Assembly (NCBI RefSeq): GCF_006345805.1
Contig: NC_042999.1
Coordinates: forward strand, 126,790,001 to 126,854,000
DNA: 64,000 nucleotides
DNA from: Octopus sinensis
Taxonomy: Eukaryota
Reading direction: 5' to 3'
Shown one piece after another: positions 1 through 64,000 of this stretch. Position 1 is the first letter of the stretch. Every line of letters begins with the position of its first letter. Both the position numbers and the translations under genes were made by a program. The notes under the pieces were generated by a model. The model worked only from the letters and a program-made list of their open reading frames with translations, was not told the DNA's origin and ran no database searches.

Positions 1-38
1 TGTTCAGTTTACATACTAATTTAGAATATTTGTAAAAT

Positions 39-39
39 T

Positions 40-96
<57 letters not shown>

Positions 97-120
97 AATA
101 ATAATAATAATAATAATAAT
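39..120. repeat. Compound (AAC)n(AAT)n microsatellite
   Basis: Directly visible trinucleotide runs. Confidence 0.97.
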
Positions 121-540
121 AAAGGTTTCAAATTTTGGCATAAGGCCAGTAATTTTAGGGTTAGGGGTAAGGGGTAAGTCAATTACATCGACCCCAGTAC
201 TCAACTGGTACTTATTTTATCAACTCCAAAAGGATGAAAAGCAAAGTTGACCTCAGTGGAATTTGAACTCAGAAAATTAAGAGCAGGAAGGAATACTGCA
301 AAAACATTTTTTCTCTGACACTAGTAATTCCTTCAGCTCTTCACTTTGGTGGGATTTGAACTCAAAACTTAAAGAACTGAAAGCAATACTGCAAAGAACT
401 TTTTCTGATACTCTAATGATTCTGCCAGCTGGCTATCCTTCTAATAACAATGGTTTCAAATTTTGGCACGAGACCAGCAATTTTAGGGGAGAGGATAAGT
501 CAATTACATTGACCCTGGTGTTCAACAGGTACTTAACTTA
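121..540 (-). mobile_element. SINE family A (tRNA-derived, Nin-domain-like core), one decayed copy plus fragments
   Basis: Reverse complement of the core GACTTTGCCTTTCATCCTTT..GATAAAATAAGTACCAGTTGAGTACTGGGGTCGATGTAAT, also seen at 18864-19081. Confidence 0.8.
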
Positions 541-859
541 AAGCTGGAATACAGAACATTGTAGAATGGAAGGAAATAGTGTAAAACATAGGGTTAAAAA
601 TAGAAGTTGGTTAAATCAGCTTTGATCAAGTAAACCTATGATCAGAAGAATTCCAGATGTAGTCACCTATCTTTTCTTTCTTAAGCAATAGATGACATTA
701 TCTAAAAAGATCTTCACTTTTTTAAAGACAGTAGGATGTGATTTGAGAGATTTGGCTATTATTTCTAGTTGGCTGAATAGCCACAGAAAAGATACTTTGT
801 TGGCTTGTACTAGCAATCAAGCATTCCAGTTGTTTCACTGATTTTATCAAATAAATAAG

Positions 860-1050
860 TCTTTCTAATTTTGGCACAAGGCCAGCAATTTTAAGAGGAG
901 AGAGAAGTTAATTAGTTATTTTATCGAACCTGAAAGGATGAATGGCCATGTGGTCCATGGCAATATTTGAAGTAAGGACAGAAAGAACCAGAGACAAATG
1001 CTGCTAAGCATTTTGTCTGGCACAGTAAGGACTCTGCTGACTTGCTGCAT
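860..1050 (-). mobile_element. SINE family A, decayed
   Basis: TTTTGGCACAAGGCCAGCAATTT...GAAAGGATGAA...CTAAGCATTTTGTCTGG matches the other family A copies. Confidence 0.65.
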
Positions 1051-1206
1051 TTTTTATCCACTAAATAATGATAGGCACAATAAATCCAACTTACATTTTA
1101 CCTTAGATATTGAAATTTCTTATAGTTTATAACCACATGTTTCAACTTTTACTGAGCAATGTTATGCATGTTAACCTTGTCTTTCAGCAATCAGTGAGTA
1201 CATTTT

Positions 1207-1508
1207 TTTCTTCTTAGCATTTAAACTGGCTGTATCCAGTCCAAATATTCTACCTGTTATAGAACAAGTAGAATATTTTGAACCAGTTGGATTGGCCTCT
1301 CACACCTACCTTATAATGTCATTCCACCAGGTAGAATAATTTGAACCAGACTGATCTGGCCTTTCACACCTACCCTATAATGCCACTCTAAAATAAACAA
1401 TTACATCATTGAAATCTCAAAGCTACAAGGTAATGCATAACTAATTCAAATCAATGTGAATAAATAAGCATCATGTTTGACAGAAAAATATGAATGTTAA
1501 AAGGTTAA
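1207..1508. mobile_element. Short non-autonomous element ending ..AAAGGTTAA (piggyBac-MITE-like) with an internal ~60-bp tandem duplication
   Basis: TTAA at the right end; 1267-1322 resembles 1330-1385; its 5' part recurs at 46391-46430. Confidence 0.5.
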
Positions 1509-1779
1509 AAGTTGATACTATTACATTAAGTAGTAAATTCTCAATAAACGATGTTCATAATACAATTTTGATTCCAAGATGGAACTACCAAATAGTCAGG
1601 GGATAGATACAAACAACAGTTATTTTAGACATTTTGATTGTCTCATTTCTTGTAGGTAACTAATTAGAGTTTGTTAGGTTACTAACTGTACATTTCTCAG
1701 GCTAAAATGAACAATTTTTTTGTCAAGGTAATTGTTTAGTTAGATAAATATGCATCCTATTTCTTAATTAGGAGAGATT

Positions 1780-2260
1780 ATGAGAATCAATTCAATATTA
1801 TTCCATCTAAATATTTATGTGTTAAGCCAATTGATTCTCCCAGATCTTGATCCTTGCTATCATGCTACTTCAGATTTATTCATTACTGTTTCAAGAATCC
1901 TTCTTGGTTTCTAATGAAGCACGGGATAGATTGGGGATTATGACTTGAGATTTTTAAAGGTAATATTGTTTATGTAATGATGTCTGTTCACAGCACAAAA
2001 GCTTTTTATTCATGCTTTATTCTGACAATAGATTTATCTTAACAATAATGATACAGTGTTGTTCTTGTAATTTCTTGACTATGAAATTATCTCAGATATT
2101 GACCATGTATTTGTCTTCACATCTCACTACATTGTCTGTTTTAACTGAAGCATTACTTGACAGGATCTTCATTGTCCCTTCTGCTGCTCTTCTTGTATGT
2201 TAATACCCTGTGGTTTTTCCAATGTAAATGTTCCATTGTTGGTATAGATGCAAGTCAAAA
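1780..2260 (-). pseudogene. Possible highly decayed Penelope GIY-YIG fragment
   Basis: Minus-strand translation gives YIGKTT near 2215-2235; many stops; weak. Confidence 0.25.
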
Positions 2261-2349
2261 CAATGCTTTCAGTTAGCAAAGGGGACTCTCCTTACCAAAT
2301 GGATAAATTATTGAGACAAACAGGATAAAAACAAAAATGCTTTATATAT

Positions 2350-2505
2350 TAACCCCAGTACTCAATTGGTACTTATTTTATCAACCCTGAATGGATGAAA
2401 GGCAAAGTCAGCCTTAGCAGGATTTGAACTCAGAATGTAAAGACAGATGAAATGCCACTAAACATTTTGCCTGGCATGCTAACGATTCTATCAGATCACT
2501 GCCTT
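2350..2505 (-). mobile_element. SINE family A
   Basis: CCCCAGTACTCAATTGGTACTTATTTTATCAACCCTGAATGGATGAAAGGCAAAGTC. Confidence 0.8.
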
Positions 2506-3089
2506 AAAACTAGGGGTACATTAAGGTCCAAGAGGCTGAGGTTAGGAAGGTGGGACTAGACACTTCAAGTGATCTTTCTCCATGATCTGAAAAGTAGGGG
2601 AAACATTGTATCTCTGCAAAATTTCCTATTCCCATCATAGTCAAATAATATATTTATTTAGTGGATGCTGATGTTTTATGAAATGTAACACAAAATGGAT
2701 TATTGCACATAAGCTGTTACATGTTGTCTGACCTGGGTCTAATAGCAGATTACTAAGATGACAAGGAACTCTTGTTCAAATCTGAACATAGTGAAGTGTT
2801 TATGTTTCCTTCTCTAGTACTGAAAGGAGGTAGAGGAAATTGAACTGAGAACTAGAAAATCACAAAATATTTATGATTTTGTAGTGGTCCATGTCATTTT
2901 TATGTTAGTGTGCATACATTCATAATACTGATTTAAATCTAAGAAGACTGAACCAGTTAAAGTTAAATATCTTGATTATGTAAAAAGTGCAGTGTAGGTG
3001 ATGGGATATGAACTTTACTGTATTGATATGGTATAGTTTACTTAAGTTACTTTAAGTTAAAGTTACTGTTATAGTGAAAGACATACCAA

Positions 3090-3310
3090 GATGATGAGTT
3101 GGCAGAAAAGTTAGAGAAATGTTGAGAAAAATGCTTTGGGGTATTTCTTCTAACTCATTATGTTTTGAGATGAAATTCTGCTGTGGTTGACTTTGCCTTT
3201 CATCCTTTCGGGGTCAATAAAATAAGTGTCAGTTGAACACTGAGGTTGATATAATTGACTAACTCCATCCCCCAAAATTGCAGGCCTTGTGCCAAAATTC
3301 GAAAGAATTA
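3090..3310 (+). mobile_element. SINE family A
   Basis: GAGTTGGCAGAA head and GACTTTGCCTTTCATCCTTTCGGGGTC core. Confidence 0.8.
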
Positions 3311-4070
3311 TGAAAGACATACCAAAAATGTCCCAAATTTGGTTTGGTATGAGAGAAAATTTTTTGTTATGCTAATTATTCTCAACTTTGCAATTCAGAG
3401 CTCATATCTCATATGGAAATGTACTGTGAGTAGTTGTGGAATGTGTTATAGCAGTGCATGTATTATCCTACTGGAGCCTTCTAGAATAGTGTGTATGATA
3501 TGCAAATTATATGAATATATGATGTTTTATAACTTGATATTGTATTGCAAATGTATTGGATGTGATGATATTTTCAAATATGAAATGCAGATTAAATATT
3601 TATCTGATAAAATCTTAGTCTAACAACATCCTTTGACAACTGTATGACTTTACTTTGTATTTATAAGTATCATTATTATCATTATATCTTATCTCAAATT
3701 ATGTAAAATAATTTTTAGTTCAAATGATTGTTCAGGGCAAATTTTGTAAAGACTTTTTTTAACAGCTTTTAAATACTGCATGTTTTGTCTGAATGGCCAA
3801 AATTAGCGTTGTTGTCATCTTTATGAGAGAACTTCTTGTGTTGTGGAAGATAAGACAAAAGTATCAAAGTCATAAATGTGAGTAGAGTTAAAAAAAAGAC
3901 AAAAACAAAAACATATAATAAGTAAGAAACAAGTAAATAATACAAACAATCCTAAAACAAAAATATGCAAAGAATAACATCAAATAAAAACATTAAGATG
4001 AGAGTTGTACAAGTTTCATTTACTCTTTCTTAGGTTTTCAAAGTTTCTTTGAAAAGAAGAATATACATTT

Positions 4071-4071
4071 A

Positions 4072-4147
<76 letters not shown>
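4071..4147. repeat. (GT)n microsatellite
   Basis: Directly visible. Confidence 0.97.
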
Positions 4148-4148
<1 letters not shown>

Positions 4149-4404
4149 ATGTGTGCACGTGCATGCATGTGTGGGTGTATGTGTCATTATTCAATTTTAT
4201 TTCAAGATTTCTTGTCAATAGAGAAAGAGTCACTTTCTAACCCAGACCCAAAGCTCCTTCATTGGAATCTCAACATCAGCAACAGGGTATTTTTGCTTGT
4301 ATGTGTGTATATGTGCAATATTTGGAGTCAGTGCATGAGCGGATTTATATCTCTTGTTTTATGTATGTATTCTCATGCATATAGTAACATGTCCAGACAT
4401 GTTC

Positions 4405-4685
4405 ATATATACGTAAGTGATAAACTTCTGGAAAGTTTTACAAATTTTACAGTTCTAGTGATAGCTTGGATATGTAGTCTTCGAATTAGCTTTCTCCTTT
4501 CTGATTTTGAGAAGCTTAATTTCTGAAGATTGATACTTAGGCAGTGTGTTACATATCCCAGGGTACCAATAATTATGGTATAAACTTGATCTTGTAATCT
4601 GGGTAGAGTAACTGCAAATTTCTCAATAGTTCTGCATAGGTATTTTCAATTTGCTGATCTTTAGTCTTATGTTAATATCCACTGG

Positions 4686-4686
<1 letters not shown>
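4405..4686 (-). mobile_element. R4/Dong-like (restriction-like endonuclease) LINE, 3' fragment
   Basis: Minus strand reads, with lesions, PVDINIRLKI..ELLRNLQLLYPDYKIKFIP.IIGTLGYVTHCL..CKTF, a typical RLE C-terminus. Confidence 0.65.
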
Positions 4687-4716
<30 letters not shown>

Positions 4717-4850
4717 TGTATGTATGTATGTATGTATGTATGTATGTATGTATGTGCGTACGTATGTATGTATTATGTATGTATGTATGTATATATGTAC
4801 ATACGTATGTATGTACGAATGTACTAATTGAAATACATATATGTATGTAA

Positions 4851-4891
<41 letters not shown>

Positions 4892-4897
4892 TATATA

Positions 4898-5232
4898 TTC
4901 TTTTCTTTTATTCTTTTACTTGTTTCAGTTATTTGATTGCCTTAAAGGGTTTTAGTCAAAGAAATTGACCCCAGGACTTATTCTTTGTAAGCCTAGTACT
5001 TATTCTATCAGTATCTTTTGCTGAACCACAAAGCTATGGGGACATAAACACATCAACATTGGTTGTCAAGCAATGGTGGGGGGGGAGGGACAAACACAGA
5101 TACAAAGACACACACACACACAAAATGGCCTTCTTTCAGTTTCTGTCTACCAAATCCACTCACAAGGCTTTGGTCGGCCCAAGGTTATAGCAGAAGACAC
5201 TTGCTCAAGTGCCACGCAGTTGGACTGAACTT
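4898..5232 (-). mobile_element. SINE family B (tRNA-derived, internal microsatellite)
   Basis: CTACCAAATCCACTCACAAGGCTTTGGTCGGCC and GACCCCAGGACTTATTCTTTGTAAGCCTAGTAC as in 49194-49594. Confidence 0.85.
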
Positions 5233-5651
5233 TGTTTCTTTCTCTCATCCTCTCTCTTTTCTCCCTTTCTTTCCCTCATCTTCTCTCTTGTCCATCTTCC
5301 ACTCTGCCTCTTGAGCACATGTGATTATAGGCCTTTTTTCTCGCCTCTGTCTTTTCTGGATGCAACGTCCAATTAGCTGGACACTGTTTCCCACTTCTCT
5401 CACCTCTCGACATTTTTTCCTCTTCTACTGTTTTCATCTCTTCTATTTATTCTATGTACTTTCAAAATTTCTCCCAGGCATTACCCATCACAGTTCATCT
5501 TGGCCTAAAATCCCTTAATGTTTGTCTTCATTGATTGTTTACTCTGTACATCCACTCTGTTGTTGTTTGTTTGTTTGAAGCCCTAACTCACCACAAATAT
5601 TTTATATTTTAAAAATTTCTGGATGCTGCTAATATATATATATATATATAT

Positions 5652-5835
5652 AAAGTTAATCCAAACATGAAAGCACAAAAAAAAACACAACAACGCGAGG
5701 ACGTGGAACAAATATAGTATTATTGGACACTCAGGAAAGAAGGAAAGAAGGAGGGTTTAACGTTTTGAGCGGAGCTCTTCGTCGGAAACATAGGAGAAGG
5801 AAAGATCCAGAGAAGGGAAGACAGAGGAGAGCGAG
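5652..5835 (-). mobile_element. Penelope-type terminal-repeat fragment carrying a degenerate minimal hammerhead (5755-5789)
   Basis: Minus strand: GUUU-CCGACGA-A-GAGC-UCC-GCUC-AAAAC-GUU-AAAC. Confidence 0.45.
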
Positions 5836-5838
5836 TGA

Positions 5839-6203
5839 TAGTGTTAAAACACAGAAAACTTTTAGTAGCAGGCATAGGTCACCTAGAAACAGCAGTGGAA
5901 TTATTAAATCTATATCTCTGCTTATTAGCTTCAGCAGCAGCAAACATCCACAGACAAATATCAGCAGCAGGCTTCTGTTGCTAATAATGAATTTCTGTCC
6001 TGCCTGCCAGCTAAATGCAACATCAGTGACCTTATGATCATTGTTTAACTATATCAGCTTGCAGCCAAGGTTTGCTTGACATATGATGAAATGGATATTT
6101 CCTACCAAAGAAGCTAACAAGTAGAAATCTAGATCCAGCAATTCCACTACCCTACTGGATGACCTTCACCTGCTACTGATGTTTTACTGCATTTTTAACA
6201 CTA
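5839..6203. mobile_element. MITE with ~95-bp degenerate terminal inverted repeats
   Basis: TAGTGTTAAAA...TTAGCTTC (5839-5932) is inverted relative to GAAGCTAAC...TTTTAACACTA (6111-6203). Confidence 0.7.
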
Positions 6204-6308
6204 TATATCTATAGGAGATGCTTTTTCAAGAGGAACACCCCAGTATAGAAGATTTTCAATAGAATAGATACTTTAAGTGTGCATACAGATCATTAGTACA
6301 TACATACA

Positions 6309-6344
<36 letters not shown>

Positions 6345-6771
6345 TATACATACATGCATACATACATGCATACATACATGCATATATACATGCTCTAAGT
6401 TAGAAGCTGGCTCTTTCTCTATTGGCAAGAAATCTTGAAATATAACTGAGTAATAACATACCACTGTATATATATATATATATATATAATATATATATAT
6501 ATAATAATAATTTCCTTTATATATATATATATATATAAAGAAAATTATTAGTTAGAAGTTATGCAGCCATCTAAGGGATAAAGTGTATCCGTAGGCACTA
6601 CTGGTATATTACCTCACTATGTATAGTCCTAGCTAAAAGGTATGCAGTAGTTGGTAATTTAAAGGTAAAATCATGGTTTAATATATACAGAAAAGAAAAG
6701 AAATGGATCAATAAATAACAATGAGAAGTTGATCATTGGTATTAAAAGGTCACAGTTTAATTGTAGTTCAG

Positions 6772-6856
6772 AATCATTTACAGCTGTTTCTGTTTATCAA
6801 ATTGAAGTAAATTTGCATTTATCTCATTCCATTTAACAAACATCGTCAGAATGATT
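6772..6856 (-). ncRNA. Type I hammerhead ribozyme (long stem II, palindromic minimal stem III)
   Basis: AAUCAUU-CUGACGA-UGUUUGUUAAAU..AUUUGAUAAACA-GAAAC-AGCU-GUA-AAUGAUU; all core nucleotides present, perfect 7-bp stem I. Confidence 0.8.
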
Positions 6857-7304
6857 TAGAGGAATATAAATAGGAGAAAACTGGAAATGAAAGGAAAAGG
6901 AAAAGGCAAAAGAAAAAGGAAAAAGTTTGTTAAGTCTTTAGGCTTACATTTTAGTGACTCTTTGGGTTCCATGTGTGTGTATGTTTCTTCAGTTAGATGA
7001 ATGGAGCCATAAGTGGGGAAAATGACTAGTTGACTGGCAGTGTTAGTTGAAGGAGTTATATCTAGTGGAGATATCCAGTGTTGTTAATTGTAATATATAA
7101 CACTATTAGTGACTGCTAGGTTAGTTCCTATGATTACAAATGATGCCCTTGTTAAAAACTAAGGATACTTTTTAAAGTTAGTACGACATAATGTATATAT
7201 ATGAGCTACATAAAGGAATAATAAAAAAGGTAAAGAGTAAATAAATAAAAAAATACTTTTCCTTTTCCTTTCATTTCCCTTTTTCTCCAATTTATATTCC
7301 TCTA

Positions 7305-7389
7305 AATCATTCTGATGATGTTTGTTAAATGAAACGAGATAAATTCAAATTTACTTCGATTTGATAAACAGAAACATCTGTAAATGGTT
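7305..7389 (+). ncRNA. Type I hammerhead ribozyme, sister copy
   Basis: AAUCAUU-CUGAUGA(7312-7318)-12-bp stem II-GAAAC(7371)-AUCU-GUA(7380-7382)-AAUGGUU. Confidence 0.75.
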
Positions 7390-7629
7390 CTGAACTACAA
7401 TTAAACTATGACCTTTTAATACCAATAATAAACTTTTCATTGTTATATACACACACACAGATACATACGAATATGTATATATTTATATATATACACATAT
7501 ATATGCATACTCTCATGCATACATAAATAGATACATATATGCATATATATATATATATGTGTGTATATGTGCATGTATGTTTGTGTGAATGCATGTAAGT
7601 GCATGCATATATATGAGCATTGGTAATAA

Positions 7630-8518
7630 ACAGCTTCTCTCTCTCAGAGTGAAAGGCAGATTGTATGATGCCTGTGTGTGAACAGATATGCTACATGGTA
7701 GTTAAACATGGGCTGTGACTGTGAGGACATGTAGGCTTGAAAACAATTAAGCCAGTATGCTTCATTGGAAGTGCAATATCAGTGTGCATGTACAACAGGG
7801 TGTAAATGCCTTGAGAGAAAAGTTGGGCATAAGAGGCATTAGATGTGGTGTACTAGAAAGATGACTGTGCTGGTATAGTTATATGATGAAGGAGTCCCAA
7901 TCACTAACAGTGGAAAGAAGCTGTGGAAGAGAGACGAGATGGTGAAGCATGATCTTTGAATGTTGGGTCTTATGGAGGCAATGATTAGTGACTGAGACTT
8001 TTGGCGATATGCCATGCTTGAGAAGACCCATCAAGCCAAGTGAAATTATAGTAATGGCTGGTGTCATATAACTGGCACCCATGCTAGGAGATGTAAAAAG
8101 CATCTTTCAAGTGTTGGGCCTTATGGAGGCGATGTGGCTAATGCCAGTGTTGCATAACTAGCACCTGTGCTGGCAACACATAAAAAGCACCTTTTGAGTA
8201 TTGGGCCACATGGAGGCAATAACAAATGGCTGAGACTTTTGGCAATATGCTGTGTTTCAAAAGAAGACCCATCAAACCAAGTGAAATTGTAGTCATTGCA
8301 GATAGTGGTGTCGGACAATTGGCACCTGTGGTGGCGGCATATAAAAGCACCCATTACACTCTCAGAGTGGTTAGTATTAGGAAGGGCATCCTGACACAGA
8401 AATCATGTCAAATCAGACTGGAGTCTGGTGCAGTTCCCCCTCTCCCCAGCTTACAAGCCCTGGCCAAACTGTCCAACCCATGCCAGCATAGACAACGGAC
8501 AGTAAATGATGATGATGA
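7630..8518 (+). mobile_element. RTE-clade LINE, decayed 3' part with (GAT)n tail
   Basis: CTCAGAGTGAAAGGCAGATTGTATGATGC..CTACATGGTAGT as in 31178-32400; RTE 3' end GGAAGGGCATCC..GTCCAACCCATGCCAGC. Confidence 0.85.
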
Positions 8519-8526
8519 TATATATA

Positions 8527-8582
<56 letters not shown>

Positions 8583-9064
8583 GGCACACATACATGGAGC
8601 TTCATTTACACACACATATCTAGTCTTTTGGTTATTTCTTACAATTGCTAGGATGAGCAAGCACTATTGTAAATGACAGTAAAGAAATAAGGTTATTGTA
8701 ACCACAATATTTATATCTGAAAGCATACCATTCAAATTATTATTTGCCCAGCATGTTAAAAATAAATCAGTCAAGTGACAATCATCATTTGACGCAAAGA
8801 TTTCTTTTTCATTCTACTCTGTGTAAAAAGAGTCTTTTAAAAATTGAACTTGCAACAGTAATGGGCGTAATGCTTGCTTGTTTTGGTTTAGGTTCATTGC
8901 GTTTTTAGTTTTGTTGTATAGATTTAAGCCTGGGAATCTTTGGGCTGATAAGTAAGTTAAAAAAATTTAATGCAAGCATTAAACTACTTTATCTGATAAA
9001 TAACAATGGTTGAGACCATCACTCATAACAACAACAACAACAACGATTTCAAACGAATTCAGAG

Positions 9065-9212
9065 ACTGGGTAAGTTGATTACATTGACCCCAGTGCTCAA
9101 CTAGTACTTATTTTATTGACTCTAAAAGGATGAAAGGCCAAGTCAACCCCAGTAGAATTTGAACTCAGAATGTAAAGATGGACAGACTGCTGCGAAGCAT
9201 TTTGCCCAGCGT
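9065..9212 (-). mobile_element. SINE family A
   Basis: GACCCCAGTGCTCAACTAGTACTTATTTTATTGAC..AGGATGAAAGGC. Confidence 0.75.
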
Positions 9213-9219
9213 AACCTTA

Positions 9220-9580
9220 AGAAAATATATGCAAAGGAAGAAGGTGGTAGCATAATGTAAAAAAGTATGTGGAATTTGGGATGAAATAATGGCACATGTT
9301 GCATAATGCCCCAAGTTGAGAATATAGGAAATGGAAGAATGATCAAGTTGGGAAAGTTTTGCACTAAAAGCTTCGTCAAAAATGGGGTTTTGAAGCTGAA
9401 AGTACATGGTAAAATCGTTGGGTAGAATGAGAACCTGAGTTGGAAAAATCCAAGAAGATAGAACATCGCAAGCCAAATATTACAATAATAGACAAGGGAA
9501 AGCAAATTTGCTAACTGATTGATCCATCACATACATTTGATTCCAGGATTGTGAAGAAAAACGATGAAACTTAGTGCACA
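9220..9580 (+). mobile_element. R4/Dong-like LINE fragment (zinc knuckle plus RLE)
   Basis: Decayed VCGIWDEIMAHVA.CPKL and EHRKPNITIIDKGK..LIDPS (PD..D endonuclease region). Confidence 0.55.
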
Positions 9581-9771
9581 TGCACAGCAAAGTTCAAGAT
9601 CAATCTGTGCTAAGCAGCTTCACTCAGTATGCTTTAGCTTCGTTACTATGGCAACAGTCCAGATACTTATTGATCCGACCATGTATGTACATACATACAT
9701 ACATACATACATACATGCATACATACACACACATATATTTATGTATGTATATATATATATATATATTATAT

Positions 9772-9804
<33 letters not shown>

Positions 9805-10035
9805 CAATGTGTGTGTGTGTCTTTGTATCTGTGTTTCTTCCCAACCATCACTTGGCAACTGGTGTTGGTGTGTTTACATCCCCATAACTTAGTGGTTCAG
9901 AGGCCAATAGGTACTAGGATATCATAAGTACCAGAATTTAAATAATAAGTTCTGAGGTCAATTCCTTTAGCTAAAATGCTTCAAAGCAGTTGCTCCAGCA
10001 TGGCTCCAGTCAAATGACTGAAACAAGTAAAAAAA
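9805..10035 (+). mobile_element. SINE family B, 3' half
   Basis: GGTGTGTTTACATCCCCATAACTTAG..CAAATGACTGAAACAAGTAAAA. Confidence 0.75.
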
Positions 10036-10631
10036 AATTATAAAAATATATATAGCCAAAAACCTCTTCTATTACTGCCTCTCGAAGTGACAACTTTACT
10101 GAAGTAATGAAATAACTCACCTCAGGTATGAAACAAAATGTGATGAACAGAAAGAGAGAGAAGAAGGGGGAAAAAGGCGAGAGAGGGAGAGAAATATTGT
10201 TCATTGATTGACAAATTAATTTCAACAGAGAGCTGATGCATGACCTCACAGTCTGTGGAATCTAGCAGCTAAAACTCACATAAGACATACTCTACACTCA
10301 TTAACATAAAACCACACACACACATATACAAACATGCACAAATACCCAAACACACACACTCAAGCACATATGATTTGTTTAATATTTTTTTATCCATGCT
10401 ATTATGACAGACTAGAGTAGATATGAGGCAGGATTTTCATAGTCATACGCACTTCCTGTCACCCAACCTTCACCGGTTTTTCATGCAAGGGATTTTTTAC
10501 TACAAAGGAATCTGAAAGCATGGAACTAATGAACAACTTTGCTGGCAGCAGTTTGAACACAAACCATGGCACCTCATCACCACCATCATCATCACTTTTA
10601 CCAGCTTCACCTTAATTACTCTTACGCCCTC

Positions 10632-10910
10632 TTATGCAATGCAGTATATCTCCTCTACAGCAACAAGAATGTTCCTAACACTTCTATGATGCTTTAACTT
10701 CTCAATACCTTGCACAATGGTGCTGTTGATTCTGTTCACGTTTCTGCTGCTGCTACTATTGGTACTGACGTCCTTGCTACTGTGGTCACTGTTAGGGGAG
10801 CTGCTGATAAGGTTGGCCAGCACCTTGGCTTCATAGACAACTCCCTTGGTTTCACAGTGGCCCCTCACTAGGCATCTGTTGCAATCCCTACATGAACATC
10901 CTGCCTCCAC
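10632..10910 (-). pseudogene. Penelope-like GIY-YIG fragment
   Basis: CSCRDCNRCLVRGHCETKGVVYEAKV matches the CxC..C..C..VVY motif preceding PLE GIY-YIG; compare 43017-43090. Confidence 0.55.
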
Positions 10911-11100
10911 TTGAAAACCGATGCTGGCATGTTTACGTTCCTATAACTTAGTGGTTCAGCAAAAGAGACCAATAGAATAAATACTAGGCTTTCAAAGAAT
11001 AAGTCCTGGTATCAGTTTCTGCGACTAAAAGTCCATTAAGGTGGTGCTCCGGCATGGCTGCTGTCAAATGACTGAAACAAGTAAAAGAATAAAAGAATAT
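10911..11100 (+). mobile_element. SINE family B, 3' half
   Basis: CCGATGCTGG..GGTGGTGCTCCGGCATGGC..GACTGAAACAAGTAAAAGAATAAAAG. Confidence 0.8.
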
Positions 11101-13014
11101 ATATATATTTTGAAGCTGGTTAGGGAAGGCACAGTTTATACTGTATACTCCAGTACTTTATGTTATTGATACTAAAAGGATGAAAAACAAAGGTGACCAC
11201 AACATGATTTGAAATCAGAATGTAAAGTGCCAGGATAAATGCTGCAATGCCTTTTTTCAGTGCTCTAACAATTCTGCCACCCACCCTGCTTTCTAAAGAT
11301 TTTTGCTAACCCACTTATTATATGTCACTCCATACTCTTTTTAATTTTTCTTTAGTTAGTAAAGCATGTAAACTAGTGTCCTTATAAAATATATTTACTA
11401 TTGAAATGGGTTAATACTTGTTTATTACTTGTCTGTGTTGATCCAAGTTCATTGTTTGTCATTGCTTACATTCACATTTAACCTGAGAATCTTTGGGTAC
11501 GTTTGTAAAAAAAAAAAGTATTACTTTTATCCTTACTGTTTCTTTTACTTGCTTTGAAGTCAGAAAATGTGTAGGAGTTCATGTGTATGAGTGTTAAAAA
11601 ATGAAAATGAAAATGAAAGTACATGCATTATATGAAAGTCTATAATGTCTGAGCTAAGGACTGTTTCAATTTGTTTTCACTTCACTCTAACAAAGTTCTC
11701 TTGCTGCAAGTCTTTCATCTTGACATTAATGAACAGTGAAGTCTTAGAATTGTACAGGTCTGGGTAGGGATGGCAGGAAGGTAAGTCTTCTTGTTTTACT
11801 GGTTGGAGAAGGCACTGGTAAGATGTTGTTTCTATTGTTGCTTGTGATGCTATTAAAGTTAGACCTTTCTTCTTTTCCCTTTATTATGGGAAGGCCTTTA
11901 GATGATTGGGAACAACACATATGTTTACCTGGGCATTCTGTTTTCAACCACTTGGTACTGTGGTATGTTGGTATTGTGTGGTAGTTTGATCACAGGGGGA
12001 ATCTTTTCAAACTTTTCTGATCGTTTGGAGTAGGTACCTTTCTTCTTATCCCTGACAGATTCTTCAGGTGCAACTGGAGTAATCTTAGGATAGGTGCCTC
12101 ATCCAGTTTATTAGTCATAACTGACCTACTACTTTCATCTTTGTCACTTGCTGGTTAAAATACAAAAGAATGAAAGGAAACTCTTCACTCTTTACTGGTT
12201 CATTGCCTCTCATTCAGAGAGAAATCTAATAGTCACCATTCTGTATTACTTGTTAGTGACAAAGGTTTTCTGTTTTGATATTTCATTCAGGTGCTCATCT
12301 ACTTAGTCATGATAACTTTTTATGTTTATGAACTTGTATATTACCATGCATATTTCATTTGATTAATATCATATATCTAAAATTCTGACCTCAGTGAAAG
12401 CAATTTATTTGGTGCAGTATATAAATTATTACTGATTTCTCATCTAAGCAGCAACCCATATTATGAAAGAAGAGGAGAAATATGATTTGTTTTAATCTAT
12501 TGATCACTGAGAATTTAAAAGCCCTTTTTATGAATAACCTTCTGGATCATCATAAATACCATAATCTATTATGGTATTTATGATACAAAGGGTGTAGAGA
12601 TTTAATTTCAGTTACATGCTGAATGAGGGAAATATAATATGAAATCATAATAAATCTTAGGTCTGTCATGAGCTTATAGTTTCATTAGTTTGGAGCTAAC
12701 CCCAGTTTCTATGATACTTCTGGGATGCTAGTTTGTCATAGGTTTAACTTCTGCTTTTGCTGGTACTCATTTTCAGCAGAACAGAGTGAAGCAACATGAA
12801 ATAAACCCAATTAATGGACAGTGTTTAAGAAAAGACAACTATACTTTATTGAAACACAGTAAATGCATGGGCACATCAAAAGTATTTACTAGTCTGAACT
12901 AGTAGTCCTTTGATGAGATGAGTTGCCTTTCCTCACCTGCCTAAGAAACAGGGATGGTAAAAAGAAAGCAATATAATTCATCCCTTTTTCAGTTCTGCTT
13001 TGATAACTGTACTG

Positions 13015-14165
13015 CTCCAAAATGGTAAAATTACCAGCAATATTTCCTTTTTCAAAGTGGGCAACAATACATCATCTATTAAATATCATCCATTATTTAT
13101 CGACCAGTCAGTCTCATTAGATGTATCTCCTAATCAATGGAGTCCTGTGTAAGAAAGACACTCTAGAACTTCTGGAATTCTAACAACCTCATTGGACCCT
13201 CACAATTTGAATTTATCGCTAATTCCAACTGCTGTGGCGAATTCATTGAATTTCTTGATGACCTACTTGAATCACATATGGTAGCTCAAGGGTGGATGCT
13301 AACTATCTCAATTTCACCAAAACCTTTAATTCTGTGCTATGCAAATGACTCTCTGCAAGAGCTAGTCTTTGTATCTGACCAAGTCCTTCATTCTTGGTTG
13401 GAAAGAAGTTGTCACAGTGCTGGGACAACATTCTGCACTCTGTGCCATGGCATCTGGAATTCTGCTGGGATCTATTCTTGGTCTCTTGTTGTTTGCTACA
13501 TATATATTAATGAAATGAATGCCAACCTGAAAATGTGTTACATGTTAAAACATGCAGAAATGTCAAGCTGTACCTTAAGATGAAAAGAACAGATCCTATA
13601 CACTACAGACCTTTTTTGCAACAAAAACTCGAGCATAATGCAGCAATGGGTTGCCAAATAGGAACTCAAGCTGGCTGTAGACAAGTGCATTACTATACAT
13701 TTTGTGGAGGTGGAGATCTGGAATTTACCTAGTCCTTTCACAATATCAACGTTAAGAGGTCTGCTGGACAACATGACCTAGGCATTATTGTAAACAATGA
13801 TCAACATTGGACAGACCATATTTCTAAAATTGCCTTAGTGTTACTCAATGAGACCATTGTCAGTCATTCACTGACTATCTATTTAAAGCTATATATGGCT
13901 GTGGTGCAGTCACAGTTTGCATCACCAGTCATTAGTCCTCCAACTTGTTCAGACTATTGATCTACTGGAAGCTGTCTAGAGAAAAGAAATCTGATGAATA
14001 CTCTCCATCTGTCACTTTACATATCTTGAATGTCTTGCTTCTCTGGGCATTGGCATCCTGAAGTTTCAACATCTAGCAGCTGACTTGGTAGAAACCCACA
14101 AAATTATCCTCCTTTCTTTTCGAATTCAATATCTTTACCACCTGTGAACACACTTACAAAATAAA
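13015..14165 (+). mobile_element. Old decayed CR1-type LINE RT, same family as 50056-53057
   Basis: GTCACAGTGCTGGGACAACATTC (VTVLGQHS), AATGCCAACCTGAAA, AAAAGAACAGATCCT (KRTDP) and AAGCTGGCTGTAGACAAGTG match the 50-51 kb RT. Confidence 0.8.
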
Positions 14166-14303
14166 AAAAAATTGAATTTGTTGCTTTGACAGAGATATTC
14201 CAATATTCATCTATTCTGCAGTGGCCTATGAAAGGATTAATTCTATAGAACTTGTAATTTACTGTAAAAGTGAGCTGTGGTGCCTTGTGTCACTTGTTTG
14301 TAG

Positions 14304-15939
14304 CCGAGGTGGGCACCGTTAATTGAAAAGTTAACTTTGTTAATTGTTAATTCGTTGACCAAAATGTTAACTTCGATAACCGTTAATCAGTTAATTCTTT
14401 AAAAATGTAATGGAAGTTATCGATAAACTGATAACACAAATTTTTATTATAGAAAAAAGAAATCAGCTTTTGCTCTTAAACCGCTGAAAAACACCTTTAA
14501 AAAGTGCCAAAACGATAAGATCAGCCATTTTTGGCTTTAGGACCCAAAAACGTTAGTTTCTTTTTTTTTTGGTTTAGAGTTAAAGAATGCTGATTTTCTA
14601 GTTTTAACTTAGAAAGACCTAAAAAATAGGCTGATTTCGTAGTTTTGGCCCTTATTTAGGTTTTTAAAGACTTTAAAGCAAGAAAAGGGCAAAAAAAAAA
14701 AAAAAACCTCAAATGAAACAATATTAAATATTAAATTAAAACAGTTTATTGATAAAGTAACCGTAAAAAAATAAAAATAAAATATGAAAAGCACGATACA
14801 TACTGTAGTGGCCATAACATAAGAGTCACTAAGAACAAGTGTATTGAAATAGTTATTATAGAAGATAAACAACACGTCGAGACTAGATATTTTACACATA
14901 GTCAGATACATCAAATATCTATTTTTCGTGAAAATTCGAAGTGAATGGAATAAAAATTTCGTAAGTTATGAGGAAATAAACAAACAATCTTTCAAATTGC
15001 AGCAGCCAAAAGTTAAGGGTCACTTAGAAAAAAAAAATGAATTACTAACCGAGGTATTTGTTGTAAAAAAATATGTAGAAAACGAATATGAAAACAAAAA
15101 TTTGCGCAAACGAACAGTGGTAGGGACTTTCGGAAAATTCACAAGATCCGATTTTTTCCCTCATAACATTAAGGAAAATGGATATCTTTTTTCCGAAGGG
15201 GTGGAGAGAGGATTGTCAGAAAGTTCATGCTGTCCGTTTTTTCCCCTCATAATTTTCAGGATCTAGTTTTGCACTCGGTCACCAAAACGAAAAAGAACCA
15301 GTCTAATAGGTGTACAAAAACGTGTAGAAAACGAATCGGAAAACAAAAAGTTGCGCAAACGAACGGGGTGGGTGGTGGGGAGAGGACTTTCAGAAAATAC
15401 ACACAATGAGTTTTTTCCCTCATAACTTGCAGGAAAACATTTTCCCCACAAATTTCTTTATAATCGCACTCAATGCCGTTTGAGAGATGTTTCTGTAAAA
15501 TTTCATTACGGATTTTCCAGAAAGTTATGGGGAAAAAAATTGGATTGTAGGAATTTTCCGAAGGTCTCTCACCCCACCGTTCGTTTGCACAAATTTTTGT
15601 TTTCGTATTCGTTTTCTATACATTTTTTTACACCTAGTACATTTTTTTTTCGTTTTGGTGACCAGGCGCTAAACTAGATCTTGAAAGTTATGAGGGAAAA
15701 AAATGGATCATATTAACTTTCTGACAGTCCTCTCCCCACCCCTTTGGAAAACATTTTCCCCACAAATTTCTTTATAATTGTAATCTATGCTGTTTGAAAG
15801 GTGTTTCTGTGAAATTTCATTAAAAGATATCCATTTTCCCAAAAGTTGTGAGGGGTAAAAATCGGATCATGTTGATTTTTCCGAAATCCTCTCCCCAGCT
15901 CTCCGAATTAATGGATTAATGGCTTGGTGCCCAGGTTTG
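14304..15939. mobile_element. Non-autonomous hAT-like DNA transposon with 8-bp TSD
   Basis: GTTTGTAG at 14296-14303 and 15940-15947; imperfect 14-bp TIR (CCGAGGTGGGCACC vs CAAACCTGGGCACC); subterminal GTTAA repeats; no transposase. Confidence 0.75.
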
Positions 15940-16054
15940 GTTTGTAGCTACGTGGACTACACAAATGAGAGTTGAGTGTCTATGTTAAATTCACAGTATA
16001 GCACCATTGATGGAATATAAACCATCTTAACAACAACAACAACAACAACAACAA

Positions 16055-16575
16055 AAATAATATGTTGGACATGAAGGTGAAAACGAAACCAGTAATAAAT
16101 GGAGCATTGAGCATGATAAAAAAAACATTTGAACAAAAATGTAGAAGCTATACCAGAATCCTCATGACTACACATCATCTGTAAAATAACCCTGCTAGGA
16201 ACAGCCCACATACAACCTAAACAAAACAATTCACATACATAGGATACTTTCTATACAAGAAATATCCAATGAAATGAATGAATACCAGCAGGCTGGATAT
16301 CCACTGAATTACACACCCAACACAAAATACAAACACTAATATAACAAAAGACTGCACCACACTTCATAAAGACCTGGAGAAGATTCTAACTGGGCCTCAC
16401 CTGCAAGGTCATGCACTGTTTATCTTGATATGAAATCACGCATATATGTCACACATATATTGTTGTGATGCATGTGTCTGGTGTACCCTTATCAGATGTG
16501 CAGTCATGATTGGTATATTGGGCTTCGTATATTTATACCCCAGTGTTACTTTGATGGCATGTGCCGCTCTTTTGC

Positions 16576-16635
<60 letters not shown>
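16055..16635 (+). mobile_element. R4/Dong-like LINE 3' end(s) with (AAT)n tail
   Basis: MKVKTKPVINGALSMIKK..CKITLLGTAHI, a typical R4/Dong terminus; UTR-like 16440-16577 followed by (AAT)n. Confidence 0.55.
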
Positions 16636-16820
16636 GGAGGAGGAGCAGGTGGAGGAGAAGGAGGTGGTGATGGTGGTGAAGGAGAATAAGAAGAGGAGGT
16701 GGTAGTGGAAGATGAGGAGGAGGCTGTGGAAGAGGAGGAGGAGGAGGAGGAGAAGAAGAAGAAAAAGAAGAAGAAGAAGAAGAAGAAGAAGAAGAAGAAG
16801 AAGAAGAAGAAGAAGAAGAA
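16578..16820. repeat. Compound (AAT)n/(GGA)n/(GAA)n microsatellite
   Basis: Directly visible. Confidence 0.95.
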
Positions 16821-16959
16821 GATAGATTGATGGATGTATAGATAAGGTGATTCACCTATAAAAAATTAAGATAGACTTATAGGAAGATAGTACAAGCAAT
16901 ATATATATATATTCTGGCCATTGATAAAATATTTTCCTGAAAAAAATTTTATCCTATAT

Positions 16960-17014
16960 CAATTATATATATATATATAGGTATGTATGTATGTATATAT
17001 ATATATAATATATA

Positions 17015-17060
<46 letters not shown>

Positions 17061-17070
17061 CACATACATA

Positions 17071-17112
<42 letters not shown>

Positions 17113-17156
17113 TATGTATGTATGTATATATATATATATATATACATACATACATA

Positions 17157-17233
<77 letters not shown>

Positions 17234-17276
17234 TATGTATGTATGTATATATATATAGGTATGTATGTATGTATAT

Positions 17277-17341
<65 letters not shown>

Positions 17342-17347
17342 TACATA

Positions 17348-17392
<45 letters not shown>

Positions 17393-17401
17393 TATATATA
17401 G
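16960..17401. repeat. (TA)n array punctuated by GGTATGTATGTATG in both orientations
   Basis: Directly visible. Confidence 0.9.
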
Positions 17402-18456
17402 GCTGCCACATGCATGCATATATGGATGGATAGACATGTTAATAGCCTAACTCAAATGATTTTTTTAGAAAAAAGTCTTTTAATTAAATAAAACATGATA
17501 CATAAGGAAAATTAATAGTTTTTTTTTTTCATCTGTATTTGACCGAGAAAAATATTTCATTACAATTCTTGAAATTCTATATAAGTGGCATAGAGTAAAT
17601 GTAAACTTTTAGTGAGTTGAATTTGTGAACCAGTTTCAATTCGTAATTGGAGATATTTCAGTCTGCCCACATCACTAATGCTTTAGATAGAGACATGAAC
17701 TTCACAGAATGTCACTCCTCACCCTACTCCTTTTTTGCTACCTAAACCTGAGCTGGCATGTCTATGTGAACCATGAATTCTTAAAGTTTTATTCTTCTAT
17801 GGTTCTTAAACTGTAGATTCTCATCTTAATCTTTGTCATTTGATCTATCTGTAAGTTACTATGAGCAAAATAATGTGTTGCATATTTACTGTTAATACAT
17901 ATAATATGGCTTAGATTTTCAAAGGTCTTTTGGGAGTCATTTCCTGGAATTGGAGTACTGCCAACCCATCATATTGTGTTGAAATTTATATGTGAGAAAC
18001 ATTTTTGTTCAGAGCTTACAGCTTTTCATTTCCATATAGGAATCAGTAAAGCATTTCTTTGGGTGCTGACGTATATTAAACATCAAGGAAAGAAAAAAAA
18101 AACAAGAAAAAAATGCAACAAGAAAAGATGACATTTTGCTTTGATGGAAATAAATACATCGTTTTACTCAGTGCTGTTCACTGAAATTATGTGTGTGCCA
18201 TAGAGCTGTGATAAGCTCTCAGCAAGGCAATTCTGCAAAGCAGACTCAATCTCTGCTTCAGCAATTTCATTTTATATACGTTTTGTCTCTCTCCTCTCCT
18301 CTCCTTGGGATTTCCAACTGTTGAAAATTCCTTTTTCTCAAATATCATTTTTTGAAAAATTAATTATGAAAATAAAGGCATGTCCAATCTTCTAACATGA
18401 GACCGTTTGTTTTTCCACCGAAAGCCCTTGAGTTTATGTCCCCAACACCACCGTGT

Positions 18457-18700
18457 GGAGGTGCATGGCTTAGTGGTTAGTGTTTTGGATTGATGATCAT
18501 AAGATTGTGGTTTCGATTCTTGAACTGGGCAGCACAATTGTGTTCTTGAGCAAAACACTTCATTTGATGTTGCTCCAGTCAACTCAGCTGGCAAAAATGA
18601 GTAATTCTGCAATGGACTGGCATCCTGTCCAGGTGAGGAATGTATACGCCATGGAAACTGGGAAACCGGCCCTTATCAGTTGGTATGACCAGAGAAGGAA
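18457..18700 (+). mobile_element. SINE family C (tRNA head, GTGTTCTTGAGCAAAACACT core)
   Basis: A-box-like TGGCTTAGTGG, B-box-like GTTTCGATTC, core shared with 22441 and 59004. Confidence 0.75.
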
Positions 18701-18863
18701 ACTTTTTTGCCCACCACCACCTCCTATACAGGCTTTTACTGCAAACCCAAATGTGTTACCTCAACAAAAGTATCACCTGGAGCAGATTACCCCTGATTCC
18801 AGCTATACTACTACCTGTGTGCGAAATCAACTGAGATAAAGTTGACTAGAATGCATACTACAG

Positions 18864-19081
18864 AAGGTGGTGAACTGGCAGAAACATTAGCATGCCAGGC
18901 GATATGCTTAGCAGTATTTCGTCTGTCTTTATGTTCTGAGTTCAAATTCCACTGAGGTTGACTTTGCTTTTCATCCTTTTGGGGTTGATGAATTAAGTAC
19001 CAGTTGTGTACTGGGGTCGATCTAATTGACTGGCCCCTGCCCCAAAATTTTGGGCCTTGTGCCTAGAGTAAAAAAAGAATA
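18864..19081 (+). mobile_element. SINE family A, near full length
   Basis: GGTGGTGAACTGGCAGAA..GAGTTCAAATTCC (B-box)..GACTTTGCTTTTCATCCTTTTGGGG..GGGCCTTGTGCCTAGAG. Confidence 0.9.
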
Positions 19082-19535
19082 TTAACCCTACAGTTATTAA
19101 CAGTTGTGTATTGAAGTACAATGATGTGGATATAGATTTTTAGAATTTCATCATCACTAACTACAGAACAGAACAGGAAAAAATGTTATGCAGTGGAATT
19201 CTAGAATCAGAAATGAACTGTATGGAGAATTTAACTAATGCTGTACTTTTGTCATGAAAACTTACTACTGAAATCACATATTTAAAAATGTATGCTCAAT
19301 AACTAGGCTAACTATAGAGTATATATATATAGAATAAGTAACTATGTAATATAAGTTGTTGTATAACTATTTATTGTAGGCATAGAGTTGGTGGCTATTA
19401 TTATATAAGTTGCTAGTGTTATTGCTTATCTCTTTGTCAGCTCTCACTATTCCATTATTTCCTTCAGTATTGCACATCCAGGACTACCCTTTCTTTCCCC
19501 CTTTTCTTTTCGGTATTATTTGATTCTTTCACCCA

Positions 19536-19670
19536 CACTATTTTCACTAAGGAAAAAAAAAATCGGGTTTTTTCTGAACAAAAATAAGGGGTTTGCAGCA
19601 TATTAGGAAGTCAGGGTACTTGATTCCATGCAAAAAATCCGAATTTATTTTTTTCTTAGTGAAAATTGTG
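19536..19670. mobile_element. Small MITE-like inverted repeat
   Basis: TTTTCACTAAGGAAAA..TCGGGTTTTTT is inverted relative to AAAAAATCCGA..TTTTCTTAGTGAAAA. Confidence 0.55.
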
Positions 19671-20101
19671 CAAATGAAAATCACAAAATTAAATTTAGTT
19701 TTAACTAGGATTTAAATTTAGCTAGTATATTACAAATCTGACACTTTCTTCTGGTACATAGTGATATTAAATATCAAAGATAATTTATATTAGTACAGAA
19801 CAGAGATTTGAGAATGAATTAAAATGATAAAACTGTGAACTAGCTTACATCATAACTCAGTCTATGTGCACTAAGCAAAACTTTCAGTATTCATTAAGCT
19901 AATGTGGGATGGTGGCGGAACTTGAATGCTTTTGAACCACCATGCTTGCTGCACCCCTGAAATACAGTAAGCTATTGATGGTAACTTCATCAGTAGTCAA
20001 CATTCTGGTTAAATAGTTTTGAACAATTACAATCAAATAATAATAGAGTAAACAGGAGGATAACTATTAAATATATTAGTATCACTCTCATTTTTTGACA
20101 C

Positions 20102-21896
20102 ATGTATATGTCACTGCTTTTTACTGAGAAATTGAAAGGAACATATTATGAAAAGGCCCAACAGTACAGTCAGCAGAAAATAATGAGAGACCTAAAATCC
20201 ATGTTAATCCTATACAAAGAAGGGCTCATTGACAAAGAATATGACTATATGACCAATTTCAAAAGTAAAACCAGTCAATTCTATGGTATTCCCAAGATAC
20301 ACAAAAGTGAGAAAATAAGTAATGCATGCAAGATAGCCACAGACAATAATCAAAGTCCCTACTCCCAATGACCTCAAATTGAGACCTATAATAGCAGGTC
20401 CCGCATGCGAAACCCACTGCCTCAGTAACTTTTTAGATATCCTCTTAAAACCATTCCTCAAGCATGTCAAAAGCTATATAAGGGACGACCTGGATATGCT
20501 CAATCACCTTCCTAAAACAATAAACAAAAACATCCTACTAGTATCCTTCAATGTTGTCAACCTCTATTCCAATATCCCCCACAACCTAGGAATAGAGGCA
20601 ATTCAATTCTGGCACATCAAAAAAGAATTCGTGATAGAAGGGCTAAAATTCATCCTGGAAAATAACTACTTCGTCTTCAAAGACAACTTTTACCAACAAA
20701 AATCGGGGACTGCAATGGGTATGAGAATGGCCCCCACCTTTGCTAACCTAGTCATGGGATATCTAGAAATTAGTCTTTATTGTAAGGTTCTAGAAAAATA
20801 TAGCAGCCCAATCTCCCTCTACATAGAAAATAACTTGAAGAGATACCTGGATGACTGTTTCATTCTTTGGCATGAAAATAAAGAGAAACTTAAAGAATTC
20901 CAAGCACTTTTAAATGGACCTGACGTAAACATTCAATTTACGATGGAATATAGCCAGCAACAACTTCCCTTCCTCGACATCCTCATTAAGAAATCTAAGA
21001 GCGTAATAGAAACAGATATATACTATAAGCCTACGGACACCAAGCAATATCTACCATTCAAATCATGCCACCCCAGACACACCAGAATGAATATCCTCTT
21101 TCAACCTAGCAAAAAGGATATGTACTATAGTTTCTAATGTAAACACCAGAGACACACAACCACATGAACTAAAAGATACACTCATCACCAGGAACTACCC
21201 GCCTTCACTAATTGACATGCTTTCAATAGGCCCTTCAACTGAACATCCAGGAGCTCAGACATCCCAAATTAAAGAAAGATTTACAACCAAAAGCTCTACC
21301 ATACATTCCCACACACAACCCTCTCAACAATGAAGCCTTCGACACCATCCTCCAAAACATACCCCTGCTAAAAAAGGACCACAGAATGAACTTAATCCTC
21401 CAAACATACCATCATAAAAAGCAAAAGACAACCCAAATCTATGAAAAGTTTCCTAACACAAGCCCGAATATGTACAACAACACAGAAGCTGTCAATAAAA
21501 AAATGTGGAAGGCTCAACTGTGGGATATGCGTCAATTTAATTGAGGGATCAGAGTTCTCCTTCAAACAGGGACAACATTTCACAGTGAAAAGCAACTTCA
21601 TATGTACTTAGGAGAACCTTATATACGCACTAACCTGCTCTGGGTGTCAAGGACAATATATAGGCAAAACAAAAACAAGTCTAAGTAAAAGAATGGCTTT
21701 GCACAGATCCCAGATCAAAATTCCCCAAAACAGAAAAATAGCATTCAGCCAACACATAGACATTTGCACCAATAACAAAAATCCAAGCTTCAGAATTTTT
21801 CCCCTCAACCAATTCAGGGACGATACAACCTGGAGCCAACGAATCAATAAAGAGACTCTCTTTATTACAAAATACAGACCCCTTTTGAACAAATGA
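20102..21896 (+). mobile_element. Penelope-like element, RT plus GIY-YIG pseudogene (5' truncated, stops and frameshifts)
   Basis: FYGIPKIHK, RPIIAG, GTAMG..APTFANLVM, RYLDD, LPFLD, YYKPT, SCHP; CG..NCGIC, LIYALTCSGCQGQYIGKT..R..H..E..LN. Confidence 0.93.
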
Positions 21897-22186
21897 CATA
21901 TCCACCATGGCTTTAAAATAACACAAATACACATACAAATATAAAAAATGATTCACTCATGAGATTCTCAAGAATTCATTAAAAAACAGTCCCAATCACT
22001 GCTATAATCCATAACGAGCCAATTTTTAAGTCACTTGACTACTTAACACCTTACTACTTTCATACTACCTACATTCCTTCTTATTCTCCCTTCTCTTTCT
22101 TCTTCTCCTTCTTCTTCTTCTTCCCTACCAAGACAATCTCATGATCGTGAGTGCAATGCCCTAACCACAAAGTCATGCACCCTCAG

Positions 22187-22252
<66 letters not shown>

Positions 22253-22440
22253 TATGCGCATATATATGTATGTATGTGTATGTATGTATGTATACAGTAC
22301 TCATACATACACATGTACACACACATACAAACATGCACACACACATGCATGCACACACACACATGCACACACACACACACACACACACACATACATGTTG
22401 ATTTTGAGTGGTTTTTTTCCATACATTAAACCTTTTAAGT

Positions 22441-22760
22441 GAAGGCATGTGGCCTAGTGGTTAGGGAATTTGGCTCATGATCATAAGGTTGTGAGTTCGA
22501 TTCCTGGTGTGTTGTGTCCTTGAGCAACATACATTATTTCAAGTTACTCCAGTTCACTCAGCTGATTAAAATGGGTTGTTCCTGTATTTCAAAGGTTCAA
22601 TCTTGTCACATTCTGTGTCATACTGAATCTCCTTGAGAACTACATTAAAGGTACACGTGTTTGTGGAGTACTCAGCCACTTGCAAATTAATTTCATGAAC
22701 AGATTGTTCCATTGGTCAAATCAACTGGAATATTTGTTGTAACCAATGGAGTGCCAGTTC
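22441..22760 (+). mobile_element. SINE family C
   Basis: GGCCTAGTGGTTAGG..GAGTTCGATTCC..GTGTCCTTGAGCAA. Confidence 0.8.
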
Positions 22761-22815
22761 AACCTTTTAAACTAAATACCTGTGATTTAATCAAGAAATA
22801 TTTTAGGTTATTTTA

Positions 22816-23339
22816 TTGGGTTGTCCAGAAAGGAAAGAAAAAGGTCAATAAATACTTGCCATTATATTTTTAATCAACCAAATATGAACCATTTTGTTGC
22901 ACAATGCATCTCCATCTTTCCTTTAACTTGAAAATACCCTATTCCCAGAACTGAGGTGGTTTCATGGCAAAGAATTCATCAAGGTATCTTTTTACGTCAT
23001 CCAAGGAATTGAAATTTTTACCATTAAGACTATTCTGCAGAGACCTGAATAAGTGGAAATCCGAAGGAGCAATATCTGGTGAATATGGAGGGTGCAGCAA
23101 TTTTTGTCTGGTTCCCAAATCATCAAGTGCCGAAAATGAACTTTCTTATCTTCCATTTTAAAGGGTTACAGAATTAACACAGGTTATAGGAACATAAACC
23201 TTCTTCCATGAAAAGATAGCTTAAACTGTGCTCTAAATGGCTGTGTAGTCAAATCCTATTTTTATGAACTCAACCATGTTCTAAAATAAGTCGAAAGGTA
23301 AGCTACTATAAATCGGCACAAACTTTCTGGACAACTCAA
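22816..23339 (-). mobile_element. Internally deleted mariner (TA TSD)
   Basis: TIRs TTGGGTTGTCCAGAAAG / CTTTCTGGACAACTCAA flanked by TA; minus strand PPYSPDIAPSDFHLFRSLQN..WRCIVQQNGSY. Confidence 0.9.
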
Positions 23340-24826
23340 TACATTGTAAAGGAGTACTGTTCCATTGGTGAACAGTTCAAAATTATGAGCAAATTCTTTT
23401 TCAGTGTAAATGAGTTTTCATGTTTATGATATACTTTGAATGTGAGTATCATCATAATCCTTTTACATTATATAACCCCACATAACTTTTTTATTTTATA
23501 GAGTTTTCGGAAAAGTTTTGAAAATTTGTGTTCTAAACACAGGAATTTATGTATGAAAAAAAAAATCTTTTGTTTTCAATTTTTAATCATCACTTCATAA
23601 ATCATAAAATTTCTACTTGTTTTTGAATTTTTAAAATTTTAAATCAGACATTAAAATATTAGCAGTGTGGATTTTTTTGTTTAAATCCCAGCAATGGACC
23701 ATCCTAGGGTGCACCATCATTCCATCAAATGTATTTATGGGGAGAAAAATAGTGAAAAACATCAATACATGACAAAATGACAAAGAAATGAGAAGCATAT
23801 CAAATGGTTTGAGATGTGTTAAAACAATGGCTAAATCACCTTTAAATCACACACACACACATATATTTTTTTGCATAATTGTATGAATTCCCATATATAG
23901 AAGATAAATTCATAAAAATTTTGTGAAAATTCTAAAGCATAAAAGAGTTACAATGGGTTATATGGGGTTCTTAATCCAGAATCCTGCCCAGTTTTATTTT
24001 AGTAACTGTTCTCCTAAATTAACTGGGAGATCTCTTGTCTTGTGCTCTTGTGTTCTATTTTTAACTTGGTTTCTATGGTTGGATATCCTTCCCAAAACAA
24101 GTGACTTTAAAGACTATACAAGGTGCATTTTTTAATGATGTCACCATTAGAGAAGACAAGATTAGAAGTTCCTCTTGACTCTAAGTTACCACTCCTTTGT
24201 TTCTAACCTCTTTACAGAATATACTCTAAGCATTTATTTTATCATAGCAACAGTATTAATGAGGTTATCTTGTATCCAACAAGATGAAAGAATCCTCACT
24301 CTGCTATGTTTTTCCTGTTCATTCAGGGCAATGTGACCAATAGAGTGAATAAAAGAGATAGAATGGAAGATAAACAAGGGTGAGAGGGAGAAAGAAGTTG
24401 GTATGATGAAGAAAGAGTGATTGGAGTGATAGTGTAAATGGGGAGGGAGAAATAGGAGAGGCATTGCTTAACGGGAGATAGAGTAAATGATGGATAGTCA
24501 TAGGAACAGTCAATGAGCTGAGAGTGTGATGAATGTCAATAGCAAATAAGCTAGGGGAGAGTGAGTGATGACTAGCAAAACTGGAGGGGTAATATTAACT
24601 GGTAAAAGACAGCTTGAATGATGAATAGTTGTGGAAACAGGAAATGGTAAGAAAGTGAAGGTTGCCTGTAAGGAGTAGCATGAGGAAGAAGGAGTGCTGG
24701 GAGGAGGATAAATGAAGTTGTGTATCTGATACTAATAGATATGATGAAATCTTTTGCTACTTGGGCATGTGATCTTTTGCTATTCAGGATAGATGGGTAA
24801 CACTGGAAGATGGTAAGTAAGTAAAC

Positions 24827-24827
<1 letters not shown>

Positions 24828-24900
<73 letters not shown>

Positions 24901-24920
24901 GGAGAGAGGGAGAGAGAGAT
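24828..24920. repeat. (GATA)n/(GA)n microsatellite
   Basis: Directly visible. Confidence 0.95.
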
Positions 24921-25019
24921 AAGAGAGTTTGAGTAAACTAGTTTTTAAACCTTTTATTATGAAACATTAACAGTTGAATAACGAGGTTTATTGTTGAGCA
25001 ATTTTTTTATATTATATGT

Positions 25020-25392
25020 TTTGGCATTATGCCATGCTTGAGAAGACCCATCAAGCCAAGTAAAATCACAGTCATGGTAAATATTGGCGTCATGCAAATG
25101 GCACCTGTGCCAGTGGGATGTAAAAGCACCCATTACACTCTTTGAGTGGCGGGCATCAGAAGAGCATCCAGCCATAGAAACCGGGTCAAATTAGGCTGGA
25201 GTCTGGTGCAGTCTTCTAGCTTGCCAGCCCTGGTCAAACCATCCAATCCATGCCAGTTTCCGTCTACCAAATCCACCCACAAGGCTTTGGTCGGCTTGAG
25301 GCTATAGTAGAAGACACTTGTCCAAGGTGCCTAGCAGTGGGACTGAACCGGAACCATGTGGTTCATAAGTGAGCCACTTACCACACAGCCAC
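25020..25392. mobile_element. RTE 3' UTR fragment (+) abutting a SINE family B 5' half (-)
   Basis: GAGAAGACCCATCAAGCCAAG..AAAAGCACCCATTACACTC; then CTACCAAATCCAC..TTACCACACAGCCAC. Confidence 0.75.
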
Positions 25393-25399
25393 ATCATTT

Positions 25400-28086
25400 T
25401 AATTTTATTTGAATTTAATTTTTATTTATTTGTGTTATGTGTCCCCACATGTGTTGGTGTGGTAAACTTTTTGTCAGCCCCTTACAGGCAATAAAGAAAC
25501 AATGTTTTTTTTTCAACATTTGAAGAGAAGTCTGTACCTTAGATTTTAATGAAATGGCATCAGCATGTAGCGATTCTGACTTTGAAGGTTTTACTCTTGA
25601 CGATATAGAGAATATAAATGAAAATGAGTTTATTTTGTCTTCTGACGAATCTCATATTGATATTAGTGAATATTCATCCAGACGAGGAAGATTTTGAGAA
25701 TGAAAGTGATGAAAATGATATTGTAAACATGGCAACATGGGCAAAGATTACAACACCAATCACCATTCCTGATTTCAGAGAAAACACTGGTCCACAAAAG
25801 AAGTTACCTTCTGATGCTCAACCGTTGGACTATCTATTTTTAGTTTTACCAGAAAGTTTTTTTGAAAATGTTACGGAGGAAACAAACAAATATGAGCAAC
25901 ATATAATTTCTATTTGCGGAAGAAACGATCCACTATGGCAGCGAACTTATACTGTGGAAATGAGTGTTTTATCACAATCAATATTATGTTTGGTGTTAAA
26001 CAGCTTCCTTGACTGTGGAACTAATGGAGTCCTGATATAAGGTATGGTGATCTGTATATCTCAAGTATAATGTTGAAGACGAGTCATTTGAAAATATCGC
26101 AGTATTTACATTTAATTGATTCTGCTAATGCCCCCAGCAAAAACAACCCAAACTACGATCCCCTGTACAAAGTACATCCTGTAATTGATTTACTCCTTAA
26201 TAGTTATACCTGGGAAAAATCTCAGTATAATTGAAGCCATGATAGGCTATAAGGGCAGACTACATTTTTGGCATTACATGCTTGCCAAACCCACCAAATG
26301 GGGGATCGAGGTATGGGAAGTTTCTAATCAGACACTGGATATTGAGTAAACTTCAATGTTTACATATGTAAAAAATATAATGGAAACAGACCATATGGAT
26401 TGGGACATGATGTAGTATGGTCTCTTACTGAACCATTTCACCATCAGCACCGGCACCTCTGTTTTGACCATTTTTTTTTTCTTCAGTGGCTTTGGCAGAA
26501 AATCTTGCCCGTGTAAGTACTTACACGTGTAGTACTATTATGGGCAACTGTAAAGGTTTACCCCATGAAATGAAAACAAAATTTTTAAAAAATGGGGACA
26601 TTTTACAAATGCAAAAGGAAAATTTATTAGCTACTGCTTTCAAAGACAAAAGACAGATTTTATTTCTGTTGACTAATGAACAACCTAGTGTTGGTGTTGA
26701 GGGAAAATCCCTAGTGAATATTTGTTATAACAAATATATGGATGGGGTTGATAAATCTGACCAATATTGGGCATATTACCCAGTTGGTCAACCTGGAAAG
26801 AAATGGTGGAGGTACATTTTGTGGTTTTTAGTTAATTTAACTATAGTAAGTTCATATATTGTACATGCAAAAAGCCACAAGGTACCTCTGCCACCAAAGG
26901 ACTACGACCATTTGAAATTTCGGGTTGACATTGCATGTCAGTCATGTGAGAGCTTATCTTCTAGGAAGCACAGAACTGGGAGAAAAGCAAAATTAACTGA
27001 AGTGGATATCAACAGAGAAAATACTGACTTTCATAAAGTCGAAAAGGTAAATGGAAGAAAAATAGTTTGCAGACTGTGTTTGCTGCAAAAACAGAAGAAC
27101 TGCAAAAGAGTATCAGATTGAGACTTTGTATATGTGTTCCTTTTGCAAAGTGACCTTGTGTAAAGGGTGCTTTGGGCAGTTTCATGACAGAAATATGTCA
27201 TAACTATATTATTTTGTAACTATATTGCTTTATCATATATTCCTTTTCATTTTATTATAAATAATTTGTGAAAGTGAGAAATATATATTCATTTTCACTA
27301 TGTCACACACCTGTATTCACCTTTGTCTCACCTGTTAATGAGCTTTTTTAATTAGATGCATTTTGTTACGTAAATGAATTCATTAAATTGTATAAGAGTG
27401 CATAGCTAATGGTATATTGATGAGTAAAAGAATTTTGTACTTTATTTTCGATGAAAATATTTGAATGAAATATAGACACAGAATAAAATCTTGTAATCAC
27501 CTGTATTTTAATTAATTCAAATTAATGTAGCTCGTCTTGAAAAATGTAAAATTGTTGGCGGTTGACATCTGGGATGGTTTTAGTAACAAATCAAACAGGT
27601 AAGATGAATTAAGAATATGAATTTTAGTGTTTATTCATAATGTTATTGTTTTTACACCTGTTAATTAAATTTACCTGTCCATAAAAGTTAAATTTGATCA
27701 GAAAGATCAGCTAAAATTATGTAACTATAAACCACTGGCATATAAGTACCCATTTACAAAATCTCAAACCTGTATGTAGAAAATTAACAAAGCTACAAGC
27801 AAATATTGTGGACACCCCACTTGAACCTGAATAAATCAAAATTAATGTTAACAGATAAGCATTACATTTGACAAATTAATCTGAACACTAAAGGGGTATG
27901 GATTTTCACAAGAGCAGTGCCAATTGCATGAAGCTTATTGCAACAGATGAGGAATAGGTAGGCAGTGTTGTATGTATATCTATCAGCCATTACACTACAA
28001 GCTCCAAGAAAATAAAAAGGAAAATTGATTTCTTTATATTTCATTTGAAGGTAAAAAGGATTTTCTTCCAGCTGCACAAGGGTTAA
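25400..28086 (+). mobile_element. piggyBac element; right end ..CACAAGGG|TTAA at 28082, left end not found
   Basis: Canonical GGG-TTAA terminus downstream of the transposase. Confidence 0.65.
25554..27203 (+). pseudogene. piggyBac transposase pseudogene
   Basis: Acidic N-terminus SDSDFEGF; EAMIGYKGR..KPTKWGI; FDHFF; YNKYMDGVDKSDQ; KKWWRYILW; C-terminal CRLC..CSFCKVTLCKGCFGQFH; frameshifts and stops. Confidence 0.92.
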
Positions 28087-29354
28087 CATGTTTGTTCATT
28101 CAGCAGAAGTTATATGATTTAAGTCTTATTTATTTTTTCTTTGTATTTTCATTTGATACTATATGTTTGTTCTTAATATCAGTTGATATATGTTTACACA
28201 CTTTTATCAGGTGATATTCTATATTTATCCACAATATCAGTTAGTATATATATTTACACAACTTTATTGGTTAATATTTTATGTTTACCCACTACGTAAG
28301 TTGATATTGTATTTGGACACATTTATCAGTTGATTTTGTATGGTTACATATCTTTATTATTTATATAATAATTCAACTATTAATATATAATTTCATTCAT
28401 ATGCTTTATGTATGCAAGGCTCGATCAATTGATCAAATGGTTGATCAATGAATCTACTGATCAATATATGTCAGTGTACATGTATGTATGCGTATAAGGT
28501 AATATATATATATATATATTTATTTATACTTGGAAGAAGGTGAGGGAATTACAGTCATGGATTAAAAACAAAAACATCTCAGTGGGTATAAATACAAACC
28601 AAACACTCTGATTGATAAATACTGTTCTCTGTACATCTTAGCATGTGTGTAAGCAAATTCAAACACACATACACCATAAGGAAAGAAACATTATAAATGG
28701 AATATTTATGAATGCCAAATCTTCCAGCTCAAATATAACTGAGTTCAAATATAACTCACAACTCATCTGGGTGAAATAGGAAATTACATAGGGAATTCAT
28801 ATCAAAATTTTGAAAAATGAACGGAAGCTTTTGACACAGAAAAGACAAGAACACTTTACTTGGGGAATTTGAAAGACTAGAGACCAGTTAGTTAAATATA
28901 GGCATTCATTTTAATTCTATAGATGAAAACAATCAAGTTAGGTTAGCTTTTAGCTTCAGCAATGGTATAGAATGACAGTTCTTCTATTTGACAGTGTGTA
29001 CAGTATTACAGGTAGCTTCTTAGGAAATTAAATGTTCAGATACATCAGGATATGTAAATAGCTCCTTCATATCACATTTATAGTCTTTCACTTAGAGTTG
29101 AGGTACATTGATAAATTGTTAATATAAATGAATGAAGATATTCATGTGTGGCACTAAAGTAAGGCATTAAAGTAAATCAAAGTGAAAGAAAGTGGGCAAA
29201 GGTCAAACTACATCTGAATGGTATGAGGCAAATCTCAGTGATATAATTAGTATATTGTCTTATATAGATTTATATCTAATTAGAAAGTATCATTATAGGA
29301 AAACAGAGTAAGCTATGGACACATAAGAGGTGCAGCAATATCAAAGTAGGGCTA

Positions 29355-30520
29355 ACTGGGAAGATAGTTTTTGTTTGTGGCAAATGTTCGGGTGTTATAA
29401 ACACTGAAAATGTGCAAAGAACAGCTTCTATCACATTCCAGGGAGAAAAACTACATTTAGTTGATAGCTTCTGTTACCTACAGGACCAAGTCAGTAGCGG
29501 GGTGGATGCTCTGAAAATGTAGCTGCTAGAATAAGAATAGCCTGGGCAAAGTTCAGAGAGCTCCTACCTCTGCTGGCGACAAAGGACCTTTTGCTCAGAG
29601 TAATAGGTAGACTGTATGACGCATGTGTATGAACAGCCATGCTACATGGCAGTGAAACATGGGCTGTGACTGCTGAGGACATGCGTAAGCTTGCAAGGAA
29701 TGAAACCAATATGCTCTGCTGGATGTGTAATGTTAGTGTGCATACACAACAGAGTGTAAGCACCCCGAGAGAAAAGTTGGATTTCAGAAGCATCAGGTGT
29801 AGTGTGCAAGAGAGACGTTTGCGTTGGTATGGTCATGTGTTGTGAATGAATGAGGACAGCTGTGTGAAAATGTGTCACACCCTATCAGTTGAGGGAAACC
29901 TGTGGAAGAGGTAGACCCAGGAAGACCTGAGATGAGGTGGTGAAGCATGACCTTCGAACATTGGGCCTTACTGAGGCGATGACTAGTGACTGAGACCTTT
30001 GGAGATATGCTGTGCTTGAGTGAGACCATAGCCTGTGGCCTATGCCAGTGGGTGTAATCAGTTCACTTAAGAATACCCCTCATTCATTGACCTATTGAGG
30101 CAAGTGAAATCAAAATCAAAATCAAAATTGCTGGCGTGGCCAATGACAGTACTGCCGATTGGCACTCGTGCCAGTGGAACGTTAAAAGTACATCCGAGCA
30201 TGGGGTGTAACCAGCCCACTTATGAGTACCTCTCATTCACTGGACAATAAACTTTGCTTGCGAAGACCTATTGAGGCAAGCGAAATTAAATCAAAATTGC
30301 TGATGTGGCTGATGACAGTACCGTCTGATTGGCATTTGTGCTGGTGGAATGCTAAAAGCACATCCGAGCATGATTGTTGCCAGGGCCACGGATTGGCTCC
30401 CATGCCGGTGGCATGTAAAATGCACCATTCGAGCTTGATCGTTGCCAGTGTTACTTTACCGGCACATGTGCCTGTGGCACATGAAATATAACATTCGAGT
30501 GTAATCATGGTCAGTGCAAC
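29355..30520 (+). mobile_element. RTE LINE 3' fragment with part of the 3' UTR
   Basis: FVCGKC..VDSFCYL..RIRIAWAKFRELLPLL..MLHGSETWAVTAEDMRKL..RLRWYGHV. Confidence 0.9.
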
Positions 30521-31077
30521 GTTATGCCTCCATTCATCTTCCCCCACAGCCTCAAACTCAACACTGAGGCCTACATCAAGTGCCTGGAGGAGGTAGTGTT
30601 GCCCTAGGTCAAGAGGGTGGCTGCTGGAAGACATTATGTCTGGCAACAGGACTTTGCACCATACCACACAAGCAGGAGAACCCAGTCATAGCTGTCAGAC
30701 AATTTCTGCAATCACATCACTCCTAACGTCTGACCACCAAACTCCCCAGACTGCAACCCTCTTGATTATTATGCGTGGGGTGCAGTTGAGTGAGAGACCA
30801 ACAAAACTCCTTGTAACACCAAAGATGAACTGAAGGCAAGGATTATGGCAGATTTCACCAGCTTAAACAAAGAGACCATCCAGAAGTGTTGCAGGAAATT
30901 CTAAAGTCGTCTGGAGGCCATGGTTGAAGCCAATGGCGATTTTATTGAATAAATTTACTCTTTAGTATTTCAAGTTATTTTTATGCAGTTTTGATAAATA
31001 TGTCTGTTACAATGAGATGTCAGTATTATTTTCATTTTTGCATAACTTAGATGACAATATATTCACTGCACCCTGTA
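30520..31077 (+). mobile_element. Tc1/mariner-superfamily (maT-like) 3' fragment
   Basis: VWQQDFAPYH..PPNSPDCNPLDYYAWG..AMVEANGDFIE; ends CACCCTG|TA. Confidence 0.85.
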
Positions 31078-31177
31078 TATATACACGCACACACACACAC
31101 ATACACACACACACACGCACACACACTTATATGTGTGTGCATGTGTATATATATAAATCTACATATATATATATATA

Positions 31178-32400
31178 TAGAAAACAGATTCCATCACACT
31201 CCAGGGGGAGAAACTAGAAGTAGTTGATAGTTTCCGCTACCTGGGTGACCAAGTTAGTAGTGGAGGTGGATGCACAGAGAGTATCACCACTAGAATACGA
31301 ATAGCCTGGGCAAAGTTCAGAAAGCTTCTACCCCTACTGGCGACAAAGGGTCTCTCGCTCAGAGCGAAAGGTAGATTGTATGATGCATGTGTGCGAACTG
31401 CCATGCTTCACGGTAGTGAAACATGGGCTGTGACTGCAGAGGACATGCGTAGACTTGAAAGAAATGAAGCTAGCATGATCCGCTGGATGTGTAATGTCAG
31501 TGTGCATGCATGACAGAGTGTAAGCACCCTAAGAGAAATGCTGGATATAAGAAGCATCAGATGTGGTGTGCAAGAGCGACGCTTGCGATGGTATGGTCAT
31601 GTACTGCGGATGGATGAGGAGAGATGTGTGAAGAAGTGCCACTCCCAAACAGTTGAAGATATCAGGGGGAGAGGTAGACCCAGGAATACATGGGATGAGG
31701 TAGTCAAGCATGACCTCAGAGCGTTGGGCCTCACTGAGGCAATGGCAAAGGACCGAGATCTCTGGAGATATGCTGTGACTGCAAAGACCCGGGCTGCTTC
31801 CTGCATCAGTTCTGCATAGCCCCTGCCCATTCAAAGTACCCTGGATCCCAGAACGTCCTGCTGTGCTTGAGAAGGCCTGTTGAGTCAAGTACATGAACAT
31901 GAACGTCGAAATAAATATCAATGGAAATAGTAGTTGTGATGCCTGTGCCGGTGGCACATAAAAAGCACTATCCGAACGTGGCCGATGCCAGCACCGCCCC
32001 GACTGGCTTCTGTGCCGGTGGCACATAAAAAGCACCATTTGAACGTGGCCGATGCCAGCGCCATTCCGACTGGCTTCTGTGCCGGTGGCACATGAAAAGC
32101 ACCATCCGAATGTTGCCAGCACCGCCTTTGCTGGCTTCCGTGCCACTGGCATGTTAAAAGCTCCAACCGATTGTGGCCAATGCCGGACCCCCCCTGGCAC
32201 CTGTGCAGGTGGCACGTAAAAAGCACCCACTACACTCACGGAGTGGTTGGCGTTAGAAAGGGCATCCAGCCGTAGAAACTCTGCCAGATCAGACTGGAGC
32301 CTGGAGCAGTCCCTGGCTTCCCAGACCCCGGTCGAACCGTCCAACCCGTGCTAGCACGGAAAACGGACGTTAAACGATGATGATGATGATGATGATGATG
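31178..32400 (+). mobile_element. RTE LINE, young 5'-truncated copy with 67-bp 3' UTR repeats and (GAT)n tail
   Basis: LEVVDSFRYLGD..MLHGSETW..RLRWYGHVLRMDEERCVKK..RGRGRPR; highly similar to 55117-57780. Confidence 0.95.
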
Positions 32401-32466
32401 TATATATACACACACACATGTATATCACAGTGTGTCCCATCAGTAAGGTAATATTTTAATATGTTA

Positions 32467-32715
32467 GGGCGGTGAGCTGGCAAAATTGTTAGCACGGTGG
32501 GCAAATGCTTAGTGGTATTTCGTCTGCCGTTACATTCTGAGTTCAAATTCTGCCAAGGTTAACTTTGCCTTTCATTCTTTTGGGTTGATTAAATAAGTTC
32601 CCAGTTACACACTAGGGTTGATTTATTTGACTTAATCCGTTTGTCTGTCCTTGTTTGCCCCTTCTGTGTTTAGCCCCCTCTGTGTTTAGCCCCCTGTGGG
32701 CAATAAAGAAATAAA
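32467..32715 (+). mobile_element. SINE family A variant
   Basis: GGCGGTGAGCTGGCAAAA..GAGTTCAAATTC..ACTTTGCCTTTCATTCTTT. Confidence 0.85.
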
Positions 32716-33084
32716 TAAGTATTTAAATATGTTTTATGCTAAAGATACTAATTGATATATGGGACACAAATATGTATAAGATACATTCTTGGAGAATATT
32801 TTTGAAACACTACCAAGTATTTGCAACTGGCAAACTACTTATTTCCAATAATAAGCAATTATGCAAATAAATAATGAATAAAAAGACATAAACATTGCAG
32901 TATTTTCTGTCCCAGTCAAAGACAGAGTTTGAACTGAAATTAGAGATGGAATATATTAAAAGACAATTTAATTATTTCTCTGTGACTCTTCTAGCAACAC
33001 CTCAGCTAGTCATCATTTATTTGTATGTGCATGTGTGTGAACTTGTATGTGTAGTATGTGTCTCAGTGTATACTAGTGTCACTA

Positions 33085-33385
33085 GGCCTAGTGGTTAGAG
33101 CAGCGGACTCGTGGTTGAGGGATCGTGGGTTCGAATCTTAGAACGGGCGATTGTGTGTTTATGAACAAAACACCTAAGTTCCACGTGGCTCCAGCAGAAG
33201 GTAATGGCGAATCTCTGCTGACTCTTTCACCACAACTTTCTCTCACTCTTTCCTCCTGCATCTTGCAGCTCACCTGCGACGGACCGGCGTCCTGTCCAGC
33301 TGGGGAACCTATACACCAAGGAAACCGGGAAACCAGCCCTTATGAGCTAGGCATAGCTCAAGAAAGAACAAACAACAAAAACAAC
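33085..33385 (+). mobile_element. tRNA-derived SINE related to family C
   Basis: GGCCTAGTGGTTAGAGCAGCGGACTC..GGGTTCGAATC, followed by non-tRNA body and AAC-rich tail. Confidence 0.75.
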
Positions 33386-33394
33386 TCAGTGTAT

Positions 33395-33830
33395 GTCTTT
33401 TATCTTTTACTTGTTTCAATCATTGGACAGCAACCATGCTGGGGGCACCACCATGGAAAGTTTAGTCAAACAGATGGACGCCAGCATTTTTAAAAAAAAC
33501 TTTGCAATTACTCTCTCAGTCTCTTTTGCTGAACTTCTAAGTTTCAGAGATGTAAACAAACCAACACTAGTTGTCAAGGGGTTGTAAGGGACAAACATTG
33601 TGACACACATAGATATATACATACACACACATACCCATACATACATACATACATGCATACATACATACATACATACATACATACATACATACATACATAC
33701 ATAGATGTATACATACACACACATACCCATACATACATGCATGCATGCATACATACATAATACATACAATGAGTTTCTTTCAGTTTCCGTCTATCAAATC
33801 CACACACAATACTTTGGTTGGCCTAGAGCT
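33395..33830 (-). mobile_element. SINE family B with expanded (CATA)n
   Basis: TTTTACTTGTTTCAATCATT..TTTCAGTTTCCGTCTATCAAATCC. Confidence 0.75.
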
Positions 33831-34212
33831 TAATTGTCCATACAAGTTACTTTTGTTGGGACGAAGTGGAGTAGAAAGAGGGATATGTGGATAAGTAGAT
33901 ATACTAAGATGGGAGGGTAGAATGATGGTAAGTTGGATGGATAAGAATAAAAGTAAAGCTGGTAAATAGAGAAAAAACTGAAAGGTGGTTAGGTTGAGAA
34001 ATGATAAAAAAAAAGTAGGTATTTAGAGAAAACATTAAAATGATAGGCAGACAGAGAAATCAAATGAAAGGTAGGTAGATGGGGAAGACATTAGAAAATT
34101 AAGTAGTTAAAAAGGTATTTGGATAGAAAAATGAATGAATGGATGGGGACATGGTTGCATAAGGAAACAACTGGTAGTTGGAAGAAAATATGTGCAACAT
34201 TACATTAAATAA

Positions 34213-34720
34213 TTGTTTCAAATGTTGGCAGAGGGTCAGCAGTTTTTGTTGGGGGAGGGGAAGGTCGATTACATCGACCCTAGTAATTGACTGGTACATA
34301 TTTCATCAACCCTGAAAGGCAAAGTCAACCTTAGCAGAATTTGAACTCAGAATATAAAGATGAGCGAAATACCACTAAGCATTTTGTCTGGCATGCCAAC
34401 AGTTCCTGCAGCTTGCCACCTTATCATTACATAGGTGCAGGAGTGGCTGTATGGTAAGTAGCTTGCTTACAAACCACATGGTTCCAGGTTCAGTCCCACT
34501 GTGTGTCAACTTGGGCAAGTGTCTTCTACTATAGCCTCAGGCCGACCAATGCCTTGTGAGTGAATTTGATAGACGGAAACTGCAAGAAACTCATCATATA
34601 TATATATGTTTGTGCGTCTGTGTTAGTATCCGCAACATCGCTGGTGTGTTTACATCCCTGTAACTTAGTGGTTTGGCAAAAGAGACCAATAGAATAAGTA
34701 CTAGGCTTACAAAGAAAAAA
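34213..34720. mobile_element. SINE family A (-, 34213-34422) back to back with SINE family B (+, 34432-34720)
   Basis: Family-diagnostic motifs; GGTGCAGGAGTGGCTGTATGGTAAG head. Confidence 0.8.
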
Positions 34721-34723
34721 TCC

Positions 34724-34755
<32 letters not shown>

Positions 34756-34778
34756 TGTATGTATATGTATGTATGTAT

Positions 34779-35045
34779 AATCATCACTAAAAGCAACTAA
34801 GGGTGCAAGTCAGCACCAGCATTGCTTGAAACTCTTAGCCATAAACAGAGCATTTTCTGTTCAACAGGACACTATCTACTGACTGACAAGGGGTTGCTCT
34901 GTTGAACAGAACACTATCTTACTGAATGACAATGGGGTGCTCTGTTGAACAGAAAATATTCTGTTCATGGCTAAGAGTTGTTTTCACTCTTATTTCTAAT
35001 AATGCTGGTGCTGACTTGTACCCTTAGTGACTTTTAGTGACGATT
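34779..35045. mobile_element. Fold-back MITE, almost entirely palindromic
   Basis: AATCATCACTAAAAG..GTCAGCACCAGCATT / AATGCTGGTGCTGAC..CTTTTAGTGACGATT plus inner arm AACTCTTAGCCAT..CTGTTCAACAG and its inverse. Confidence 0.75.
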
Positions 35046-35085
35046 GTACTTGTGCCTTTTGGTTTTAAATTGCAAGCCAGATATA

Positions 35086-36297
35086 TCTATATATATAAAA
35101 CTGAAAATGTGTGTCTATGTGTCAGTCTGTATATGCTAATCCCTAAAACTCGAGAAGTACCCAACCGATTTCATTCAAATTTTATACATGCATTACTTAG
35201 GGTCCATAGAGTGTCATGGGCCAAAAATATTTTAAACTTCATGCCTAATGCAGGCCTGGTGCAATCTTTTATACTGGTTTGGTATTACATGTCAAAGTGA
35301 AAGAATAACATCTATATTGTAATGTGATATAATATTGGTTCACTTTTATTCTTTCACGATTAATTCTAATGTGATAAAAGATCATCTTATTTTACACATT
35401 TACTGTTCAATTATCAGTTAATAATTATTGCAGTAGTTGCAAGGTATTTACAGTTACATATTAACTCTTAAGTTAACATTTAATATATGTGCTTAATCTA
35501 TATATACAAAATTATTTGTCTGTCTGTCTGTTCCCTTTGCATTCTCAAATGGCTGCACCATATTAAATGAAATTTTACAAGGTAATAGTATTACATGTGT
35601 CAACATGTAATTTTTTTCATTTCCATTAAAACAATATAACATTTTATAGAGATAATCTTTCTATAGTCAAATATAGTACAGGACATTTTATACCATGATG
35701 ACGACAATGCCACATTTTATATATGAGTGTATGAGTGTGCATGTATCTGTCAGTGTGTGTGTGTGTGTTTCCGCATTCAAAGACAATGTCGCATTTTGTA
35801 TGTGAGTGTATATGTGTCTGAGTTTGTGTGTGTTTCTGCATTAGGTACACTATTCAACACACACCCACACATCTACACATACATGTGATGACTGACATGT
35901 GTGAATGTATGTCTGTCTGTTTCTCTTACTATATAGTATTACATCCCACGACTGTCAACATGTTATTTGTTTTTCATTTTGATTAAAAAAGATATATTTC
36001 ATACACATAATCTTTCTATAGTCAACTATAATAGTACAAGACATTTTATATGAGTGTATCTGTCTGTATGTGTGTTTGATACATACAAGATAGTAAAGGA
36101 CATTTTATACCACAACAACGATGATGTCATATATATGAGTGTGTATGTGTGTGGGTATATGAGTGTGTATGTCTCTCTGACTGTGTGTGTGTTTCCACGT
36201 TAGGTACATTATTAAGCACATACACATCTACACATACATATACACATGCGACGACTGACATGCGTGAATGTATGTCTGTATGTTTCTCTCTTACTAT
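35086..36297 (+). mobile_element. Two Helitron-like 5' ends (35086, 35497) followed by a ~350-bp tandem duplication
   Basis: A|TCTATATATA(T/C)AAAA..TGTCTGTCTG..CCGATTTCATTCAAATTTT; 35585-35932 resembles 35933-36297; no 3' hairpin/CTAG found. Confidence 0.5.
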
Positions 36298-36484
36298 ATG
36301 TATATGACTGTATGTGAGAGTGTGTGTGTATCATCACATTTTGTATATGAATGTGTATGTGTCTATGAGTGTGTGTGTGTTTGTGCGTCCATTACCTATG
36401 TTATTAAACACATACATACATCTAAGCATACATATATATATGTGACGAGAATGGCTGGAGGTGAAACTATTGACAACTTATACA

Positions 36485-36530
<46 letters not shown>

Positions 36531-36597
36531 CACACACACACACATTTATGTAGTTCCAGTATATTTATATGCATATAAATGTAATGGATGTGTATAT

Positions 36598-36613
36598 AAC
36601 AATAGTAATGATG

Positions 36614-36680
<67 letters not shown>

Positions 36681-36682
36681 GA

Positions 36683-36755
<73 letters not shown>

Positions 36756-36808
36756 CAACAATAATAACAATAATAATAATAATGATAATAATAATAATAA
36801 TAGTAATA
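36598..36808. repeat. (AAT)n microsatellite
   Basis: Directly visible. Confidence 0.95.
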
Positions 36809-37003
36809 TTTATCCTACATTATATCTGTACAACTTGATGCAACCCTGAAAAACTGGCTCACAAGTCAGCATCATTAGATGATGGCTGGCATAATGGAAT
36901 AGGAGCTTTATTTGCATATTCAAAATGCTTCCCATAAACAAATTTAGAAGCGGTATATATATATATATAAGTACATTAATTCAATGAAATGAAAATCAAT
37001 GTG

Positions 37004-37147
<144 letters not shown>

Positions 37148-37611
37148 TATATCTAAACGCATATAAACATGCAGACACATATATATTCTTTTATCTCAAT
37201 AACTACTTGCATTGTGTGTGTATGCATTAGTGTGTGAGCCCGTGTATATGTGTGCATGGGTGTGTCTGTGTGTGTATGTGCACATGTGTATGTCTGTGTG
37301 TGCAGCAAAGTGCATGAGTAGGTGTGTGTGTGTGCATTGTTAAATTTATGTTGTTTTTATGTTTAAAGTGTAACGTGTATTTATGAGACTATGTCATTGC
37401 ATGAATATTTACATGCACATACATACATACACACACACACACAGGTACACACACACAGATATATACACATAAACATGCACACATACAAACACACACACAC
37501 AGTTGTATGAATGGTTGAATGAATGTATATCAAGTACATTAGAGTGTGTATGCTAATATTGTGAAAATGTGTGGGTGCGTATTTCTTGACTTTTTGTAGA
37601 TATTCATGTAT

Positions 37612-38748
37612 ATGAAGTGTATTCCAGAAGTTTAGAGACTTTTTTTAGGAGCATTTATAAATGTCATAAAAAAAATAAATAAATGCGCCCTTTTAAAGCC
37701 TATCCAGGCTCATGGGCCCGGATTCCCAGTTTCAATGGCATATGTGTTCTCCAGCTGGATGGGACGCCAGTCCATTGCAGTGTTACTAATTTTTGCCAGC
37801 TGAGTGGACTGGAGCAACGTGAAATGAAGTGTTTTGCTGAAGAACACAATGCGTCGCCTGGTCCAGGATTCGAAACCACAATCTTACAATAATGATGCTG
37901 ACACCCTAGCCACTAAGCCACATGCCTCCACTTAGAAAAGTCATAGATTATTGTAATTTTAGTATATTTCTATATATCTGATAAGCTGACCTGCCAACTT
38001 TGTTATTCCAGATTTAAGAAGCTGTAAAACACACTCAACTAAATACTGCTTGTCACAGCTGACTTGTTTGGAGAATGCAGCTGGGACATGAAGACAATTT
38101 GGAAGCTTACTATGCCTCCAATAAAGTTCAAGTTAAACTGGACAAAAATGCTACAGAAACTTAGGAAAAGCTCCAGACTGTCAATGGATCAACTTGTATG
38201 ACCTGAGCATCTGTTTTTCACTGGTACAAGAGGCCAAGTGAAGCAGGCTCGCTGGGAATCTCATGATGACCCATTTTTTGCAAAAGTAAATGCATCATCT
38301 ACATCCCCTGGGTTCCCTCTAGTTAGATGGTTGACAAAGGGTACTTTGTTGAGACTTTGAGGACAGTCAGGAAGAGATTTCATTGCAAAAGGCTAGAGTC
38401 CCTGCAACAGGACAATGCACCAGTCCCCAATTCCACCCTGTTAATTAACTGCTTGATAGAAATGGGCATCAAAACTGCCCCTCACTCTCCCTATAGCTCA
38501 GATGTTGCTCCCTGTAACTTGGTTGTTCTCCAAGCTGAAGGAGAAGGTGGAGATGGCTGTGTCAAGGAACCTGGACACCTTCAGTTAAAAGGACTTGCGT
38601 GAGGTCTTCATGAAGTGGCTTGTGTACTATAACAAGTGCTTTAAAGTTAGAGGATTCTACTTTGAAGGAGATTAGAATTTTTTAATTCTTTGAAATTAAT
38701 AAATGTCTCGCCTGAAAAAGTCTTAAAACTTCTGGAATGCCCCTTGTA
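37612..38748 (+). mobile_element. Decayed mariner interrupted by a SINE
   Basis: TIRs ATTCCAGAAGTTTAGAGACTTTT / AAAAGTCTTAAAACTTCTGGAAT; QQDNAP..HSPYSSDVAPC. Confidence 0.8.
37668..37931 (-). mobile_element. SINE family C nested in the mariner
   Basis: Minus-strand GGCTTAGTGG..GGTTTCGAATCC..TTCACGTTGCTCCAGTCCACTCAGCTGGC. Confidence 0.85.
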
Positions 38749-38759
38749 CTTTTTTTTTT

Positions 38760-39674
38760 ATCTTGTTTCAGTCAAGTGTGGACATGGTAGGGCACTGCCT
38801 TGAAAGAATTTTTTTAGTTGAATGAATCAACCTCAGTACTTAGTTTGTCTCATTTTCTTTAAGCCTGGTACTTACTTATTCTATCAGTCTCATTACTGAA
38901 CCACTAAGTTTGGAGACATAAACACACCAACACAAGTTGTCAAGCAGTGGTCAGGGACAAACACTGATACACCCCACCCCACACATGTGCACATGATGAG
39001 CTTCTTTCAGTTTCTGTCTACCAAATCCACAAGGCTTTGGTTGGCATGAGACTATAGCTGAAGATATTTGCTCAAGGTGCCATGCAGTAGGACTGAACCA
39101 GGAACCATATTTAATACACAACCAAAAGAGCTACTAATAGTTTCATGCTTTTATGATACTTTAACTAGGCATATTTATAAAATACGCCATGTATCTCAAG
39201 CATGTACTAGATTCATTCAAGAAGTTTTGAAACTTTTTCAGCTGATGTATACATGTATACACACATATACTCTTTTAGTCTTTTACTTGTTTCAGTCATT
39301 TGACTGTGGCTATGCTGGAGCACTGCCTTTAGTCGAGCAAATCGACCCCAGGACTTATTCTTTGTAAGCTTAGTACTTATTCTATTGGTCTCTTTTGCCG
39401 AAACACTAAGTTATGGGGACGTAAACACACCAGCATCGGTTGTCAAGCGATGTTGGGGGGACAAACACAGATACACAAACATATACACACACACACATAT
39501 ACATATATATATGATGGGCTTCTTTCAGTTTCTGTCTACCAAATCTACTCACAAGGCTTTAGTCGGCCCAAGGCTATAGTAGAAGACACTTGCCCAAGGG
39601 GCCACGCAGTGGGAATGAACCCGGAACCATGTAGTTCGTAAGCAAGCTACTTACCACACAGCCACTCCTGCGCC
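38760..39674 (-). mobile_element. Two SINE family B copies (38760-39110 decayed; 39271-39674 full length)
   Basis: Head GGCGCAGGAGTGGCTGTGTGGTAAG at 39674. Confidence 0.9.
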
Positions 39675-39679
39675 TAATG

Positions 39680-39684
39680 TATAC

Positions 39685-39736
<52 letters not shown>

Positions 39737-39916
39737 GTATATACATACACAAACACACACATATATATATGTATGCTTATGTATGTATATATATTTTCAA
39801 GTATGCTTTTGTTCAGGAGATTTTGAATAACTTCGCTTCAGTATTCATGTACTTCTGTATATGTGTCAGTATTTCTATCTTTGTATGCAAACTTGTATGT
39901 GTGTGTACATGTATAC

Positions 39917-39963
<47 letters not shown>

Positions 39964-40780
39964 TGTATGCATGTGTGTGCATCTGTGTACATGTGTGTTT
40001 GTGTGTGTGTGTGTTGTGTGTGTCTGTGTGTGTGCACGTGTGACTGTATGTGTGAAGATGTGTCTGCATTTCAAAGTGTATCCTTAAGTGTTTACATGCA
40101 CATGTGCTTATATGAGTATGTGTATAAATATGTAAGTGGGCGAGTATGTGTGTGTTATACAAAGCCATGCATACAAAAAATAAATTAAATTTGTTGGTGT
40201 TAAGGGATATTAAAAAAGTGAAAACAAATTAGTAAGTTGCAATAATGTTAATGTTGAAAAGCTTGTTGGTGGCCTAACACATAAATGCACCTATACACAC
40301 ACAAACACACACAAAGTTACATCCATACTTGCGCACACACACACACATACACACATACACACACACATACACACACACACATGCACTTTCATGCATGTAT
40401 AGTTACACTCAGATACATACACTCATACATGCACACATACACACTCACACACACACACACACACACATACACATTCACATTTATACTCACATACTCATAC
40501 CTGCATATATACATATACACACATGCACACTCAAACCCACATTCCTACTCACGTACTGATACATACACACCTATACTGACATGGGTACACAAATTCATGC
40601 ACACACATGCATACTCACAGACACTCAAATTCACATTCATACTCATACATACACACACATACACACACAGATGCATACCCACAGACATAGACACAAAAGC
40701 ACATTCATACACACATACTCATACACACGCACACAAAAATGTACAAATTCACACACACACATTCGTATACCACATACACG
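39680..40780. repeat. Low-complexity (TA)n, (TG)n and (CA)n tracts
   Basis: Directly visible. Confidence 0.9.
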
Positions 40781-40939
40781 CTTTGGCAGTGAAAAACCAT
40801 AAACACCATTTTAACACATGCAGATCTCATCATGGAAAACTGCATTAATCTTATGTGTTAAGGTTTTAAACAATCACTATTGGAATGCATCATATTGCAA
40901 GAAGTGAAGCATTTACTTTTAATTCATAAGACCGACATA

Positions 40940-41150
40940 GGGCGGCAAGTTCAGAGAAATGGTAGAGTACCTTAACAGATGCTTTGACGTGTTTCATTTC
41001 ATCTTGATCTGCGTTCTGTGTCCCAAATCTCCCCTGGATCGATTTTGCACTTTGTTCCTCTGGGGGTCGATAAAATAAGTACCAATAATATGTGTGATTC
41101 AGTGCAGTTGACTGGTAAATCAACTGCTACCCAGAATGTCTGGTGATTAA
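40940..41150 (+). mobile_element. SINE family A-related, decayed
   Basis: GGGGGTCGATAAAATAAGTACC core. Confidence 0.6.
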
Positions 41151-41539
41151 ATCAAAAGACAGCTGTTGTAAGACAAATGGTAGTAACTTCTTTTCTTTAT
41201 ATAATTAGTCTTTCTTTCATTTTTTTTTTGTTTTGGAAATTTTACTGTAATATTTTTTATTGTATAGCATGTCATATTGTATTATATCCAACCATATAAA
41301 ATGATACTGTATTGTTCCACATCATTCTATATATAAGTTACACTAAGATTATATGCTACTCAAACAAGGGTACCCAAAACAATAAGAAAGCGAGCAAATG
41401 AGAAAAGCCTGTATGTGTTCACTCAACCTGCTAGATGTAGCAGCCAAATATTTCTCAAATTACACTTTATTGTCTTAAAAATAGGAAGAACACATTTGAT
41501 TATGTTGTCCTAGATAAGCAATGCCTGGAAATAATAAGA

Positions 41540-41621
<82 letters not shown>

Positions 41622-41807
41622 TACAAAGAATATGGAGACTGGTACATCTTCAAATTTTTCTTTTAATTTAACACTTAGTCATACAGCATAATTAGTAAGT
41701 TAATATAACTGACTCATATTTCTGCTGTACTGAGGGTCGTTCTGTAAGTGTGGTTTGCTTGTAGAAAGTGTATTAGCACCTATTAAACAGCATTGCTGAG
41801 CGCCCAT

Positions 41808-41867
<60 letters not shown>

Positions 41868-42098
41868 CTAAATATATGTTTATATATATACATGAGAAGT
41901 ATTGGTGTCCAGAAGACCCAAGGTGGCAGGTAAGGTTATGTAAGTGCTATGGAAGAACAGTAGTTAAACTCTCAGTTTGATAATAATACGAGTGAGGAGT
42001 CTAATGCGGATCTTGTATGAGCATGTATATGTTAAATAAAATGAGACAACAAAGCCAAGGTTGTGTGGAATTTTCAGGACATTTATGAAGTGAAAGTT

Positions 42099-42148
42099 AG
42101 TCTTACAGCTGTTTCTGGGATATTAGCGGTATACCTTCATCAGAGATG
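42099..42148 (-). ncRNA. Minimal type I hammerhead, partly decayed stems
   Basis: UCU-CUGAUGA-AGGUAUA..UAUCCCA-GAAAC-AGCU-GUA-AGA. Confidence 0.6.
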
Positions 42149-42875
42149 ATATAAAATTGTTAAATTGAGGGGAAATAGTTGAGTTTGATATAAGGAGTTA
42201 ATTTGAAAAAAGATGGATATAGGAAGTATAAAGGGAAATAAGAGAATAGAAATAAAAATAAAAATATATGCAGGATGTTATAGTTGCAGTTCCATTACCC
42301 AAGGAAAGTAGTGTGTAGGAGTGGTAGAAATGCTTCTTGTCCATGGTATGTAAATTCCAACAGGAGTTCATATTTTGCCATTACAAATGGAAAGTGTGGA
42401 GATGTAGATTCCATGTGCTATTCATTCAAAGGGGTCTTGTGGTGTGAATGAAATTTTGAGAATGTAGTAGTAGTATTAAGTAGATAGAGAGGAAAGAAAA
42501 GAGAAAAGATGTGTATGTTAAAATGAAGAGAAAGGTCAAAAGGAATAGGTGAGGAAAGAAGAAAGAAATCCTTTTTTAATATATTAGACTCCAACTTCTC
42601 TCATTAACATGAATAGTACTCTATCTTTAATAGATCTACTTTAAAGCAATCCTACTCTTCCCCACCTGACTCTGAGTCTAACGTAACAGCCTCCAATAGA
42701 TGAAAACTGTCTCTATTATCAAAATATACACTGAAACAACTCTGAATACATGAACACCTAACACATATTTAGCTCCAACAGTGAACCCAATACTTTAGGC
42801 CATAACAAAAACCCAACCAATCCTACTAACACTAACCAGAATACTAGTACCCTGACCTCCACCACAAATACAAAT

Positions 42876-43400
42876 ATGATAAATAATAACAACGATAGAA
42901 ATAATAATAATAGTAGCAATGTTAATAACCTAGACCAATCCACCCCCATCTCTAACCTCTCTTCAAACAGTATTACTTCCTCCATTCCTAAGAATAATCC
43001 CCACAATGTACTACCATGTAACTGCTACCCTGGGATCACTTGCCCTCTACAAACCTGTTGCAGGAGATCTAATGTAATTTACAAATGCACCATCCTCAAC
43101 ACGCTACACAATTCTACAACTATATATATAAACTTTAAACAGAGATATGCTGCACATCTCAATTCTTTTAGATATGATAAACACAGTAAATCCACAACTC
43201 TCACCAGTCACATACATCTTCTTAAAAATAGCTTTTGATAAGTTAAAAGAAAAAAAAAATATTTTTGGCAAACATTGACCCAAACTTGCCAACTTGCCAA
43301 TTTAAGAGAATCCCTATTCCAATAACTTGAACCTGTCTGGCCTAATGTGCCAAAATTGTTCTTTCTTTAATAAAACTGTTATCAAAATGTCACATGTATA
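42876..43400 (+). pseudogene. Penelope-like GIY-YIG fragment
   Basis: CNCYPGITCPLQTCCRRSNVIYKCTI..FKQRYAAHLNSFRY..STTLTSHI. Confidence 0.75.
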
Positions 43401-43699
43401 TCAATTTTAGATAAATGCTTATAGATAAAATTTTTTATAACATTATATTGCAGGAAGATTTTTTTCTCTTTTATTTCAAAATTCAAGTATCACCGAAATA
43501 CCTGGAACATGTCACTGCTGGCACATGTGTCCCCATCAGTGACCAACACCATCATCATTACCATCACCCCAACATCACCATCATCTTATCACCATCATCA
43601 TTATATATATATATACATATATATCTGTATATATATATATATATAAGTAAATAGACACTCCATAAAACATTGTTTTATGTTTCAGTTGACTGTTTAATC

Positions 43700-44650
43700 A
43701 TGTCGTGTACAAAAGAAGCCTTGGAACTGTCCAAATTTCAAAGAGGCTGTATTGTGTGTCATTCTGAAGGTGGACATAGTGTAAAAATCACAGAAATCAT
43801 TGGGATCCCACTTTCTACAGTTGTTAGGGTGATTGTGCAATTCACAAGAAAAGGGAAGGAGTCCACATAACCTTACCCTGGCCAACCAGGGCCCTCTGAC
43901 AAGACCCTTTGCTTTGTTAAGTGAAGTGTGGAGGATAATCCTCATTGTAAGGCCTCTGACATAGCAGAACAAGTTGATGTCAGTCCCAGAATAGCTGTTA
44001 GGTATCTCCACAAACTTGGCTACTATGGCAGAGCAGCAAGAAAGAAGTCACTTTTTCAACCAGCCAATATCAAGTGGAGAAAAGGTTGGGCCAGTGAGAT
44101 GATGGAGTGGTTACTAGCATTTTAGAACACTATCATATTTCCTGATGAGTCCAGATTTTCTGTATTTTCTGACAGTGATCGAGTGTGGGTCTGGAGACTG
44201 ATCAAGAATTTCACATGTAAAGATTGTTGCTAACAATGAAACAAAGCAGCTATTCTGTGATGGTCTGGGAAGCAATTTAGAGCAATTGTCAATCAAAGCT
44301 GGTGGAGTGTGATGGAAACATAAACTCAGATAAATATGTGTCCATATTGCAGACAGGATTCCTTCCGATCTTCTCCAATGGTGAAATGATTAAAGAAGAC
44401 CATTTTTGGAAGATGGGGCTCCTTGTCACATGGCTAAAAAGACCCAGGATTGGTTGGAAAAAAATGGCATTAAAAAACTTCCATGATAAAGCCAGTCACC
44501 AGATGTGAACTCTATTGAACACCCCTGGGGCATAATGGACAGGACACTTCATAAAAAGAACAAGAAAGCTTCCTCAAAGCCAGATTTTTTGAGATTACTG
44601 CATGAAACTTGGCAAGAAATTCCCTAAGAAAATATTTGTCATCTGATCAG
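43700..44650 (+). pseudogene. Tc1 transposase pseudogene
   Basis: [14 protein letters not shown]; RAARKK; FPDESRF; VMVW; EDGAPCH; SPDVNSIEHPWG. Confidence 0.9.
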
Positions 44651-45322
44651 AGAAGAAAACAAAAGACTAAATTTTAATTTTAAAATGCTGATTTTTGTGA
44701 CTAAAAATTCTTCAAGGTGTTGCCCCAGCATGGCCACAGTCCAATGACTGAAGCAAGTATTAAAAAAAAGCTGGGGGTCGATACATTTGACTGAAAATTC
44801 CTCAAGGCGGTGCCCCAGCATGGTCATAGTCCAATGACTGAAACAAGTAAAAAGATTTTTAGAAAGTAAAAGAAAAAAAACGAAAAAGAGCAAAAAAATA
44901 TAACTGTGGGGGTTTTGTTTGCTTTTGCACTTTAACTAAGGTTTTTTTTCCCAAGGGCTTTTGCCTTAGTGGGGATTTGTCTTAGGGAGTTTTTGTCCGG
45001 ATCCCTACACACACACACACACACACACATGGTGGTTGTCTACATCTTTGACAGAGCTTGACCACCTCTTGTACTTACACCTTAGATCATGGTGTTTGAT
45101 GTGGCTTTTTCAACCAGACAATGTTTTGAAAAGACACCCACATAAATTGCATACCTGCTTTGGACCACCAAGAGCTGCAGATAAGTTCTGATCTTTGTGG
45201 ATCTTAAAATATCTTTTGAAGCCTCTGTTAGATTTGCAGACCTTATGGTATACACGGCATTGACAGGTATGCATCCATCCATACATACATACATACATAC
45301 TCACACACACATACACACATAT

Positions 45323-45364
<42 letters not shown>

Positions 45365-45783
45365 ACACACACACACACACAATTATACGTACATATATAC
45401 ATGCATACATACACAATGGACTTTTTTTAGTTTCTGTCAACCAAATCCACATATATGGCTTTGGTTGACCCATAGCTTTAGTAGAAGATGTTTGCCTAAT
45501 GTACCATGTCACACAGTGGAACTGAACCCATGACCAAAAGCTTGAGATGCAACACACAGCTACATCTGCATCTATTAACTACACAGACATGCCACAGATA
45601 CAAAAACAAAAGCAAACTTTCTTTTTGGATATACATATAATTGATAGTATGATAACTAAAATTCATGTTGACCACAACTTTGCATTTGCATGGCAGTTGA
45701 ATAAAACTTGAAGTCACAATGTTCATGAATTTTGTAAATATTCTATTCTCCTCTTAAACTTACTTTAACTCTTTTACATGTCT

Positions 45784-46379
45784 GGTAAGTTCACCGTCAT
45801 CAATCCACTGCAGAGAAAGTTCACCGTCTTCAGTTCACCGCAGGAAATGTTCACTGTTATCAATTCACTGCAGGGGAAGTTCACCATCATCAATTAATGA
45901 TTTTTTTTGCAATAAAATAGTTTTTAACTATTAATGGCGAGATGATATGGATATCATAAGGGACGTTAGCCATCCGAATGTGGCTAGGGACAGGGCAGGG
46001 CGGTGGGGGTGTTACTGATGCATTTAGCCCCAAGCGATCATCAACGTCACCAGGAGGGCTGACGCCATCACGGCATCCTCTAGCCTGCAAAGGGAGATCA
46101 TTCCCCAAAGAAGCGGATGCCACATACGGACCCAGGTTTCAAGGTGTTTGCCTATTATCAACGTATGGCAGGCACCGCCCCTCGACGAACGACTCTCTGT
46201 GCAGGCTATCTATATAAAGATTTTCACAGTAAATATATTTACTGATGTAGAAAATCTGTTCGACAGCAATAATAATTCTCTAATATTTTCTTGGTAAACT
46301 TACCTTACGGTGAACTTTCTTCATGGTGAATTGATGGTGGTGAACTCTCCTGAGATGAATTGATGATGGTGAACTTACC
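45784..46379. mobile_element. MITE with 21-bp TIRs and tandem TTCACC subrepeats, enclosing a GC-rich insert
   Basis: GGTAAGTTCACCGTCATCAAT / ATTGATGATGGTGAACTTACC (20 of 21 match). Confidence 0.75.
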
Positions 46380-46974
46380 TGTAATCAAATCTTTAGCATT
46401 TAAGCCAGTCATATCAGGCCCAAATATTCTGTTGTTACCCATGTATGTATGTATGTATGTATGTATGCATGCGTGCATGTGCATGCATGTGTCTTTGTGT
46501 CTTTGTTTATCCCCCATTACTACTTAACAACTGGTAAAAGATAAAAGATAAAAGAAATATTTCAAATATCTAAGAAATTAACTTAATATATGATTATATC
46601 TTCTGTTAATTAAACGTTCTCTGAAGTTGTCAACCTTACTACAACCAGGTATGATTGCTGACAACCCACTGGAAACCAATAGATTAGTTTCCTTGATAGT
46701 TTCAGAAATTTAATCTACTCAAGCAAGAGAGGAAAGCATCAGATAGATTGCTTTTTTTAGGTTGTCATTGTTGTTGTTGTTGTCACCATTGTCATCATTG
46801 TCAGTGTCATCATCATCAGTGTTTTAATGTCCACTTTTTCCCTTGCTTGCATGGGTCAGATGGAGTTTGCCTGAGGTGGATTTTCTATAGCTGGATGCCC
46901 TTGTCGTTGTTAATCCTTACCTGTTTCTAAATGGCCATTGTAGCTCAGGCTTCTACTGCTAGAAGCCACTTGTT

Positions 46975-47795
46975 GTGACCCTCAGACATCATTTTACTGA
47001 CCAGTGACATCGTATGAAGTCATACTGCCATGTGATGCGTCTTTGTTTTGCAGTGCTTCTCCCCTGTCATCCATTTTTGTGATGACTGAAATAAAGGAAC
47101 AGCATGCTTCTGTGAAATTCTGTTTTCTACTGGGGAAAACAGTAGCCAAAACGGTTGTCATGTTTCAAACAGCTTACAAGGACGCTGGCATGAGCAAAAC
47201 ACAAATTTACGAGTGGTTTCCATGCTTTATGAATAGTCAGTTATCAATTGACAACCAGCCTTGTTCAGGATGACCGTCGACCTCCCAAACGAATGAAAAC
47301 ATCATGAAAATTCCTGACCTGATCTTGGAGGACCATCACCAAACAATTGATGAACTTGTTGATGTGACTGGTGTGTCCTGGAGCTCCTGCCAATGAATTT
47401 TGAGTGAGGAATTGTGAATGCAAAGAGTTGCAGCAAAATTTATGCCTCTCTTGCTCACGGTAGATCAAAAGCTGTCACAACTGAATGTGTGTCATGAACT
47501 GAAAGAATGGTTGGAAATTGATCCAGATCTCTTTTCAGAGGTCATCACTGGTGATGAAAGCTGGTGCTACAGAATTTGCAAATGTGGAAGAGGTGAAGAA
47601 AAGGCAATGGAGGCATTAAAAGGCATCACTTTGTAAGAGTTCCAGCACTGCTTTGAATAGTGGAAAATGCACCTGGACCAAATGCATTGCCTCAAATGGA
47701 AAATACTTTGAAAGCAATAAAAGAGTAAATATGTAAAACTAAGTGAATAAAATAATATTGCAAAATTCTGGTTTCTTTTGGGTACACCACTCCAT
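46975..47795 (+). mobile_element. Internally deleted mariner
   Basis: MTEIKEQHASVKFCFLLGKT..QIYEWF; AKFMP; ITGDESW; C-terminal DQMHCL region. Confidence 0.85.
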
Positions 47796-49193
47796 ACATA
47801 CATACATACATACATACATACATACATACATACATACATAAATATGTGACAGGTTTAATTCAATTTCTGTTAACCAAATCCACTTACAAGGCTTTTTTTT
47901 TTTGTCAAGACAGGACTATAGTAAAAGACACTTGCCAAAGCTGTCACACAGTGGGATTGAACCTGAAGCCATGTGGTTGGGAATAAAACTTCTCAACTAC
48001 ACATCCATGCTTGCACTTTCTTTTAGCATTATGTTTTCTGGTTCTCAAGTTGTTAACTGATTTTAGATACAGTAACAGATTTGATTTAGTTAAAACAAGC
48101 AGAGATAAAATAGAGAATTCTTAAATATCTTCAACTGTAGTCCGTGTGTTGAAGAATATGGAATCTATTTTATCCTTGTCTTTGAGTAACTATCAAAAAA
48201 ATAATCCTTGAAATATATTTTATTTTATAAGATAATGACATTTGGCAGTAGAGCATAAAAAGAAATACTCTGGTAAAAATTATAATAATCCATACTTTCT
48301 CCATGGTTCTTCATTTTAATCTTTTTATTATGTTCTGTATTGTTTTATTTCCTTCTTTCCAGTTTTATGATCATTATTTTTTTCTAGTTCTTTCCCCACT
48401 TAATTTTTTTCTTATATTTTTTATTTTCTTTTATTCTTTCTTTTGCCATGTCTAACATTTTCCATTACCTGCTTTGTAATACCATATTTTATCCTTTCCT
48501 TTTATTTATTTTTCTCTTTCTCAATCTTTATCTTACTCATTCTCTGTCTCTCTGTCTTTCTATCTGTCTCTGTCTGTCTGTCTTTCTCTCTCTCTCTCTC
48601 TCTCCTCTCCTCCTCTCTCCCTCCTTCTCACAGACACATACAATCTCTGATTATTCTTCCCTGTTACACAATGATTACTAAAATGCATTTCAGCTCTTCA
48701 ACCATCATTTCATTTTTCCACCCTGAATAGATTATCAAAGCAACTTCCTTTAAAAATAATCATTTATTTATACCATCTCTTTTTCCCTCCTTTTCTCGTT
48801 CACTTTCCTTTCTTTATATTTCTTTTCTCGTCATCCATTTCATTTCACCTCATTCCTTTCATCTAATCTTTTGGCTTCTACATTACATATGAGATAATCT
48901 ACAGATATTTTTTCTCTCTTTCTTGATTCTCCGTTTTCTCCGTTGTGTTTCTCACAACTTCTACATATTGGCACCTGCCTGAGTAACAAATTAGAATACC
49001 TTCAACTTATACTACGGTTATTATTAGTACATCAGGTTTAATTTTATTACATATTAATCTGATACACCTGTCGTCATTCTATTCAATTTCCTCTTTTATT
49101 CAGAACCTGTAGAAGATTGTTTTCTTTCTGTTCTGCTTTTTAAGTGCAATTTAATTTTTATTGGGAAGTCTTTTGTCTTTATACGTCTATATA

Positions 49194-49594
49194 CTCTTTA
49201 CTCTTTTACTCTTTTATTTGTTTCAGTCATTTGACTGCGGCCATGCTGGAGCACCGTCTTTAGTCGAGCAAATCGACCCCAGGACTTATTCTTTGTAAGC
49301 CTAGTACTTATTCTATCGGTCTCTTTTGCCGAACAGCTAAGTTACGGGGACATGAACACACCAGCATCGGTTGTCAAGCGATGTTGGGGGACAAACACAG
49401 ACACACAAACACACATATATATACATATACACGACAGGTTTCTTTCAGTTTCCGTCTACCAAATCCACTCACAAGGCTTTGGTCGGCCCGAGGCTATAGT
49501 AGAAGACACTTGCCCAAGGTGCCATGCAGTGGGACTGAACCCAGAACCATGTGGTTAGTAAGCAAGCTACTTACCACACAGCCACTCCTGCGCC
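49194..49594 (-). mobile_element. SINE family B, full length and young
   Basis: GGCGCAGGAGTGGCTGTGTGG..GGTTCAGTCCC..CCTTGGGCAAGTGTCTTC..internal (TG)n..GTAAAAGA tail; CpGs retained. Confidence 0.92.
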
Positions 49595-50055
49595 TATATA
49601 TATTTATATATACAAATACACAGACACACACATACATACATAAAACACACATACATACATAAAACACACATACATACATACATACATACATACATACATA
49701 AATACATACATACATACATATATGTGTACATATGTATATATGTATGCATATGTGCATGCACATACATATGCACAACATACATAGAATAGACCCATAACAC
49801 ACACACATGTGCACATACACATGTGCATGCACACACATGTACATACACATACATACACATGCACACACATGCACACACACACACACACACACATACACAC
49901 ACACTTTCATTTGCTCTTTTACTGGTATTTAATCGGGCTGTAGCAATACTCAAAGAATCACATTCTAAAGTATAGCCTATTATATTGACTCCTGTACTTA
50001 TTTTGCGTTCCATGGAAGCACAAATAGTAAAGAGCACTGAATCTCCCATCCACTC

Positions 50056-53000
50056 ATAATAATAATAATAATAATAATTGTGTACAGTGCTCAGGTGCAC
50101 TACAACTCATCTAAAGTGTATATATAATCAGGTGAAGTTTCGGCGGATTTCGGAAAGCATGAGGGCCTTAAAAGATGCAGTGTCATGGCAGTCAACAACT
50201 GACGCAGGCAGTTTATTCCATGCTTCAGCAACTCTGAGCGTGAAAAAATGTTTCCAAAAGTCATGGGAGCTGTATTGTTTTCTGACTTTGTAGGCATGTC
50301 CACGTGTGTTAGACACATGGAGATAAAAAGGTGTTCAGTGTTGTTGTTGGTGAGGTGGTTGATAACTTTGTGGGTGTTTACCAAGTCCGTCGCCAAACGC
50401 CGGAGCTTCAGTGAATCCATGCCTAGGGAAACAAGGCGCTCAGAATATGGTAGGTGTCTGATGGAGGGTATGCGTTTGGTTGCACGTCTCTGGACAGATT
50501 CCAGGAGGTCAATGTTCTGTGCAAGATAGGGGTTCCAAACTGATGATGCGAATTCCAAGTGTGGTCGTACCATAGCTGTATACAGTTTTAAATAGATGGC
50601 TGGAGAGCGGCTAACAAAAGACCTGCTGAGTGATGCCAAGACACCCTCGGCCTTCCTGACAATCTTAGAGATATGCTTTGACCAACGCAGATCACTGCTG
50701 ACAGTGATGCCTAGGTCACGCTCGCAAGAGGATTTCTTGATATCAGTGTTGTGGAGGGAGTATGTGAACGCAGGGTTTTTTCTCCCAAAATGCATGGTGG
50801 TACACTTGTCCACAGCCAGTTTCAGTTGCCAGTCTGTGATCCATTGCTGCATTGTGTCTAGGTCTGATTGCAGGAAAGAGTTGTAGACATCAGGATCTGT
50901 CCTCTTGATTTCAAGGTACAGCTTGATGTCGTCTGCATATTTCAATACTGTGGCATTCTTTAAATTGGCATCTATGTCGTTAATGTATGCCACAAACAAG
51001 AGGGGGCCAAGGACAGATCCCTGTGGTACACCCGATGACATCTCATATGGTGTAGAGTGCTGTCCTAGAACTGTGACTACCTCCTTTCGGCTGAGGATGA
51101 AGGATTTCAACCAGTTAAAAAGGTCATCCCCCACACCCATTGCAGGGAGTTTCACCATAAGCCTTTTGTGTGGCACAGAGTTGAAAGCCTTAGCAAAGTC
51201 AAGGTAGACAACATCCACCCATGAGCCACTGTCAGTAATCTGAGTAATGTCCTCAAGGAACTCGACAAGCTGGTCACTGCAGCTGGAGTTAGGGACAAAT
51301 CCATATTGTGAGGGTCGGATGAGACTGTGAGAGCTCCAGAAGTTCCAGAGTGTTCTCTGACACACGATTCCATCAGTTTTGCAATACAGCTAGTGAGACT
51401 GACTGGGCGATAGTTGACAGGTGATGTGCGGTCGCCCTTTTTGAACAGAGGAATGACACTGGCAGTTTTCCACTGCTCTGGAGTAGCACCATTGTTGAGA
51501 CAGTACTGGAAGAAAATAGAAAGCTGGTGTAAAAGGAAGTGCCTGCCACGTTTGAGAAGCAGGTATGTAACTCCATCGAGACCAGGGGAGGCATAGTTGC
51601 GCTTATTTTGAAGGTGACGTCACAGCATTGCAGGTGTAAATTCCATAGTTGTTATGGAGTTTGCTGTTAGTGATGGTGAAGATGGTACATTTTGACTTTC
51701 AACAGTGAATATGTTTGCATAGCACTCGGCAATGAGTTCTGCGCATTCCTTGGGGTCGTCAGTGATCTGGTTTGTGTGAGGGTTGCGAAGAGGGCCCACT
51801 GGAGAGTGAGGTCTCTGCTTTGAGTGCACATATTTCCAGAAAACCTTGCTGTCAGGATTGGCTGCTATGCACTGTTCAAATTCAAGCACTGCTTTTTTTG
51901 TCACTTGCTTGAGATGGTTGGAGGATTTATTCCGCTTCTTCCTGTTGGTGTCTGATTTATGCAACCTGTATTCCCGTTCAGCAGTCCGACGTTCCCTCCT
52001 GGCAAGTCGGACCGCTGAAGTTTCCCAAATTGCCCTTTTGGGGCGGTTCTTCTTTTTTTGTTTACGTGGCACTGATGCTGCACATGCTGCCCATATTGAG
52101 TCCAGGATACTCTGGAGTATAGTATTCACATCTCCAGAGTTGTAGAATTCACGCCAGTTTGGGTGCTGTAGTTCAGTGTGGTACAGGTTCCAATCTGCTC
52201 TCTTCCAATCGAAGGAAGCAGATTGGAGATGGTTCAGGTTTTTGTTGCCCGCAAGAGCCAGATTGGCGATGATCATAGCATGATCAGAGTCACCTAGAGG
52301 TTCCTCCATAGTGCAATTGATAACCGCTTCAGAAGTTGTGGTGAAGAGCAGGTCCAAGGTGTTGTCGCCTCTTGTTGGAGAGGTGACTACTTGTGACCAG
52401 TTTGAGTCCAGCACAAGCTCAACAAAATCGTTTGCACTCTGTGGCCAATGGAAGGTCTCCCAATCGATCTCAGGATGATTGAAATCGCCTGCAATAAACA
52501 CATAAGTGGCTGTTTTCCTGGCAGCAGCTCGGAGGACATTGCAAAGCTGTGTGTCCCGATGGTAACTTGGGGGACGATAAACAACGCCAAGCAGGAGTGT
52601 TGACATGGTCATACGCACGTCACAGAAAAAAACTTCTTCTTGTGATTCGTTCAAATCGGCACAAGGAATTACCAAAAAATTTGAACGAACGTAGACCATC
52701 ACACCACCACCACGGCGGTTAGTGCGGTCCTTACGGAAGAGGTTGTACCCCGTAATGTTGAAAACCCCATCACAGAGTAAGGAATGCGCCCATGTTTCCG
52801 TGACAGTGATGAAGTCAGGGTCAACACTTCTGACGTAGGCGTTGAACAAATGTATTTTGTTGCATAAACTGCGAGCATTTAAGGACAACAATTTGTACCC
52901 TGCTCGCAGTTTATGATGGTGTGTAGAGGATGGCAGGTTGTTCTGGCTTAGTTTCCCTGAGTTGCTGTAGTCTTTTTAGTTATTGTGGGTAGAGAGCACT

Positions 53001-53057
53001 CAGACCAGCTGGTATCTCTCTTCCACGTTTCAGCAGTCTTGACAAATCTCCAGATTT
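50056..53057 (-). mobile_element. CR1-type LINE, 5'-truncated in ORF1, near-complete ORF2, (ATT)n tail
   Basis: APE motifs LNARS, TETW, RKDR..RGGGV, YRPP, GDFN, LDLL, SDH; RT motifs NYRPVSLT, QYGF, YLDFAKAF, GVPQGSVLGPLLF, YADD; 3' hairpin GTGC-ACCTGA-GCAC. Confidence 0.95.
50128..52957 (-). pseudogene. LINE ORF2 (APE-RT), broken by one TGA (51620) and two frameshifts (~51355, ~50325)
   Basis: ORF-track pieces 51620-52891, 50100-51365 and 50128-50316 join into one ORF2. Confidence 0.9.
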
Positions 53058-53295
53058 GGCACCTTGGGCAAGTGTGTTCTACCCTACCCCTGGGCTAACC
53101 AAAGTCTTTTGAGTGGATTTGGTAGATGGAGACTGAAAGAAACATATGGTATGCGTGATAAGGAGTTCACTTCTCAACCACATTGTTGTAGGTTCAGTTC
53201 CACTGTGTAGTACCTTGGGTAAGTGTCTACTGCTATAGTCCTGGGTTGACCACACCTGTGAGTAGATTTGGTAGATGGAAACTGAAAGAATCCTA
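53058..53295 (+). mobile_element. Two SINE family B 5' fragments
   Basis: CCTTGGG(C/T)AAGTGT..GATTTGGTAGATGGA occurs twice. Confidence 0.75.
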
Positions 53296-53307
53296 TTGTG
53301 TGTGTAC

Positions 53308-53341
<34 letters not shown>

Positions 53342-53350
53342 CACACATTA

Positions 53351-53610
53351 TAGTGGGGTAGACCATTTTATGGGGTTACCCTAGGTTTCTCGCTCATAAG
53401 GGGTTTAGCATTACAGTGTATCTGCAGACCCCAAACACTGCTGGCCTGAGACCTCTTTAAAATATGGAGGGAAAAACCTTCATTTTTTAAGGGTAAAATC
53501 CTAGGTTATTATCTCCCTTTGCCATTGTCCATTGATCTTTGGCCACACTACCATCTTTTCCTTACGAGTGAGAAACCCAGGGTAACCTCATAAACCGGCC
53601 TGCCCCACTA
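53351..53610. mobile_element. MITE with ~50-bp TIRs, TA-flanked
   Basis: TAGTGGGGTAGACC..GTTACCCTAGGTTTCTCGCTCATAAGG / CCTTACGAGTGAGAAACCCAGGGTAAC..CCCCACTA. Confidence 0.8.
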
Positions 53611-54126
53611 TAATATTAACTGCTCTACATCTTAGAGTGTGCTTCTCTTCTAGATTTATGTATTTCTACAAATGATATATATATATACATACACGCACCT
53701 TTCTGCTTGATAACCAGTGTTGGTGCATTTACATTCCATAATGTAAAAGTCTGGTAAAAGAAATTGATAGAATAAGTGCCAGACATAAAACAATATATAT
53801 ATATATGTATGTATGTAAATGTATATATATGTGAATGTATGTATGTATTTGTATACATGTATATGTGTGTGTGACTGTGTGTATGTTGTGTACCTTTATG
53901 CTGACAGTGCAGAATTGCTGTAAATGAACTGCATTCCTTTCCAGCATTCTTCAAAATCTGGCCATGAGGAACTATTACTTTGCTTGGAAATAGGTAAGGA
54001 TTGATGACAGGAAAGGTATCCAGCCATAGAAAATCTGCCTCAGTTACTCCATGGAAGCAACCTATGCAAGCAAGATAAGGTGGGCATTAAAACAATGATA
54101 ATGATGATGATATGTGTGTGTGTGTA

Positions 54127-54629
54127 TTGGGTCATCCTATATATAACGTGGTTTTTTAATACTTCTAATCCAAGCTTTTCTGCTAGTTCCTCAACAGTTA
54201 TGATGAGATTCCACCAGGGTCTGCAGGACATCCTCATCGAGCTCTACAGATCTTCCAGGACAAGGCACGTCTTCAAGGCTGTAGTTTTGGGTTTGGATTT
54301 TTCTGGGACCACAGTTGAGACTGGCTCACACTTATTGTCTGATTCCCATATACTGCATTAATATTCCTTGTACTTTCTGTTGCGTTGTTGTTTTTATTGA
54401 ACTCATAAAGCAACATATGCCAAATAGGCTCCTTTGTCACTTCCATTATAGCTTTGAAAAAATAACTATTAAAATCGAACTGCACTTTTCAAAATTTGTA
54501 CTAAGAATAAAGACAAAGTAAAATTACTACCTGCTTTTATAGCAAGTTGATGCAGGTAGTTTATTCTGTCCCCCTCCAACTTTTAGTTCACGCAGTTGAA
54601 AGAACTGCATTACTTATGAGATGACCCAA
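54127..54629 (-). mobile_element. Internally deleted mariner (TA TSD)
   Basis: TIRs TTGGGTCATC / GATGACCCAA; MEVTKEPIWHMLLYEFNKNNNATESTRNINAVYG HTH. Confidence 0.88.
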
Positions 54630-54631
54630 TA

Positions 54632-54706
<75 letters not shown>

Positions 54707-54712
<6 letters not shown>

Positions 54713-54997
54713 CAAAATAAGCAACAAGAATAACTTCGGTAACTTGGTACGATCGTTTCATGCTACATCATTTTATTAATGTTGTAAATATTACAACAGT
54801 TTTAAAATATATCTACCTTCTCTATAATGTTATCAATTGATATGAAAATTATGTATTAATGGAAAACCTCTATTATGGCTGATGATTGCTCAGCATTTCA
54901 AAACTGTTGTAATACTTACAATATTTAATAAAATGATGTAGCGTGAAATGACCATACCAAATTACCGAAGTTATTCTTGTTGCTTATTTTGATTATA
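54707..54997. mobile_element. ~100-bp inverted repeat with hammerhead motifs (PLE pseudo-LTR-like)
   Basis: Arms 54707-54808 and 54895-54997; CTGATGA at 54879, GAAAT-GACC-ATA at 54945; left arm minus strand GAAAC-GATC-GTA. Confidence 0.6.
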
Positions 54998-55116
54998 ATC
55001 ACCCCATGGATTTATATGGATAACACCATACAAAATTCTGGTGCATCTAACTCAAGTAGCATATTCATTTGAATCTAAATTTTGCTGAACCTATATTTAT
55101 ATATATGTATATATAT

Positions 55117-57775
55117 CATCATCATCATCATCATCATCATCGTTTAACATCCGTTTTCCGCGCTAGCACGGGTTGGACGGTTCGACCGGGGTCTGGGGAG
55201 CCAGGGGCTGCCCCAGGCTCCAGTCTGATCTGGCAGTGTTTCTACAGCTGGATGCCCTTCCTAACGCCAACCACTCCGCGAGTGTAGTGGGTGCTTTTTA
55301 TGTGCCACCTGCACAGGTGCCAGAGGGGTCTGGCATCGGCCACGATCGGTTGGTGCTTTTTTTATGTGCCACCGGCACCGAAGCCAGTCAAGGCGGTGCT
55401 GGCATTGGCCATGTTCGGATGGTGCTTTTTATGTGCCACCGGCACAGAAGCCATTCGAGGCAGGCTTGGCATCGGTCACGTTCGGATGGTGCTTTTTATG
55501 TGCCACCGGCACAGAAGCCAGTGGAGGCTGCACTGGCAACGGCCACGTTCGGATGGTGCTTTTTATGTGTCACCGGCACAGGTATCACAACTACTGTTTC
55601 TATTGATATTTGGTTCGATGTTCATGTACATGCACTTGACTCAACAGGTCTCCTCAAGCACAGCGAGATGTTCCGGGATCCCATGATCGGTTGGTGCTTT
55701 TTATGTGCCACTGGCACAGAATCCAGTCGAGGCGGTGCTGGCGTCGGCCACGTTCGGATGGTGCTTTTTATGTGCCACCAGCACAGAAGCCAGTCGGGGC
55801 GGTGCTGGCATCGGCCACGTTCGGATGGTGCTTTTTATGTGCCACTGGCACAGAAGCCATTCGAGGCGGGGTTGGCATCGGTCACGTTCGGATGGTGCTT
55901 TTTATGTGCCACCGGCACAGAAGCCAGTGGAGGCTGCACTGGCGACGGCCATGTTCAGATAGTGCTTTTTATGTGTCACCGGTACAGGTATCACAGCTAC
56001 TGTTTCTATTGATATTTGGTTCGATGTTCATGTATATGCACTTGACTCGACAGGTCTCCTCAAGCACAGCGAGATGTTCCAGGATCCAAGGTACTTTGAA
56101 TGGGCAGGGGGTATGCGGAACTGGTGCCGGAAGCATCCCGGGTCTTAGTAGTCACAGCACATCTCCAGAGATCTCGGTCCTTCGCCATTGCCTCAGTGAG
56201 GCCCAACGCTCTGAGGTCATGCTTGACTACCTCATCCCATGTCTTCCTGGGTCTACCTCTCCCCCTGATTCCTTCAACTGTTCGGGAGTGGCACTGCCGT
56301 GAAGCATGGCAGTTCGCACACATGCATCATACAATCTACCTTTCACTCTGAGTGAGAGACCCTTTGTCGCCAGTAGGGGTAGGAGCTTTCTAAACTTTGC
56401 CCAGGCTATTCGTATTCTAGTGGTGACACTCTCTGAGCATCCACCGCCACTACTAACTTGGTCACCCAGGTAGCAGAAACTATCAACTACTTCTAGTTTC
56501 TTCCCCTGGAGTGTGATGGAATCTGTTTTTTGAGTATCTGTGGTGTCTATTGTCCCTGTGCATCTGCCGCACATGAAAGCTATCTTATCAGTTAATTTCC
56601 CTTTGATGTTGCTGCACCTCTTATGCGTCCATAGCTTACACTGGGTGCATCTTATGGAGTTTCTACCTACACCTTTCCTACAGCTCGAGCAGGGCCACCT
56701 GCCCGATGGGGTGTGTGCTGAGTTTGCCTTTCTGCATACTATAACTTTGGTCTTCGCTACATTTACTCTAAGGCCCTTAGATTCTAACCCTTGTTTCCAC
56801 ACCCGAAATTTCTTTTTTAGTTCCGGTAGTGATTCTGCTATGAGGGCCAGGTCATCAGCATAGAGAAGCTCCCAGGGGCAACCTGTTTTGAATTCCTCTG
56901 TTATTGCCTGGAGGACTATGATGAATAAAAGGGGACTGAGGGCTGAGCCCTGGTGTACACCTACTTCTACCCGGAATTCTTCACTATATTCGTTGCCAAT
57001 CCTAACCTTGCTGACAGCCTCTCTGTATAGAGCCTGTACAGCCCTTATTAGCCATTCGTCATTCAACAGTTTCTGCATCGACCACCAGATAAGGGATCGG
57101 GGAACCCTGTCAAAGGCTTTCTCCAAGTCCACAAAAGCTATGTAGAGGGGTTTATCTTTAGCTAGGTACTTCTCCTGCAGTTGTCGGACCAGGAATATAG
57201 CATCAGTGGTGCTTCTACCTGGCACAAAACCGAACTGCATCTCATCTAAGCAAATTCTCTCCCTAATGAGATGGGTTATGACCCTCTCTGTGGTCTTCAT
57301 CACCTGATCCAACAGTTTAATACCCCTGTAGTTATTTCTATCTAGAGTATCACCCTTACCCTTGTAGCAGTTGACTATGGTGCTGCTACGCCAGTCATTG
57401 GGTATGACTCCATTATGAACTACCTGGTTAACAATACGGGTGACTAGGCCATAGCCTGCATAACCAGCTGTTTTAAGCATCTCAGCAGTGATTCCTGATG
57501 GGCCAGGGGCTTTACCCGGTTTCATATCCTTAATTGCTTTATCTACTAGGGAGCTGTCTATTCGGATAGCTGGTCCCTCTACTGGGTCAACATTTGGCAG
57601 GCTCTCCTCCTCCCATTCATTCTCCACATTCAGCAGTCTTTCATAATGGCTTCTCCAAGCCTCTTTCTTTTCACCAACATTAAAGGCAAGTGCCCCATCA
57701 TCCATGCGGACACATTTCTCTCCTGTAACATCACTATTTTCTCTCACACACTGTCTAGTAATACGAAATACTTCA

Positions 57776-57780
<5 letters not shown>
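55117..57780 (-). mobile_element. RTE LINE, young, 5'-truncated, flanked by (TA)n
   Basis: (GAT)n tail at 55117-55140, 67-bp UTR repeats, long RT ORF. Confidence 0.95.
56227..57780 (-). pseudogene. RTE reverse transcriptase with embedded C4HC3 finger; no endonuclease; 220-bp C-terminal deletion
   Basis: GKAPG, NYRGIKLL, QFGF, FVDLEKAFD, GVHQGSALSPLLF, LYADD (56851-56862), YLG. Confidence 0.93.
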
Positions 57781-57815
<35 letters not shown>

Positions 57816-58289
57816 TCTATTTCTGTACCTATTATATCCATCTATCATTATATATATATTATATCATCAAGTAATATATTACTACTTACAGAATATAACT
57901 GGTTAGAACGTTGCCATCAGTTTTGCATTGAATATTATTACTAGACAAGATTGAGGATCTTCAGACATGATAGCCAGAAGCACATAGCCTCTTTTATACT
58001 GCAGGTATATAGACTCTGAGATTATTCCTAAATAATATTTTTCACTCTTTCATTCCACCTTTTTCTGCCACCATTCTGCCAACATTGAGTCTATGTAACT
58101 CCTGTGTGCTTGGCAATATTTGGTATAAAAGCAGCAGTAGCATTCTAACCAGCTATGCCATAACCGGCACTGTATTTCTTGATGATATACAAAAAATACA
58201 TCTATTCTATTACTTATATTGAGTGTTTTTATTTCTAATTTATGGACAACTAACTGATCACATATATTACATGATCAAGTAACTAACCG

Positions 58290-58540
58290 ACCAGGATATC
58301 AGATGCTGTTAAACATCACTGGTCACAAAGCTGTTTTGCATTGTTTTAGCCTTCAAATGATGCCACCCCGCTAGCTAGGCAAGCAGGCCAACATTTCCCG
58401 CTGGATCAATATGGGGACTGGAGCAACGTGAAATGAAGTGTTTTGCTCAAGAACACAATGCATCACCCAGTCAGGGAATTGAACCCCCAATCTAGTGATT
58501 GTGAGTTTAACAGCCTAACCACTAGGACACATGCCTTCAC
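58290..58540 (-). mobile_element. SINE family C
   Basis: GACTGGAGCAACGTGAAATGAAGTGTTTTGCTCAAGAACAC..CTAACCACTAGG. Confidence 0.75.
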
Positions 58541-58565
58541 TATTACACACACACACATGTATATA

Positions 58566-58972
58566 GGCTGTGTGATAAGTAGCTTGTTTACCAACCACAT
58601 GGTTCCGGGTTCAGTCCCACTGTGTGGAACCTTGGGCAAGTGTCTTCTACTGTAGCCTCGGGCCGACCAAAGCCTTGTGAGTGGATTTGGTAGACGGAAA
58701 CTAGAAGAAGCCCGTCGTATATATGTATATATATATATGCGTGTGTGTGTTTGTGTGTTTGAGTGTCTGTGTTTGTCCCCCTAGCATTGCTTGACAACCG
58801 ATGCTGGTGTGTTTATGTCCCCGTTACTTAGTGGTTCGGCAAAAGAGACCAATAGAATAAGTACTGGGCTTACAAAAATATAAGTCCCGGGTTGAGTTGC
58901 TCGACTAAAGGCGGTGCTCCAGCATGGCCGCAGTCAAATGACTGAAACAAGTAAAAGAGAGTAAAAGAGAGT
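58566..58972 (+). mobile_element. SINE family B, near full length
   Basis: Matches the reverse complement of 49194-49594. Confidence 0.92.
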
Positions 58973-59003
58973 ATCATTTTACCTCTGTTTTCCATACTGG
59001 CTT

Positions 59004-59215
59004 GAAGGCATGTGATCTAGTGGTTAGGATATAGCACTCACGATTTAAGATTATGGTTTCAGTTCCTGAACCAGGTAGTGCATTGTGTTTTTGAATGAAG
59101 CACTTCATTTCATATTGCTCCCATTCATTCATCTATAAATGAGGGAATGTTGTGACCTCACTCACTTATACATCATGGAAACTGAGTAACTGACTCTACG
59201 AGGCCTAGGACTCGA
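59004..59215 (+). mobile_element. SINE family C, decayed
   Basis: GAAGGCATGTGATCTAGTGGTTAGG head. Confidence 0.65.
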
Positions 59216-60122
59216 GACATTTATGTCTAGGGAATGACGATGATGTTTCTATACTACCATGGGTTGGATATGTTATCAAAGTCTGAGTTAGTTTTATCAG
59301 GATTTTCTACCCTTTTAAATGAGTTGGAAGACCACATCTTACTTGTGCATTGGTTTAGTTTCTATGGCTTGATGCCCTTTTCCTCACAAACATAAGTAGA
59401 TATCTAATTTGGGGTAAGAGAACAAATAATTATATAACTTACAGTATTTTATTGCTACTTATTTTATGGACTCTTGGAAGGATGAAAGGCAAAATTGGCC
59501 TCCACAAGAATTAAATAGTCACGGCTGACTTTCAGACAAGAACTTTGTGGGAGAGTACAGTCAAGTTACTTAATCCACAGTATATTACTGATAATATATA
59601 TTTCATTGATCTCTGAAGGGTGAAAGGTAAAGTTAATCTTAGTTGGATTCTAACACAGAATATGTATGGATGAAACTAAATATTCTGTCTATACACAGCC
59701 CTCAGATTACCTTGCATGTAATTTAAATTATTGTTATTTTTTTTTTAATCATAATTTTTAAGCTTCTAAGAACAAGATTAGAACTTCTGAAAACAAACCA
59801 AATACAAAGTTGCTACAGTTGTTTTGGGAGAAGAGAAAAACAACAAAAATCAGAAAAAACCCAAAAAATAATAATCTATCAAAGAAACAAATTTAATTTC
59901 TTCCAGTATTTTCTCAGGTTTCTGGTTGTTTCCATTTCTGTACATCTCCTCAATCCTCTTTTTAAACATCACCAAACAATCTTGGCCAGAGTTCAAGTAG
60001 AAAACGGAGATGTGGTTTATTTATTGTTTATTTACATATTTTGCTAAACAAACATGCAGAGTGTGTGCTCTTGTTCTTGGCTATAAAATGGTGCTGAGGA
60101 AGAGGAGGAGGAGGTAAAAGTT

Positions 60123-60163
<41 letters not shown>

Positions 60164-60589
60164 AAAGAGAGAAAAAAAGGGGAACATTGTTTTGGAAACA
60201 ACCTCTATGTGTGTCCGTTGCTGAAATATTCTGTTGTACATGGAGAAAATATGTCGTGTCATGAGATATTATATAATTTTAGATACTAGGATCATGTAGC
60301 ATGAGATTAGTAGCAATATTAGTAGCAAAATGGTTATAAAACATGTAGAAAAGCAATACAATGCTTGTTCATAAGATAAGATTCATATTAAGGTAAAAAT
60401 GGTTTATTTTAATAACATACTTTTTATGAATATTTGTTTCTTTCCTTTAATTAAAAATTACTGCACAGAAATCGTTGTACTATTTTAATCTGTGTTTGTG
60501 AGAAAGAACAGGTAATCTTTATAGAAAAAAACCCCATTTTTTAAACTTTTCAAATTTGCCTTTTGCTTATTTGTTTCTTTTGGGATATA

Positions 60590-60930
60590 TCAGTCCACTG
60601 TTGGATATACATCCCTATTTATGTCTCTTCTCTTCCTGTCCATCATCATCCTAGTCCAAACCAGTTTTGCACCTTCTGGCATTACCTTCATGTATTCTTC
60701 AGTGTCATCTCACTATCTCCTTTCAGTCTTCTTCTAAGTCCCTATCATGGAATCCATTCAGTGGTTCTTTTCATCCATCTATTGCCTTCTGTTCTTGCAA
60801 AATGATATGCCTACCTTCATTTGGTTCTTGCTATTTCTTCAAGTATATCTCTAATACCTGTCATGTTTATCTCCATACATTTCTTTCAACACAATATTCA
60901 GTGTTCTCTTCTGGGTATGACTTCATCTTA
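60590..60930 (-). mobile_element. Old RTE-type LINE 3' fragment of a different family
   Basis: Minus strand ARTEGNRWMKRTTEWIP; terminal ATCCAACAGTGGACTG. Confidence 0.55.
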
Positions 60931-61217
60931 GTGTCAGGGTCTAGAGTTGGAAAACCCTAGAGAAGAATGGAGTTATCTCTTAAGAAAATGCTACTCCTAG
61001 GTCTGTTCTACCCTGGAACAATAGCACATGCTAGGGTTGCAGAGTAAATTGCATTACTAAATTGCCTTGGCCCAACATAGGTGCCCAGATTTCGTGGCAT
61101 TGATTCAGTGGTATACCATACAGAAGATCATGTAGCAACTGTCACAAATATTTGATGTCAACTGCTGAAAGTTCTACAACAATATCATAACCCTTTTACA
61201 TACATAATCTACCATAA

Positions 61218-61600
61218 GGTCCAGTTCTTGTGATGTAATGGTATATGTGTCTCAATAACCCCGAGAACTATGCCAGTAGAGGTAGGGTCTCCCATGCTGG
61301 ACAAGTCAAAGGATAGAGGTCAGACTAATAATGACCATAAGAGGTAAAAATTGGTTTATGCAGGACCAACATCTCTAGCTGAGAAAAAGCAAAGTTACAG
61401 ATGCAACGATGACAGTTTAAGCTAACAAGACTTGGAAAAGTAAAAACTTTCCCCAGGGAAACATATGATGCATTTCAGCAAAATCCAAATGGAAAACCAT
61501 GGATCCAACTGGAAAGAAGTAGAAAAGACAAACCCGAATCGAGAACAGTGTAGAAAAGTCACTGATGGTCTCTATTTCACAGGAAGAGCCTAAGTAAGTA
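61218..61600 (+). mobile_element. Short bipartite RTE derivative (5' UTR-like head joined to ORF end and (TAAG)n)
   Basis: GGTAGGGTCTCCCATGCTGGACAAGTC head; GSNWKEVEKT..NREQCRKVTDGLY..stop; TAAGTAAGTA. Confidence 0.5.
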
Positions 61601-61615
61601 AAATCTTAAATATTT

Positions 61616-62173
61616 TGCAATGTTATTGCCAGTTTAAATATGCTTGTGGCACATTCAAACTCTTAAGCAGGCCATTCGCTGTGCTTTGTCACGGAGAAAA
61701 TTTCTTGCTGTAGACAAATGGTGTAAATACACCTAAATCAACTCACAGCACCACCTATCCAGACTGTGAGATGCAAGCAGTTCAGAGTAGTTATCTCCTC
61801 TTCAGCCACAGAAACTAGAGGGGGGTGCTGCATTTACACACATCATTGCTCAGCACTCCCACCTTGTAATTTTTTTACGGTGAGCTGCCAATTAGTACTA
61901 CCAACCATTGTACAATGACTGGAATAGCATAAGAGAGACAATTTCTCTTATCAGTTCACAGTGCACCCATCTGGTTTCTTTGACTGAAGTGGAGATAACC
62001 ACTCTGAAATGCTTGCATCTAACAGTCTGGATAGGTGGTACTGTGAGCTGATTTAGTCATATTTACACCATTTGCCTGCAGTAAGAAATTTTCTCCATGA
62101 CAAAGTACAATGAATGACTTGCTTATGAGTTCAAATGTGCTACTGGCATATTTGAACTGGCAATAACATTGCA
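61616..62173. repeat. ~215-bp inverted repeat (61616-61829 and 61960-62173)
   Basis: Arms align by eye over their full length with scattered substitutions. Confidence 0.85.
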
Positions 62174-62239
62174 TTTATACACATCATTACTTAGCACTCC
62201 CATCCATAACTTACATACTCTGTATATAGCTTTAATAGT

Positions 62240-62900
62240 TTTGTGGTAAGAAGCTTACTTCCCAACCACTTGGTTCTGGGTTCAGTCCCATTGCATGACA
62301 CCTTGGGCAAGTGTCTTCTACTATGGCCTCAGGCCGACTAACTTTCAAACAATTGAAGATAGCTGAATATGTTACCTGTCCTATGACATGAATGTGTGTG
62401 TGTGTGTGTGTCTTTGTGTTTGCATTTGTCTCCCTCACTGCTTGACAACCAGTGTTGGTTTGTTTATGTCCCTGTACATAACAGTTCAGCAAAAGAAACT
62501 GATGGAATAAGTAAAAGGTAAAGACCCCCTTCAGCCATGAATGACCATGGAATTGCACCTAGAAAGTTCCCCTCCAAGGTACAAGCCTGGTCAAGGTTGT
62601 TTATGGAAAACCAGCATTTGTCCAGGGAAAGGCAAAGGCTGATACAACTTGGCACCAATGATGTCACAACTCATTTCTACAGCTGAGTGAACTGGAGCAA
62701 CATGAAATAAAGTGTCTTGCTCATAAACACAACACACAGCCCTGTCCGGGAATTGAACTCACTATCACATGATTGTGAGCCCAATGCTCTAATCACTGAG
62801 CCATGTACCTTCACAAGTACCAGACTTAAAAATAAGTACTGGAGTCAATTTGTGCTCCAGTATGGCTGCAGTCTAAAGACTGAAACAAGAAAAGGGCAAA
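62240..62900. mobile_element. SINE family B (+) interrupted by SINE family C (-, ~62525-62813)
   Basis: B head and body 62240-62515; C core CTGGAGCAACATGAAATAAAGTGTCTTGCTC; B tail resumes 62814-62900. Confidence 0.7.
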
Positions 62901-64000
62901 AGAGATTTGATGAAAAAAAAAATACCCTAATCATACCCTCACAAGGGTATACCTACAATTACAAACGTATATCAGAGAATCTTCTTCAATGGTAAATTGT
63001 CAGACATCACAAAATGGATGTCACATAAAAAGGGTACCAACATAATCATGAGTAGATGTACAAGAAAAGATGGCTGCCACTGCTACCACCATCACCACCA
63101 CCACCACCACTACCACCATCACCACCATCATCATTTCATGCCCACTTTTCCATGCTTACATAAATCAGATTTTCTACAGTTGGATGCCCTTCCTGTTGCC
63201 AACCTTCATCTGTTTGCAAGCAAAGTAAATATTTCCCCATGGCTAAAACATGATTTTCATGGAACATTGGAAACAAGCAACATTACTTGTATGATGGTAT
63301 TGCACATTTATGACCATCACATAATGTCATGCACAGACAAACAGACAGACAAGACAGACAGACAGACAGACACACACACACAGATGGAAGTAACGATACT
63401 GTGCTCATTGCTGTGATGATTTTGGCCAATCAACTTGAAAAACTTGTAAAGAATTCTTTTGGAAAGAAAATATCAATCAAAGAAATAAAGCAAAACAAAA
63501 CAAAATCCATTAAATGTAAAGAGGTTTAAAGATAGAAGTAGCAAGAATTTGAGATTTGGGTACAACAGAAGTATTAACCAGTGGAATAGGAGCAATGGGA
63601 GCGATAAAAATAGCGAAAAATGATAAAAGAAGCAATTTACCAAGGTACTGTAAAAAATAATTATTATCCTGAGAAGCAACTCATATCCTTAGAAATATTA
63701 TATATCTGTAGGAAAATAACTTGGTAAGCATCATGTTGCTTTGTACACACATACACGTACACAAGAGTGTACAGAGGCACACACAGAGAGGCACATGCAG
63801 AAAAACACATAATTACATAGCTATATGTTATAGAAACTTAGCCAATGCCCATGATTGATCATAGCAATCTTGTATGGAATGAAAAAAGAACACACTAATA
63901 CACATATACAAATAATTAGTTAGACACAGACACACAAATACACACACACACACATGCACACTGGAAGGTAATAATGAAAGTGTTATTGTACTGGGGTTGA

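Follow-up and report, generated by a model that had tools for sequence, protein, structure and literature searches.

Does this locus hold a working pair of ribozymes? In a 64,000-nucleotide stretch of Octopus sinensis DNA (the window), an earlier note had described two hammerhead ribozymes with a very long stem II and a palindromic stem III, lying on opposite strands, and had taken them for a pair belonging to a non-coding element dependent on Penelope-like retrotransposons (PLEs). The analysis below leads us to a different reading, which we hold with considerable confidence: the locus holds what is left of a decayed Hydra-clade PLE insertion, in which one motif was copied twice; the motif is likely inactive here, and its long stem II is likely selected. 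The locus itself is ordinary, and its significance lies in the family context of the long stem II.

The hammerhead motifs and the inverted duplication

Both type I motifs were present where the earlier note had placed them (Table 1). Each consists of a 7-bp stem I, CUGA(C/U)GA, a 52-nt stem II domain composed of 12 basal pairs and an upper hairpin, and GAAAC-4nt-GUA, so that the CUGANGA, GAAA and UH core elements occur in the type I order with three helices. A loose descriptor matched the whole window at just these two sites, against an average of 0.017 loose and 0 strict hits in each of 60 dinucleotide-shuffled windows, and stem II by itself folded at z -3.6. The locus motif is a genuine hammerhead motif, found within a known kind of element and in a known arrangement. 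Opposite-strand pairs of PLE hammerheads 100-700 bp apart have already been reported by Cervera and de la Pena (PMC4209133), and an inverted 5'-truncated PLE copy is among the cases described by Craig et al. (PMC8557442).

Table 1. Coordinates of the features discussed. Positions are those of the window unless a locus is given.
Feature	Coordinates	Strand	Basis or remark
(TA)n microsatellite, left end	6467..6537	.	repeat call
Hydra-clade PLE copy, 5'-truncated, 3'UTR only	6538..7255	-	80-84%, colinear with L048, L049, L050 and L075
Optional 3' tail, ~145 nt	6538..6684	-	copy end points
Minus hammerhead, type I	6772..6856	-	motif reading, descriptor match and stem II fold
Minus motif, stem I	6856-6850/6778-6772	-	
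Minus motif, core	6849-6843	-	
Minus motif, stem II	6842-6791	-	52 nt
Minus motif, GAAA	6790-6787	-	
Minus motif, palindrome ACAGCUGU	6787-6780	-	predicted cut after 6779
Inverted shorter 3'UTR copy	7256..7449	+	194 nt, 92% identity; matches 6905-6712
Plus hammerhead, second copy	7305..7389	+	palindrome broken (AUCU); predicted cut after 7382
TA/CA microsatellite, right end	7445..7560	.	
947-aa Hydra-type ORF	L080:1788-4628 (G000:C26:1190500-1197500)		intact, in partial tandem, ~5.6 kb unit

The two motifs are 78/85 identical because both sit in the arms of a single inverted duplication (6712-6905 and 7256-7449). The supposed pair of ribozymes is therefore one observation and not two. The palindromic stem III is intact in the minus copy but not in the plus copy, where AUCU represents a rare state (2/40 copies, with G in 38/40); this change is predicted to weaken the homoduplex from -11.1 to -1.1 kcal/mol, destroying its 8 bp. 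The core difference at position 7 is a C>T change at a CpG (31 C and 8 T in 39 copies) and is therefore not evidence of selection. The G-U pair noted in stem I proved to be the usual state of the family (30/40 copies). In minimum-energy monomer folds the core was mispaired and the active fold was ~5 kcal/mol worse, which is what a partner-dependent motif should show, and stem III is predicted to be stable only as a dimer. Since the motifs lie on opposite strands, no single transcript carries both in sense; in read-through RNA, 80-81 of the 85 hammerhead bases are predicted to pair with the antisense arm. By this modelling the pair is unable to dimerise in cis.

The arrangement of the copies accounts for the inversion. 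The left and inverted copies meet head-to-head at 7255/7256, and the left copy starts ~230-320 nt past the end of the endonuclease frame in longer copies. Beyond the left arm, homology extends across the spacer as far as 7255 and then, in longer copies, into broken GIY-YIG endonuclease and RT frames, which identifies the left copy as the 3'UTR of a minus-strand element truncated at its 5' end. Most copies have their 3' ends near 6681-6689, with a subset extending to ~6540. The left (TA)n tract is the likely insertion target, and most other copies likewise finish in (TA)n or another microsatellite. Among close neighbours (<=3 kb) in a sample of the first 100 listed sites for each of two stem-III motifs, 20/23 were divergent, 3/23 were on the same strand and 0/23 were convergent. 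The opposite-strand pair is a by-product of copying, not a designed pair, and the locus is an ordinary dead PLE fragment whose hammerheads are likely inactive.

Inverted arms of 194 nt flanking a 350-nt spacer might also be taken for the terminal inverted repeats of a DNA transposon or MITE that resembles a hammerhead by chance. We regard this as scarcely credible, because the motif is far beyond chance, the left-arm homology passes through the spacer and beyond, and most copies have one arm alone; it is refuted by the RT link and by a 5' truncation that varies among copies. Other inverted structures occur in the window: a MITE-like inverted repeat without a hammerhead, its 215-nt arms 85% identical and 128 nt apart (61616-61830/61959-62173), and inverted copies of a >1 kb element with a 67-bp tandem array (31181-32400 and 55117-56529).

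The parent element and its copies

The link to PLEs made in the earlier note was borne out by longer colinear copies with RT and GIY-YIG remnants upstream on the same strand. The description of the element as non-coding and PLE-dependent has to be abandoned, since the left copy aligns colinearly with the 3'UTRs of copies bearing these remnants. Broken remnants of RT followed by a C-terminal GIY-YIG in one ORF were found in the colinear loci L049, L075, L076 and L077, so that the locus is a remnant of a coding element and not a non-coding retrozyme. Neighbours in Atlas bear GIY-YIG, RVT_1 and HTH_animal domains. At least 350 candidate arm copies were found in the 2.72-Gb genome, and 40 of them were scored.

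These copies also bear on the idea of a retrozyme-like, non-coding PLE-dependent element, bounded by a functional hammerhead pair and making processed or circular RNA. Such an element would agree with the window copy's lack of protein-coding capacity and with the proposal that non-LTR retrozymes derive from PLE pLTRs (bioRxiv 10.64898/2026.07.22.740005), but it is very improbable: the unit is not repeated in tandem on one strand at the locus, inversion points vary between copies, longer copies continue into RT/EN frames, the plus palindrome is broken and the read-through RNA folds back.

A protein search with the EN fragment recovered an intact sister ORF of 947 aa, P0001, which contains RWR, DKT, YRDD and CxCx5C motifs, a C-terminal GIY-YIG without CCHH, and CxxC/CxH. 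The DKT lies at position 138 and RWR (not RWK) at position 37, a region that the window's own family did not yield. The CxCx5C linker, the EN without CCHH, and the CxxC and CxH near the end occur both in the window's family and in P0001; a (TA)n insertion preference, 5' truncation and inverted or tandem copies are all present. These motifs, compared by eye with passages on Hydra-1_Obim, appear to fit the Hydra clade as defined in section 11 of PMC8557442. Pfam returned nothing informative for P0001 or the EN fragment, and PDB gave 0 matches. A Naiad placement, suspected at first from the EN motif, was ruled out because the EN is C-terminal and without CCHH.

P0001 has a long Asn-rich linker and belongs to a tandem whose repeats are 98% identical, with a 2.3-kb 3'UTR. 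The 3' end of this element gave at least 1156 candidate copies, the top 40 of which were at >=99%, and the element was therefore recently active. Optional 3' tails were observed both in this element (~180 nt, L080:1476-1658) and in the window (~145 nt). Contigs of two other organisms (runs X5 and X6) span all 30 bins of 6545-7445, so that the family is common to relatives. Two further PLE-like fragments were seen: a Hydra-like GIY-YIG fragment in the window (42999-43232, plus strand; 36% to P0001), near which no hammerhead was found, and a different PLE-like ORF fragment with CxxC ahead of GIY-YIG (L088:4854-5609, plus strand), unmatched in the other loci compared.

The end points of the copies indicate what kind of RNA was inserted. 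Only 1/30 copies with the element's 5' region starts <=5 nt from the predicted cut site and 5' ends do not pile up there, the starts of more diverged copies reflecting alignment loss; the element's 3' ends lie ~90-190 nt past the predicted cut site. Inserted copies therefore come from uncut RNA. Contigs of two runs presumed to be RNA contained scattered pieces of the family, none of them joined or ending at the cut site, although contigs cannot show ends. In Poseidon PAc, insertion uses uncut RNA as its template, reads ending at the cut site are absent and cleavage needs the protein (PMC11167929); the role of PLE hammerheads is treated as unresolved in PMC8557442 and PMC11167929.

A plausible sequence of events is that the element's GIY-YIG nuclease nicked the (TA)n tract, that the RT copied the element RNA from near its 3' end and stopped early, and that a second priming event produced the inverted copy. 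Where the element is active and in tandem, cleavage would be expected after GUH; two hammerheads would likely pair through their 8-bp stem III palindromes to form the active dimer, and the element's protein may help cleavage in tandem transcripts. The long stem II would most likely serve the RNP of the element as an arm, structural or protein-binding, that sets the timing of ribozyme folding.

The long stem II across the genome

The stem-III 12-mer GAAACAGCTGTA occurs 19,154 times in the genome vs 201 for its reversed control, and GAAACGATCGTA occurs 9,912 times vs 339, giving 29,066 vs 540 for both together. Complete hammerheads were recognised by score at 27/60 loci (21 and 6 for the two 12-mers) vs 0/600 random positions, the scored loci being the first 30 for each 12-mer, taken from one chromosome end and including paired sites. 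Stem II was >=52 nt in 23 of the 27, a share that is inflated because the score penalised CCGANGA cores and several short (20-29 nt) forms were therefore dropped. By extrapolation from these 60 loci, the genome likely holds ~10,000 long-armed hammerheads in related elements.

Clustering of 60 distinct motifs gave 23 families with a stem II of 14-128 nt, 16 of which reached >=49 nt. The loop was palindromic in 20/23 family representatives (AGCT, GATC, ACGT and TCGA, the first two being chosen by the searches and the last two not); the letters of the palindrome vary among families while palindromy is kept. Six length classes (52/53, 59, 60, 68, 85 and 100 nt) were linked to Hydra, lying on the same strand downstream of Hydra-type EN sequence. 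For the 57, 58, 63, 87 and 97-nt families, no ORF was linked within the flanking stretches examined. The stem II domains of nine representatives folded at z -2.0 to -6.5 vs mononucleotide shuffles. A CCGANGA (U4C) core recurs in several families with a short (20-29 nt) or 100-nt stem II (L154, L159, L164, L173-L175, L177, L181 and L085), and the window contains a possible decayed hammerhead with a TATA palindrome, a 47-50 nt stem II and a weak stem I (21123-21191, minus strand).

The earlier note had anticipated that such forms escape standard models, and this was confirmed: Rfam gave no hammerhead match, including to Hammerhead_1 (RF00163), on 6700-7450 at E<=10. Over the whole window it returned 130 matches at E<=1, none of them a hammerhead and nearly all of them microsatellite, and at the gathering threshold it gave 0 hits in 10 loci with long and short forms. 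At L201, Rfam found a form with a 14-nt stem II (E 1.1e-5) and missed an 85-nt form in the same stretch. A metagenome scan for the core, 40-70 nt and an AGCT stem III returned at least 118 stretches, 11 of which scored >=10; none had a convincing stem I and stem II or a Hydra ORF, and they were treated as chance.

Evidence for selection on stem II is clearest in the 85-nt family. Among 54 copies, which are related and were mostly found with hammerhead-containing queries, stem II varies by 1.7% vs 11-12% in the flanks, and recurrent alleles occur in 2/85 stem II columns vs 65/206 flank columns. In comparisons of copies selected by their ORFs, L080 and L084 share 81/85 stem II positions vs 1628/1972 aligned positions in the upstream UTR (~83%), and L080 and L082 share 84/85 with an aligned upstream UTR at ~94%. 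Six shared changes fall in paired columns; 4, including the 3 commonest, keep pairing and 2 break it. The GC content of this stem II is 46% vs 17-21% in the flanks, which could lower its mutation rate.

Signals in the 52-nt class were weaker. Across 59 sequences, 82.1% of cells were paired vs 78.1% when shuffled and <=41.7% when slid, pairs changed on both sides numbered 10 where 12.5 were expected, and in a sister subfamily the pairing of outer stem I breaks down, as do three pairs of stem II. Within the window's family, stem II varies by 7.6% vs 8.0% in the flanks. The excess conservation of core over flanks that the earlier note had proposed as a check was seen in 40 copies when all non-CpG changes were counted (4.3% vs 8.0%, p 0.006) but not among rare changes (3.5% vs 3.9%, p 0.79), shared changes carrying the difference, and it was not significant (p 0.36) in the 9 copies that queries lacking the hammerhead had recovered. 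This pattern fits selection in master elements followed by neutral decay.

A neutral origin of the long stem II within the same element deserves serious weight, although we do not favour it. Here loop II would tolerate insertions and AT-rich 3'UTRs would gather hairpins, with only the core and basal pairs mattering, which agrees with the 14-128 nt spread across the 23 families, the (TA)n expansion that one family's stem II holds, the weak covariation of the 52-nt class and the flank-like variability in the window's family. Against it stand the near invariance of the 85-nt stem II while the UTR diverged, the pairing kept by most of the shared changes, and the folding of the nine representatives. 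The existence of short forms (14-29 nt) and the wide differences in stem II length and sequence between families argue against one fixed function for the extension. On these sequence data we consider the long stem II a lineage trait, likely kept by selection in master elements.

A bolder version is that stem II in this lineage is a selected domain of 50-100 nt, probably an RT-endonuclease docking or gating arm, with about ten thousand hammerheads unseen by standard descriptors, and that the same blind spot may partly explain the reported absence of hammerheads from Naiads; we offer this tentatively, as doubtful in its entirety. The hammerhead search described in PMC8557442 capped spacers at 17 nt, and its accounts include eight Naiads described as "half core", their gaps being 35-50 nt, and Naiad PLEs without hammerheads. 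Hammerheads of this kind are undercounted, and may be wrongly reported as absent, in censuses with an upper limit on stem II length. The roles of ribozyme and extension can be tested directly in the young family, whose copies are 99% identical, whose ORF is intact and whose 85-nt stem II is nearly invariant.

Comparison with known systems

The element resembles Hydra-1_Obim, Hydra-1_Amil and Penelope-1_NV (PMC8557442) in its C-terminal GIY-YIG without CCHH, DKT and CxCx5C linker, and published Hydra PLEs in its (TA)n targets, its inverted 5'-truncated copy and its 3'UTR type I hammerhead with an ACAG..CUGU-type stem III (PMC8557442, File S2). The hammerhead and protein of Hydra-1_Obim differ, so that the present element is another family. 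Whereas the stem II of published Hydra hammerheads has 3-7 bp and a 3-10 nt loop (PMC8557442, File S2), that described here spans 52-100 nt; the sister unit is ~5.6 kb with a 2.3-kb 3'UTR, vs "generally <3 kb" for Hydra, and tails are 145-180 nt vs the 30-40 bp PLE tail (PMC8557442). None of five core 11-mers was found in the Craig supplement (PMC8557442), in which line breaks could hide a match.

With the minimal PLE hammerheads of PMC4209133 the motif shares its pLTR location, palindromic helix III, predicted dimer action and opposite-strand pairs. Helix II is 6-8 bp in those hammerheads and longer in the window's family, where U10.1-A11.1 replaces their conserved G-C. Poseidon PAc (PMC11167929) belongs to a different clade, and its uncut-RNA template agrees with the copy ends observed here. 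Non-LTR retrozymes (PMC7229834) share a type I hammerhead with a short palindromic helix III but are non-coding same-strand tandem repeats of ~300 bp, whereas the locus is a fragment left by truncation of a coding element: instead of a same-strand tandem unit with a hammerhead in each repeat, the arrangement is inverted and continues into coding sequence in longer copies.

In the literature searched, hammerheads with a long stem II were not reported for cephalopod or Hydra PLEs, although earlier surveys and supplements may contain such forms. PLEs with an extended stem II do have a direct precedent in the spike-moss elements PLE-X1_sMoe and PLE-X1_sTam (Craig File S2), in which this domain measures about 50 nt (53 nt in PLE-X1_sMoe) and was flagged as deviating from the canonical form. 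As presented there, these cases are isolated, from a plant and EN-minus, whereas in the octopus the structured and conserved extension belongs to a radiation of many families. What is apparently new is a stem II that is long, structured and, it seems, selected across many families.

Follow-up and report, generated by a model that had tools for sequence, protein, structure and literature searches.

How ORF2 is translated from a two-gene LINE RNA is a long-open question, and the models which were studied use reinitiation or stop-start coupling. In SART1 of the silkworm ORF2 is reached by stop-start coupling at UAAUG. Slippage as such is well known, e.g. PEG10 uses the heptamer G_GGA_AAC. The RNA of mammalian L1 is bicistronic, the ORF2 product is rare and, according to an excerpt of a review, ORF2 initiation is independent of an AUG (PMC5009743). 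The same excerpt sets out the heptamer rule and the spacer of 5-9 nt, lists the most shift-prone heptamers, among them those described below, and mentions reported frameshifting in the gag of HeT-A (PMC5009743). For G_GAU_UUU of pea enation mosaic virus (PEMV) it reports that a stop codon 3 nt downstream is needed for shifting, independent of 3' structure (PMC5009743). In excerpts of two further papers the ATG of ORF2 was needed in Zorro3 (PMC1965478), and +1 frameshifting, reinitiation or readthrough were suggested for Paramecium elements (PMC5405496). Finally, the legend of a review states that translation of ORF2 requires a -1 frameshift in TRE5-A and TRE3-A of Dictyostelium (PMC5911963).

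Here we examined a stretch of 64,000 nucleotides (the window) from a 2.7 Gb animal genome. Its minus strand carries a 5'-truncated copy of a young family of CR1-type LINEs, termed family A, with the truncation point at 53058 (Table 1). The junction of the two frames reads ACT CAG GGA AAC TAA, i.e. a heptamer of the X_XXY_YYZ kind that is in phase with the zero frame and is followed by an open -1 frame. An earlier note, made from these letters alone, had proposed that ORF2 is produced from this site as an ORF1-ORF2 fusion. Its positions for the heptamer, the ORF1 stop, the TAA closing the -1 frame and the first ATG were all confirmed on the minus strand. Upstream of the endonuclease there was no AUG at the ORF1 stop or immediately behind it. 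The Asn codon of the LNARS motif is at 52879-52877, and the first ATG comes after both LNARS and TETW as had been claimed; by Pfam the endonuclease starts at residue 31 of the ORF2 frame. In-phase heptamers have a background of 0.002-0.006 per codon in ORF1 and ORF2 of related elements, and the chance of one in the 9-codon overlap, taken alone, is about 0.02-0.05.

Table 1. Features of the family A copy in the window (positions of the window; RNA features are given in the same numbering).
Feature	Position	Strand	Basis or remark
5'-truncated copy of CR1-type LINE family A	50056..53058	-	full copy L032 is 99.5% identical along 3005 nt
3' remnant of ORF1, last 36 codons and stop, ending ..TTATQGN*	52948..53058	-	
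TAA closing the ORF2 (-1) frame upstream; frames overlap by 28 nt	52976..52978	-	
Slippery heptamer G_GGA_AAC, in phase with ORF1, at which the -1 shift is predicted	52951..52957	-	sequence and conservation
UAA that ends ORF1, immediately behind the heptamer; inferred candidate stimulator	52948..52950	-	spacing of 0 or 3 nt also in many relatives
Open part of ORF2 with linker, APE endonuclease (from Asn 52879) and tether; its first ATG is at 52699	51623..52975	-	
Remaining ORF2 (RT and C-terminal domain), broken in the window copy	50128..51622	-	
Short 3' UTR and (ATT)n tail	50056..50127	-	
Strong RNA hairpin, 15-bp perfect lower stem, specific for family A	52863..52915	-	folding vs shuffles

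Compared with L032 the window copy is damaged by a stop at 51622-51620 and by one-base gaps near 51353 and 50325. A DNA search of the host genome with a query containing the junction gave 350 candidates; in all 40 candidates which were scored the junction was 100% conserved, i.e. in at least 39 copies besides the one in the window. The 30 loci that were fetched were identical over 299 nt across the junction, and the truncation points varied among the copies. An assembly error or the decay of a single copy was excluded because the same junction is present in these 30 loci and in intact copies. Among 20 longer copies of family A the two frames overlapped by 28 nt in 20/20, ORF2 was open for >900 codons in six, and the first Met was residue 93 in 17; the other three break earlier. 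Since the arrangement is shared by all 20, long-open copies included, it is a property of the family and not decay. None had an AUG before the APE domain and autonomous-looking copies were not fused in frame; the earlier note had named the presence of such an AUG or of fused frames as damaging to its proposal. Its reading of the upstream frame as ORF1 also held: full-length copies carry a real ORF of 377-512 aa, counted from the first Met (about 400 aa).

The full copy L032 has an ORF1 of 397 aa with a Cys-rich N terminus and a polyQ tract, and an ORF2 of 948 aa. In ORF2 Pfam recognized an APE endonuclease (PF03372/PF14529) followed by a reverse transcriptase (PF00078) only; RNase H was absent. 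A short 3' UTR is followed by an (ATT)n microsatellite. ORF1 of family A had no match in the Pfam scan though its N terminus is Cys-rich; for its C-terminal part the ESM Atlas gave a best value of 0.88, which is a lead only. ORF1s of the CR1 clade are known to carry a PHD finger and/or an esterase. In 12 ORF1s of relatives that were scanned with Pfam, a GDSL esterase was present in seven, a PHD in three and both in one. Thus, APE plus RT without RNase H, the (ATT)n tail and the esterase/PHD ORF1s of the relatives fit the CR1 clade; the name is assigned provisionally from these features, and the tree of APE domains was built from 34 unnamed sequences. Three side observations follow. At L032:4315-4530 ORF1 contains a polyglutamine/QNQPQPE repeat of variable length; the low-complexity repeat found at this place in family B is another one. 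Contigs of two runs (X3 and X6) fuse the 5' UTR straight to the 3' tail (L032:842 and 5195), which suggests a short non-autonomous derivative. Further, an older CR1-like RT fragment with 66-67% identity to families A and B is located at 13098-14108 of the window.

Searches with distant APE proteins, which are blind to the heptamer, yielded two more families, B as a sister of family A and the far family C; when the own genome was searched with two distant proteins, A and B were the only families to come up. We collected 122 sequence-distinct loci, 70 of family A and 52 of family B, of which six were truncated before or in the site. GGGAAAC TAA was intact in 69/69 A loci and 44/47 B loci reaching the site, where about half of the A loci stem from the DNA query containing the site; a small number of the loci are possibly duplicates made by the assembly. 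Two of the three altered B sites still match X_XXY_YYZ. Between A and B GGGAAACTAA is identical in 10/10 positions and the four bases upstream all differ; the ORF2 proteins are 80% identical, and fourfold sites are 62% identical, 49% in APE. The codon before the heptamer varies (CAG, CTG, TTG, TCG, ATG), always ending in G. At the family level the distance from heptamer to APE is 75 or 78 nt, and all changes are multiples of three. No AUG lies between heptamer and APE in either family. In family C (L111, L171-L190; about 36% APE identity) ORF2 is again in -1, and 18/21 loci have no AUG before APE; in L171 the two frames run together. The overlap is 230-260 nt (80-90 codons) and contains two in-phase heptamers, G_GGU_UUU and G_GGU_UUA; given 80-90 codons these two could be there by chance.

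Family B also takes part in a composite repeat, in which a 5'-truncated B copy sits inside an RTE-type LINE and was amplified as a unit (at least 10 loci: L067-L071, L074-L077, L081, L101, L264). Most of its copies have one extra G at the slippery site, by which the remnant of ORF1 and ORF2 come to share one frame. We did not count this subfamily as a natural in-frame fusion that would support the proposal, because it is a passenger of the RTE element and most of ORF1 is missing. In the window an RTE-type fragment with an open frame of 529 aa is found at 56227-57816 (minus strand), with related pieces at 29308-29774, 31179-32036 and 55114-56295; it matches the RTE half of the composite repeat at 95.8% identity along 1487 nt.

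More distant relatives were obtained from metagenome contigs. A first scan with a single protein confirmed 0/87 stretches. A scan with nothing but the APE alignment confirmed 408 relatives, of which the best 80 were taken. The whole APE motif was held by 78 of the 80; these formed 47 clusters at 70%, and one locus per cluster was used. We kept the 27 clusters with an upstream ORF of at least 250 aa and dropped 20, 15 with 100-249 aa and five with shorter ones. Viral contigs gave one weak locus which was left out of the analysis. In these families from the best 80 of 408 relatives, ORF2 was in the -1 frame in 27/27. Under the strict rule an in-phase heptamer was located in the overlap in 21/27 (expected 2.3-4.9; wrong phases, 4 and 2). 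With G_GA allowed, a rule added on the authority of a review after the data had been inspected, it was 26/27 (expected 3.8-6.3; wrong phases, 5 and 6). The 27 families are related, so the significance of these heptamer counts is overstated when they are treated as independent. The sole family without a canonical heptamer, L345 (1433-1511), has the -1 overlap and no AUG. Among the 15 dropped clusters with 100-249 aa, 11 were in -1 and ten of those had a heptamer. An in-frame AUG at least five codons before the APE Asn was absent in 22/27 families; 5/27 have one further up. The closest of the metagenome relatives returned among the best 80 of 408, L281 with 60% APE identity, has kept CAG GGA AAC TAG at the homologous end of ORF1; its ORF2 frame opens two codons earlier, and an AUG is located two codons upstream of the APE Asn. 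Conservation of heptamer and phase, on which the earlier note had made its proposal depend, is thus seen in family B and L281, and as a class of sites in 26/27 distant families.

The ORF2 frame opens at a median of 5 codons before the heptamer, about as expected from the background density of stops; the heptamer was sought within the open stretch, so that only the length of this stretch is a test. In 13/26 families the -1 frame is free of stops for 57-70 codons inside ORF1, against a usual frequency there of 0.11 -1 stops per codon. In the APE tree families A, B and L281 group together with a support of 1.0 inside the sample, and the types of heptamer track the subclades. This comparison shows several replacements of the site, with the frame and the class of function kept.

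We consider it probable, at roughly 0.8, that ORF2 of this CR1-type LINE is translated by programmed low-level -1 frameshifting at G_GGA_AAC to yield an ORF1-ORF2 fusion. We prefer this reading because ORF2 is in the -1 frame, no AUG is present before residue 93 and the site is conserved; the fusion that the earlier note envisaged gains support from the comparison among families. Most ribosomes would terminate at the UAA and release ORF1p of about 400 aa. A ribosome may pause as the stop codon enters the A site, and tRNA-Gly and tRNA-Asn would then re-pair on GGG and AAA. A small share would go on to endonuclease and RT by way of the sequence ..Q-G-N(or K)-L-S-Q-N-N... The predicted fusion has about 1,340 aa (397 + 940 for L032). 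A low shift rate would set a ratio of many ORF1p to few RT molecules, as gag-pol frameshifting does. This mechanism is likely to apply throughout this CR1 clade, though with heptamers other than this one.

What might stimulate the shift? A stem-loop or pseudoknot 5-9 nt downstream was not found in A (z +0.9) or B (z -1.9). Close to the site family A has only 5-bp helices from +8 on, and family B none. The earlier note had seen only the weak CCUGC/GCAGG helix and had overlooked the strong hairpin at 52915-52863. This hairpin has -27.8 kcal/mol, with z -9.1 alone (0/200 shuffles as stable) and z -5.2 in a 91-nt window. It starts 35 nt past the heptamer, as against the usual spacer of 5-9 nt. As a conserved stimulator it was rejected because of this distance and of its absence in B and L281. 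Its 5' arm equals the reverse complement of the codons for N-A-R-S-L; in B this arm is different, as if family A had gained it by a fold-back. Over 42 sites the 70 nt downstream folded no better than shuffles (mean z -0.36; 8/42 below -2 vs 1-6/42 for flanking windows). Five elements of the esterase type (L290, L298, L313, L327 and L341) do have a clear stem only a few bases downstream. In many relatives a stop lies 0-3 nt behind the heptamer, and one of them, L334, has G_GAU_UUU. By analogy the ORF1 stop directly behind the heptamer is the best candidate for a stimulator in family A.

Could ORF2 instead be made as a free protein by AUG-independent reinitiation after the ORF1 stop? A near-cognate CUG or UUG would then be the start, in family A possibly aided by the hairpin. 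AUG-independent initiation is described for mammalian L1 ORF2 in the excerpt cited above (PMC5009743). Family A has a CUG 19 codons before the Asn, in a good -3 context and 18 nt before the very stable hairpin, and a CUG at -10 and UUG/CUG at -4/-3 are common to A and B. Yet the CUG at -19, kept by the earlier note as an alternative start, reads CAG in B, no near-cognate codon precedes -2 in L281, and the hairpin is missing in B. Moreover, reinitiation leaves the invariant -1 frame, the heptamers and the long -1 stretches within ORF1 (57-70 codons free of stops in 13 families) unexplained. We regard it as rather unlikely.

Another possibility is that conserved residues of ORF1, Gly-Asn-stop or Lys-Asn, bring about the heptamer as a by-product, and that ORF2 is produced otherwise, e.g. 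from an internal entry site or as a truncated protein from an AUG. In its favour, A and B are related, a match of 10/10 has a chance near 0.02 at a nearby identity of about 0.69, and K-N-L is a conserved ORF1 motif. Against this, the synonymous positions of the site are fixed: Lys-Asn was spelled A_AAA_AAC at every listed A/S-K-N site, as against 0/38 background cases in ORF1 and 6/97 in ORF2, where such pairs are almost never written that way. In L294, L317 and L335, which have their site elsewhere, the homologous Lys-Asn motif is spelled without a heptamer. Type and position of the heptamer differ among subclades, yet one is nearly always there, and a start at the first AUG would remove catalytic APE motifs. 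We regard a by-product as highly improbable.

That splicing, editing or polymerase slippage alters the RNA before translation, adding a base or joining an upstream AUG to ORF2, is scarcely probable. In favour of such a change, the extra G of the chimeric subfamily fuses the frames in DNA, so one more base is tolerated there, and A_AAA_AAC sites sit in short A runs. Against it, G_GGA_AAC has no long homopolymer run. Moreover, contigs of four runs (X1, X3, X6 and X7), guessed to be RNA and none on record as such, cross the junction, and neither a joint nor an added or changed base is listed there; as contigs drop rare variants, this speaks weakly against splicing or editing.

CR1-type elements are abundant in many animal genomes. 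If frameshifting at the heptamer is correct, the CR1 enzyme would be a fusion which bears the RNA-binding part of ORF1, and the N termini given for ORF2 proteins annotated as 'AUG-less' or truncated would be wrong. In engineered assays of CR1 retrotransposition the junction would have to be retained. Endogenous -1 frameshift cassettes would number in the thousands in animal genomes, and some of them would apparently lack a structural stimulator. Our literature search yielded no report of a slippery site in CR1 elements, with older subscription papers, which may mention one, outside its scope; the excerpts of PMC11835228, PMC7175516 and PMC5006619 contained nothing on CR1 frameshifting. Frameshifting by -1, known elsewhere, would operate here in CR1-type LINEs and do so without a near structure.

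How does this junction relate to known systems? Like L1 and SART1 the elements examined here would have a bicistronic LINE RNA with a rare ORF2 product. L1 and SART1 have a spacer or a stop-start and an AUG at the start of ORF2, whereas here a -1 overlap is present and no AUG precedes the endonuclease. The earlier note had set well-studied LINEs, with reinitiation or coupling, against frameshifting elements; as a contrast this was too strong, given the statement on TRE5-A and TRE3-A in the review legend (PMC5911963). The latter two share with the CR1-type elements two ORFs and an APE-RT ORF2. According to that part of the source a zinc finger closes the ORF2 of TRE5-A and TRE3-A, and tRNA genes are their targets, whereas the present elements are of the animal CR1 type with named heptamers. 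Retroviral and LTR gag-pol signals and that of PEG10 differ from family A, which has no pseudoknot or stem at 5-9 nt, is a non-LTR element and has no protease to cut the fusion. The family A junction would work like a retroviral-type signal, yet we do not file it as a structure-stimulated type because the 3' structure at 5-9 nt is missing. In this respect it is reminiscent of PEMV, where a stop adjoins the heptamer as well; there, in a plant RNA virus, the stop is at 3 nt, and in family A at 0 nt.
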